In this document: positions 1 to 64,000 of the stretch, in pieces
Layout: each line of letters opens with the position of its first letter
Numbering within the stretch: position 1 is the first letter of the stretch
NCBI RefSeq assembly: GCF_036971445.1
Contig: NC_091476.1
Span: 130,758,001-130,822,000, forward strand
Direction: 5' to 3'
DNA: 64,000 bases
Source of the DNA: Narcine bancroftii
Taxonomy: Eukaryota
The notes under the pieces: model-generated
The model's input: the letters and a program-made list of their open reading frames with translations, nothing else
Told to the model about the DNA's origin: nothing
Databases searched by the model: none
Made by a program: the position numbers and the translations under genes

Positions 1-265
1 TTTGCTAAACCTCTCCACCTCTGATCCCTAAATGATCACTGGATTGTATACTTTTGGCTTTCCCTTCCTGAAGTCAACAATCAGCTTCTTTGTTTTGGTG
101 CCATTGAGTACAAGGTTGTTGTCGGGGCACCATTCAGACAAGTTTTCTGTCTCCCTCCTGTATGTTGACTTATTGCCCCCTTTTAAATAACCCACTACCG
201 TAGTAACAGCAAATTTCTAAATATTGCTATTGTACTGAACCACACATTCATAGGTGTAAAGCAAG
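1..265 (-). mobile_element. Rex-Babar-like LINE RT fragment (degenerate)
   Basis: Minus strand reads YTYECVV...KFA.TTVVG followed by a TKTKKLIVDFRK-like segment, the same RT segment seen in the other Rex-type copies in this window. Confidence 0.65.
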
Positions 266-266
266 T

Positions 267-2120
267 TGATGTACCATGAATAATCACAAAGGGCTGAAGT
301 TGTGAAACTATCAGGCTTTTATTAACTAAAGACTAGAGCAACCATCAACCTCACTGCCTGAATGAAGCAAAGAGAAAGGGAGAGCAGGCAAGGGGCTATG
401 GGTAGTGTAGACGACACTTCCCACGTTCTAATATGTCCTAATTTCAAAATGTGTAATCTTCAATGAAACATGGGCTACGATATTCCAAATTACTATCTCT
501 TTAATCCAATAAACCAAACTTTGTAGATGCAGCTTTATGTAGGTTTAATTTGTTGATAAAACAAATAAACATTTTGCATAACTTTGCATAAAAATTTTCA
601 TAATGATGAATAAACAAAGCATATACTGTATTTAAAAATATAACAATATTTAACCAAAGAAATATACAGGAAGAAATAAGACAAATTCAAAGAAAATTAT
701 CTCAAGCTCACATCCCCTTCATAGTTCATCAAAGAGATCCAAACTCTTAGTCTCCGTGGATATTACAACATATTATATCATGGTCACTATGGTAACACTA
801 ACAACAATAGTCTTTCTTAAAGAGACAAGCACAAAATTAACTAAGAATCAAAAGCACAAAGTTTTAACCGATACAGGTAGGATCAGTCTCGGGAGGTGTG
901 TCCAGCCGACAGCAGCCAATCATGACATAATAGTGGTTTATCACATTCATTCCTCCTTTTTAAGAAGAGTCTGCAAGGTGAGAAAAAGAGGGTGTAACAA
1001 CTGTACATGCGTTTTACAGGTTAAGTCTATCAGGGCATCTCCTTTGCTGCAGCGAGTGACGCGGCAATGGTTGGGGCACTGCCATAGCACCCTGAGCAGT
1101 TTGTGAGGTTGACCTGTTAACAGTTTGTCAAGGGGTGGGGAAGTATGGTGCCAGTACATTGTTGGCAACAACAGCGGCCAGGAGTAGGAGGTGGTTAGCT
1201 GCAAGTTCCAGGACCCCTATGGTTGGTGGGGGGTGCCTTCAATAGAGGTCTCAGTGATGGTTGGAGAGGCCCCTGATGGAACAAGGACCTGGACTGAGAC
1301 TGTCAGGGAAAGAAACGAAGGTGGTTTGCATAGAGAAGACACACCATCTCGACCAGCGGGCCAGTCTTAGATAGTCTGACGTGCTTTGAACCAGGACTGA
1401 TCCTGGGGAGGTAAACCAAGTGGGCAGTGTGGTCCCTGATGCAGACTTCCTAGGAAAAGTAAACATACGTTCATGAAGCGGGTTGTTGGTGGCCATATAT
1501 AAAAGTGACCAGCTGAAGTGGAGTGCATCTGGGAGGACTTCTTGCCATTGGGAGACAGGGAGACTCCATGACCTCAATGCCAGGAGGATGGTCATCTACA
1601 CCATGGTGTTCTCCCTTTCCACTTGCCCATTACCTATAGGATTGTAGGTGGTGGCCCTGCTCATGTCGATGCCCATGGCCAGCAGGCGCTGCCACAGCTC
1701 ATCATTCATGAATGATGTCCCTCAATCACTGTGGATGAAGCCAGGGTACCAGAAGAGCATGAATATATTTCGGAGGGCCTTGATAATTGCATCTGTGGTC
1801 ATATCTGGGAAAGGTATGGCGAAGAGGAAATGGGAAAATTCATCGATGATGGTAAGGAAGTAGACATTCCGGTTGGATGAGGGGAGGGGTCCCTTGAAAT
1901 CACTGCTGAGGTGCTTGAAGGGGCGGGTAGCCTTGATCAGATGCACTTTGTCTGGCCAGTTGAATTGAAGTTTGCTTTTGGGGCAGACCTGGCAGTTTTT
2001 AGTCATTATCCAGACTTCTTCAACCGAGTATGGTAGGTTTTCAGATTTGATAAAATGAAAAAACCTAGTAACTCCAGGGTGGAAAAGGTCATTGTGGAGA
2101 GCCTGCGGTCTGTACATTTG
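267..2120 (-). mobile_element. Ty3/Gypsy remnant: partial 3' LTR (267-~410) and integrase region, with an unclassified ~650-bp segment at ~410-1060
   Basis: ORF 1722-2117 has the HHCC zinc finger (LHNDLFHPG...CQVC) and the integrase core (SDFKGPLP, FLTIIDEFS, FIHSD); ORF 1251-1595 is the integrase C-terminal part; LTR terminus TG at 267 with a minus-strand AATAAA at ~318-323. Confidence 0.85.
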
Positions 2121-2754
2121 AACACTAGCATCTCATTTTAGACTGAGATGAAGAGTAAAATTGCAAACCCTTTCAAAACTTTATAAAAAAAATGCTCGTC
2201 TTCTTCACAAAAATAATATCGGCTTGGAACATTTTAAACATTTTGAAAACCTTTTTACATTTAATTGGGTGATTCTAGCTGTTAATGTTAAAAGAAACCA
2301 AATTATGTCTTTATTCATATTTAAACTGATTTTAATACCTTTAAAAGAACATATTTAATGCACATGTGCAGATAACATCGAGGAGACAGCAAACTGGCTA
2401 GACCAGAACAGTGAAACAATGCAGATAATAATATCTTCTCAAGGTTGCCCAGTGAAACTAAATTTCTAAATTGCCCATCCCCCAAGCCCTGAAACAAAAA
2501 CTATCCTGGAGAAGGAGAGCATGCTATAACCATTAACCCTTAACTCGCGTCTCCAAGATTAAAGCTAATGTATGTTCCCACAACAGTAAGGCAAATGCCT
2601 ATGTGTGGTTTCATGTATTCTAATTAATTGGAAATAAATTGGAAACAGCTTTCACATTTCTTTATGGGATTGCAATGTCTTGTCATTATATTGATCATTC
2701 AATGGTGACTCCCAAAGTCTTTAATTACTTCTTAGCTTCAATCACTCATTCTAA

Positions 2755-3126
2755 CTGTGGTTCTCAATCTTTTTCTTTCCTCTCACATACCACTAAGTAT
2801 TCCCTATGCCATCGGTGCTCTGTGATTAGTAAGGGATTGCTTAAGGTGGTATGTGGGTGGAAATAAAAAGTTTGAAAACTATTGTTCAAATTACACCTAA
2901 TCGACTCATTATGTTCACGGTTTCCTAACTCCAAAGGAAATAGGCCAATGACAATTTTTCTCAAGTAAAATATTTCAGTAACAATTGGGTCGAGGGCAAT
3001 GATTTCAACCTTCCCTTCCCACTCACATACCACACTAAGCAATCCCTTACTAATCACAGAGCACCGATGGCATAGGGATTACTTAATGTGGTACGTGAGT
3101 GGAAAGAAAAAGGTTGAGAACCACTG
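2755..3126. mobile_element. hAT (Charlie-like) MITE with ~115-bp terminal inverted repeats
   Basis: Termini c(t)gtggttctcaa...ttgagaaccactg; arms 2755-2870 and 3010-3126 are near-perfect reverse complements; ttctaac is repeated at both ends (TSD-like). Confidence 0.8.
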
Positions 3127-3329
3127 TTCTAACCCATCACAGGTAATGTCTCTCACAAATGTGCAATGCCTCTTCTCATTGGTAAGAAAAGCATTACAAG
3201 TGATTTATGTGACAGTCTGTCTTGGGAAAGAAGCTGTTATCACTTTGAAAACAAAACTTAAGTTCAGCTAGTTACATTCCTTTGCATTCTATTTTGGGCA
3301 ACTTTTACAGCAAAAGTCCCAGAATTCTT

Positions 3330-4545
3330 TACAATGCCACACTATAATGTTAAATTGTCCACAAACTTTAACACTCCATCTCTGGAGCTGAAGAGAAACC
3401 TCAGGAGGGTGAATCCTTGGAAAGCAATCGGCCCAGACAGAGTATCTGACAAGGTCCTTAAAAGCCATGTGAACTTACTCACTACAGTGGTCAGCAGACC
3501 CCTACCTGCATCAATGACATCTACCATAATGCAGTATTTCCACAAATTGGTTATGGACCAAAACAACTACATTATCAGGAAGGACTTAGACCTACTTCAG
3601 TTAGAAGCATCAGAACAGGTCAACAGCAGACGCCACCTCGTTGGCCCTCCACTTTGCATTAGATCACCTCGACCACAGAAGCACCTAAAAGATCATTGAC
3701 TACAGCAAAGTATTCAACACCATCATACGAGAAAAACCCATGATCAAGCTAAAGGATGTTGGACTCTGTCCCTCTGCAACTGGATCCTCAGTTTCCTCAT
3801 TGACAGACCCCAATCAGTGCAGATCAGCAACATCACCTCCTCCTTGCTGACCATCAGGAGCTCCCCAGAGCTACATGCTTACTTCACTACACCCATGACT
3901 ACGCATCCAATGATGGCACCCACCATTATTGGCCAAATAACTGGAAATGATAAGTCATAATACAGGATGGAAATCGAGGATCTACTTGAATGGTACCAAA
4001 ACAACAATCTTACTCTCAACATCACCAAGACCAAGGAGATGGTTGTTGATTTTTGGAAGAGGCCAAGGAATGGGCCCGTCTACATTGATGGAACAGAAGT
4101 GGAGATGGTCAAAACCTTCAAGCTACTGGGCATCCATATTTCAGAAGATCTTTCCTGGCACCAACACATTCAGGCAAACATGAAGAAGGCACACCAATGT
4201 TTCTACTTCCTCAGGAGTGAGGAGATTTGAAATGTTGTCAGATATTGTATCAAGCTTCTTCAGATGCACTATGGAGAGTATACTGGGTGGTTGCATCACA
4301 GCTTGGTTTGGGAATTCCACCACTCAGGAACACAGAAGGTAATAAACATAGCCAGGTTCATCACAGGAACTGACCTATCCATTGCAGATATCTATTTAAG
4401 GCACTGCCTTAAGAAGGCAGCGAACATCATTAAGGAACCCCTAACCCTGATCACAACCTCTTCCCATTGCTACCTTTGGGCAGAAAGTACAGAAGCCTGA
4501 AAATCAGAACCTACATGTTCAAGAACAGCTTCTTTCCAACAGTAT
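3330..4545 (+). mobile_element. Rex-Babar-like LINE ORF2 (RT), degenerate
   Basis: Fragments VNPWKAIGPD, DYSKVFNTII, LNITKTKEMVVDF, FKLLGIHISEDLSW and RTYMFKNSFFP across several frameshifts. Confidence 0.85.
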
Positions 4546-4885
4546 AGAATAGTATAGATATGCATGATGGTTGGGATAGATGTAATGAGCTGAAAGACCT
4601 TTTTCATTGCTATACAGCTTTTGACTCAGTGTTAGAGATTGTTTGAAATATTTGAGGGCAAGATGAAAGTGGATGGCAAAGCTATGAAATTAACAACTTC
4701 TGCAATGACAACAGGAAGTAACCAATGTAGTCGTTAGTATAGTGGAGAAAGAGTTTTGGGGGTGGGAGGGGGGAAACAGAAAATGGTTGAGACCATAGAG
4801 GATTTGCAAAGTGATGGTATTAACAACTAAGTACATACAATGCCAATCCAATGATCAAGAGGTAAAACACCCCAGTCCAATGTCT

Positions 4886-6089
4886 TTATCTAACTGTTAT
4901 TTGAAGGATTTTCTGCAGTTCCTCTCTGAGATCCAGTTGCATTTGTAAAGCTTGTTGGTAAGATAATGCCTTGTCACATGACTGGTATATTAATCTATAA
5001 CAATAACTTGTGCGTTTGTTCTGAGGATGACAGAAACTGTCAATCAACTCCATTCCTCTCACTGACTCCCTGCTGACACGTCTCACAATAGTGTGAAGTT
5101 CCAATTCATCTAGTTTACCATTGGTATCAACCCAGAAACTGACATCATGAGTGTAAGAGGGTGGATAGAGTGAGAAATCACACAAAGGTTTCAATTCTAA
5201 TCCACTAATCTGGTTCAGGAAGCGTTCATCAAATGTCCAAAGGAGCCTCCAGTCACTTAAATGGCAAAGCACCAGAGTCAGCAAGTCAAGGTTTATTGAA
5301 CCAACACAGACATTGAGTTCACCATTGATCTGTTGATAAGGAATGAGATCCAATTTTCCAACGGCTATATCTGTAAAGTCTGGCTGAACCATGTCCTTAA
5401 AATAAATATTCCAACATTTTCCACTGGTCTTCTCCTTAAACACAATTGGATACAAGCTCTTATCCATCTGGTAAATTTCAGAACCAGTGGTCTTTGAGGT
5501 TGATTTCACAAGGAATGCAATGGAGTTCGCTAAAGAGGACATAAACAGGCAAAAAAAATCTGGTTGTCCTTTATCAGTGAAAGCACCAACCAAAACCATC
5601 TCATGGAATGCAGGCATAGTTTGTGGAGTAATCAGGCATTTCTTGAAAACAGTGCCAGTGAGTACATGAATGACTTCAGCTCTGAAATCTGGTTGTTGCA
5701 GCACTTTGTTTAGGTATCTTATCAGAGTAGGGCAGAAATAGTATTTGCGGCAAACTGGAACTGCCTGTTTTATCAATTTGCAATCCACATTTTGTCCCAT
5801 CTTATTCTCTAGGCTCAGATCAGATATTTGCAATGAACATTCACTGCAAGAGGGCCTAGTTAAGCACCCACCATCACTGCTTCTGTCTCGGTCAACTCCA
5901 CAACTGGAACAGGTAACAAAATAAAGCTCGGACTGATGAATGTCAGATCCTACATATGGGTATCCAGTGTGACATAGGAGAGGAAAGTTGTTCTCCACTT
6001 CCTGAACATTCACTCTGGCTGCAATCTGCTTCGTCAACAGTTCTCGAACGACATTCACTGGATGATTTGAACCTTTCTGAAGAAAATTT
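4886..6089 (-). CDS. FDXACB1: FDXACB1 last coding exon (PheRS-like middle region and C-terminal ferredoxin-fold anticodon-binding domain)
   Basis: Acceptor tttttgcag at 6090; open frame with DWRLLWTFDERF, LYPPSYTHDVSFW and SYCYRLIYQSCDKALS to TAA at 4886; phase 2 matches the preceding exon. Confidence 0.95.
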
Positions 6090-6535
6090 CTGCAAAAATA
6101 AGAAAAACTGTCTGAGGTTAAGGCCAATATTTCCTTTCATTCAGAGATGCTCAAACAAGAGTTAGTGGTGGAAGCAAGAGATTGCAGATGTTGGAATTTG
6201 GTGCAGAAAGCAACTGCTGCAGAAAGAAAGCAAGTCGAATAGCATCTTGGGGGGGCGTCAACATTTTAGGTTGAGACCAGCATAGAAGGGAGATGGCAGC
6301 ATAAAGGGGTAACTGGAGGGAACTTTGATGGGGGGATGGTGTTAGAAGGGGTGAGAGAAGATTGGAAATACAATAGTCAGGCGGTAATAAGTGGAAATAC
6401 AAAGGACTGCAGGGTGTGGAATCTGAGAAGGTAGGTGATGAGAGAAACCAGATAAGGGAGGGGTGATGGGCAGATTGAAGCATTTGGGGAGGGGTTGGAA
6501 ACCCAGACAGAGGTGTGCGTGGAACCAAACTCAAC

Positions 6536-6694
6536 CTGTTTATCTTATCAACAAGTTCTTCAGGGATCTCGAAGGAACAGCATTCATTCCCATTCATGGT
6601 TTTCAGAAAAACTGGCTTTATCTTGTTGATAGGCCAACTTTTAGTGAACACATGGGTTAGAGCTCCATTCACACAGAAGGACTTATCTTGACTC
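6536..6694 (-). CDS. FDXACB1: FDXACB1 coding exon 5 (SQDKSFCVNGALTHVFTKS...ELVDKINR)
   Basis: tttcag acceptor and GTTGAG donor; 159 nt, phase 2-2; completes the GYRSQDKSF motif. Confidence 0.92.
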
Positions 6695-7039
6695 CTGAAA
6701 GAAAAAGGATCAAAGAGCCAATTTTGCATATTTTACAAAGATGGGACCGTAAAAGCACCTTGAAATATCTGCTTACTGCATACAAGTATCTGAAACATAG
6801 ATTTTTAGGTTCACAATCTAAATGATTAATGTGACTGGCAGTGAGATGCAAAGAATCACATACATACCAACAAAGCTGAGATTCAAAATCCTAAAGCCAC
6901 ATATTTTGTTTAATTTTAAGTTTCCCTGATCAAAAAAAAATCAGTGGGTTATTATTCAGCTAATAGCCTTGTGTAGGCAATCCCATGCAGAGAATAACTT
7001 TTCTGTTTACAAAATAGCAACTGCTTTTATTTTTTTTTA

Positions 7040-10000
7040 ACAATGGGTCTGCCCGCTTGATTTAAGGTAGCAGCCAGGGCAAAATCTGAGGCGTTGCTTT
7101 CCACTTGGAATGGCTTAGATTCATCAATAGCATGCATGGATGCTCTGGCAATGTCTTCCTTGATAGTAGCAAAGGGCTTGCTCTGAGAGGGGGAAAGAGG
7201 ACGCTTTGATGAGACGTTTTAGGCTTTGTCGGTGTAGCGAGTGTTATGGAGTCGAGGCCCCAAAAACCAGCAGCACTAGATATTCACCACAGCACAGGGT
7301 TACTTAAACAAAAGTAGTTTTTAATTGTAATTGAACAAGAAAACAGAATTAAACTTTAACTTATTACTTAACCTACCTAACCTACTTAATCCCCCCTCTA
7401 ATACTAAGCGCAGGTGTGTGTAATGTATATTTAAGATTAGAAAAGCTCTTTATATCACAGTCCAATCTCACTGGTTGCAGGCAATTCTTGTACTGTGCAC
7501 AGAAGTTAGCATTAACAAAGTTCACCAGGCTTTGGAGTTTAACAGGCAAATGGTTACCACTCAGGAGGGTTCTTGCTGGTTTTCAGAGAGATTCATTTTC
7601 CAGGACATCCGCAACTGATTCCTTCTCAATCAGTCTTGCTGACAAAACTTGCCCCCTTCAGGGTTCTCCAGATGATCTTCTTTCTTTCAGGTCACCTTTC
7701 AGACCGCCAGTCTTCTCCTTTGACCCAGGCAGCCTTCCAAAGTTTGCCAGCTTGTCCCTCTGGAACTGATTTCTGTCTCCTTTCTCTCTGTTTCACACCC
7801 TCCCTCTCTGAGAGCAAAACTGTTCTCTCCACCATGCAAAAATCACATGTTCCTAGGCAAGCTGCTGTCGATACTTTGTTGCCTCTTGCAAAAAGCATTC
7901 TGCAAAAGTCCTGCAAATATTCTGTGTTTTAAAATGTGTGTGTTCAAGCTGCTCTAATGATTCCTCCCAAACCACCTCTAGATACTCTGTCACGCAAGGT
8001 ACCTACTAGGCATAGTAGCAGAAAAATCCCAGACATCTTTTAAAGGCTTTATGAGTTGTAGGGACCAGTAGTTCCATGAGAGGGCACATCCAGTCATTAT
8101 GACCACATAGCCCAGGATAGACAACTTAGTTACACGGAAAATGCACTTTAGTTCATTGTACGTGAGGTTTAGGTTCTATGCAAATTTGAGAAATTAGTGT
8201 TATGGCCCTGTAAGTTGTGACCACATATTATGATGTTATCCAAGTTGGGATAAGTGGCGGTTAGGTTACTGCCATCCACCATGCGGGTCCATCTCTCTCT
8301 GGAATACAGATACTCTCTTAGTGGCCCCAAAAGGGAGACGCAGAGAAATTGATATAGCCTACCGTCAGCTTCGAAAGCCATATAAATACAGTCACTTTAA
8401 TGAATGGGCAACTGGTGATAGGCAGATTTCAAGTCTATGGTGGAGAAAACCTTGTAGTGGAGAAAACCTTGTAGTGGGCTATTTTGTTCATCGTGTCATT
8501 TATTCTTGGTAAGGGATCAGCATTAAATTAAGTGAATTTGTTTATAGTTTGGTTGTAATCGACAACTATCTGATTCCCTGTTTTACTACTACAACTTGAG
8601 CATGCCAGGGGCTGGCGCTGGGTTCGATAACATCTTTCTGCAGTAGTCGTTGTACTTCTGATTTGATGAATGACCTGTCAGCAGCAGAGTAGCACTGGCT
8701 CTTGGTTGCCATGGGTCTGCAATTGGGTGTGAGATTGGTGAATAGTCGCCACAGGGACACACTCAGCGTCGAGAGGTTGGAGGAAGGTTGTCTGACTACC
8801 AGAGGTGGATGAGTTCATTATAAGCTAGGGTTACACTTTCATGCTGGCACTGGAAATCCAACCCTAAGAGCACAGGGGCACAGAGATTGGGTAGGATGAG
8901 CAATTTGAAATCTTTCTATTCAGTACCCTTAATCAACAGGTCGGCAAGACAGTAGCCATGTACCTCTGCAACATGGGAGGTAGAGGCTTGGCTAATTTTA
9001 CAGTCAGTGTTTTGCACTTCGAGAGCACAGATAAAACTCTCGGTGCTTCCACTGTCAAACAAGCAGTTTGTAGAGTTTCCATTTACTTCTATATTCAACA
9101 TGGAATGGGTTAAACCATGGCTACGTGCCTGATTTAGTTCCAGTGAGGCAAGCATTGTCGGTGTTGCATCATCCTGTTCTTCATGTCGCTCGTCTTCAGA
9201 GGGCACTGTCCAACTAGATTCGCACAAAGCATTGTGAGCTGGTGGGAGATTTTGAGATAAGCAGGGAGAAGGGATTGATGACTTTTCCCGTTCTTCTCCA
9301 GAGTTAACAGCAGTTTTGGTGGTCCTTCTAGAGAGTCATCTGCAGACCTTTCTGTAGTGACTCCTCTTGCAGCATTTACATACACAGCCTCTCTAGCAGC
9401 TCATCAGGATCTCGGGTGCTTAACTTGTCCACAGAAGTAGCATTTCAGCTGATTTCATGGATCCGCAGCCATGACAGGGTCCATGGCCGAGTCTTGAGTC
9501 TGGCCATTTGGGCAATTCGCCAGAGAATCGAGTAGAGTAGGGCCACGTGGCCACAATTCAGCAGCCAATTCAGACGAGTAGATATCACCCCTTCTAAGCT
9601 CAAGGTCTAGAGACTTGGCGATTCTTATAGCTTGATTTAAATCCAACTCATCTGTCTCTAGCAGCCACTGTCTCACATTTCACTCCAGAGACCAATGAAT
9701 CCAGGACCAGTATATCAACAAATTCTTCTGCAGACTTCACTCTCCTTAATCCCAGGTCACGAAGGGTCAAGATAAAGTCACTGATCGACTCCCCCGGCTG
9801 CTGCTTGCAAGTCGCTAGCAAGTTTCTGGGATGTACTTCATTCCGCTGGCCCACATTTTCTTCTCTCAGAGCAGCGATAGCAGCCGAATAAGTCTTTGTC
9901 CCTTATCAGCACAAAGGCCTTGGTGCCTATCCGGGAGAGAAGTAGGAGTAGCTTCTGCTCATCATCCACTATCCCAGCTGCATTTAAAAATGCTTTCAGG

Positions 10001-10565
10001 CACCACAGCCAATACTCAAAGTGAGTCGCAGCCTCCGGGGCTCGTGGGTCGAGCTCGAGCCCGTCCAGTTTCATAATTTGCTCCATTCTTACCAGAGGTC
10101 GAGGTCTGGGCGCAGGCATCTGTTCCGACTGTACAGGAGGCTGCACTGGCTGTGGGTCTTGAACATGCACCAGTGCTGCAGCCCCCAGAGGAGGGAGCGG
10201 AGGTGGAGGAGGCAGTGTTGAGCCTCCAGTTGGTAAGCCCATGCTCCACCATTTTCTTCATCCCTTGACTCTTTTCAGATCGGGCACTACTTTTGAAACT
10301 CATCTCAAATGAACTTCGCTAAAAAAATTGAACTGCAGTCAATACCTCATGAGACAGGAGTTATGCAAATAACATCCGCTTTTATTAGCAAGAAAATGGC
10401 AGTGTTAGCCATCTACGAGCCTAGTCCCAATGTGAGCTGAGAGCAGTGGACAGGAACACTTATATACAAGCAGGGGGCTACTTCCCCCTAGTCAGTCTAT
10501 AGCACTGGTCCTCCATTCCAGCCAGCAGCGAGCAATTATAAGCAATTGCATTCTACATACAACCA
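7040..10565 (-). mobile_element. Ty3/Gypsy element (5' LTR, gag, protease, RT), degenerate, in an FDXACB1 intron
   Basis: gag (LELDPRAPEAATHFEYW, RNLLATCKQQPGESI), protease (CLFDSGSTESFI) and RT (IEPSASPW, VFSTIDLKSAYHQL, xLDNII, RCLGFFxYYA); LTR at ~10329-10565. Confidence 0.92.
7242..7994. mobile_element. Solo LTR (~750 bp) nested in the Gypsy pol gene
   Basis: TG...C(A>G) ends with 4-bp flanks cgag/caag; removing it rejoins the RT frame GFFCYYALxVPRYTDKA. Confidence 0.8.
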
Positions 10566-10569
10566 TGGA

Positions 10570-13340
10570 ATACCAAGGATCGCCACAGTGTCAAATAAAG
10601 GAAGCAGAAGCAAGAGGAGTTCGAGAACAAGCTCCAGTGTTTCAACTACTGCATCTACACATTTAAAGGTTCAGGTTGACGTGGCAGCACTTGAAGCATA
10701 AAAAGAAATGTTTCAAATTAAATTGGCCTTAGATGAGTGGGAGGAGCAGATAAGAATAAGACCAAAACAGCTACGGAGAGAAGAGGAGCATAGACAGGAG
10801 CAGCTACAGAGAGAAGAAGAGCTAAGACGAGAGCAGTTACGGAGAGAAGAGGAGCAGCTGTGGATGGAAAAGGAGCTGCAGGAGGAGCAGCTAAGGAGGG
10901 AGGAAGTCCAGGTAAAAATGCAATAGGAACTGGGCAAAATAATTGCTGTTAATCAGGCCAGGATGAAGGCACTAGAAGGCTCTGCAGTATCTGGTCCTCA
11001 AAGTAAATTATCTAAAGTGTTTGCCACTGTGGAGCTACGTTTGGAGGAAGGATATTAAAAAAAGATAATATTTAATACCAAGGCTTTGCCAATGCCGCGG
11101 TTACAAGACATGCATGGTCCTGAATTATACAAGTAAAGGCACGTTGATGCCAGTTCTCAAACCCCAATAATGACCCCAATGGACAAAGATGTGAGCCCAA
11201 TGCCATCTTACAAAACAGAATACCACCCACTCCTGATAGGTAATAGAAATCCAGGTGAACAAAGTAACTTTTGCCCGGGCATGACAAGCCAAGATGAAAT
11301 GACTGCATCATTAATTCAGTTATGGACTCTTTCTTCTCTGCCCAAGAGAAAAATTCCAGTTTTTGATGGTGACCCACTTCAATTCCAAGCATTTATGAAA
11401 AACTTTAAATGCAGTATTGAAATTAAGAGCCAAAACTCAGAGGATTGTCTATATTATTTGGAACAGTTCATGAGTGGACAACCACAAGACCTTGTGAAGA
11501 GTTGCTAGCATATGACTCCAAAAAGCTAAGTTCTTACTAACTAAGCATTTTGGCAACAAGCATAAAATTTCTACAGTAAAACCAGATGACATGAGGGTTT
11601 ACAAGTTTACACACTCTTTCTAAGAATATGTTGCAACATCATGATGGAGATCGGCCATCTTAAAAGAGCTTGACATATCTACTAATATCTAATCATTATA
11701 GATAAATTACCCTACCGGATGAAATAACTATAGACAGCTACTTTTGAAGATTTGGTGAAGTTCATTGAAGGGCATGTGGACATTGTCACAGATCCAGTGT
11801 ATGGAAAGGTCAAAGGCACTCAAACAGTGAGTAAAGAAGTTTAGATCTAAATTATACCCTCAACCAAATTTTTAAAAAAATACATTTGCCACCTCACTAG
11901 CAATGAAGGATAAAGAAATTAAGGAAAATGAAAATTTGCCTTATGAAAATAAATCTTTGCTCTGTAATGGAAAAGAAGACACATAGTGAATAATCATTTT
12001 TTGAAAGTAAATTAAATATGTTTTGTCTGTCTGTGTCAAGTAAACATTAGCAAAAACTGCAAAAACTGCTTCGGCTGCAACATATGTAGTTAAAAGTATC
12101 CTAAAATGCTAAATATCTTCCAGGAAAAGAAAACAGAAAAACCAAAAAAGCAGATGAAAACAATGCAGAAGCCTTGGTATTGACATATGGTCCTACTGGG
12201 GCCAGAGGGAACAACTGCAGACTTTTGACACAGATTCCAAGAACTGCTGGTCTTCCTTTGAAGGTTCTTGGTCATCCCTGATGCACTCAGGAAAGTCATT
12301 CTTGAACTTTTAAGAATCAATATCTTGATGATGCTTGTAGTCGATAGATTTTAAACTTTTCTTTTTCCTAATAGTCCATTAGTCAAGGCCAAGAAAGAAA
12401 GTGCAATAAAGCATATTTATCCACTTCTTGACCCAGGAACCACTGTGTCATTTGGCACCATGGGGCTAATGAATGTTTAATTTTCAAGGAAGAAGTACAA
12501 AAATTCTATTGAGAATCTCAGGTCAAGTTAAACACATTGAAACGAACATTGCTTCGGGCCTAGAGATTGCTGGACTGGACAGTAACAATCTTTGTGAACT
12601 TCCAGGCATATACACTCAGAAGACTATGCCTGTGCATAAAAAAATCCCACAACATTGAACCATGGACGCATTTGAAAAATGTTTGTTTATGTAAAATCAA
12701 CTCTAAGAGATCGAGTTCAGATGCACCAAAAGCTCTGGAACCACCAGATATGATAAAGAGTATAGGAGAAGGGCCTTGCGCGGCCAAAGCTATGCTTGGT
12801 TGGATGATTAATGGACTATTAGGAGAAAGAAGAGGTTTAAAATCTATCGACTACAAGTATCAACAAGATATTGATTGTTAAAAGTTCAAGAATGACTTTC
12901 CTGAGTACATCAGGGACGACCAAGAACCTTCAAAGGAAGACCAGCAGCTCTTGGAATCTGTGTCAAAATCTGCTAAGCTGGTTAATGATTATTATTGCAT
13001 TGCATTACCTTTGAAGAAAAGGGAAATATGCATACCCGATAATAGAAGTGTTATCGAACAACAAACACTGAATTTAAAGAGAAGATTCAAGAAAGATACT
13101 TCCTTTCACTCAGACTAAATCATGTGCATGTCTAATGATACACAAAGGATGTGAACAAAAAGTTTCAGATGATATATTGGAACATGGTAATGGCAAAAAA
13201 AATGGTACTTACCACACCATGGGATTGTGCATCCGCTTAAGAAAAAAAACTGTGTGAAGCAACCTTTTGAGGGGGTTTCACTAAATTCCCAACTCTTTAC
13301 TAGTAACATTACACTGTCTTTAATAAAAGCACCCATTACA
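10570..13340 (+). mobile_element. BEL/Pao LTR retrotransposon internal region (gag, protease, start of RT), degenerate
   Basis: Ser-rich and EQLRREEE coiled-coil gag; LPKRKIPVFDGDPLQF...LYYLEQF (DUF1759-like); Cys/His knuckle at ~12020-12110; protease LLDPG; APKALEP...LGWMING; WYLPHHGIVHP. Confidence 0.88.
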
Positions 13341-13777
13341 TTCTGCCATCAATTTACATTATCCAAGAGTTTTCAGTGAATGTTCAAGCAGCTGATGGGA
13401 GGAGCAGGATGAAAACATTTCAAACAATTGGGTCAATATCTCCATTTAAAATAAAATTCATTGTAACATCGAGACTTTGCGGTAATATCATTAACACTAT
13501 CTGTGGCTGATACTAAAGTTCCTTATCATTCATCATCCAGTGAGCTAATTAAACAGCATCTGTGGAAAGAGAAACAGTTAGATTCAAATTAACGACCTAC
13601 GCTTGTGTTTCAGATTTCCAGCGTCTGCGGTATTTTGGGTTTGTATTTCAAGGTTCTTGCCCTGGAACCTGTACATCACACTGCAGAAAGCGAAATGAAC
13701 TTGCAAGGAAACCATGCACATTCACAGTTACATCAAGGCATTAGTCATATCCATGCATTAGTCAGACAGTTACCTAC

Positions 13778-13981
13778 CTATAGCCTGTGCTTGTGTAACC
13801 ATTGTAACAAGTGGAGTCAAATGTATGCACATCACTCAGAATGAACTCAGCTTCAGCAGCCATGGCAACTATTTGCCAGCTGTTGTGCCAATTTCGTGTT
13901 GGTTGATCAGCGCCAGTCCCTCCTTGCCCTCTACACAGGGTGACGTGCACATCGCCTTTCGCAGTGAGAATGCCTGCACAA
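13778..13981 (-). CDS. FDXACB1: FDXACB1 coding exon 4 (CAGILTAKGDVHVTLCRGQGGTGADQPTRNWHNSWQIVAMAAEAEFILSDVHTF...STGY)
   Basis: Not in the ORF track; translated by hand. ttttccag acceptor, GTAGGT donor, 204 nt, conserved GQGGTxAD and WHNSWQ motifs. Confidence 0.95.
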
Positions 13982-14309
13982 CTGGAAAAAAGTCAGTTGC
14001 TGTTGTTACTGTCTCCCAAAAAAAATAACATTCAGCTGTGAAGGGAAGGAAAGCAAAATGCCACATTAAACAAGCTTAAAGACACTTAATATCCAAGGTG
14101 AAAGTGCAACCCAAAATAAAGGACAGCCCAAAAACTACAAATGAGTGATGCAGTTCAGCAAAGTTTTGATGTTAGAAGCATGAAATTCTATGTTCTCATT
14201 CTAGGCTACATTGAGACAACTGTTTGACAGGAAGTTTTCCATCTCATCCCTAGGCAACTGGCCTGAAAATCCCAAAATACAGAGTGTTTGCAAACAATGA
14301 GTTTCAAAG

Positions 14310-15985
14310 AATGGCAAGTCAAGAATATAGAAGGAATATCCTTCAATGTCAGCAAGACTAAGAAGCTGGTCATCAACTTCGCGACCCCATCCACAATCAT
14401 TGTGGTGAGGTGGAGATAGAATACAGCTTGTGGTTCTGAGAAGTAAACATCTGGTCAAACTATGACAGTGTGATGGCAGCACCTCTACTTTCACAGAAGC
14501 CTGAGGAAATTCAGTGTGTCACCGGATTTCTACAGACACATGATCGAAGATATATCCTGTTAGAATGCATCACTGTGTGGGTGAGAAACTGCTTCACTAC
14601 TCAAGACCACAAGAAGTAGCAGGGAGTTGTGAATGCATTCAGACCTCCATCACACAAACATACCCCCTCCATCAGCTATACTTCCTGCTGCCTTGGAAAA
14701 GCAGCCAATATATTAAAAGATTCATCCCATCCTGGCCACTCTCTTTTCACTCTCCTCCCATTGGGAAGATTATTAAATAGAGTGAGATCACACACCACCA
14801 GATCCAAGGAGAGTTTCTTTCCTGCCATCATTAGGCTCCTGAATGTTTCTGACATTAGTAAAACAATGTTACGTTTGCTCTGCACTAACTGATCTCTCTC
14901 TTTTACTGATATACTATGTATAGGGGGTGAATTGGTGTCATAATAAACCACTTGCAGAACAAAGCTAGTGGTGAAAATGGCTCTGAGCTGATCACAACTG
15001 TCTTTTGCACAGAATGTCTACGTCTTGGAAGAACCTTATCTCAGACCATTCCATTGATTATGAAAGCAACCGCAAGTCCTGTCATACTGAGCACTGGGTG
15101 CATCTCAAGGCTGTGTGCTCAGTTCCTACTCAGGCTGCTGACTCATGACTGCACCACCCGAATCAGTTCAAACAGAATCATTAAGTTTGCAGGAGACACA
15201 ACAGAAGTTGGCCTCATTGGCAACAATGATGATTGGGCTCACGGAGAGGAGACAGAAGGTCTGTAAAATGATGTGAGAACAATAACTTGAGCGTCAATGT
15301 AAACAAGACAAAGGGGATCATTGTGAACTTCAAGAGGACGAAAACCAACCATTCTCCATTACACATCAATGGTTCAATTGTGGAGAGGGCAAAAAGTTTT
15401 TTGGTGTGTATATGAAGAATGATCTATCCTGGACCCACAATAGCTCCTCATTAGTCATGAAGGCACAGCAGTGCCTACACTTCCTAAGAAGTATGAGGAG
15501 GGCAAGGCAACTGGCCCCACATCTTGACACCTTTGTCCAGAAGCACAACTAAGAGTGTCCTGTCTGGCTGCATCATTGTATGGTAGCTGCAAAGCATTGA
15601 ACTGGAAATCAATGCAGAGGATCATCAAAATGGCCAAGAAGATCATTGGGGTCTCCCTTTCTTCAACATTTACCAGGGGTGATGCTTAATTAGGGCTCAA
15701 AAAATTACGGAAAAACTTTCCATGCTACATTACAGTTTCTTCGACCACTATAACCAGGAAGGAACAGGAGCATCAAAATCAGGACTGCCAGGCTGGGAAA
15801 TGGCTTCTTTGCACAAGTTGTGAGATTGATGAACAGTATCCTGTAATGAGTAAATAATCACAAAACATTGACATATTTACTTTAAATTTTATCTTGATGC
15901 AGATATGTTAATTATTATGTGCTGTGTATGCTTGTGCACCGTGATCCAGAGAAATGTTGTTTCATCAGGTTGTATATGCAGTCAG
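14310..15985 (+). mobile_element. Two adjacent degenerate Rex-Babar-like LINE 3' fragments
   Basis: KAANILKDSSHPGHSLFTLLP...SFFPAIIRLLN; LLTHDC...IIKFAGDTTEVGLI; ends in a short gaactt-like tail. Confidence 0.75.
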
Positions 15986-17168
15986 ATGATAAACCTGAAC
16001 TTGACCCAAACGGCAACTTACTTTGCACTACAAATTCAGAATGAATGCAACGGAGGTTTTAAATAATGAATAGTTTCCCCTGCTTATACTTTTTTTAAAA
16101 GGTAACAAAATACCTATTTTCATGTATATTTCATGTAGTCAAAATATAAAAATCATATAACTTTACGATATTTTTCAGTTTTTTGATGAATATTGACTTG
16201 AGAAATTTCAGCCTATTTGTTGCTGAAAAAAGGTAATTATTAATTACAGAAACACCATTTAGTCATACAGTAATTTATTCATAAAAAATGTTGTCCAGTG
16301 TTCTTAAAATTAGTTGCAATTTGACTTAGTGCAGAGGTATGCAAGAGACGAGCACAAAATGCCAGCCAATGGTATTTTCATGTCAAATGACACAAAGCTC
16401 ATTATAGCAATGATCCGTCATGATTGCCGTCCTTGATGAAATCTTTAAAATCTTTTCCTCGAATATTTTTCTGCAACATTGATGCTGTTTCCTGCACTCA
16501 TTCAGAAATCAGCGTTTCCTACTTTTGCTGTCAAGTTCCATCCTACTCTCACCTTTAGAATCCATCTCTGATTCTTCCCTTACCCTCTCCTGCCTCCACC
16601 TCAGAAGATCAACTAGCTACAATAATGCAAGCTCCACACCAATCGAACCTGAATCAAAGAATCTGAACGCTGTGCCACTGTACTGAGCAGGTTATCACAT
16701 GTGATCGCATGGCATTATTTATTTTTAAGGGAGGCCAATAATTACACCCAGACACCCTGATTAATATTTATCCCTTAACCAAACTTAATTAATTAGATTA
16801 TCTGGTTGTTATTACAAAATTGTGTCTGGGAGCATGCACAAGTCAAAGTAGTGGCATTGTTTGGTGTAATCACAATATCTCATTTGCTGAAGTACATTAA
16901 GAAGTTCCCAAGAGACAACGCAGGTACCACATCAAGGTAGGTCCTAATTTCTCTGCCTTCCTCTTTCTATTATACACTCCATTGACACTAATACATTCCA
17001 GTTCAAGATGTTCTGATGGTCCACAAATACAGAACATGGGATTAAGTCATCAAGTAAAGCCACACAATGAAAACATTCCTCAGAAGAACTAACTTGGGGA
17101 AAAAGTTAAAATCCTCTGTAAACGATGGACTCCAAGCAGAGAAGTGTGTGCACCAGCTTCACACTTAC

Positions 17169-17325
17169 CTCCTAAAAAATTTAGCCAAAAGCTCTCTGTT
17201 CATTTTCACTCCAGCCTTTCTGCCATAATGAGGGAAGTTAAAGATAATCCTGTCAAACAGTCTGCTGCTTAAGGATGGACATCGCTGGAGGTTGGTACAG
17301 TCCACAAGGAAGTACACTTCTGCTC
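17169..17325 (-). CDS. FDXACB1: FDXACB1 coding exon 3 (AEVYFLVDCTNL...FDRIIFNFPHYGRKAGVKMNRELLAKFF)
   Basis: cttag acceptor and GTAAGT donor; 157 nt; carries the FNFPH motif of the DUF2431/Bmt5-like domain. Confidence 0.95.
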
Positions 17326-17949
17326 CTAAGGAAAGGATTGCAAAGAGCATTGCATTCGAAAGGTACATCTCCTGTATGTATTAAATCATAGATTTAAACC
17401 AGATCTGTTGACCATTTTGTTATAAAATTGATTGGGAAGGATTAAAATGAAATATTAGAGAAATGCTCTAATTTGTTCTGATGAAATGTCATCAGTCCAA
17501 AATTATAGCCAGATTTTGTGAAGATAACAACATGCACACCATCATTGTGTCAGGTAGACAGCAACTTCTGCTCCAAGCAGGCCGAGTTCAACAGGGAAAT
17601 CCCCAGATCACAAACTTCACTAGGATCAACAAAAATCATTTCAAATGTCACAAAGTTCATATATTTACAAACTAGTCCTGAAAATGCCACTCCATCACGA
17701 GGATTCAATAAGTTCCAAAATGAAATGCCAAAGCAAAATTGCTCCTTAAGAATCTTTCTGGCCTTGCTGAATGTTTTCAACATTTTACATTCCAGATGTA
17801 AAGCATAAAGTGCTGGAAACATTGAGATTGGCAATATCCATGGTAAGGGAATTAGAAGCATCTGATGGGTTTGGAAAGATAACAGTGACAAATCTTTTTT
17901 GAATACAATTGACACTAGAAAGTTTTGCAGTTTGAATAAATTATTTATC

Positions 17950-20900
17950 TTTTGGAAAAAAAGTAAGAAGTTGGAGAGATAAAGCATTTGACAAGGTACC
18001 CCATCTGAAAAAGTCATGAGGCATGGAATCCACAGAACCCTGGCCGTGTGGATTAAAATCTGGCTTGCACGTAGAAAGCTAGAGAGTAGTTGTGAACAGA
18101 AAATATTCTGCTTGGCATCTGTTCTAGGGCCCTTGCTCTTTGTGATTTTTATAAATAACTGAGATGAAGAGGCAAAAGGATGGGCTAGTAAGTTTGCAGA
18201 TGATAAAAAGGATGGAGCAGTTGTGGACAATGCTGACCATTGTCATAGGTTATAAAGATTATATAGACAGGATACAGAGTTCGGCAGAAAAGTGATAGAT
18301 GGTATTCAATCCAGATAAGTGTGAGGTAATGCATTTTGAAAGGTCAAACCAGAAGTCTGAGTACGGAGGAACCTTGGGGTCCAAATCAAAATCTCTTAAG
18401 ATTACCATGCAGGTTGATAGGAGGCCTATGGGATGCTGGGCTTCATTAATAGGGGGACTTAGTTCAAGAATCAAGAGATCATGTTACAACTCTGCAAATC
18501 TCTTGTCACCTCATTATAGGAAGGATGTGGAAGCTATGGAGAGATTGTAGAGGAGATTTACCAGGATATTGCCTGGATTGGAAAGTAAGTCTTAAGAGTC
18601 AAGATTAGCAGAGAGGAGTCAAAAATCAGTATTCTTCAGGGAGAAAGATTGAAGGCAGATATTCTGGAGGATGTTCACATCAAGAAGGAGGAAATGTGAC
18701 AAAAACTGTAACACAGTAGGATCAATAAATCCTCAGGGTCTGGTGGGATCAGTTCTACCATGCGAACAGAAGCAAGCGAGGAGAGTACAGGGACTCTGAT
18801 GGAGATGTCTGCATCTTTGTTAGCAGGGGTAAGAGACCAGATGAGAGTCAATGTTGTCCCCTTATTTAAATGTGAGGTTATCCACTTTGGTGACAGGAAC
18901 AGGAAGGCAGATTATTATTTAAATGGAGTCAAGCTTGGGAGTGGGGAAGCGCAATGTGATCTAGGTGTACTTGTACATCAGTCACTAAAAGCTAGCATGC
19001 AGGTTGAACAAGCTGTGAAAAAGGCAAATGGCATGTTGGCCTTCATAAAAAGGAGAATAGAGCATAGGAATAAAGTTGTTCTACCGCAGTTGTATAGAGC
19101 CCTGGTGAGATCACACCTGGAGTATTGGGTCCAGTTCTGGTCTCCTAATTTGAGGAAGGACATTCTCACTATTGAGGGAGTGCAGCGTAGATTCACAAGA
19201 TTAGTTCCCGGGATGGTGTGATTGACATGTGCCGAAAGGTTGGATAATCTGGGGTCATAGATGTTGTAATTTAGAAGGATGAGGGGAGATATGATGAAGT
19301 ACACAAGATTATTAAGGAATTGGACACAATAGAAACTGATTATGTGTGCCTAATGTTGGGGGAGACTAGGACTAGAGGCCATAGTTTAAGAATACAGGGA
19401 TACAGGAATTCAGGAATTTAGGTCAGAGATGAGAAAAAAAACCCAGCGAGTTGTTGGTTTGTGGAATGCTTTGATGCAGAGGGTGATAGAGGCAGTTTTT
19501 CTGCATAAGTTCACGAGGGAGTTAGATAAGGTTCTTGTGGACATGGGAATTAAGGGTCATGGGGAAAAGGCAGGGACAGGGTACTCATAGTGGAAGAAAA
19601 GCCATGATCTAAATGAATGGCTCAATGGGCCTAATGGCCTACTCAAGCTCCTACTATTTATAGCACAAGCCTGGAAACTACAGGTCGGTAAACCCAAGAT
19701 TAGAGGTAAGGAAGTTATTATAGAAGATTCTGAGACAGGATTTATGAACACTTGGAAAAGCAAAGTTTGATTAGAACTTAGCATGGTTTTGTACAGGAAA
19801 GATCATATCTTATAAATCTGCTTGTGTTTTTGAGGAGATAACTAAGAAAATTGAAGTAGAAGTAGTTGACATGGAGAAACACAAAAACTGTAGATCCTGG
19901 AATCTTGACGAAACAATGAGCTGCTGGATGGACTCATGCAGCATCCATGGTCCTGAAACATGGACTGATCATTTCTACCCCTGGATGCAGCCAGACCTGC
20001 CAAGATTCTGCTGCAGTTTACTTGGACTGACTGAAGGTGTTTTTTTTTTCATGGTAGGCTAGTCCAGAAGGTTAGGGCACATGGGATCGATATGGTGACA
20101 GCAAATTGGATCCAAAATTGGCTTTATGGAAGAGGCAGAGTCAGGTTAGTGCTGGAGGGAGGGTTGGGTGGGGTTTCTTCACCAGTGGTGTACTACAGGG
20201 TTAGTACAGGGACCATTGTTTGAAATATATATAAATTACTTGGATAAGAAGGTAGGGGTTCTCTTTAGTAAATTTACAGGCAGCGCCAAAATTGATGCCA
20301 TCACAGATAATGAAGAGCATTGTCAAAAGATACAGCAGGGCATTGATCAACTAGAAAGTTGTGCAGAGCAGCGGCAGATGGAAATTAATCTGAACTACTG
20401 TGAGCGAATGGACTTTAGAAAGTCATATTCTGATGGAACGTCCACAGAACATGGCAGCGACCTTAGGAGTGTTAATGTACAGAAGGACCTTGGTGCAAGT
20501 CCATAGTCATTGAAACTTGCAATCTCAGTGGGAAAGGTAGTGAAGAAAGCATTTTGGTATGTTTAATCAGCCAATGCAATAAGTATAAAAATTAAGCCAA
20601 TATATTGTAGCTACACAGAACATTGGTTGGCTGACACTTGGAGCATTGTGTACAGTTCTGATCACCCCTTGATATGAAGGATGAATAGAGAAGGTAAAGA
20701 ATGAATTCCCAAGGATGTTCCCTGGATTGGAGGGCTGTAATTATTAGGAAAGATTGGATTGGCTAGGTTTACTCTTATTGGAATATTGGAGGTTTATAAA
20801 TTATGATGAACAAAGATAAGGTGGATACCACATCTTCTTCCCTCAGCAGGTGAATCTGGGACTACAGAACACAAGTTTAAGGGGCAAATTTTTTACTCCT

Positions 20901-21090
20901 TCCCCCCCCCCCTCCCCTCACAAAGACTGTTAAATATTTGGAACGAGCAGATAAAATGACAACATTTAAGAGGCATTTGGACAGGTATTTACAAAATGAG
21001 TGAAGAGATACTGGCAATGGAATTAGCACAAGATCAAGGTTGGCTTGAAGAAGCTGGGCCAAGAGGGTCCCATCTCTGTGCTGTATGATT
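17950..21090 (+). mobile_element. Cluster of nested CR1 LINE fragments
   Basis: Repeated FNxxKCEVxHF, LYRALVRSHLEYxVQFWSP and VQRRFTRL motifs; a less decayed copy at ~18870-19660 interrupts an older one. Confidence 0.88.
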
Positions 21091-21744
21091 CAAAACAAAG
21101 ACAAATTATTAACTAATGGGAGGAAGACTGAAAATGAGCAGTTCAGAGGTATTTAGGAGTTTGTAGTGCATGAATCACAAGAAGCTAGCTGGTAGGTCCC
21201 ACAACCAGTTAAGATGACAAGCAATATGTTAGCCTTTAGAATCATACAATCATAGAGATCTACAGCATGGAACCAGGCCCTTGGGCCTAATGTCCATGCC
21301 AACCAACTTGTCTAACTTGCCAACATTTGGCCCACATCTCCCTAAAAGTTTCCTATCAATGTACCTGCCTAAATGTCTTCTGAATGTCATAACTATCCTC
21401 TGGCAGCTCATTCCATATATCTATCACCCTATGTGTGAAGAATAGGCCCCTCAGGTCGCTTTAAAATCTTCCATGTCCACTAGCTTTAGATCCTGGGAAA
21501 AAGGCTCTAATTATATTCCTTATCTTTACTCAACATAATTTTATAAACTTCTATAATATCCACTCCCAACCTCCAGAAAAATTTTAGCCTATCCAACTGT
21601 CCTTGTCATTCATAGACCATTAAAGCATAGAATGTGTCTGTGCCAAATATGATGCCAGAGTTCAAATGAAACTCTGATCCTTGCACATGATTCATATCCC
21701 TCTATTCCCTGTATATTCATGTGCCTATCTAGCAGCCTCTTAAA

Positions 21745-22204
21745 TACTACTCCGATTATCCAAAATCGAATTCTCCAAAATCATCACTTATCTGAATTTT
21801 TTTTTCTGGAGCCAAACTGACTGGGGACATCGGGATCACAGTGGCGGCAGTAGCAGACCTTGGGCTCCCAGTGCTAGCAGTGGACCTCGGGTGCCTGGTG
21901 GTAGCAGCAGCGGATCTCAAGCTCATGACAGCAGTGGGGACCTCAAGCTCCTGGGCAGCAACGGGACCCTCAGGTTCCCGGCATGAGCGGGGCCTCGGTG
22001 GGGGAAGTATCAGTGATCTGCGGAGCCCAGCATTTTTTTTGGTGAGAATTAAAATATATTTTAATAGTTTAAAAACCCTTACCTTGTTGTTTGATGTTGT
22101 ATAAACATTGTTACAATTGATTAACATTGTACTGGGCTGTATTTAAAAATGACCAGTACTTCGAAAAAAAACATTTATCCGAAATAGATAAGAGTTATAC
22201 TCTA
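21745..22204. mobile_element. Tc1/mariner (Tigger-like) MITE with an internal GC-rich degenerate minisatellite
   Basis: Left end tactactccgattatcc and degraded right end gataagagttatactcta; ~5 related gcagc..gacct units at 21840-21990; it interrupts a minus-strand CR1 3' end. Confidence 0.55.
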
Positions 22205-22780
22205 CTTCTACCAGGCACCTACCTCACTCCATGTTAAAAAAAAACACACCCCCATCACCCACTTACTTTACCTTAAACACATGTCCTCTAGCATGAAAGG
22301 GTTAGCAAATAAAGAGTGTATTACAGCTCTTAGCCTGTATTTGTGGGAATTTAGGAGAATGAGGGAGGATCTCATCGAGACATTTTGAATGGTGAAAGGC
22401 ATAGACAGAATAGATGTAGAAAGGATGTTCCCCATGGTGGGAGCATCTAGGATAAGGGCACAACTTAAGGGTGTCTGCTAAGAAGAGAAATGTGTAGTGT
22501 AAGAATTTCTTCTGCAAGAGTGGTAAATCTGTGGATTTTTTTTGCCACAGGCAGTTGTGGAGGCTAGGTCTTTGATGCCATGGCTAATCAAGAAACTATC
22601 TCTCTCTTAAATACACCCAAAGGTTATGGGGAGAAGGCCGGGCAGTCGAGCTGAGTGGGAAAATGGATCAGCTCATGATTGAATGGAAGGGCAGACTCGA
22701 TGGGCTGAATAGCCTATTTCTTGTGGTCTTAATTTTACTTTGCTGAGAAGATTCTGACTCTCCACCTTATTAGCTTTTAA

Positions 22781-23020
22781 TTTTTTTTTTAATTTAGACA
22801 TACAGAACGGTTACAGACCATTTCGGCCCACAAGTCCATGCCACCCAATTTACACCCAATTAACCTACAATCCCCAGTATGTTTCGAACAGTAGGAGGAA
22901 ACCAGAGCCTCTGGAGGAAACCCATGAGGAGAACATACAACCTCCTTACAGACAGCACATGATTCAAACTCTGGTCCCGATCGCTGGCGTTGCACTAACC
23001 ACGACGCCAACTGTGCCACC
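22781..23020 (-). mobile_element. tRNA-derived SINE
   Basis: Pol III A-box-like and B-box-like (gagtttgaatc) head on the minus strand, conserved body, A-rich tail. Confidence 0.85.
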
Positions 23021-23284
23021 CTTTTAAACAATGTCTCACTTAATTTTATGAATCTTTATCAGGTCTTCCATCAGCCTCCTATTCTCTCGAGAAAACAACT
23101 CAAGTTTGTTCAATTTCTCCCCGTAACTCATATCCTCTAAACCAGGCAACATCCTGGTAAATCTGTACCTTTCCAAAGCCTCCAGATACTTCCTGCAATA
23201 GGGCAATTAGAATTGTAGCCTAACCAAACTTTTACACAGCTGCAACATGCAATATAGATCAGACATCACAGAAACACAGGAAAA

Positions 23285-23520
23285 GCACGGTTAGTGTAGC
23301 GGTTAGCGCAACGCCTTTATGGCACCAGCAATCTGGACCAGGGTTTGAATCCCGCATTGTCTGTAAGGAGTTTATACGTTCTCCTTGTGACTGTGGATTT
23401 TCCCCGGGGGCTATGATTTCAAAATCTATCGTTGGTGTAGGTTAATTGGGCGGCATGGACTTGTGGACTGAAATGGGCTGTTATGGTGCTGTATGTCTAA
23501 ATTTTTTAAAAATTAAATTT
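23285..23520 (+). mobile_element. tRNA-derived SINE, same family, opposite orientation
   Basis: gcacggttagtgtagcggttagcgc (A box), gggtttgaatccc (B box), and the 3' end gctgtatgtctaaa shared with the 22781-23020 copy. Confidence 0.85.
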
Positions 23521-23857
23521 AAAAGGAACATGGCAATGTCACCAAGCTAATTGTGTTACTGTAGAAATTAAAATTTATGGCATTTGCCTGGATTCCATTT
23601 AAAATTACTTTGAAGTTACTGCACATTTTAACAAATTTACATGTATGTAAACTCCCATGCCTCTGACTGTCCAAAATCAATATTTTTAACATTATTTTTC
23701 AACAATTATGCATTATTTTAGTGAAAGTGATTTCACTTGAAAGATGCTGCTCAACTTTATCTTTTGGATGCTTGCTGACTTGCTCTGTAGTTCCAGTTTT
23801 CATGGGCTTACAATTCTTACACAGCATCTTCTCTCTTCCCCAGTGGTAATACCTTAC

Positions 23858-24047
23858 CTTTCTCCAATAAGAAGTTAACATTACTGACCGCATGTTCATG
23901 CTTGGTTATTACTTCTTCACTCTCATAGCAAGTAGCAACGATCTGGGTGTTGCTGGACACACAATCACATAGGGAGGCAGAAAAGGAGAAATTCCCCTCT
24001 CCCACAAGCAGGATGCTGCCTCCGATTTTCATTTTTATCTTTTCATT
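23858..24047 (-). CDS. FDXACB1: FDXACB1 coding exon 2 (NEKIKMKIGGSILLVGEGNFSFSASL...FLLEK)
   Basis: LLVGEGNFSFS SAM-binding-type motif of DUF2431/Bmt5; tttacag acceptor at 24048 and GTAAGG donor; internal ATG at 24032. Confidence 0.93.
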
Positions 24048-24599
24048 CTGTAAAGATAACCAAAGGCAAACATCTCAACCTCCTTTGCTCATATGAAAAA
24101 CCACACATTCAAACCCACATCATCAATAATGGGTCTCCACCATGGAAACTTAATTACGTTCACTTCTGTATTCTTTAGCTTTCAAGTTCATCCTCCAAGC
24201 AACTTTCTAAGATCATTCCTTCCTGAAATTCTGACCTCTTGTATGACCACAGATCTAGTCTCCTGCAAGGAGCAGTCATGATCTTTATTTCTGGCACTGC
24301 AATGCCCTCCCAAAACCTCTTCACACCTACCTGGGTCTCAGCTCTAGAATTTAAAGAAAAACAAAGAGCAAACCTTTTGACCCTCCAGTCTTGCTCCAGC
24401 ATTCATTGAGACCCTGGTTGGTATTTAAACTCAGTGCCACTTTCCTGCCTTATCACTCGATTCCCTTAATATCCAGAAATCTATTGATCTTTGTTTTGGA
24501 TTAATTCAATGACTAATCCTCCACAGCCTTCAGGTACGAGAATTTCAGAAAATCATCATTAATTTTCTACATTCCTACCATCAGGGGAAGGATTGCCAA

Positions 24600-24897
24600 T
24601 AGCGGCAGCTGCACTTCTCCTGCAATAACACACGCAACCAGACAGGTTGAGCTCAGTGAGCAGACTAGTTTATTGCAGGCTGCTGGGCTGCACTTATACT
24701 CCCAGCCCAAACCTGGCTGAGAACCGCACTGGAGGGCGCTGATGTCACCCGGGCGTCACATGGTCCTCAAGCGCGGGTTTCTGAGCCCCGAGCTGGAAGG
24801 AAGGGAAACCCCCCCCCGACAGCACCGTTTTGGCCGGTTGCCCTGCCGCCTGGCTTACAAGTGGGGCCGGTTTGCCTTCCTTGTGTGAGCCACCACA
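24600..24897 (-). mobile_element. Solo LTR (~300 bp) in FDXACB1 intron 1
   Basis: Ends gagccaccaca (TG start on the minus strand); minus-strand TATAAG at ~24693-24698 and AATAAA at 24669-24674; CpG-rich. Confidence 0.65.
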
Positions 24898-24999
24898 GCC
24901 CCTTCATTTAGCCTGCTGAACCCTGTACTTTTTTTTACCTCTTTCAATGAGATCATGCTCATTCTCTTAAGAATACAAGCCCAGTCCAGTAAAGTTCTC

Positions 25000-25500
25000 T
25001 TAGAACACAGAACATTAGAGCACAGTATAGGCCCTCCAGCCCTCGATGTTGTGCCAACCTATATATTTCTACCAAAAAAATACTGAACCACACCAACCTC
25101 GTAACCCCCTATATTTATTTTTCCTTACATGTGCCTCTTAAATGCCTGTAATGTTTCAGCCTCCACTCCACCCCTGGCAATGAATTCCAGGACCTACAAC
25201 TCTGTGTAAAAATGTACCCCTGATACCTCCCCTAAACATTCCTCCTTTCACTTTGTCCTCTGGTGTTTACTACTCCCACCCTGGGAAAAAGGTTCTGGCT
25301 GTTCAATGCTATCTATGCTTCATAATTTTGGAGACTGCTATTAAGACACCTCTCATCCTTCTACGCTCCAAATAGAAAAGTCCTAACTCTGCTAACCTTG
25401 CCTCAGAAGAGTTCTTTCCCTATCCAGGCAAAATCCTGGAAAATCAATTCTTCACCCTCTCCATAGCTTCCACATCCTTCCTATAATGAGGTAACCAGAA
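25000..25500 (-). mobile_element. CR1 LINE 3' fragment
   Basis: QFWLPHYRKDVEAMERV plus a typical CR1 3' UTR. Confidence 0.8.
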
Positions 25501-25989
25501 CTGATGTTGCAAATGCCACGCTCCTGCCCTCTCACTCAGTTTGACTATAGCTCCTTCTCTCATTTTCTTCCTCTCGCAACTGAATTTGGTATCTTCGGCA
25601 AGATCTGAAACATATTTAGTTCCCTCAGTCAAATATCTGATAAAGGTTACAAACAGCTGGAACCTAAAGTCTTTGCAGGACCACAATGTGGCAACCCCAG
25701 AAGGATTTATTTATTTCTGCCCTTTGCTTTCTCAATCAATGTCAGTACATTACTCCCTCTGTGTGTTCTTGTTTACTAATGTGATGCATGGGATTTTACT
25801 GAACACCTCCTTACAATCCAAATTCACTTAACCAACTGATCCCCTCCATCTATTCCATCAGTCTCATGCAGAAATTCACCCTTACAAGATGTATAATTTT
25901 TTTAAATCTTATTTTTTCCATTTTCTAGGAATGTGATCCTGCACATTGTGTAATTCACCCAATTTCTAGAGTTCGTCAATCTCTAAAAT

Positions 25990-27678
25990 TAGTCATTCCA
26001 GCAAACCAGATCTCGATAGGAAGACCAGGTACTACCTATGGAAGGCTATCTTAGCAGCAAAGAAGCAATTACGAATGAACTACAGCTAAGGCAGGGTTTG
26101 CAGGCCATTACATCTTTCAAGGTGAAGCCTAACATCTAAATGGTTGTGATGCTTCATTTCCCAATAAGATAAATACATTTTACACTCGCTTTGAAAAGGA
26201 GAATTCAGCTGTACCAGTGAGAGTTCTTGCAGAAGCTGGCGACACAGGTGATACCTGTCTCTGAGGCCATCTTTCAAGAGGCATCAGACTCTGATGGCGA
26301 ACCTGGCAGGGTACTGAAAATCTGTGCCTACCAACTAGTTGGGGTGTTCATTAATTTTTTCAATCTCTCATTGCTGCAGTTGGAGGTTCCCAGCTGCTTC
26401 AAAAAGGCATCAATCATATTCATGAAGAGCAGGGTGAGCTACCAAAATGACTATTGTCCAGCAGGTCTCACATCTACTGTCTTGAAATGCTTTAAGAGGT
26501 TGTTCATGGCCAGAATTAACTCGCATCCAAATTCACCTACTGCCACAATCATTCCACAGCAGATGCAATCTCACTGTCTCTCCCTTTGACCCTGAATAAC
26601 CTCGACAACAACAATACCTATATCAAGCTGATATTCATCGATTGTAGTTCAGCTTTCAACATCATCATCCCCTTAGTACTGGTCAGCAAGCTTCAAAACC
26701 TGGGCCTCTGCCTTCCTCTGCAATGGATCCTTGACTTCTTCATTGGAAGACCACAGTCAGTGAAATTCTCCTACACAGTGATGCTCAACACAGGCACTCC
26801 TCAAAGATGTGTGCTAAGCCCACTTATCTACTCTCTCTATACTTATGACTGCGTGGCGAGGCACAATTCAAATGCCATCTACAATTTTTCCAATGACACC
26901 ACAGTTATTGGCAGAATCACAGATGGCAATGCAGGAGGGAGATAGATCAGCTAGTTGAGTGATGTCACAACAACCTGCACTCAACTAAGAAAATGATTGT
27001 TGACTTCAGGAAGAGATAACCAGAAGAACATGAACCAGTCCTCATCGAGGGGTCAATAATGGAAATTTATGGGTGTCAATACCACTGAGGATCTCTTCTG
27101 GGTCCTCTATGTTGAGGCAATCATGAAGACGGCTCCTCAGATGCTGTATTTCATAAAGTATTTGAGATTTGGTATCTCACCAAAGACGCTTGCAAATTTC
27201 TACAGATGCACCATGGAGAGCATTCTGCCTGGTTGCATCACTGTCAGGTATGGAGGTACCAATGCACTGGACAGGAAAAAAAACCTACAAAGAGTTGTGG
27301 TCAGCCAGCAGCATCACGGGGGATCAGTCTCCACTCCATCAATGACATCTACAAAAGATGTTGTCTTAAGAAATCAGACTCTATCTTCAAGGTCTCCCAC
27401 CACCCAGGTCACTCCCTCTTCTCACTGCTAGGATCAGGGAGGAGTCTGAAGACGAACACCCTGTAGCACAAGAACAGCTTCTTCCCCTCAACCATCAAGT
27501 TTCTGAATGGACAATGAACCACAGCCACTACCTCACTTTCTCTCCTCGTATACTAATTTTTAAAATCTTGTATTTCTCAATTGTATTTGACAGCAAATTT
27601 GCATCTAGTTCTGCACAATACTGCTGTCACAAAACAAATTTCACGGCATGAGTTCATGACTATAAACTGGATTCTGGT
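25990..27678 (+). mobile_element. Rex-Babar-like LINE ORF2, degenerate
   Basis: VLKICAYQL, VPSCFKKASII, FIDCSSAFNIIIP, GTPQRCVLSPLIYSLYTYDC, NFYRCTMESIL; tail ctggattctgg. Confidence 0.88.
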
Positions 27679-27714
27679 TCCTGTTCGACCACCCCATCCC
27701 ACCTCTCACCCTCC

Positions 27715-27960
27715 CCTCCCCCTCTCCCCTTCCCCTCCCTCCTCTCCCCTTCCCCTCCCTCCTCTCCCCTTCCCCTCCCTCCTCTCCCCTTCCCCTCCCT
27801 CCTCACCCCTTCCCCTCCCTCCTCTCCCCTTCCCCTCCCTCCTCTCCCCTTCCCCTCCCTCCTCTCCCCTTCCCCTCCCTCCTCTCCCCTTCCCCTCCCT
27901 CCTCTCCCCTTCCCCTCCCTCCTCTCCCCTTCCCCTCCCTCCTCTCCCCTTCCCCTCCCA
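27715..27960. repeat. Polypyrimidine/polypurine tandem repeat, 20-bp unit CCTCTCCCCTTCCCCTCCCT x ~12
   Basis: Directly visible near-perfect array. Confidence 0.97.
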
Positions 27961-28045
27961 TGCACCTCCCCCGTTCGGTGCCTTCTAAATAAGTTCTAAC
28001 TGTGTTCTAAACTTCCCGGACCACAATCCCAAAATTCGTCCCGAA

Positions 28046-28067
28046 ACACACACACACACACACACAC
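28046..28067. repeat. (AC)11 microsatellite
   Basis: Direct reading. Confidence 0.95.
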
Positions 28068-28131
28068 TTCCCCACCCATCAACACGCGCCGAGTTCAATC
28101 AGGCCGTTCGACCCACCGTGTCCATGCTTAC

Positions 28132-28185
28132 CCAGAGCGGAGAAGGGGTCTCCTGGGACGGCGGCGGGTCGGGTCCCGGCTCCAT
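28132..28185 (-). CDS. FDXACB1: Putative FDXACB1 first coding exon (MEPGPDPPPSQETPSPLW)
   Basis: ATG at 28185 in strong context (gggATGg); exactly 18 codons to the donor GTAAGC; splices in frame to exon 23858-24047; lies in the CpG island. Confidence 0.6.
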
Positions 28186-28485
28186 CCCGAGCTAAGCGGG
28201 CGGGCCTGCCGCCTCAACCGCGGTCCGGATCGTGGCCCAGCTTTCTCACGAGACTCCGGTCCGGCCCACGCCCTCGGTCGCAGACTGGCCCCAGGCCTCA
28301 GCAACGTCGGCCCAGTCGGCTCCGGCTGTGACGCCCCCCAGGTCCCAGCGCCCGGCAGCGTAACCGGGTCAGAAAGAGGAGCTGGGGGGGGGGGGGGGAG
28401 TGTGAGAGGCGTGGAGCAGCCACGCAAGGACAGAAGGGGCCCGGTTGCTGAAGGCCTTAGTGATGCGACGGGGGGGGAGCCGTCC

Positions 28486-28499
28486 GTTACCAGGGTAAC
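28486..28499. promoter_or_regulatory. RFX X-box GTTACC-AG-GGTAAC
   Basis: Near-perfect palindrome matching GTTRCC-N2-GGYAAC, 55 bp upstream of the ATG of a ciliary gene. Confidence 0.75.
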
Positions 28500-28553
28500 G
28501 CGCCCCGCCTGCTTCCCAACGCCAAGAGAGAGAGAGAGACTGCCCCTGAAACC

Positions 28554-28736
28554 ATGTCAGCAGCCAGAAGGCCGTGGCTTCTCAGACACTCCGAGCTCTG
28601 CCCCGTTCCCCGGAGCCTCATCGCAGCACCGAGAGACGGAGAGAACCGCTACGGGGTGAGAACTCTCCTGGCTCAATGGTTCGAGGAGAGAAATGGGCGG
28701 GATGAACTGAGAAAAAGGAAGCCTCTGCCATCACAG
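28554..28736 (+). CDS. CFAP68: CFAP68 (C11orf1) coding exon 1
   Basis: ENRYGVRTLLAQWFEER...KPLPSQ resembles human ENTYSNRTLMGNWNQER...KPLPSQ; donor CAG|GTGAGT; 61 codons; the start codon is less certain than the donor. Confidence 0.82.
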
Positions 28737-29089
28737 GTGAGTTACCTGCCCCCCACCCCCCAAGCCCCCCCCCCCCCAGTTAGGACCCAGCTGTCACGAC
28801 CCTCTCAACCCCCACCCCCAGCTGCAGCTGACAAACTGAGCTTCGTAGTGAATTCTGAGGCCATCGGTCACAGAGTGAACTCTCTATGCTTTAGATCCAT
28901 TGAAGTCAGCACATTTGCCATTTTAACAATGTTTTAATTACATTGCAACAATTTTGTGTAACTAATTTAAGTACTGTAATTAATAATTATGGATTTTAAG
29001 GAAAATGCATGATGTACAGAACTAAATAAAAACATGTTTTGCACTTGGTAAAAACTTGGGCGAGATCTTTTACTCTCGTGGTTACAATC

Positions 29090-29826
29090 CAGTGATCATT
29101 GGGGGAGGGTAAGGAAATGTAAGTTCTTGAACCGGTGCGGACTCGAAAGGCCAACATGGCCTGTTTCCACTCCGTAAATGGTTATATGGGAGTCACTATC
29201 ACAGAGGATCTTTCCTGGACCCAACACACCAATGGCATCGTGAAGAAAGCATGCCAGCACTTCTACTTCCTCAGGAGTTTGTGGAGGTTTGTTATGACAC
29301 CAGAAACCCCATCAAACTTCTACAGAGGTGTGGTGGAAAGTGCGCTGACCCTCTGTTCTGGTATGGGAACACCAATACTGATGAGCAAAAAGCCCAGGAC
29401 ATCACAAGCAAACCCCCTCACACCCTCCACCACTACTATTGAGTACATCTATGGGGAACGATGCCGTCGGAGGGCAGCAGCAATCACCAAAGACCCACAC
29501 CACCCAGCACATGCTTGTTCTAGCTGCTGCCATTAACACTCACACCACCAGGTTCAGGAACAGCTGCTACCCCTCCACAATCAAACTCCTCAACAACAAA
29601 TTCAATCAGGGGCTCATTTAAGGACTCTTACTTGTGCACTTTATTGATTTTATTTTGTTCTCTCTGCATTGCATAGTCAGTTTGTTTACATTTATTTTAT
29701 TTGTTCAGATGTTTACACTGCTTACAGTTTATTTTTGCACCACCAATTAGTGGTAATTCTGCCTGCAGGAAAAAGGAATGTTGTACATGATGTCATATGT
29801 GTACTCTGGCAATAAATCTGAAAATC
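29090..29826 (+). mobile_element. Rex-Babar-like LINE 3' fragment
   Basis: GVTITEDLSWTQHT...FYFLRSL, TKDPHHPAH, TTRFRNSCYP; tail aataaatctgaaaatctg. Confidence 0.85.
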
Positions 29827-30390
29827 TGGTTCTTATCTTCAAACCAATCTTCATCATCCAAAATCACTAGGCAGATTATCATTGCTGCTGTTCTTTATTG
29901 CAGCAGTAACCACATGAAAACTATTTAATTGCATGTAAAACACTTTGGGACTGCTTAACAACATAAAACCAAGTATTTATATCTCTTTACTTTAATAAAT
30001 CTTAATCGTTACGTCTTATTTGTAAATATGCTAAAACATTCAAAATAAATTTGGAATCATAGTTTGTTTTTCGAATACAGTAGTGCAAGTGGAAAAAGTA
30101 AGCTGGAGAACCCACGTTTAAAAACTGTAGGGTATAACAGTATTTCTTTTGCGCCTTTCCCTTCTCTTTTAGGGTTTGAGTGTCAAGCTGTGGGCACCAA
30201 GATAATCATCCCTCTTGTGTTTGCTTGGTCTCCTCTCCCTGAGGTTCCGTATAAAGTGCCACTTTATGTTGGCCTGTGCTTTCATTACTCTGGTCCTATT
30301 CCTGGATCTTAATGGGATAAATGCCTGCCTCCTCTCTCCGTGGTTGTTACGTACCCCAAACTTCCCTGAAACAAGTTCTTGTACCCTGTT

Positions 30391-30690
30391 GTGACTTTAT
30401 TTCTGTTCTTTAGATGGTCCCTTATTAATTGAGCTTGTGCATCCCCTGCTGGTGGTAGGGAGTAATGGGGGAAAGTGTGTGCCTGGAAGCAAGTTTGTGC
30501 CCCATGTTTAGTGGGTGACTTTATTCCTGTTCTTTGGTTGGCTTCTCCCTAATGGAGTTGTGCATCTTCTGTTGGAGAGAGAAAAAAACAGGGAATAATC
30601 GTGCGCCTCCAAGCAAGTTTATATCCACTGTTTATTGGGTGACTTTATTCCTCTTCTTTAGTTGGTTCCTCGTTAGTGGAGGTTTTGTGA
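30391..30690. repeat. Diverged 124-bp tandem repeat (~2.5 units) in CFAP68 intron 1
   Basis: gtgactttatt(t/c)...ttcttt recurs at 30391, 30515 and 30639. Confidence 0.75.
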
Positions 30691-31244
30691 CCCCCACAGG
30701 CGTTGGGGGTTAGGGTTCCAAACACCAAATAACTACTTTTTTTCTGAGATGTACCTCTTTTGTTATGAGGAAGAGCAAGGCTCAATCTGCTTCAAAAAAG
30801 GACAACATTTGTTTCAGTAATGTTGACTTAAGGTTAAACATTTGCCAGAAGTTTGGGATGATTTCCCTTCTCTTCAATGTAGTGGATATGATCTTTTATA
30901 TTTATCTGTGACACTGATCTGACCTCTAACACTCACTTGGCACTACACTGAAGTCAGCTTGGATTTTTTTGTATTGTTCATCAATGGAACCACAGTAGTA
31001 AAACAAATTAGTGCCTTTATTGGAAAACATTTTTAAATGACTAATCCTCTCAATTTAAATACCTGTATAATTATTTTGCAACAGCTTGTAGTCCACTTTT
31101 GTCATTTGGGTTCAATTATAATTATCTCTGTTGTTCTTGCTTGCTTAATTTAGACAGTGGGTCAATGTTTCTGTTTGACAGTATTATTAGAATTAATTGT
31201 GTACATTTTGAAATTAGTCATATTTTCAATTTTATTTATTACAG

Positions 31245-31308
31245 TATGAACATGCCTATCGTACAATATATGCAGATTCATATGGCAAGCCAGAGATACA
31301 ACATAGAA
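31245..31308 (+). CDS. CFAP68: CFAP68 coding exon 2 (YEHAYRTIYADSYGKPEIQHR)
   Basis: tttattacag acceptor and GTAAGT donor; 64 nt; resembles human FGHYFETTYDTSY. Confidence 0.88.
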
Positions 31309-32555
31309 GTAAGTGATAATGAATCTTCATCAAAACTTGAAATTTGAGGGGTAAATATTAGCAGATGGATTTAGCAAAATCAGGAACCTCGTCAAAACTA
31401 ATGTGTGGCTTTTCTGGTACTGATTGACTGTGCTAAACTCTGTAGTGGTTATTTAATCTTTTCATATTCTCAGAAAAAAAATCAATTTTATTTAACAGAT
31501 GCTTACCTCTTTTGGATAAATGTAATTTTAGGTGGAACCTACCGCAAAGTAAGTAGTCAAAAAATTGTTACATAGAAGAGAGTCATAAATTTCATCAACT
31601 CCCATGTCTCAGCAGAATCTGAACGACCTTTCAGTCCCAAGTAAGGTTTACAGTGAAGATGGAAAAAGTTGCAGGATGAATTACAAGAGGTGTGGTTTAA
31701 AAGTCTTACAGGATATTAAGTGGTGACATCAGGAGGGACTTTGATATTCAGTGGATCTTTTGGATTTGAAAGGCTGTGTCTGGTAAAATGTGGGATACAA
31801 ATTCAATAACAGCCTAGAAAGAGAATGTTATGAATAGTTAAAGAAAAAAGTAAGTGAGGGAAGGGAAAGGCGATTGGAACTGGTTAGATTCAGCTTCACA
31901 GTTGCTGGTGTAATGGACTAAATGGTCTCCATCTGTGTTGTAAAATATGATTCCACATCTGTGGCATAGTCTATATGAATAAATATTGACTTTCAAATGC
32001 ATTTGGTAATCTTAGCACCATAATTACAGCTGCAAAATTCCATCTCTCTGTCCCTTTTCTGATGGTCATTCAGTCAGTTCGTGGAATTTAATCTTTGCAA
32101 AGGTATAGGCAATTTGTGACTTCAAAAGCATATGTGGCATCATATATTCTCTACACCTATTTGTTTTGTATGCTCTGGAGATTTTTTGGGGGAACATTAG
32201 GTGGAACATTAATGGAAACTTATTCACATACAGAGTGGTGGGAGTGTGGAACGAGCTGCCTGCTGAAGTGGTGAATGCGTACTCAATTTTAACGTTTAAG
32301 AAAAATTTGGACAAGAACATGGATGGGAGGGACATGGAGGGCTATGGATTGTGTGCATGTCAGTGGGATTAAGCAGAATAATAGTTCGGCACAGACTAGA
32401 AAAGCCAAAGGGCCTGTTTTCTATGCTGTAATGTTCTATGGTTCTATTAGCAACTTTGTTATTTTGAGCAATTAAATAGTTAACAAGTTAACAAAAATGA
32501 TAAGCTTTGAATTAGATTTCTAACATCATTACAAAATAATTCTTTCCTTCCTTAG

Positions 32556-32995
32556 TCTTTAAAAGTGAACCTCATGTTTATCCGGGGCATCAACCAGAGT
32601 TAAATCCTCCCAACACTAAAGTAATCCCACAGACTACTTACATGCTGGATTACATAGACCCTGTGCTGCAAATGAATCCTCCCCCACGATGTGATTTGGA
32701 TAGAGTAGAGAAGAAGGAGTTGGAATACTGTGGATCTCCAGTTCTACCAGACATGGACACAGATGCAGAAAAACATCAGATATGTATTTCTTGCATTCCT
32801 TTGGAACCTTGCTCACCAACCAATTTGGCTACTGTGGAAGACAGGCAATCTGAAGAGCTCCGATTTTGTGGATCTTGTGTTCCTACAAAAGGGCCTTTCG
32901 GACAGTGCACAGCTGAATTTTGTAAACCTTGTACCCCTGCAGGTATCCCATCCAGACCAGGTCTGGCTGTGTGTTATGGATCCATCATCCCCTAA
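32556..32995 (+). CDS. CFAP68: CFAP68 coding exon 3 (FKSEPHVYPGHQPELNPP...TTYMLDY plus a long Cys/Pro-rich tail)
   Basis: ccttccttag acceptor; PGHQPEL motif as in human FKREPHWFPGHQPELDPP; frame is continuous with ORF 32642-32995. Confidence 0.9.
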
Positions 32996-33053
32996 GGAAT
33001 GGACTTAGCCACAGTTGACTTTCATTTTAATTAGTCATCTGAACTGACTCTGT

Positions 33054-33059
33054 AATAAA
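33054..33059 (+). terminator. Probable CFAP68 polyadenylation signal AATAAA
   Basis: First AATAAA after the stop codon, ~60 nt downstream. Confidence 0.6.
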
Positions 33060-33555
33060 TAGGGAATGATGTGCTGATTTGCGAGATTTATTTACTATTG
33101 AAACTGTTTATTACTCAGGTAGGGCCCAAACTTTGGAAGTAAAAGGTAACTTTATATGTGGAAGCATAGAGACAAGCAGCACAGAAGAGCTGACCAGTGC
33201 CTGTGCTGTGTTGGCTCTGTGGAGAGAGCTGCAGTGCGATGTACACAATGCACCTGATTCTGTGCAAATCCTAATCAATGCGGCAGAAATACTCTACTTG
33301 TATCTGGCTATTCTGTTCATTTCCAAAGACTAATGGTGCAATGTATTGAATAACATTTGGCAAAGTATGACATGCAGTTTTACAGTGAGGATCATTGAAA
33401 GTTATGAATCATAAAATTATTCCTTGTTAGCACTAAATGCTTGAATAATTAAAATTGACTTGTGCATCTTTGACATGGCTGGTAAAAGGAGTCGGTTCAA
33501 CAAGTAATTGAATATTATTCCAAAGTGCTTCATTATTCTTGCACTGTAGGGTGTC

Positions 33556-33842
33556 TGTGGTGGTACACCACCGGCGTGCTGCAGGGGGCAACCTCTGTAC
33601 CTGCAGGAGGGGACAGGACAACACCTGGCCGGCTGTCGATCAGTCGGCCTGAAGGGATCAAGCCTCACCCGGTCGGGTGTCAATCACCCTCTGGGATATA
33701 AGCCTGCGCTGGCCTCCCGAGGCCTCCCTCAAAGTTGCTGTATCTCCAGCCAGTCTGACTCTGTGGAAGTCTTTGTGGATTAAAGCCTGTTGTACAGTCT
33801 TTATCTTTGTGTGTGTCTGATTTTGGCTAATAGTGCACCCCA
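33556..33842 (+). mobile_element. Solo LTR (287 bp) with a perfect 5-bp TSD (GTGTC)
   Basis: TG...CA termini; gtgtc at 33551-33555 and 33843-33847; internal gatataag and attaaa; related to the LTRs at 62596-63060. Confidence 0.9.
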
Positions 33843-34319
33843 GTGTCACTTTTTCTTCTCAGGAAGCAGATGTTCCTCACAGGGCTGTAGTTATGGCCCA
33901 TGCTCTGAGGAAGTTATTCTGACCCATTTCAGAGTATATCTTAGTTCTCTAAAATGTAATATGTGTAATTACCATTATAGTGATGTTTTGTGAATTCTAC
34001 AGTATATAATTCCCCATTTCACAAATATGAACACTCATGTCTGGACAAAGTCTTTAGGTTACCATTCCACCAATTTATCCACTGCCTCACAGAGCACTGA
34101 GAAGCTGGCTGACCTGTGAGGGTTAACAAGCTCTGTTTTCTAATGTAGAATGTTTAGAAATGTAATTCAGATGTACAATGTATAATTTATCAATTTGCAA
34201 AATAGTGAAGACAAATAAACAGAAAATCAGAATTTCTGCATTTTTTCAAATTGTTGATTTTATTTTAAGGTGAGATTAACTAAGGCAGTTAAGATGAACC
34301 AAGGCAATTAAGATAAATG

Positions 34320-34325
34320 TTTATT
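34320..34325 (-). terminator. Probable CRYAB polyadenylation signal AATAAA
   Basis: tttatt on the plus strand, ~130 nt past the CRYAB stop codon. Confidence 0.65.
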
Positions 34326-34452
34326 GCAAGCTATCAAATATTAAGGAATGTGTGATTATATAGCATTACAAAAATGTTACACAAAGCAAAAGGCAATACT
34401 TCAAAGGCTTGAAGCTGTTTCACACTGAACTTAACAGAAAAGATCCACAGAT

Positions 34453-34656
34453 CTACTTCTGCTGAGAGCCAGCCACTGCTGGCTGTTCCTCTCGTAAGAT
34501 GGGCACTGCTCGCTCTGGAACATCAGCCACTTTCCGGGGACCTGTGATCATCAGCACTCCGTCAACGGATAGGGAGGAGGTGATCATAGATGGATCAACT
34601 CCTGCTGGGATCTTGTACTTGCGATTAAACTCCCTAGAGATGTAGCCGTGTTCATC
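34453..34656 (-). CDS. CRYAB: AlphaB-crystallin exon 3 ([22 protein letters not shown]...[22 protein letters not shown])
   Basis: Translated by hand; tgtag acceptor; alpha-crystallin domain C-half, V-P-I (IXI/V) motif, TAG at 34453. Confidence 0.97.
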
Positions 34657-36209
34657 CTACAGAACAGAAGATTTAATCTGATGAGTATTCTAGGTTCATT
34701 TGGAAAAAAAATAGATACTTTGCCAAAAATACAAGTCACTCAGATATTGCAGTTTAAAAAAAAAAAAAAAAATCCTTGGCTGATATAGTTGTGAAAGTTT
34801 CCAATGTTTTGAAATGAGAAATAAAATTGTTTCTTGAACTCAGTGATAGAAGACAAATAGGCATGAACACTTTGAACAGAAAGCAAACTAAATAACACAA
34901 AATCTATACTGCCTTGTCTACAAAATGGTATCTGGATACAGTGTCAATGTGGAGATGATTAAGAAATGGGTATGAATGTGGGCTGTCTGAAATTGCACTT
35001 CATGTCATTTGTGGACAAAAGGGAGGCTGGGTCTTCTGGTTCAATCTCTTCACATTTGAACACAGAATAGACATTTTGGCTGCTCTGCTTCTAAACAACT
35101 CCATATTCCTATCTCTGCCTCAAAATATTCAAAGACTCTCCTGGTGCCCTTTTATGAAAAGACTCTCAATCCTCTAAAACAAAACAATCACCTCATCTTG
35201 GTCTTAAATGTATGACCTCTTAATTAAATGTTACCCCTGGATTGGAGTACTTAGAAATGTTGTAAAAAGCAAAAGGTATCGATTTGTAAAATTGGTATCA
35301 TTAAACATAACAGAAGGGAAAATCCACAATTCCTTCACTCACTCAACATTGAATTCGTGTTGAAGGGGCAACACATCTCAGTCGACAACAGTTTTGTATG
35401 TAAAATTGTACTGAGATCTCACTGACATTCTGTGGTAAATTCAAATGCTCCCATTGAGGAGTCCCTGACAGGGAGCCTCATTTATTGCTTTTTCCCTGAC
35501 CGCCACTCATTTGATGTGTGATAGTGGTCAAATTTGTACTGCTTAAATTGGTCTGAATCATTGGAAAAACTTGTCTGCCTCTCTATTTCCTCTGTGTCAT
35601 ATGATCATAAAGGGTTTCAGGGCGCACATTAACCTCTGTTGAGTGAGTGGAGGAACTCTGGGTTTGCCTTTGTTATGTTTAATAGCACCAGTTTTACAAA
35701 TCGATACATTTTGCTTTTTACAACATTTCCAAGTTCTCTAATCTATTTAAATATATCATCAGAATGTGTTCGCTGGTAAAGGACCGATAGAAAAGGAGAA
35801 AAAGAATCTAGCAACACCAGTGAATATTTCTCCCTGCTGAATTTACAGAGCTAACATCAACATATCATTGAGTTGAGATTGCTGTGTGCATCAGGCACCT
35901 TATCCCAGAAAAATATGTATTTATAACATTGGTTCAACTACTCTCATTGACTCAGCCACTTACTGAACTACACAGGAGTCTGCAGACACTAGAAACTGAA
36001 GCTAAACCCACTCTGCTGGAGGATTGCAATGCATTGGGCAGCATCAATAGGGGATAAAGAATAGTTGTCAACGTTTTGACCCAAAGCTCTTCATTGAGAC
36101 TTTAACAAGGCCTTTATCGATAAAGGGTATCAGCTCAAAATGTCAACCATTCCTTTTCTCCACCTGATTCTTCTCCAATCACTGTGTTCATCCAGCAGAG
36201 TGTATTTAA

Positions 36210-38400
36210 TTAGAACATAAGAAATAGGAGCAGGAGTAGGCCTTCTGGCCCATTGCCTCCTTCGCTATTCACTAAGATCATGGATGATCTGATCATTGAG
36301 TCAACTCCACCTACCTGCCTTTTTCCCATATCCCTTAATTCCTTTTTTATGTAAAAATCGATCTAACTGAACCTTAAATATATTTAATGAAGTAGCCTCA
36401 ACTGCTTCCCTGGGCAGATAATTCCACAGATTCACTTCTCTCTGAGAAAAACAGTTTTTCCTCATCTCCATCTTGAATCTACTCCCCTGAATTTTGAGGC
36501 TGTGTCCCCTAGTTCTGGTCTCATCTTCCACTGAAAACAATTTTCCTGCCTTTATGTTATCTATCCCTTTCATAATTTTTGTATGTTTCTATAAGATCTC
36601 CTCTCATTCTTCTGAATTCAAGTGAGTATAATCCCAGGCAATTTAGTCTTTCCTCGAGAGTCAACCCCCTCATCTCCAGGATCAACCTGGTGAACCTCCT
36701 CTGGACTGCCTCCAAGGCCAGCATATCCTTCCTCGAGTATGGAGACCAGAACTGCACACAGTACTCCAGATGCAGTCTCACCAGTACCTTGTATAGTTGC
36801 AGCATGACCTCCCTGCTCTTGAATTCAATTCCTCTAGTGATGAAGGCCAACGTTCCATTTGTTTCTTAATAACCTGTTGTACCTGCAACCCAACTTTTTG
36901 TGATTCATGCACAAGCACTCCCAAGTCCTTCTACACATAAGCATGTTGCAGTTTTTCACCATTTAAATAGTAATCTGCTCTTCTATTTTTCCTACCAATG
37001 TGGATGACTTCGCATTTACTAACATTGTACTCCATCTGCCAGACCTTTGCCCACTCACCTAACTTAACTATATCCTTCTTCAGCCTCTCCACATCCTCGG
37101 TACAATTTGCTTTCCACTCAATTTAGTATCATCCACAAACTTGGCTACACTACACTCTGTCCCCTCTTCCAAATCACCAATGTAAATGATGAACCGCTGC
37201 ATTCCTACCACCGACCCCTGCGGCCCCCCCACTTACCACTGTCTGCCAATCAGAAAAACACCCATTTATCTGACTCTCTGTGTTCTGTCAGTTAACCAAT
37301 CCTCAATCCATGCCAATTTACTTTCTCGACTCCATTCATCTGCATCTTATTGATAAGTCTCGTGCGGCATCTTATCAAACACCTTTTGGAAATCCAAATC
37401 TACAACATCATCCTGTTCCCCTCTATCAACTGCACCCAATATATATTCAAAGAATTCCAGGAAGTTTGTCAAATAAGACCTGCCCTTTCTGAATCCATGC
37501 TGCATCTGCCTGATGGAACCCCTCGCAATTTCATCCTTAATGACAGTTTCAAGCATTTTCTCGACTACAGATGTTAAGCTAACTGGCCGTAGTTACCAAT
37601 CTTCTGCCTACATCCCTTTTTAAAAAGTGGCGTGATGTTTGCTTTTTTCCAATCTGCTGGGACCTGCCCAGAATCCAGAGAATTTTGGTAAATGACTACC
37701 AATGCATCGATTATAACTCCCGTCATTTCCCTCCATACCATGGGATGCATCCCATCAGACCCAGGGATTTGTCTGCTTTCAGTCACATTAGTTTGTTCAT
37801 CACTATCTCTTTCATAAACAATTATTTTATTGAGGCCCTCACCTCTTTTCGCATCCCTTTCACCACTCTTCGGCATGCTGGGCGTGTCTTCCATCGTGAA
37901 GAATGACACAAAATACTTGTTCAATGCCTCAGCCGTTTCTTCATTACTCAGTACCAATCTCCCTCTCTCATTTTCCAAGGGACCTATGTTGATTCTAGTC
38001 ATCCTCTTCTGTTTTATATATTTATAACATTTTTTGCTATCTTTTTATACTATCTGTTTTTATATTTTGTGCTAATTGACCTTCATAATCCTTCTTTCCT
38101 TTCCCTATTTCCCTTTTAGTTGTCCTTTGTTGCCTTTTAAAGTTTTCCCAATCCTTCAGATTCTTACTACTCTTGGCTACTTTCTACACATGAGCTTTTA
38201 ATTTTATACTTTCCTTTATTTCATTAGTTAACCAAGGTTGACTCTTCCCTCTCTTACTGCCCTTATTTTTAATGGAAATATATTTTTGTTGAGCACTGTG
38301 AAAAATCTCTTTGAAAGTTTTCCACTGTTCATCAACTGTTCTGCCAACAAGCCTGTGCTCCCAGTCCATGCTGACCAATCTACTGAAGTAAACTGGTAAC
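36210..38400 (-). mobile_element. CR1 LINE (~2.2 kb, RT region to 3' end) in CRYAB intron 2
   Basis: WKKANITPLFKKG, QHGFRKGRSYLTN, LDFQKVFDK, LEYCVQFWSP, TRTRGHSLKI; tail cttatgttct. Confidence 0.93.
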
Positions 38401-39381
38401 TACACTTCAAGAATGATGTATTGCTTCTAAAGTCTTATAGAAAGTCCTGAAGATGGAAAAGCTGCAATATAATATGTTCCCATAAACCAGGAACTCTGAC
38501 TGCTTTATATGAATCAGGACAGTGAATGAAGATCCATACTTCATCTCTGCGCCCTCCTGGGGATATTCAATGAAGGCAGTAATTAAATAATTACCTAGTG
38601 ATTACTCTATTGGTCACTTGGGTGAAATTAAATAATGAAATATCAGCTAATAACAAAAGGTTCAAGCACCTGACAGGTATCTAAAGTTCATGACTACTAT
38701 CTCATAAGTAATGTCCCGGAACATTTTTAGATTTAATTTTACAGACAGTGCATGAGATGGTTCATTCAGCATAAAGGGGAGCTGTATAGCTGCACTTGCT
38801 ATTTGTAAGTATTATTTTCTTCATCTTATAGCAGAAGAATTTTTAGCTTGTCGAATGCGCCACTAAAATGCAAACTGAAGCCAATTTGACATCAATACTG
38901 ATAAACGTCTGCGTTTTTCATCGTGGTTGTGCATATTCAGAATGCTTCACAACTGAGAACCTTCTAGAGTGCTACATGGGCATTCTTCCAATGGCTTTAT
39001 AACTGATCCAGTGTGTGCCAGTAAAGATATTAAAAATAGGCCAACACCAGGATCAACTGAGTCTGTAAGAATAAAAAATTATTTTAAAAAACTAAAAAAC
39101 CTGTTCAAAATAACCTGGATCGGAATGGACATTTGGTGCATCAGATAATTTTAAAATCTCAGGGGGGATTTAATCACCAGACACAGGTTTCGGTTCCCTC
39201 AAAAATTATAATGTTGTGAAGGATTTGGCATGTAAGCTATCTCCTTCCTTGTAAAGTGTGATCCCCACAAATTAAATCCAAACTAGCATTTTCTCTGAGT
39301 ATTCTTCAGAGTTCATCTAGCAGATGAAGGTAACTACAAAACAGAACAAATAAAAAATGGAACAACATGGATAAAATGTAC

Positions 39382-39504
39382 CTGTCGTTCTTCATGCTGA
39401 GCTTGGATTTCAATAAAGTCACCCTGAATTTTCACTCGAATTTCTTCAGGGGTAAAGTGTTTGACATCAAGGTGAATTGCAAATTTATCCTTGTCCAGTT
39501 TCAG
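39382..39504 (-). CDS. CRYAB: AlphaB-crystallin exon 2 (LKLDKDKFAIHLDVKHFTPEEIRVKIQGDFIEIQAQHEERQ)
   Basis: tttcag acceptor and GTACAT donor; 123 nt, phase 0-0. Confidence 0.97.
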
Positions 39505-40089
39505 CTGAAAGAGATGGAGCATATCTTCTTAGCAAAGTATCGATGCCAAAGTCCCGTTTTCTTCAACATTATCAAGGTAATAAAATGACTGGACAGAAGT
39601 AGAATCCTGAATTTTCACAACTCAGCTCCAATGGTGCTGATGTCTCTGTCAGGACAATGTATTAGGGACAAAATATATGGTTCAGTGCACAAATCTATCA
39701 ATTATTTCCTAACTTTCTTTACGCTTTTGTGGCTGTAAAAATACATTACGATTCCTCTTGTAAGCAGTCAAATAACATAATCTTAATGACATAAATACTC
39801 TTTACCAATAGAGTAAAGAAATTTCTAATCTTTTCTCAATATTCTGTCCAATGCAACCTACAACCACGTGAGTCTGCAAGTAGCTGGTTGAAGCTTAAAA
39901 AGTTACATTAATTGTTTTTAAGATGGATCAATTGATATCATTTTTTAAGGTATTATATGTCCCATTACAAAATAATTTCTGAGTCAAATAAAGTAGAGCT
40001 TTATTTGTTCCTTGCATTCTAGATTTTGTGAGTCCAATAATCAATGTGGAGCTTTGTGCAACAGGGAAGTTTATGAGTCAATCACGAAA

Positions 40090-40670
40090 CTGTACAGACA
40101 CCGTGGTTTGAAGCTCAGAAGGCCAAACAGCAAAGGTAAAAATACATAACCAACATTTAGGACTTGAGCCCTTCATCAAGGTATGAGAGAATGCCGGCAG
40201 GTGTCTGAACAAAAAAATGGGTGTGGGGGGGTGGGGGAGGATGACAAAGGCAGAAGAGATGATAGGTGGAGAGAGGAGGGAGGCGACAGCAGCAATAAGG
40301 GGGGGGGGGAGGAAAGATGGCTAGGTGAACAAGGGAGAAGGGAAGGGAGAACTGGAACGGGAGGAGGAAAGAAAAGGCAAGCATGTTTAGCAGAAAGCAG
40401 AGAGGTCAATGTTGAGGCCATCTGGCTGGAGGGTGCCCAGACGGAAAATAACGTGTTATTCCTCCAATCTGCGGATGGTCAAGGAAGGGTTGTACATAAG
40501 ACCAAGGACAGACGTGTGAGTGTGGGGGTGTGACTCAGAATTGAAATGATTGGCTACTGGGAGATCACTGGGCAGACAGAGAGGAGGTGCTGAGCGAAGC
40601 AATCTCCCGATCTGCGACTGGTTTCTCCAATGTAGAGAAGGCCACATTATCAGGAATCTGGTGTTCAAAG
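40090..40670 (-). mobile_element. Penelope-like element 3' part (GIY-YIG endonuclease remnant)
   Basis: LYIGETS..., DLPVANHFNSESH...SVLGL...RRLEE...FRLGTLQPDGLNIDFS, then a pyrimidine-rich tail and gatgaagggctcaag. Confidence 0.85.
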
Positions 40671-43600
40671 ATTTCTACAAAGGATAACAGCTCTCCTGTG
40701 TAATACTGCACAGGGGATGCAACTTTATAGTGTGAACATCAAGTCTTAGGTTAAACATCCATCTATTATCAAAGGCACACACTGGGTATCCATAGAATAC
40801 ACTGCAGCAACTCACCAAAATTTTATCAAAGGAACTTCACAATCCATTCATCTGATGAAAGGATATGGACAGGAGGTTCACAGGAACACATTTCTCATCA
40901 AGTCACATACTCCCCTGATATTGTTGTTCCTTTATTGCTGCTTGGCTGACATTCTGGAACTCTTTCCCCACGTTAAAGGTAAAGGTTCCATTATTGTCAC
41001 CTATTACTATATTTAGAATGTAACATACATGAAATTCTTTAACTTTTGTCTACCATAAGGCAGACATAGAGTCACCACTTTGTGCAGCGCCTCTTACATT
41101 AACTGCAAAGTTTCATTTTCAAATCATTGTCAGGTGTTTAGTGCAAATGTGTCCCTGCAGACACGTGTGCCAAGGATGGAGGGTTTGATGAAAGTGATGG
41201 ATGTTGACTTGCACTATCCAGGCATGAACAGGTTATTCCATCACCCTCCTGATAAGTGGCAAAGATGCTTTAGCTAGTGTCGAGGGGAATTACTTTCACA
41301 GGATACTAGCTTCCAATCTGTTTAAGCAGCCATAGAATTTATGTGATGAGTTTAGTTGAGTTTTCGATATAACTTTACCCCAAAATATTGATGCAGAGGA
41401 TTGAATAGTGATAATATTATTGAATGTCATGGAGAGGTGGTTGAGAAGTTTTGTTCAAGTTAGTCATTGTGTGATGTGAATACAACAGTATTTACTATTT
41501 ATCAACTCAAGTTAATGGGAAGAGCAGTATCCAAGGAGGTTTTTGAGGGTCTATTTTCTATCCTAAACCTTTCTTATGACCCAGATGTATTTACTGTGAG
41601 ATTGACCAAGCAGAAGGGCAAGTCTTCAGCTGATGACCATTGTACACCATCAAACATTGGCTCAGGAGTAGCAGAGAAGGTTGACCCGTCATAGAAAGTA
41701 CATCACTTTTGACACTGGCTTTTTGTAATTGTACCATTGTGTTTTCGATCAGTGGAATGGAATTTTCCTCTCCAGTCTGCACTGGATACTGCTGGAACAT
41801 TCTTTTCATAAACAACATTCTGACTCAACCCACAGAGCAAAGGACATGGTTATCTGAAAAGGCACCTTACATTAAACAAAGACACACATTGTCAGGAAAT
41901 GTTAACTTGTTAAGACATGATGAATTACTCTTGGAATTAACACAGAACATCCTAGTAGCATTTGATTCAAGATATTTCAAAATTTTTTGGATGAATTAAT
42001 TGATGTTTCAGGGCTCCAGATCTGCACATTCCAGTGTCTTGGCAAAATTGAGCAACCTGGTGCCCATTGATCCCTGTTACAACAGTTATTAGCTAAACCT
42101 AAATCATAACTTCAGTAGAAAGAGAATCAGTTTTATCATTAATTTGAGTAGAAGATCAAATGACTTACCATTCCATTCAAGTTTTAATCTTTTTAGTCTT
42201 GAAAATCTTTCTAACTTAATGTGGAAAAAACCAGAATAATTTCACGTTTAAAATACATTAATTATTGCGAATTATTCCCCAGAACTGTGCAGAAGTAAAA
42301 ATTTAAAACCCAACTCCAAAGTAACCATGGTCACTCTCAGCTTAATTCAAGCCTAAGATCTGATAATGAACTTGAACCCAACACACAGTCACCTCCCATC
42401 AGCCTGAGCCTTGTAACCAGGCCAAGTAGGTAAATGGGGTGTAGAGGCCAGGTGATGCATGCACGTCTCCAGAAAGTGATGTGCCATCTTTCTTTGCCAC
42501 ATGCACCACTCAATCAGCCAAGAGCTGGATTGCTGGGGAGGGGGTTACGACAGTGAGTATCAAACTCTCTCCCAATATCCAGTTAACTGTCATGGAGATC
42601 TGGCCTCCTTCATGTCTCAGGACCTGGGGCCTTTCCATCTGTCATCTTCATCTTGTGACCCACTCTCTGCTCCAGAACTGGGCGGACAACCATGTCTTGA
42701 ACTGGCCTCGTCCACTCTTATGCAGTGCCACTCTCTCTCTGACCTGACCTGACCTGGAGGTGGCCCAGCCCACTGATCAAGCCCCATGCCTTCCAATCGA
42801 CCCCGCTCACTCTGACCCGAGCTCTTGCCTTTAATGGAAATTGATCTAGCCTCACCCTCGGGCAGGTAACAAGGTTGGTGTTTGAGTTCAAACTTTTGGT
42901 CAAAACTAGAATAAAGTTAGAAATAATGGAAATGCTCAGCACGTCAGGCAGCATCTGTGCAACCAGAAGTAGAACTGTCCTGGAAAGGAATTCAATCCAA
43001 AGATATTAAACTCTTGATTTTCTTTTCTCCCACTTCTAATTAACAGAGTAATTGTTAATTTTCAATATTTCCTGATGGCCTCACCTTGATGTCAAGGGGA
43101 CTCACTTTCCTCCTTTCTGTGGTTTTCATGTATTTGACAAGGATAATGTGGGACCCACAGACAGGATAAGAAGTACCTGCCAACCAGATGTGTGAGTAAT
43201 TTGAGGGAAAGTGAGCTCCGTCTATTAAACTGGGCTCCATGTCCTCCCAACACAGGAACACTTGGTTCTTCATGCTATCCTGAATGCTACTGCTCTGTTC
43301 TGAGCTAAATTTTCCTGGTCTTGTCCCAGGACCAGATAATCTAAAACTAGAGGGTTACCATTTTCATACTGAGGGTGGTGGGTAGAAATTAGCTGGCAGA
43401 GGTAAAAGACATTTAGACAGGTACACATATGAAAGTTGAACTGTAGGATCTGTGCTGAGCAAGGGCAAATGGGACTTGTTTAGATAGACAACTTAATCAC
43501 CAATGGCAAATTGGACCAAAATCCCAATGACAATGATTCTCTCCCTCAGGCAGTGCATTCCAAGCACTTTCCTCCTTATATCCTCTCTATATCTCTTGTC

Positions 43601-45562
43601 CTTTACCCTGTATATTCATTCCTCAGTATATTTTGAGAGTAGAAATTTATTTATCTCCATCTGAAGGATATTCAGCAATTTGGCCACTACAACCCTGTGT
43701 GGTGGAGACCACAGGTACATAAAATGTCTTCTTCCTTAGACCTAAGTCTCTTGCCCAGTTACGTGAGACCATGACCCCTTACTAAAAAACTCCCTAGCCA
43801 GGGGAAACATTATCATTGCATTCAAACTGTCTAATTTTGTCAGAAACTTTTAAGCTTTAATCTCTCTCATTCTTCCAAACTCTATTAAATAAAAAATCTG
43901 GTCAATCTAATGTCTTATATAACAATCTTGCACTCTAGGAATTAGTCTGATGAATCTTCACTACATTACCTCTAGAGCAAGTGTTTCCTTCCTTCACTAA
44001 ACTAAATGAAATAAAACTACAGACCCTTTGTCACTGGAGTAAGATATCCTTGTTCCTATAGCCAAATCCTCTCGCTATGAAGGCCTTAACTGCTCCTTGT
44101 TATCTGCGAGTTTATTTTTCAGTGACGCTCGAAAATACAAGAACAACTCACTTTATACATTACACTTCCTCATCAAATACCATTTAATAATATACAATTC
44201 ATTTTTGTTTTTAGCTCAGGGCAAATTGACTCTCATACTTCATGTTTATTCTCTTAATCAATTTCTTTGCTTCCAGAATGTGTGCCTATATGCAGATTCC
44301 CAGTAATAAGATTCTTTTTTGTTAATGGTGCATTTAGAAGGTCTAATTCTAAGGCCATTGAAGGTATGCTGCTGATGTCCCGACGAACACAGTCCCAGTC
44401 ACCCAGCAACCTGGACACTGGTCCCAGGAAACCAATGACTCCACTTAAAAATTCTCGTATTTGTTTTCTAATTCCTCCTAAATCTCACTCTCCTGATGTT
44501 GGTAATTACCTCCAGTCTGATTACCCCATGGGAAATTTCACTTCTACATAATCATTGAATTGTACTGCCTCTGCCAAAGGATCCCCTCAGCTGTTGAAGT
44601 TCTGAGCCTCAGATTCCCTCCTCAACCTCTCATACTCTTTTATCATTTCTTGAAGTGCTCTTCAGATCCTTCCTTTTTGGTCAAGCTTTTAGTCTTTGGT
44701 CTTAATCTTTGTAAGTGACCTGGTCCATTTTACTTTCAATAATATTCCTGTGAAATGACTTGGGAGTTTTTGCTTCTTTTATGGAACTAAATAAATAAAG
44801 CCTGTTTTCATTCTTCTTCTAACAGATTTTGATATTTAATGAGGGACCAAACCAAGACCAGATTCTTGATGCAGCACAGTAAAAACATATGAACAGACAT
44901 CTTCCATTTATCATTAACTGCACCAATGAACTACTTTAACTACTTCACAGTCATAAGGTCACAATGCCATACAGTATGGAAAAAAAAGTCTGGAGACTAT
45001 GAAGTCAATCACATAGTTACACTAATCCTATGATCATCTCAGTTTATTCCTCCCACACATCTATCAACTCCCCCATCTTCTACCACTCATGGAATCAGAC
45101 AGCATGGAACAAGCCTTTGGCCTAACTCATCCATGCTGACCAAACTGACATTCTGGGCTAGTCGCATTTGCCTACATTTAGTCGATATCCTAAATTCTTC
45201 CTATCCATAAATCTGCACAAATGTCTTTTGAATAAAAAGACATTCACTTACTCAATCAGGTTAATTGACTATGGTGACTTTGTGATGTGGGAGAAAACCT
45301 GAGTACCCAGAGTAAACCCATGAAGTCACAGGGAAAATGTGCAAACTCCACACAGACAGTACCTCAGGTCAGGATTGAACCTTGACTATTAGAGCTGTGA
45401 GGCAACAGGTGACTATGTCACCCAAAATTATACATAGAAGAGCTGAATACATCCAACACTAATAGGAAGCAGACAATACATTTGATTTTAGCAGATGGAT
45501 TTTAAACAACCACTTGGTTAAAAATAAACAAGAAAAGGGCTCAATACATGCATAGAACATAC

Positions 45563-45766
45563 CTCTGAAAGTCCAGATAGTAACCAGCTTGGTATCCTAG
45601 TCAGACCTGCTGTCCTCCAGGAGAAGGGGTTAACCAAGGAGGAGAAGCTAAGGAAGGGGTCAGGGTCAATGTGTTCCCCAAAATGCTGTTCAAAGATACG
45701 GGAGGGGAAGATGGTGGTTGGAAAGAGGGATCGTCGAAACCACGGATGTTGAATCGCAATTTCCAT
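45563..45766 (-). CDS. CRYAB: AlphaB-crystallin exon 1 (MEIAIQHPWFRRSLFP...SRIFEQHFGEH...RIPSWLLSGLSE)
   Basis: MxIAIxHPW and SRxFxQxFGEH signatures; donor GAG|GTATGT; the true ATG is 45766, not the ORF-track start. Confidence 0.97.
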
Positions 45767-45852
45767 CTTCTCTTTCAAAAGAAGAGAGTGTTTAGCTTTG
45801 TGGCTTGATCTGACTAGTCCAAGAACTGCTTGAGGAGCGGATGGCTCTGGTC

Positions 45853-45893
45853 TTTATATAAACAATGACACCCACTCATCGAACCTTCTGGAA
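45853..45893 (-). promoter_or_regulatory. CRYAB core promoter: TATA box (45853-45860) and perfect three-unit heat-shock element (45881-45893)
   Basis: TATATAAA on the minus strand ~90 nt upstream of the ATG; GAAccTTCtgGAA 20 nt further upstream. Confidence 0.88.
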
Positions 45894-48643
45894 AACTGAT
45901 GCAAGACTGATTAAGTCTGTCATGTGATTTCAGTCTTTAGGGATTTATTATTTTTGGGATTACAAATAACACCAACAGAAACACAGTCTCTGTACTGTTG
46001 AACAAAGCTCTGCTGATCAACCTCTTCCTCTCCTGGCAGTGCTGCAGAATGCTTCACTAGATGACCTCATGGCATTCCAAAAGAAAGCTATTGTATCAGG
46101 AGAAATTTTATGATTTCAGTTTTACTTTTGATTAACTATTTTTGTTTCTTTTGTCTGTCTGTGTTTGGGTCATCCAGAAGCTTAACTGTAACGCTGATTA
46201 TGGTTGTTGTTTTAAATATTCCAGCCTAGAAATAGGCCAGTAGTGATCAGCTGATAAAGTACCCCGAGGTTATTTTAGTTTCTGGCTGTACTGAATGGTA
46301 TCATTCCACAGCATTGCATCACTAAGTGATAGCAACACAGAGCACTGAGGAGCTTTCTTACCTGCTCACTGTTAGTTATTTTACTCTTTTAGGGAGGTAG
46401 GCTTTATTGGCATTTATAGACCTTGAAATGCATGGTTTGCTAAGCTATTATACTGGATGACTTAAGAATCAAGTCAAATTTATTGTCAACTGATTGCACA
46501 AGTGCAACCTGATGAAACAGTGTTCTCTGATCCTTGGTGCAAAACATGCGGATGCACAACTAGATATAAGCCACATACAGACAGACAGACAAGACATATG
46601 TATTCCTATGTACAAATAAATATCTAAATATAGTTTCATAAATATGAGAGTCTCAGACGGTTAGTGCAGTCAATTCCTTTGTTAGTTCAGCATTCTCACT
46701 GCCCGTGGGAAGAAGCTGTTTCTCAGCCTTGCATGCTGGCTCTGATACTCCTGGATCTCTTCTCCTATGGGAAGAGCTGAAAGGTGCTGTGTGCGGAATG
46801 GAAGAGGGTCCTCAACAATTTTGCATGCCCTCTTCAGACAACAATCACGGTAGATCATGTTGATTGTGGGTGGGGGGGGGTGTTCTTCGATAATTTTGCA
46901 TGCTCTCTTCCTGCAACAATCTTCAGATATGTGTCAACCACATCCTGCAGGACTGGTGTCACACTCCTTCCTCATCTCTGAAAAGATGAAGGTACAAACT
47001 GAAGGGTTGTAACAAGGTTGGGGAGGGGGGAGTGGTTAAAGCCAGGTTCTTCATTGCTGAGTATTTGGATGGTGAAATACTGGAGAAACTCAGCAGGTAA
47101 AGGTACGCTGATGAAAGGCTCAACCCCAAAATGTTGCTTATGTATCTTTACCTTTGCTAAATAAAGTACACTGCTTGACCTCCTGAGATGTAATACTTCT
47201 TATTCTGGACTTTTAATAGAATTTTACCTTTAACTCTAATGTCAGACTGGAGAAGCAGAGATTGATTCCTTGCTCCTATATCTTATGGTCTCAAGATGGA
47301 CTGATAGCACTAAATGAAAAGCCAGCAGTCTCAATATCGAACGTTAGTCAATAGGTTTGTGGAGGATGAGAGGATTTTCTCCACACAGAGCCACTGGGAC
47401 CTCACTCCTGTGTGGGCAGAAGGTTGGGAGTCCATCCTGGATCTCAACTTTAGAGAAGGAGGCAGGGAATGAGATTGCTCTACCAGGAACTGGCACAAAC
47501 CTGATGGGCTGAATAGCCTCCTCCTGCCCTGTAATGGTTCTAGAAATATCCCTGCTGTTTGCCAGGTCTTGGGAAACTTGCCAACTTGAGCACTATGCCT
47601 CCAATCCACAGGTCCAGAGCATTAGGACAAAAGGGGGAGAATGGGAAAGACGGTTAACAGTGACAAGCTTCCCCATCATCTCTCTGCGTTATTTTGTGAA
47701 CTCACGCATCTTTTAATGCAGTTCTTTCTGAAAATAAAGTGATCACGCTTTATGTGCGTGGAGATAAGACCATTGTCGAGATGTTATTTCAGAAATTAGA
47801 AGCCAGTGTGTGGTGCTCACAGATCTTCTGTCAGAGAGATTCATTACCAGATTTTAAAACACAGTCTATTTTTTAATTGTCAAAACGCCTATTTCAGTAT
47901 ATTGGAAGTAAACATTGACGAACACAACGGTGGTGGGCGGTGTCAATTTCTGCGGCAGTCAGGTTCGTCCTTGCTGGGTTTTGGATGGTGTAAAAACACA
48001 CTAGAGAAACTAGTACCTTGATGAAAGGCTCAAGCCTGAAACGTTGCTAATGTATCTTTATCTTTGCTAGGACACTGAGATTCTTCGGCGTTGTGCTTTT
48101 ACTTCAATCCCGATGTCTGCAGACTTTCGTGCTTTACTGCACAGTATCTGTGGTTGAGGGTGGATTTTGTACTAACTTCCAAGTCGCTCCCTAGCCGATT
48201 AACGCAATGGTCACTGTTTGAAACAAATGTCTCTCAAAGAATCTCTTTTCTTTCAACCTGCCTGCGCGCTGGTCCATGGAATATGATCAAAGCAACAGCT
48301 CAGCATTCCGGTGGATATTTTTCTATGCTTATTGTGGTCTGGTCCAAGGTTTTGTAATTTCCCGTCCCCTGAATGTCAAAGGTTTGATTTGACCAACAGT
48401 CCACACTATCGGGATAAAAATTAGAGGCCGTCACTGCGATGTCATCGGAGAAACATCAGGCAAATAAAATACTCGTTATCATTTTAAGAGGAGATTCCCG
48501 TCCGGTGGGAAGGCTCCAACCACGGTGTCTATTTCCGTCTAATTCCTCCCCCAGCCCCGGCTGAACAACGTCCTGACGCGGGGCTGGGAGTAACCAGAGT
48601 CCAAGATTCCGGGCAGCGTGGTGCTGTGTCTTTGCTCCTCGCC

Positions 48644-48737
48644 ATGGATGACAGGTCGATCCCACACGCTTACCCCATGAGTGTGCAATACGAGGACGAC
48701 ACTCCGACCTCAATATACGACCAGAACTTCGGGGAGG
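48644..48737 (+). CDS. HSPB2: HSPB2 exon 1 (MDDRSIPHAYPMSVQYEDDTPTSIYDQNFGE)
   Basis: gccATGg Kozak context; resembles human MSGRSVPHAHP...EQRFGE; 94 nt; donor GTACGT; phase 1. Confidence 0.93.
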
Positions 48738-49621
48738 GTACGTTATCTTTGCCTTTGCTTCACCTTGGTAAAGATCAGAGTGGAGTTCAGTGACTTCCCT
48801 GTGGATGAGGCGCCCGATCGCTTTCGGGATCTTCTTATGGAATTGGCATCACTGCCGCAATCTTCCATTATTCCATCTCTTTATGACTGACCAGTGTTGC
48901 GCCTACCTTGTCCCAATCCTGTTCTGGGATTGCGGATTGTCCAGCCCTCCCTGCCTTGCCTCTGAGCTGGGGATAGTCCCGAGCCAGACCGGGTACAGCC
49001 GGCTGAAGAGGCGGAGGGGGAAGGGGCGTAAAATCATGGCCCCAATTACTTTTTTTTTAAACTCCTTTTCCATATTTCCCCAGCTGTCCTGGTGGGATCA
49101 ATGGCTTAGAAATCTGGCTTGTGTTGGGACCTGGTTCTCCCCTTCTCCATTATGTGTGGGTCCATCGGCAAGGTGGTGGCAGGGCGGTGTCGAGACAGAG
49201 CGGGCACACAGGCATGGGTGGATTCGGTGAAGCTTATAGACCACTACTCAAGGCGGCTTTGAATACCCGGGTATGGTGTATTTCAGCGAAACCCTCTCTT
49301 CCTGAATCAGCACTTTTTTCAACCTATCATACACCCGTTTCATTGATCAAGTTATTAAAGCAGAAAATGGTGAAAATACTCCGAATGTCGGGCCACAGCT
49401 GTGGGAAGATAAATAGAATGAACCTTTCAGGCCAAAGACCCTTCATCAGAAGGGTGAAATGTTCATTCCGTTTATCTCTCCAAAGATAGTACTGCCTGCC
49501 CTGCTGGGTGCTTCCAGCCTCTGCAATTTTTTTCCCCAATTTTCCAGAATGTGTTACAGTATTAAATTACAATCTATCATTCTGGCATTTGCAGTTGTGT
49601 GACTTCCAATACATTCCTCAG

Positions 49622-50091
49622 GTTTGTCATCAGAGGATCTTTTAGCTCCTACTTTGTACCACGGTTACTACATCAGACCCAGAATCAATAAACAACTTGG
49701 CCGAGGCTTTTCACAGATTGCAACAAAGCACCATAAATTTCAGGTGTTCCTTGATGTCTGCCAGTTCCTTCCAGATGAACTCTCGGTTCGAACAGTGGAC
49801 AACCTGCTGGAGGTGTCTGGCAGTCATCCTCAGAAATTGGACAGCCACGGCTTTATCTCACGAGAATTCAAACGCACCTACATCCTACCCTTGGACGTGG
49901 ACCCTCTGCTGATCCGAACCACATTATCCCATGATGGCATCCTGTGCATCGAGGCGCAACGGGAAGGAAGCGAGATTCACCCCAAAGTCAACAATGTGAA
50001 AATCAACCTGGAGTCTCCAGCAGGGTTAGGAGTGGCCGGAGCTGAGGAGCAGAAGGATAAGCCGAGTGCCCCGGCGACAAGGACTCATTGA
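49622..50091 (+). CDS. HSPB2: HSPB2 exon 2 (alpha-crystallin domain)
   Basis: cctcag acceptor; PTLYHGYYIRPR, KFQVFLDV, VRTVDNLLEVS, HGFISREF and LSHDGIL; TGA at 50091. Confidence 0.96.
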
Positions 50092-50724
50092 CCTTTGATC
50101 AATGGTTGGCTCTGATATTGGATTCTGCAATGAAAGCTGCATTGCAACAGCTAACTTTCAAACAATTGACAACTGGTTCAATAATTTTAATGTAATCAGT
50201 CAACAAAAATGATGACTAACTTTGAAATATGTTGATGTTTGCTATATCTTTGAAGGTAAAAATTACCGATGAATGTAACTGAATTAAAGTAAGAGAATGA
50301 GCGAGATATTTAACTCCTGCCTCCTTTTCCTTTCCCCTTGCTTCATGTGGCTGGGAAACAATGGCTGCCATTAGAGTACCTGCCCACCATCTCTCTGCCT
50401 TTCTATTCACAGGGAGATTCCATAACAGCAGGCTTTTCAAAAATGGAGCTTTCTTTGCTCAAGTTGAATCTGAATCCCACTTCCTCCTGGTTCTTGAGTG
50501 AAGAATCCTGCCTCCTTAGATATCCATTGGTTAAATAACCAACTTAGAAGGACTGATATTACATTTAACTAAAACCAAGTTGAACATCTAAACTGGAAAA
50601 CTACTAATATTTCTCAATGTTTAGTTTTTATGAAAAAGTTCTTTGGATTTGCAGGTAATTATATTAATTTAATTGTAGTGCAGATAGTTATTTTTCAGCT
50701 GCACTGGTAGCCATTGTTACAATT

Positions 50725-50730
50725 AATAAA
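50725..50730 (+). terminator. Probable HSPB2 polyadenylation signal AATAAA
   Basis: AATAAA followed by the GT-rich tttgttgtggt. Confidence 0.6.
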
Positions 50731-50862
50731 AACAGTGTAGAATAATTTGTTGTGGTATTCTCCCAACTATTTCTTCTCCCGACACCCAGAAAACTTTTCA
50801 GCCCTTAAAATCTATGCTAGCTCCCAGAGCAATCCCATCAATTTCATTCCCTCATTTATTTC

Positions 50863-51028
50863 TGTTATGTATTTGTGACTTAGTAATGCATTAGCACACA
50901 GAGACGTGAAGCTTCTTTCATGGATTAAGTTAAAGATGGGTCCCCCCAGTACACGGTATTATATGAGTGACAATGTCATCACGCTCAGTGTGATGACATC
51001 ACATGCACACAGGCATATATACATAACA
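50863..51028. mobile_element. Very short solo LTR-like element (166 bp) with a 5-bp TSD (ATTTC)
   Basis: Perfect 10-bp inverted termini tgttatgtat/atacataaca; atttc on both flanks. Confidence 0.8.
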
Positions 51029-51929
51029 ATTTCCCCGTACTCTTCCATCTACTAATCCCCACCTCACCTTGCCTCTACTTCACCCCTCATCCATCTACAA
51101 GAAGGGTAATTCACTGGCCATTTAATATTGAACTTTAGAAATGTACAGGATGGGCGCATTGGCCCATTGATTCCACGCTGATCCTACTCTAACCCATATT
51201 CCCATGAACTTTTGATGAATTGTACTGCTCTCCTACTCTGTAGGGGCCATGGACAGTGACCAATACATTTCACAAAGACTGCACCAGAGAACAGGACCAA
51301 ATCTGAGTCACTAGTGCTGTACAGGAATCAATAGTTCTTTAACTCTGTGCAAGCAGTATTTTTTTTTCAATTTATCCTGGTGTCATTGGCAAAGCCAGCA
51401 TCTGTTTCCCATCTTTTCCCCGTCCTGACTAGGCAGTCATGAACAATTTTCTTGGACCACTGAAGTCCTTCTGGTAAAGATACTCTCTCAAGAAGATTTC
51501 CGGGAATTAGTTCCTGCCACACTGAAGGAGCAGTGACATAATTGCAATGATGATGTGCGACTGGAAGGGGAACCCATAGTTCCCTTGTGTCTACAGCCCA
51601 CTTAGAGGAAGAGGTTGTGGATTTGGGAAGTGTTGTTGGGGCAACCTTGTTGAGTACCTACAGGCTATTTTGTCCATTTTTATATTTTACATCTGATCTG
51701 TGGTATTCCACACATATGCACTTATTCTGTATCCCTTAATAACAAGTCAGTATTAAGATGAGTTGTAAAGAACAATTAGCCTACCTAACATGATCAGCAT
51801 GGGCAGGTTGGGCAGAAAGGCCTGTTTCTTCACAGCATGAGTCTATGACTTGCCATTTTGTAGAAGAGAGTTTCCAAGTGCTACTCCCACTGTTATTTCC
51901 AAGTACTGTCAATAGATGAAGAGGTGAGA

Positions 51930-52545
51930 CAGATTCTTGGAGGATAACACAAATCATCCCATTTGCCCATTATCCCCAACTCACTGCTGCTCCAAAAGAT
52001 TCCTAACAAGCTCAATAGCATGAATCTCCCAGTGGCACCCATTTCAATTTCCCACCCCATTCCCATGTCTGTCCATGGTCTCAAGCACTGCCAGAATGAG
52101 ACCACTTGCTAATTATAGGAACAACACCTCTGCCTGGGCATGCTCCAAGCAGATGGCAGTAACATCGACTTCTCTGGTTTCCATTAGCCCACCCCCCCCA
52201 AAAGAAAAACCTTTCCTATAACCCCTTTCCTCTAGCTCTCTCTATTCCCTGTTCCCTCTGTCTCCCTTCACAGAACCAAAAACAAACCCTTTCCCTGATC
52301 AATTCTCAATTTTCCCCTCTTCTGTCCCCTTACCATATCCAATTAACATCTTTTGTCTATTGATCTGTACTCCTCTATCTGCCATTCTTCCCTTTTCATT
52401 AGTCTTTTAATATCAGCACCTGTCTGGTTTTTACTCATATCTTGGGAAAGAGCTCAGGCCCAAAACATCAGCAAAATCTGCTGAGTTCCGCCACGATTTC
52501 TGTTTTCACTACAATCACAGTGTCTGCAGATTTTCATGTTTCACT
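51930..52545 (+). mobile_element. Penelope-like element 3' fragment
   Basis: Degenerate PVAxHFN..., EQHL..LGMLQADGSNIDFS and the same pyrimidine-rich tail as the 40.1-40.7 kb copy. Confidence 0.7.
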
Positions 52546-53290
52546 CTAGATATCAATGCCAACATTGCACCCACCTTCTTCAGTAGTTTAGGCTATCCTG
52601 TAAGAGGACTCCAAGTCCATTTGCAACTCTGAACTTTGAATTTTCTCTCCATCCAAATAATAGTCTGTCCTTTTATTCCTTCTGTCAAAGTGCATGAACG
52701 TACAATTTCCAACATTATATTTCATTTGCAAATTCTTTGCCCTTTCTCCTAATCTAAGTCTCTCTCTGTAGCCTCTCCATTTCCTCCTCACTACCTGCCC
52801 CTCCCCCATCTGCAAACTTAGCCACAAAGACATTTATTCTGCAATCTTTATCATTTGCATACAACATAAAAAGAAATGCTCCCAACACCGAACTCTCCGG
52901 AACAGGTAACTGGTAGCCATCTGGAATGGGAGCCATTTATTCCTACTGTCTGTTTCCTGCCAATGAGCCAATGGTCTACCCACGATTGTATCTTTCCTGT
53001 AAATCCATGGGCCCATGAGTCTGTGCCACCCAATTTACACCCAATTAACCTGCACCCCCAGTGGTGGGTGGAAGGAAACCGGAGCCCCCAGGGAAAACCC
53101 ACACAGACATGGGGAGAATGGACAAACTCTTGACAGACAGCGTGGAATTCGAACCCTAGTCCTGATTGCTGGCATTGTAAAAGCATTGCACAAACTGCAA
53201 CACCAACCATGCTGTTCTTTGCCAGAAGCCTTTTAAAATTCTAACTATATGACATCCGCCACATCTCCTTTGTTTTGCCTGCTTGTGTTT
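52545..53290 (-). mobile_element. CR1 RT fragment interrupted by a tRNA-derived SINE (~52990-53212, minus strand)
   Basis: SVLGAFLFMLYAND...VAKFAD and QMKYNVGNCTFMHF; the SINE body matches the 22781-23020 copy. Confidence 0.8.
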
Positions 53291-54308
53291 ACTTAACACT
53301 GATCTTTCAGGGGCATAGATAGGGTAAATAGACAAAGCCTTCTTCCTGGAACATGGGAGTCTAGAACAGTAAGTGTGAGGTGAGAGCCAAGTAATTTAAA
53401 GGAGACCTGAAGGGTATGCTTTTCACACCTGGAGGATTGAGCTCCCAGAGGAGGTAGAGGCAGATTAAATTATAATGTTTATAAGTATTTGTACTTGAAT
53501 ACAAAAGGAGTACTTGAAGCCAAATGCAAGCAAATGACAGTGTAGACGATGAGTTGGCCAAAGAGCCCATTTCTGTGCTGTATGACTTTATGACTCTGAC
53601 ATTCACAACAACAGCTGCAGCTTTTATTTATATAAGACCCTTAATGCAGGAAAATCTCCCAACTGCTTCATAGCAATTTTACCAAACATTGATGCCATCA
53701 GGAAATATGGGGCAGAGAGCCAAACATTAGATCATACTGGTAGCTTTTAAAATTTGTGGTAAGGATGAACTGGAGGTCACAAGGGCTTAGGTGTTTAGAG
53801 CTAAAAGCATCAAATTCAAGGATGTTCGGAAGTCTACAATGTAGGAGCACAGATACCTTGGAGATTTTTAGGACTGATTACAGATGTGGGAAGGTGTGGT
53901 ACCATGGAGGGGTGTGGAGAAGGGATAAGGAGAACATCTCATGTTCCAATCTCCATGGGGCTGAGGTTACTTTTGCTAATGATGTCATCAGACAGATTTA
54001 AATACTTGCAATGACTTGCTAAATTTGAAAATTAATGTTATGACTTTATCTTCAATAAATTTATCTTTTAAATTAATCTTTGGTATGTTTTTCATTCTGA
54101 GCTGCTTGCAGTTCATCTAAGTGCTTAATTTTAAATAAATATATTGGTTTGACAAATCACATTTTTGGTTATCTTGGTATGGTTACTTTGGTTCCAGTTA
54201 CCCAGAAGCAGTCCTGATTAGATCAGTTAAGGTCCAAAAATATAACAGGGACAGCTGCAGGGTGCTTTGTAAGTGAGACAGAATAAAACATTTGTGGTTG
54301 TTTGGGAT

Positions 54309-54423
54309 TGAGCTTTGCACACTTTTTTTTTAATTTTTTTTATTTTTCACACCATAAACCACATTAACCATGATACACACTTTTTCCTTTTCAAACATAT
54401 ACAGTGAGCTTTGCACACTTTTT
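54309..54423 (-). mobile_element. Severely 5'-truncated L1-type retroinsertion with a 19-bp TSD
   Basis: tgagctttgcacacttttt at 54309-54327 and 54405-54423; minus-strand AATAAA and A-tail; TTTT/AA target site. Confidence 0.85.
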
Positions 54424-54866
54424 AAAAGGAGAATTTAAACGATTTTAAATTTATCCAAGTACTTTTTGCATTGGTATATATATTATAAATGAAAATTCTT
54501 GCCTCAATAGTTTTTCCAGGATTCTGTTAGTGAAATGTGGGATGTGGTGTGTCCAAAAGATCAAGTGTGCAATATCTGGGATGTGAATCGAGAGCAGTAA
54601 TGAGGTTTAGTTAGATGTTTGTCAAAGGAAAGGCAGAGAGGGAATGCGAAAGGTAAGACATTCACAGTCGGAGTCACACAGAGTGTTAGGAACAGAAATG
54701 ATCAGAACAATGTTGGACATAACTTTTCACTCTGTCTGAAATGTGAGAGGACAGATGAAAAAGCTGAATCCAATCAGGACAAAGTATTATTTTTTCCAAC
54801 ACTTTTTTATAGTTATGAACTCTACTGTAAAGTCTTGTTAGAAACAGAATTTACCTTTAAAGAAAT

Positions 54867-55532
54867 TGCTCGAGACAAAAATTGAGAACAAAGAACATTT
54901 ATTACAACAACAATGCAAAGTTTGGTGCTTCCCCTTACCTTGGGAATACACACATACACTGGGGCTCACCCAACTTTTATGCAGTCAATTTCAGTATCAG
55001 AATACCCTCCCGCTTACATTCTTCTGCCCCCTGGATGGGTTTGGCATAGGCAATCTTTCCTGCCTACGTGCAGTTTCAGTATACTTGGAGGACCAGGGGG
55101 TATCCTGTCGGTGTCCCTTCATGTTATTGTCGTTATTCACACCTTCCTGATTCTCGGGGCTACAGTCTCTTGGTATGCAGAGTTGGCTCATCCTGTCTAG
55201 GGTTGGCTAATTTAATATGTATAAATCTGTGAAAGGTTAACTAATTAGATATGTAGGACTTGGTACTTCTGTCTAGGGCTAGGAGACCCTTATCTGATCC
55301 AGGCTACCTCAACTTCCTACATTCTATTGTTCCTTACCACTCCTTATCTTAGTCTTATGGTGGCTCTTGTCACAAAGACTAGAAGATTCTTATGTTAATC
55401 GTGCTGACTTTGCTTTCCTGCATCCTAATTCCCAAGCTCATCCTGCTTGTACTGGTTACAGCCATTAACTGATGTATGAATTTTAGTTTCCTTCATGTTC
55501 ATAATTTTAGATCAGTTTTCCCATCTCTCACA
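54867..55532 (-). mobile_element. Possible solo LTR (~670 bp)
   Basis: TG...CA ends and a minus-strand AATAAA near one end; no clear TSD. Confidence 0.4.
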
Positions 55533-55799
55533 GTCTTAAGCTTAAAAAAATCATGCCTATAGGTTAAATAATTATTACAATTTACTAGACATCCACATTC
55601 AAAAGTAACAGTTGTTAGAGACAAACACCAGGATTGTCAAAAGATGCCTGCAAGGTGGGTGGCTCATTTAACAGCTGTTCCCGAATTGGAAGGAAAACAA
55701 ATCAAATTGCAGATGCAAATAGCTGAAATAAAATCAGAAGAACTCAGCCAGTCAGACAGCATCACTGGAAAGAGAAATCTCTTAACATTTCAGGTCAAT

Positions 55800-56538
55800 G
55801 GCATTGAGGAAATGTACAGGAGGGAGATAGATCAGCTCTTTGACAACTTTGCGCTCAATGTTAGCAAAATCAAGGAAATGATTGTGGGCTTCAGGAGGGA
55901 GTCAGGGGAACACGATCAAGTCCTCTTCAAGGGCTCAGTAGTGGAGAGGATCAAGAATTTCAAATTCCTGGGTATCAACATCACTGAGAATCCGTCCTGG
56001 AGCCTCCATAGTCATGCAATCACCCACTAGTGGTTATACTTTGTAAGGTGCTTGAGGAGATTTGATATATCATTGAAGACTCAAAAATTTATACAGGTTT
56101 ACCATGGAGAGCATTCTGGCTGATTGCATCACCGACTGGTATGGCGCTGCCAACTCTCAGGACAAGAAAAACTCCAAAGGATTGTTAACTTGCCCTGCGA
56201 CATCACAGGCACCAGACTTCACTCCACTGAGGACATCTACATGAGATGGTGTCTTAAAAAAGCAGCCTCTAACCTCCAAGTCCCCAACCACCCAGGCCAT
56301 GCCCTCTTCAGTCTGCTACCATCGGGAAGGAGGTACAGGAGCCTAAAGATGAGCACAAGGGCAGCTTCTTTCCTGCTGCCATCAGATTCTTGAATGACCA
56401 ATGAACCAGACACTGCCTTACTTTTCGTGCACTACTATTTTTATATATTATTGTTGTAAGATGGTTCATAATATGAATTTTTGCCGCAAAACACCGAACT
56501 TCGTGACTTGTTCGTGACAATAAATTCTGATTCTGATT
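55800..56538 (+). mobile_element. Rex-Babar-like LINE 3' fragment
   Basis: ALNVSKIKEMIVGFRR, FKFLGINITENPSW, NHPGHALFSLLPSGRRYRSL; tail aataaattctgattctga. Confidence 0.88.
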
Positions 56539-59279
56539 TCCTAGAAATGGTTTCTGAAGCAGGTCCCTGACCCAAAACCTTTGCTGGTTTCTCTCTCCAG
56601 ATATGCCTCATCTCTGGCAGACTTCTCCCAGAATTTCTCTTCTCTTCCCTGATTCAGAGGTGGTGGGTTGAAGTCCACTCTCATGATTTGACCCCACAGA
56701 CTGAAGGCATTGTACCTTGTCAGATGAGGTCCTCAGGTGGATGTGAAAGGTCCTTGATGCTATTTTAAAGAATTAAATCATCTAGGAAAAACTCTCTGAC
56801 CTATCTACCCTATCTCTGTCCCTAATAATTTTATACATCCATATCAGATCACTTCACAATTGTCAACGTTTCATTGAGAATAATCCCATCTATTCAATCT
56901 CTCTTTGCAAGTAAAGTCAACACCTTGAAAAAATCTCTGCTCCCTTTGATGCTGCCACATTCTTTGTGTAGTATAGTGACTGGATCTGTGCACAATACTC
57001 CAAATATAGCCTGACCAATTTTTGCACAGTTGCTACACGACATTCCTCTCATACTCAAGGCCAAATGCTTTCTTCAACTCCTTATCTATCAGTGTGGCCA
57101 CCCTCAGGGAACTATGAACTCACATCAACACACTTAAAGTCCCTGCCATTTACAGTACATTCACCATTGGTATTTGATGTTCCAAAATGCAAAATGTGTC
57201 AATTCCCTTGCTTTAAGTTTTTACAGTGAATCATAGAATTTTAGAGAAGTGTAAGGGCACACCATCTCAAGTGGTTATCTATATTTAACAAATAATGCAC
57301 AAATTAAAGAAAAACTAATTAGTTGACTAGCCTTAGAGTGTTCAACTGTTCAAGATTGCCTGATGGACAACATCTCTCCTTTTCCTCCTCTTCTCTGCTG
57401 TTCCATAGGATTGAAGGGTACTTGTTTCCTCCACAGATATGAAGACCATGTATATATTCATTTAGTGTATGCAAGTTATTACAGAGTTTTGTCAGTGCAA
57501 GCTCTTGGTCCAGAGTTTTCTGCATGGATTATCACACGCAGATACCGGCTCTTCCTTTATTCCCCACACACACAAACTCTATTCCCACTCACTCTCTTGC
57601 TCTAGCCTCTTCCACAGCCCTCTCCACTTCCTCCCCAACCCCTCCCTCTCTTGCCTCTTCACAATACTCTCTCCTCCTTCCCTTGAATTCCTCCCTCCCT
57701 CAGAATAGCCACCCTCCCTTCTATTTCCCTTGGTCATCTCTCCCCTTTTCTCCTCTTCTTCAGTATCCCATGCCTACCTTTCTCTCCTCTCTGTTGCTTT
57801 AGACAATTAATGTGTCAGTATTATGAAAGTCATATTCTGCCAACATTCTTGCTGTTTTCTGATTGTAATCATTCACAGGCAGAAGCCTCATTCATCCTGA
57901 GGACCTAGACTTCTGCGTCTATGCTGAGTTTGTTCATTGCACTGGACCCCAGCATCTGCAGATATTCCTGTTTAACTGCTGCATCTATCAGTGGTTTGGT
58001 GCTAATGCAGAATGTCAGCCTGTTTTTTCACAAACTCCATTCTCATGGAAAACAAATTAAACTCAGTCTATTGATGATGTTTCCAACTGACACAGGCTCC
58101 TTCTTTAATCTCTGGCATCATTGCTAAAACTCAGCCTTCTTAACACCAGCCATTAGTCAGCAGTTCCAAAATGACTGATGAATGAGATAAAGCTCTTTAA
58201 CAATGTTGTCTTTTATAAACTGCCAATGTTTGAGAATGACAAGTTCCAGACAGAAAGGGACATCACTGGGCTGAACAGTGAAATATATAATGGCTGAACA
58301 AAACTAAATGAAGAAGTATTTCATAAAATAATTAAGAAAATACTTTTAAATATGGATTCATTTACAGGATATTCACCTATGATGATCACTGACCAGCACT
58401 AATTTTTCCTTAACCAAATAGCTGTGAGTTTATTGTCCTGGTGGCTCTGGAGTCAGATAATGGCCTGGGGTAGCAGAAGAAATGTACATGTACATTTATA
58501 GCAGAAATACTGTTAATGACAATCAATGGTTCTACAGTTACCTTTTTTTTGGTGCACCGTTCCCAGAGGCACTGCAATACTGGGTCGATGCATGGAGTGG
58601 ACGGAGCAAGCATGTTATGCACCTTTTTATGTTAGATTTATTTAATTACTTATATTTAAATTCTCTTACTATTATGCTGGGATTTGAAATCATGTTTCCA
58701 GATCAACAGTCCAGACCTCTGGATAATAATCCAGTAACTTGCTATGGTATTTTAAAATAATTTCCAATAATGCACGGAGATCAGTGATAAGATTGGAAAT
58801 GGAATTTTAAAGACCAGTTGAAATAAAACTTGTTACTTCTGAAATGTTTGTGGAAATTGATTTGTTTTTCAAAAAAATGTGTTCAATATTGTTGTTCTTT
58901 ACAGTACACTGTACTGATTTATGACACACTCACCATTGATTCCCAACTTTCACAGAAACACATCAAAGCACATTGAAGCAAGAAAGCATCTCACAAAACA
59001 GTAGAAGAGATAGCCAACGATCTCATCAAGCCAGGCCCTCTAACTCATCCTCAATCCAAACCCAGTTTTCTTGCCTTCTGACAGGCCTCCTCTGGTGTCC
59101 CACACAGACAGCTTATTGATGTTCTGACTATCCTTCCTCCCTCAGCACAAGGAGCTGCAGACCCTAAGTATCTCCCCTCCTCACAATGGATAAAACATCA
59201 TCATCAGAGAGAGAGAAAAAAAAAGCTCAAATCAATTGGGTTTAATTTAGAATACCTAAAATAATCACAACTAATGTTG

Positions 59280-60400
59280 GACAACGTAATGGAGTAGTGG
59301 CCGGTAGGAGAATACCAGCTCTCTCCAGAAAAGAAGAAATAAAGTGAAGAAAATACAAAGTTCAAGAAATACAAAACATATTTTCTTTTATTAGTCCTCC
59401 CAAGCAGTTTCTGCATAGATCTGTTCTTTGATCATTACCTGTGATGTGAGACATGGAAGAAAGCCTCTACTTCCCCAGGAGTTTGCGGAGGAGCTAGTGG
59501 AGTTGTTCAAGTGAACCGGTACGGATTTGAAGGGCCGACATGGCCTGTTTCCATGCTGTAAACGGTTATATGGTTATATAACAAATAAAAGATAAAGTAA
59601 GGAAAAGAAAGAAAAAGCACCCAAGAAGCAAAAAGTAAAAACGATGGGAAATAAAGAAGTAAAGACGCCGGAAGAGAAAGGAGAAGGCCTTACCTGCATG
59701 AAGAAACAGGGAGCCATCATGGAGAAGAGAGCCCATTCCCCAAGATTGGTGACAACCCCACAGAGTCGCGACCTCCCGACCGCTGGACTGCAAAAATGGC
59801 TCTCTGAGCCAAACAAAAGCGCGCAACTGCACATGCATGGGGAGTGTGCTCACTAAGGAAAAAGAGAACACTGACGGGAGGAGGAGCGAGCAAACACAGT
59901 GCGACCAGCTGAGGGATGCCCGACACCAGGGCTCTCAGCTGGAAGAAGAGGAAAGCGACAGGAAAGGGAATGATAGGAAAGAACATCAACAGGAGGCCCA
60001 ACAGATGACTAGCCCAGAAGAAGAGGACCAACAGCAAGAACCCAAGCAAGAAGAAGCCCAGCAAAGTGAGCCAAGCAACTCAACAGGAAAGTCAGAAGAG
60101 ACACAAATACAAAGAAGAGAAGTAGAAGACACAAACACAGGTGCAAACACAGAAGAAGAGGAAGAAGAAGACCAAAATCTGCACAGACAAATAGAAGGTA
60201 AAATAGATGGACATGAATATAGATTTTAAAAATTTTCAAGAACAAATGAGAGCATTAAAAGAATGGTTGACATTAGAATTTAGTGAAATGAAAAGAAAAA
60301 TGAAAAGTACAGAAGAAAAAGTGAATAGAATAGAGCTGGTCATGACAGAAATAGGGAAAAGATTAGAAAATGTGGAAGAATGAGAAACGGCTGTAGAACT
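59280..60400 (+). mobile_element. L1-like 5' region and ORF1 N-terminus/coiled coil, interrupted by a short CR1 3' end (~59381-59578)
   Basis: A-rich sense strand; E/Q-rich ORF 59837-60229 frameshifts into the heptad segment EQMRALKEWLTLEFSEMKRKMKSTEEKVNRIELVMTEIGKRLENVEE. Confidence 0.6.
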
Positions 60401-60402
60401 AA

Positions 60403-61014
60403 TGCTGGACAATGAAGATTTTGCTTCCTGAAACTTTTGGGTGTATTTTATGGATTTTGGGCTTCAGGTCACAAAAATCATCTTAAAATTTTCCCATCAT
60501 ATACTGGTTTTAGATATTACCTATATTTGTGATTACTTGTCATATTTTAAATGGACGTCATGCAGACAGAACCATGAAATGCAGCATGTCATTGAAAATT
60601 CATTTTCTGCATTCGCAATTGGACGTCTTCCCTGCTGATCTTGGTGCAGTCAGTGATGAACATGATGAAAGGTTTCACCAGAACATTCCGGCCACAGCAA
60701 AACCACATCAGGGCAACTGGAATCCATCAATGCTGGCCAACTATTGTTAGACACTGGCACGAGAAGCATCAGATGCTGAGTACAAACGAAAATCAGTGGC
60801 AAAGTATTTTTAGGTCAGTTGAACTAACGTAATGTTGCAGCATCATTATGCAATTAAACATGCTAAATTCAATGAAAGTTAATGTTTCCCCAACTTCCTA
60901 CATGATAAAGCAAATGTCAAATGATCTTTGTGTTCAACTTATAGTTGTGTATCACAATTCCCAATTTTTTTTTACAGGAAGCAAACCTTTTGAAAACAAA
61001 ATCATTGTCCAATG
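60403..61014 (+). mobile_element. Internally deleted Chapaev3-like (CMC) DNA transposon
   Basis: Transposase C-terminus MSLKIHFLHSQLDVFPADLGAVSDEHDERFHQ...WNPSMLANYC; imperfect TIRs tgctggacaatga / tcattgtccaatg; TAA on both flanks (3-bp TSD). Confidence 0.75.
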
Positions 61015-62595
61015 TAATCAAACTGTTCTTTTAGTTACATTCAGATACTGGAATCTGAATCTAAACAATCTGCTTGGAGAATTTACAGGTCCAACAGCAT
61101 TAGTGGGAGAAAAAGAAGGTTTTGATCTGAAAACGATTTGTTTATTTTTGGATCTTGCATTCTAACATCAGCATTTATTGCTCTATTGGATGACAGAGAT
61201 TTGATTGAAATAGGTAAGATTCTGTCGCACCTCGGTGGGGTGGATGTGGAGAGGATGTTTTCACCAGAGGATGGATTTATTTATGTGTTGTTGACAGGAG
61301 TTCCTTGATAACTAATCATAAACTTCCTTTCATGTGGCATTCAAAGGCTGGCAAATGGTCAACCACTCGCTGTCCCCAAAGGAACTAGCTTTTCATTCTT
61401 TGTTTCCCTTTTTTTGTGAGTTGGGACTTGAGGGAGAATTCCTTCTCTAAAAGGACTGAGAACCCTTGAATTTTCCCAATTCAGAGAAATATGGAGGCTG
61501 AGTCATTAAATATATTCAATACAGAGTGTTGGAACTATATAAAGTCAATGGTGGAGCAGGCTCAAAAGTGACTCCTATTGGTATTCTTAAGACTATGTTA
61601 ATTTACAAATGAGAAAAGCTTCGGCCTGAATAAATTCCACTGGCATGTTTTCCATCATGTTCTGTTTTACCCTTGTTGTTTGATTATACTTCTAACCAGT
61701 GTATAATTTCCCAACCAAATTCGATTCTGAATGAGTTGAGTGACTGGTGTCTGAAATACTTCCTTTAATTTTCCCCTCCCAGCAGATTTTATTAGAGTGC
61801 GAGGGCCCATGCAACAGCTGGTCACTTCTCCTCACTGCCACTTACATATCGTCTCCATTTGAGAAGCCATCTTATGACCTTCCCTTGTAAAATTTACTCT
61901 TCACAACCAGACAATCCAGATCCTTTAAATTAAAAGTATACATTGCACAGTTGGGCAGGTCCTTTGCACTATCCAGCAATAGAGAGAAGCAAATCTTATT
62001 TCATGCTAACATCAAGGTTTCTGATAGTTGACTGACATGAGGCTTTGTTTTCTTTCTCCTTATTCCATTATCGGCTGTTTACTTCAGCAGTTACATCATG
62101 ATTTATTGCTCACTGAGACATCGGAGGTGGTGCCGTCATCCTCAGGAAGGACTTTCTTTTTCTGTGAGCTTATGCAGAGTGTCACCACTCTTTGCCAGCC
62201 TTTGAATGGAATGCAAAATAAAGCTTTTCACTATATCTTGGCAAACGTGGCAAAAATAAACTCTTATAGTCCTTATGGAGGGTTGCCTGGGGTATTTCTT
62301 GACTAAAATTCCAAGTCCAGCAGAATTCCACAGAGATAGGTGCTGGTACTCTATATCTGTAATATAAATTAATGATTTGGAGAAAATGTGTGGAGTCTGA
62401 TTAGAAAGCCACTATATCGCGTACTATCTTTGAACTCATCACTTCCTGTCATCTCCCTAGCACGGCCTCCAACCTCATTGTTTCCCAACCCCACACTGCC
62501 TGTTTCACGTCCAACCAAAGATCCACAAACTCAATTATCCCAGCAGACTGACTGTTTCCTCATGCTCCTGTCCCACCAAACTCGCATCCGCTTAC

Positions 62596-63060
62596 TGTGG
62601 TGATATGCCCACCAAACTACTGGAGAGGGCGATCTCTGCACCTGCAGGAAAACCACCTCAGGGGCTGATTCCACCTGGCCGGCTGTCCGGGCCCGGGGCT
62701 CCTCTGCAAACACATGCAGGCCCACAAATCTGACCTGCTAGTCTAGCAAGTGCTCTTTCTCCATGCCAACCAAAACTACGGCCATGACAGGTACCGCAAT
62801 CACCATGATCTGGCCCCTCCTGAGCCAGTCACACGGGGAACCACCAGGGCATGAACTGGTGTCCAGACTTATACTGGAATAAATTGTGGTGCGCTGAGGT
62901 AGCAGCAAGCAAGCATAAACTCAGAAAGACTGTACAACAAGCTTTATTCCAGTAAAAGTCTGAACACCAGTTCGTGGCTTGGTGGCTGCCTGTGTGACTG
63001 GTTCAGGTTTAATTCAGGTCGGCTGATTAACAGCTGGCCAGGTGAAGTCAGCCCCAGTGT
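62596..63060. mobile_element. Tail-to-tail pair of related LTRs (plus copy 62596-62883, minus copy 62885-~63060)
   Basis: 65-bp ungapped inverted repeat 62819-62883 / 62943-63007 (56/65 identical) and a second inverted match at ~62660-62687 / 63029-63055. Confidence 0.75.
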
Positions 63061-64000
63061 CCGCCCCCAGCCCACCTATGGCCTCTCCACACTATGGGTA
63101 ACCCCTCCAGGCCTCCTCAACTACCTTACATCAGACAACAAGCCCATATCTGCCAAGAGCAGGTCCGATCGCGTAGCCGACATGGGCTTCATGAAGGCAG
63201 AAGTGAGGCGGCTTCTGGAGGAAGGTATCATAGAGCCCAGCACCAGTCCCTGGAGAGCAAAAGTCCTAGTGGTAAAAGGGGGTAGCAAACTGAGGATGGT
63301 CATCGATTATAGCCACACCATAAACTGGTACACCCAACTGGCCGCCTACACCCTACTCCAATTAGCCATCATGGTCAATGAGATAGCCCACTATAAGGTC
63401 TTCTCGACAATTGACCTAAAATTGGCCTACCACCAGCTCCCTATCCATGCCTGGAATAAACCATATACTGCCTTCAAGACAGACAGATGCCTCTACAAGT
63501 TCCACCAGACCCCATTTGGGGTCACTAACGGGGTCTCTGTTTTTCAGTGGGAAATGGACCACATGGTAGACTGGCACAACCTAAGAGCGACCTTCCCGTA
63601 CTTTGACAATGTCACCATCTGCAACCACGATCAGCAGAACCACGATGACAACCTGGAGAGATTGCTCCGGATGGCCGAGGAGCTGAACCTCACTTAAAAC
63701 AAAGAGAAGTGCATGTTCAGCACCATCTGCCTTGCCATCCTAGGGTACATCGTGGAACATGGTGTCCTTGGTCCTGACCCAGAATGCATGCATCCTCTAA
63801 TGGAACTGCTCCTCCCCCATACGCTGAAGGCCCTCTGAAGGTGACTTGGGATTTTCTCCTATTACTCCCAGTGGGTCCCCCATTTTTGGACATCCGCCCA
63901 CTGGCCCAAGCCACCACCTTTCCCCAACCACCCCCCCCTCCCCGCCCCCCAAGGCACAAGCAGATTTAGCTCACATCAGGCAGGACATCGCCATTGCCAA
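63060..64000 (+). mobile_element. Ty3/Gypsy pol (RT) fragment, running off the window end
   Basis: IIEPSTSPWRA, RMVIDYS, FSTIDLKLAYHQL, PFGVTNG, PYFDNVTIC, LGFFSYYSQWVP. Confidence 0.92.

Follow-up and report, generated by a model that had tools for sequence, protein, structure and literature searches.

Self-priming has been demonstrated experimentally for Tf1 in fission yeast and is predicted for its relatives and for two plant lineages; in the excerpts of the sources on which we draw, Tf1, Tj1, Tosmo and the Tf1/sushi chromoviruses are described as priming with the 5′ end of their own RNA (PMC10085805, PMC4600332), and Tf1 DNA as often carrying a terminal, single-stranded copy of the primer site (PMC11042837). 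The plant elements Tcn1 (Gypsy) and TAR (Copia) are predicted self-primers with at least 10 nt of LTR complement located 0–5 nt after the LTR, according to the excerpted part of PMC6317226. Similarly excerpted, PMC6934838 describes the fungal Copia element GalEa and bivalve TRIM elements as being without a tRNA site, and PMC3601003 discusses hairpin priming as possibly ancestral.

We analysed a 64,000-nt stretch of DNA (hereafter the window) from a genome of 3.3 Gb, in which a first-pass annotation had proposed that a Gypsy element pairs its primer-binding position with the poly(A) region of its own LTR, as a variant form of self-priming. Like Tf1 and Tf2 of Schizosaccharomyces pombe, Tj1 and Tosmo1–3, the elements concerned have the Gypsy pol order and no tRNA site, and as in the Tf1/sushi group the primer site complements a segment of the element's own LTR over about 11 nt or more, with extra loop helices possible. 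They differ from that group in that the LTR segment, here called the partner, usually holds the poly(A) signal and is predicted to lie inside the leader, in the absence of a chromodomain (usual, although not universal, in Tf1/sushi) and in their palindromic by-products, none of which we found for Tf1/sushi in the literature searched. In retroviruses such as HIV-1, the poly(A) hairpin and U5 occlude the 5′ poly(A) signal; as there, the AAUAAA of the present elements would be paired in the 5′ context only, but the HIV-1 hairpin is not the primer, and a tRNA primes. The complement of at least 10 nt reported for Tcn1 and TAR is found in the present families too, although lineages and hosts are different and the excerpt of PMC6317226 makes no mention of the poly(A) signal. 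GalEa and TRIM elements likewise lack a canonical primer site, but the hairpin described for them, as far as the excerpt goes, lies within the internal region and not between LTR and primer site. The literature searched, with most subscription journals and Repbase reports outside its scope, held no account of priming in this clade or of such palindromes. As judged from sequence, the clade-wide signature is real and the elements would work like Tf1, which does not imply membership of Tf1/sushi.

Results

The family A element of the window

The following parts of a decayed Gypsy element, assigned to family A, are present in the window:

10329..10587, minus strand: 5′ LTR, from TG at 10587 to CA at 10330–10329, 259 nt, 86% to the 3′ LTR of element L150
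10459..10466, minus strand: TATA-like box, predicted from the window sequence and family copies
10380..10392, minus strand: partner segment containing AATAAA, most copies having GCC directly after the segment; predicted self-primer, with a cut predicted at its 3′ end
10315..10328, minus strand: one-base spacer (10328) and primer-binding position, the reverse complement of the partner, decayed here
7046..10313, minus strand: decayed gag–protease–RT (to 7994) and a displaced RNase H piece (7241–7046), with numerous stops and frameshifts

The LTR end, partner, spacing and TATA box that had been placed here by the first-pass annotation all hold on the sequence. An initiator-like A at 10433 is the predicted transcription start, with the TATA-like box 31 nt before it; the partner reads CTTGCTAATAAAA at 10392–10380, 51 nt from the LTR end, and inside that end the spacer A at 10328 is followed by seven T and AGCGAAG (10327–10314). 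The G that had been read as bulged within this primer site is a substitution in this copy. The Ty3/Gypsy hallmarks of TG...CA LTRs, a 5-nt target duplication and a polypurine tract are present in these elements; the window copy lacks its 3′ LTR, none being found within 8.7 kb. The element is situated upstream of, and on the same strand as, a 416-residue open frame (4886–6136, minus strand), which ends in a ferredoxin-fold anticodon-binding domain (PF03147, E 6e-11) and is probably a host exon.

Taken by itself, the window copy might be a chance match in a decayed, A/T-rich element: it pairs at 10 of 12 positions ungapped, its perfect complement from the LTR end spans only 4 nt, and the complement is not above chance when compared with shuffled LTRs (p 0.73). 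The family as a whole reads differently. We sampled 30 loci out of 41 family A matches, 23 of them 5′ LTRs and seven 3′ or solo flanks. At least 10 of 12 positions match the complement of the AATAAA segment in every one of the 23 5′-LTR copies (mean 11.0; seven perfect), against an average of 3.7 of 12 in the seven control flanks, and in none of the 23 does TGG, which a mature tRNA primer requires at its 3′-end position, occur within 5 nt of the LTR end. The self-complement of the primer position is real; it is established by the family and is clearer in other copies than in that of the window. Both the missing TGG-starting tRNA site and the complement to the element's own AATAAA segment, as originally annotated, are thereby borne out, the latter by the family and not by the decayed window copy.

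Pairing and covariation across families

The ordinary 5′ LTRs of a second family, family B, carry a primer site of 15–17 nt with different letters, which is again the complement of their own AATAAA segment. Further families came from metagenome contigs. A scan with a single protein found nothing there, and one with an RT alignment yielded 80 loci, of which 14 short ones were omitted and 66 screened. Repeat pairs were present in 24 loci, and 19 of these are LTR pairs in nine families (L064 and L065 look like one insertion); five were set aside, namely L063, L075, L083 and L086, which are not LTR ends, and L117 (418 nt, without a TG...CA end), which shows no pairing signature. Eight of the nine metagenome families have a perfect complement of 12–19 nt and the ninth has one mismatch, as compared with means of 3–5.5 nt for shuffled LTRs and 0–6 nt for 3′ flanks.

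When one copy from each of the 11 families was aligned by its duplex, 130 of the 132 cells at positions 1–12 were Watson–Crick pairs, against 32–45 in slid controls, a comparison that favours the unslid count because partner and offset were picked as the best match per family; the variety of pair types, 2–4 at each of positions 3–12, is not produced by such register fitting. Primer site and LTR partner covary, the letters differing by family while the cells remain paired. Beyond position 12 the pairing decays (45 of 88 cells), with positions 13–16 still paired in 8–10 of the 11 families. GCC directly follows the partner in eight of 11 families, and an A stands exactly 11 nt before the partner end in eight of 11, family A having a T. 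The motif A(A/T)TAAA lies inside the partner in eight of 11; the three families without it pair equally well, and masking of the poly(A) signal therefore cannot be the general reason for the pairing. The interpretation first proposed is partly supported: its tRNA independence is well backed by sequence, while the specific variant, with a transcription start predicted from TATA/initiator spacing, is a candidate.

Individual insertions are also informative. In a young family, L073 differs from L072 at three of 220 LTR sites, one of which lies in the partner and is accompanied by the complementary change in the primer site, as primer copying would yield from a single mutation. Mismatches have stayed uncorrected at duplex position 14 in three insertions of family M3 and at position 2 in L066, suggesting that the copied primer may be only 11–13 nt. 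The LTR differences of 18 young metagenome pairs show no recurring site. In families A and B, a TATA-like box stands 30–31 nt before an initiator-like site located about 41 nt upstream of the partner; a box at a fitting distance is found in one other family only, the motif scan giving none in eight of the nine metagenome families, two of them with incomplete LTRs.

These data bear on a plain Tf1-type reading, in which transcription would start at or just inside the partner, the first 11–13 nt of the RNA (ending AAUAAA) would be the primer and R would be very short. It has precedent in Tf1 and Tj1, which prime with the RNA 5′ end according to the excerpted sources (PMC10085805, PMC4600332), and it is favoured by the A at −11, which has initiator-like context in several families, by a duplex that is near perfect to position 12–13 and then decays, and by the heritable position-14 mismatch of family M3. 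The continued pairing of positions 13–16, the T at −11 in family A and the distant TATA/initiator arrangement of families A and B speak against it, as does a discordant LTR marker described below, which would fall in U3, where other markers agree. We regard a start at the partner as possible but rather unlikely.

tRNA comparison and predicted RNA fold

Among 31 host tRNA genes, covering 10 isotypes only, the best internal match to the primer sites is 4 nt and the best 3′-end match 1 nt. In predicted folds the central duplex has a pair probability of 0.85–0.99 for 12 of the 13 copies, against 0.11 for the decayed copy of the window; A(A/T)TAAA, where the partner holds it, is fully paired, and loop helices (cf. 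the three-duplex 'pretzel') are predicted but vary between the copies folded. A spliced primer was considered and is unneeded, the complement being contiguous in unspliced LTR sequence.

The hairpin could nevertheless be purely regulatory, hiding the 5′ poly(A) signal and aiding packaging, with priming left to a host RNA, for instance an internal fragment of a tRNA. The fully paired poly(A) signal of eight families would suit such a role, and the tRNA comparison spanned few genes and isotypes. However, the complement begins one base past the LTR end, where the 3′ end of a primer must sit, and eleven different primer sites would call for as many host RNAs, each with the sequence of the respective family's LTR; moreover, three families pair without any poly(A) signal. 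We accord little probability to a hairpin that does not prime. The missing TGG, the covariation in 11 families, the one compensated change and matches of at most 4 nt to the 31 tRNA genes compared all support self-priming, and we consider tRNA-independent self-priming in some form likely, with a probability of about 0.85.

Fold-back insertions

A 65-nt inverted repeat at 62819–63007 of the window falls within a family B insertion of the following structure:

62596..62883, plus strand: left end of the fold-back, from U3 to the end of AATAAA
62884..63055, minus strand: spacer base and inverted family B LTR (U5, R and part of U3), with its own partner at 62943–62957
63056..64000, plus strand: family B pol (RT), continuing past the window with RNase H, integrase, polypurine tract and a normal 3′ LTR

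The interval 62872–62954 had been annotated as a recurrence of the same geometry in a different LTR family. The junction is indeed the same and the family different, but the site belongs to a fold-back product and not to an ordinary 5′ LTR. The whole unit is 3254 nt, with a spacer T between the end of AATAAA and the inverted LTR and with flanks matching at 4 of 5 positions. Its left U3 contains an insert (62688–62805) that is a near match to the integrase region of the same element, some 2.4 kb further downstream.

Fold-back insertions total 18 (17 of family B and one of family A), ten of them with target-site duplications; in family B, 5-nt flanks match at 4 or 5 positions in nine of 17, and most of the others are without one end. 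The other 16 family B fold-backs share the junction seen in the window. Six are full palindromes, in which the whole LTR and an A are followed by the inverted LTR sequence that runs from AATAAA back to the opening TG, and two have a deletion in one arm; of the remainder, five are missing most of one arm and three (L145, L147 and L264) join exactly at the partner end and then return to the normal U5 end, although L264 may be a simple 25-nt deletion. The family A fold-back (L267) has a perfect target-site duplication, and its arms have private variants in common; a search for the exact family A fold-back junction gave no match, and one when two mismatches were allowed. Two exact junction patterns for family B found 8 and 11 fold-back junctions against 24 and 40 ordinary ones (2 shared), a rough ratio, as the patterns are unequal in length and solo-LTR formation also removes full elements. 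Six LTR queries revealed no inverted LTR copies in the metagenome loci, these loci having been picked by RT and not by LTR.

The palindrome arms differ by 8–20%, which marks the fold-backs as old insertions and not as chimeras of the assembly; subfamily markers vary among them, suggesting repeated origins; arm-to-arm distance failed to separate palindromes from background, and markers alone were informative. Divergent arms and target-site duplications are unlike what read chimeras would show. Together with the counts within family A and across families, the target duplications refute the notion that the pairing is a chance match and the fold-backs assembly artefacts, to which we give practically no credence. 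It should be noted that any primer of such sequence would give fold-backs, which are therefore evidence for pairing at the DNA level and not for RNA priming: they show that both segments paired during replication, not what primed the minus strand.

Two other unusual products were seen. L011:1466–2217 (751 nt) joins a family A LTR, its primer site and some 330 nt of gag to an inverted U3, and its flanks agree at 4 of 5 positions; this is another aberrant product with two U3 ends. At L215:86–373, a polypurine tract precedes a family B 5′ LTR, indicating a tandem element that shares one LTR, and tandem formation is described for Tf1 in the excerpt of PMC11042837.

LTR marker discordance in family B

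The marker set comprised 63 family B 5′ junction loci, 38 of them with a 3′ LTR. When the two LTRs of each element were compared, all 26 scored pairs were concordant for a two-base insertion in U5 (independence would predict 6.8 discordant pairs; p 0.0004), all 21 for a transversion in U3, whose rare allele occurs in only one pair, and 24 of 27 for a TATA transition. A T/A marker located 24 nt past the predicted start, just upstream of the partner, disagrees between the LTRs in 15 of 31 pairs (independent LTRs would give 16.5); among the 16 pairs whose target duplication is intact, 9 are discordant. The discordance runs 12 to 3 in direction (p 0.035), palindrome arms agree at the site in eight of nine cases (p 0.02), and weak linkage connects it with two further LTR markers (p 0.03 for each, from non-independent copies); together these points argue, modestly, against a symmetric mutation hot spot, although the T allele perfects a small hairpin and a U3 duplication of 55 nt is likewise confined to one LTR of a pair. 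Links to internal variants are weak, the best p among about 230 columns being 0.001, with transitions prevailing. The window fold-back has A in both left arms and T in the 3′ LTR, a pattern that our reconstruction does not explain. In all five pairs with this duplication (L197, L203, L206, L224 and L153), just one of the two LTRs has the 55-nt U3 unit doubled; one arm of L036 has it in 4–5 copies.

If the discordance is real, it fits a start-to-partner stretch that reaches both LTRs from different templates, as seen at one site in one family; separate templates for this leader stretch would in turn fit a primer cut from the 5′ leader, with that leader left uncopied in the first minus-strand product. 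A different source for the primer would be the 3′ copy of the partner, the transcript being trimmed from its poly(A) tail to AAUAAA so that its end pairs with the 5′ primer site. In its favour, no loss of the 5′ R would be required, the second strand of the palindromes runs U3–R–partner and then directly into minus-strand sequence, and three insertions join exactly at the partner end, one of them doubtful as a possible deletion. Yet a 3′ primer predicts one leader template for both LTRs, whereas nearly half of the scored pairs differ, and the arms of read-through palindromes should differ about half the time at the marker, where all but one agree. We consider a 3′-derived primer improbable.

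Relatives of the elements

Relatives (P0069, P0070 and others) have the order protease–RT–RNase H–integrase, and their RT is nearest to that of Ty3 among solved structures. Full-length homologues encode a Gag-Pol of about 1200 residues with the Gypsy domain order, in elements of 4.0–4.6 kb, and none of seven full-length Gag-Pol relatives has a chromodomain at the integrase end at E 0.05. Their hosts are cartilaginous fishes, corals and other cnidarians, arthropods, a nematode, a flatworm and a mollusc, with the closest named homologues in sharks and rays.

Discussion

The mechanism that we favour, although we hold it with no more than even confidence, is that the 5′ copy of the partner, cut at AAA/GCC inside the leader, would serve as primer. 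The TATA/initiator spacing in families A and B, the pairing to positions 13–16 and the behaviour of the LTR marker lead us to prefer this internal 5′ primer. Specifically, a stretch of 12–17 nt from the element's own LTR, ending AATAAA(A), would replace the tRNA. In families A and B, the spacing of the TATA and initiator-like sites suggests a transcription start about 41 nt before the partner. The 5′ partner copy would fold onto the primer site, thereby hiding the 5′ poly(A) signal too. The RNA would then be cut at the conserved AAA/GCC, the probable enzyme being the RNase H of the element, as it is in Tf1, and the short minus-strand product could jump to the 3′ end via the approximately 20 nt of R that remain after the cut. 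The copied primer at the end of plus-strand strong-stop DNA would be complementary to the LTR of that same DNA, and mis-pairing of this end with extension back through U3 may generate palindromic DNA with two U3 ends that integrase could insert.

More tentatively, and with the balance somewhat against it, we envisage an animal-wide Gypsy clade in which an internal piece of the leader is both primer and poly(A) signal, combining a 5′ silencing hairpin, an escape from LTR equalisation and MITE-like palindromic by-products. A large non-chromodomain clade across animals would mean that self-priming arose again or is older than thought, with consequences for the question, discussed in the excerpted part of PMC3601003, of whether LTR elements acquired tRNA priming late. 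Self-priming elements would be expected to evade silencing by tRNA fragments that target the primer site, and LTR finders that require a tRNA site would overlook them. Fold-back insertions may be viewed as genomic fossils of a replication intermediate and as a source of palindromes in genomes, and may be misfiled as DNA transposons. The discordant marker also calls for caution against dating such elements by LTR identity alone.

Other repeats

Several repeats were seen in passing. Positions 12223–12968 of the window hold an inverted repeat with 143-nt arms, 93% complementary and 460 nt apart, in sequence that we take to resemble BEL/Pao pol. Nested inverted repeats with arms of 77 and 61 nt occur at 22777–23517, a tandem array with a 20-nt period at 27653–28012 and an inverted repeat with 73-nt arms at 35240–35743. 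A MITE-like family with terminal inverted repeats of 60–80 nt, unrelated to the LTRs, is represented at 2791–3088 of the window and at L016:2520–2878 and L054:2210–2574, and L042:383–881 is a near-perfect palindrome of 500 nt that is unrelated to families A and B.
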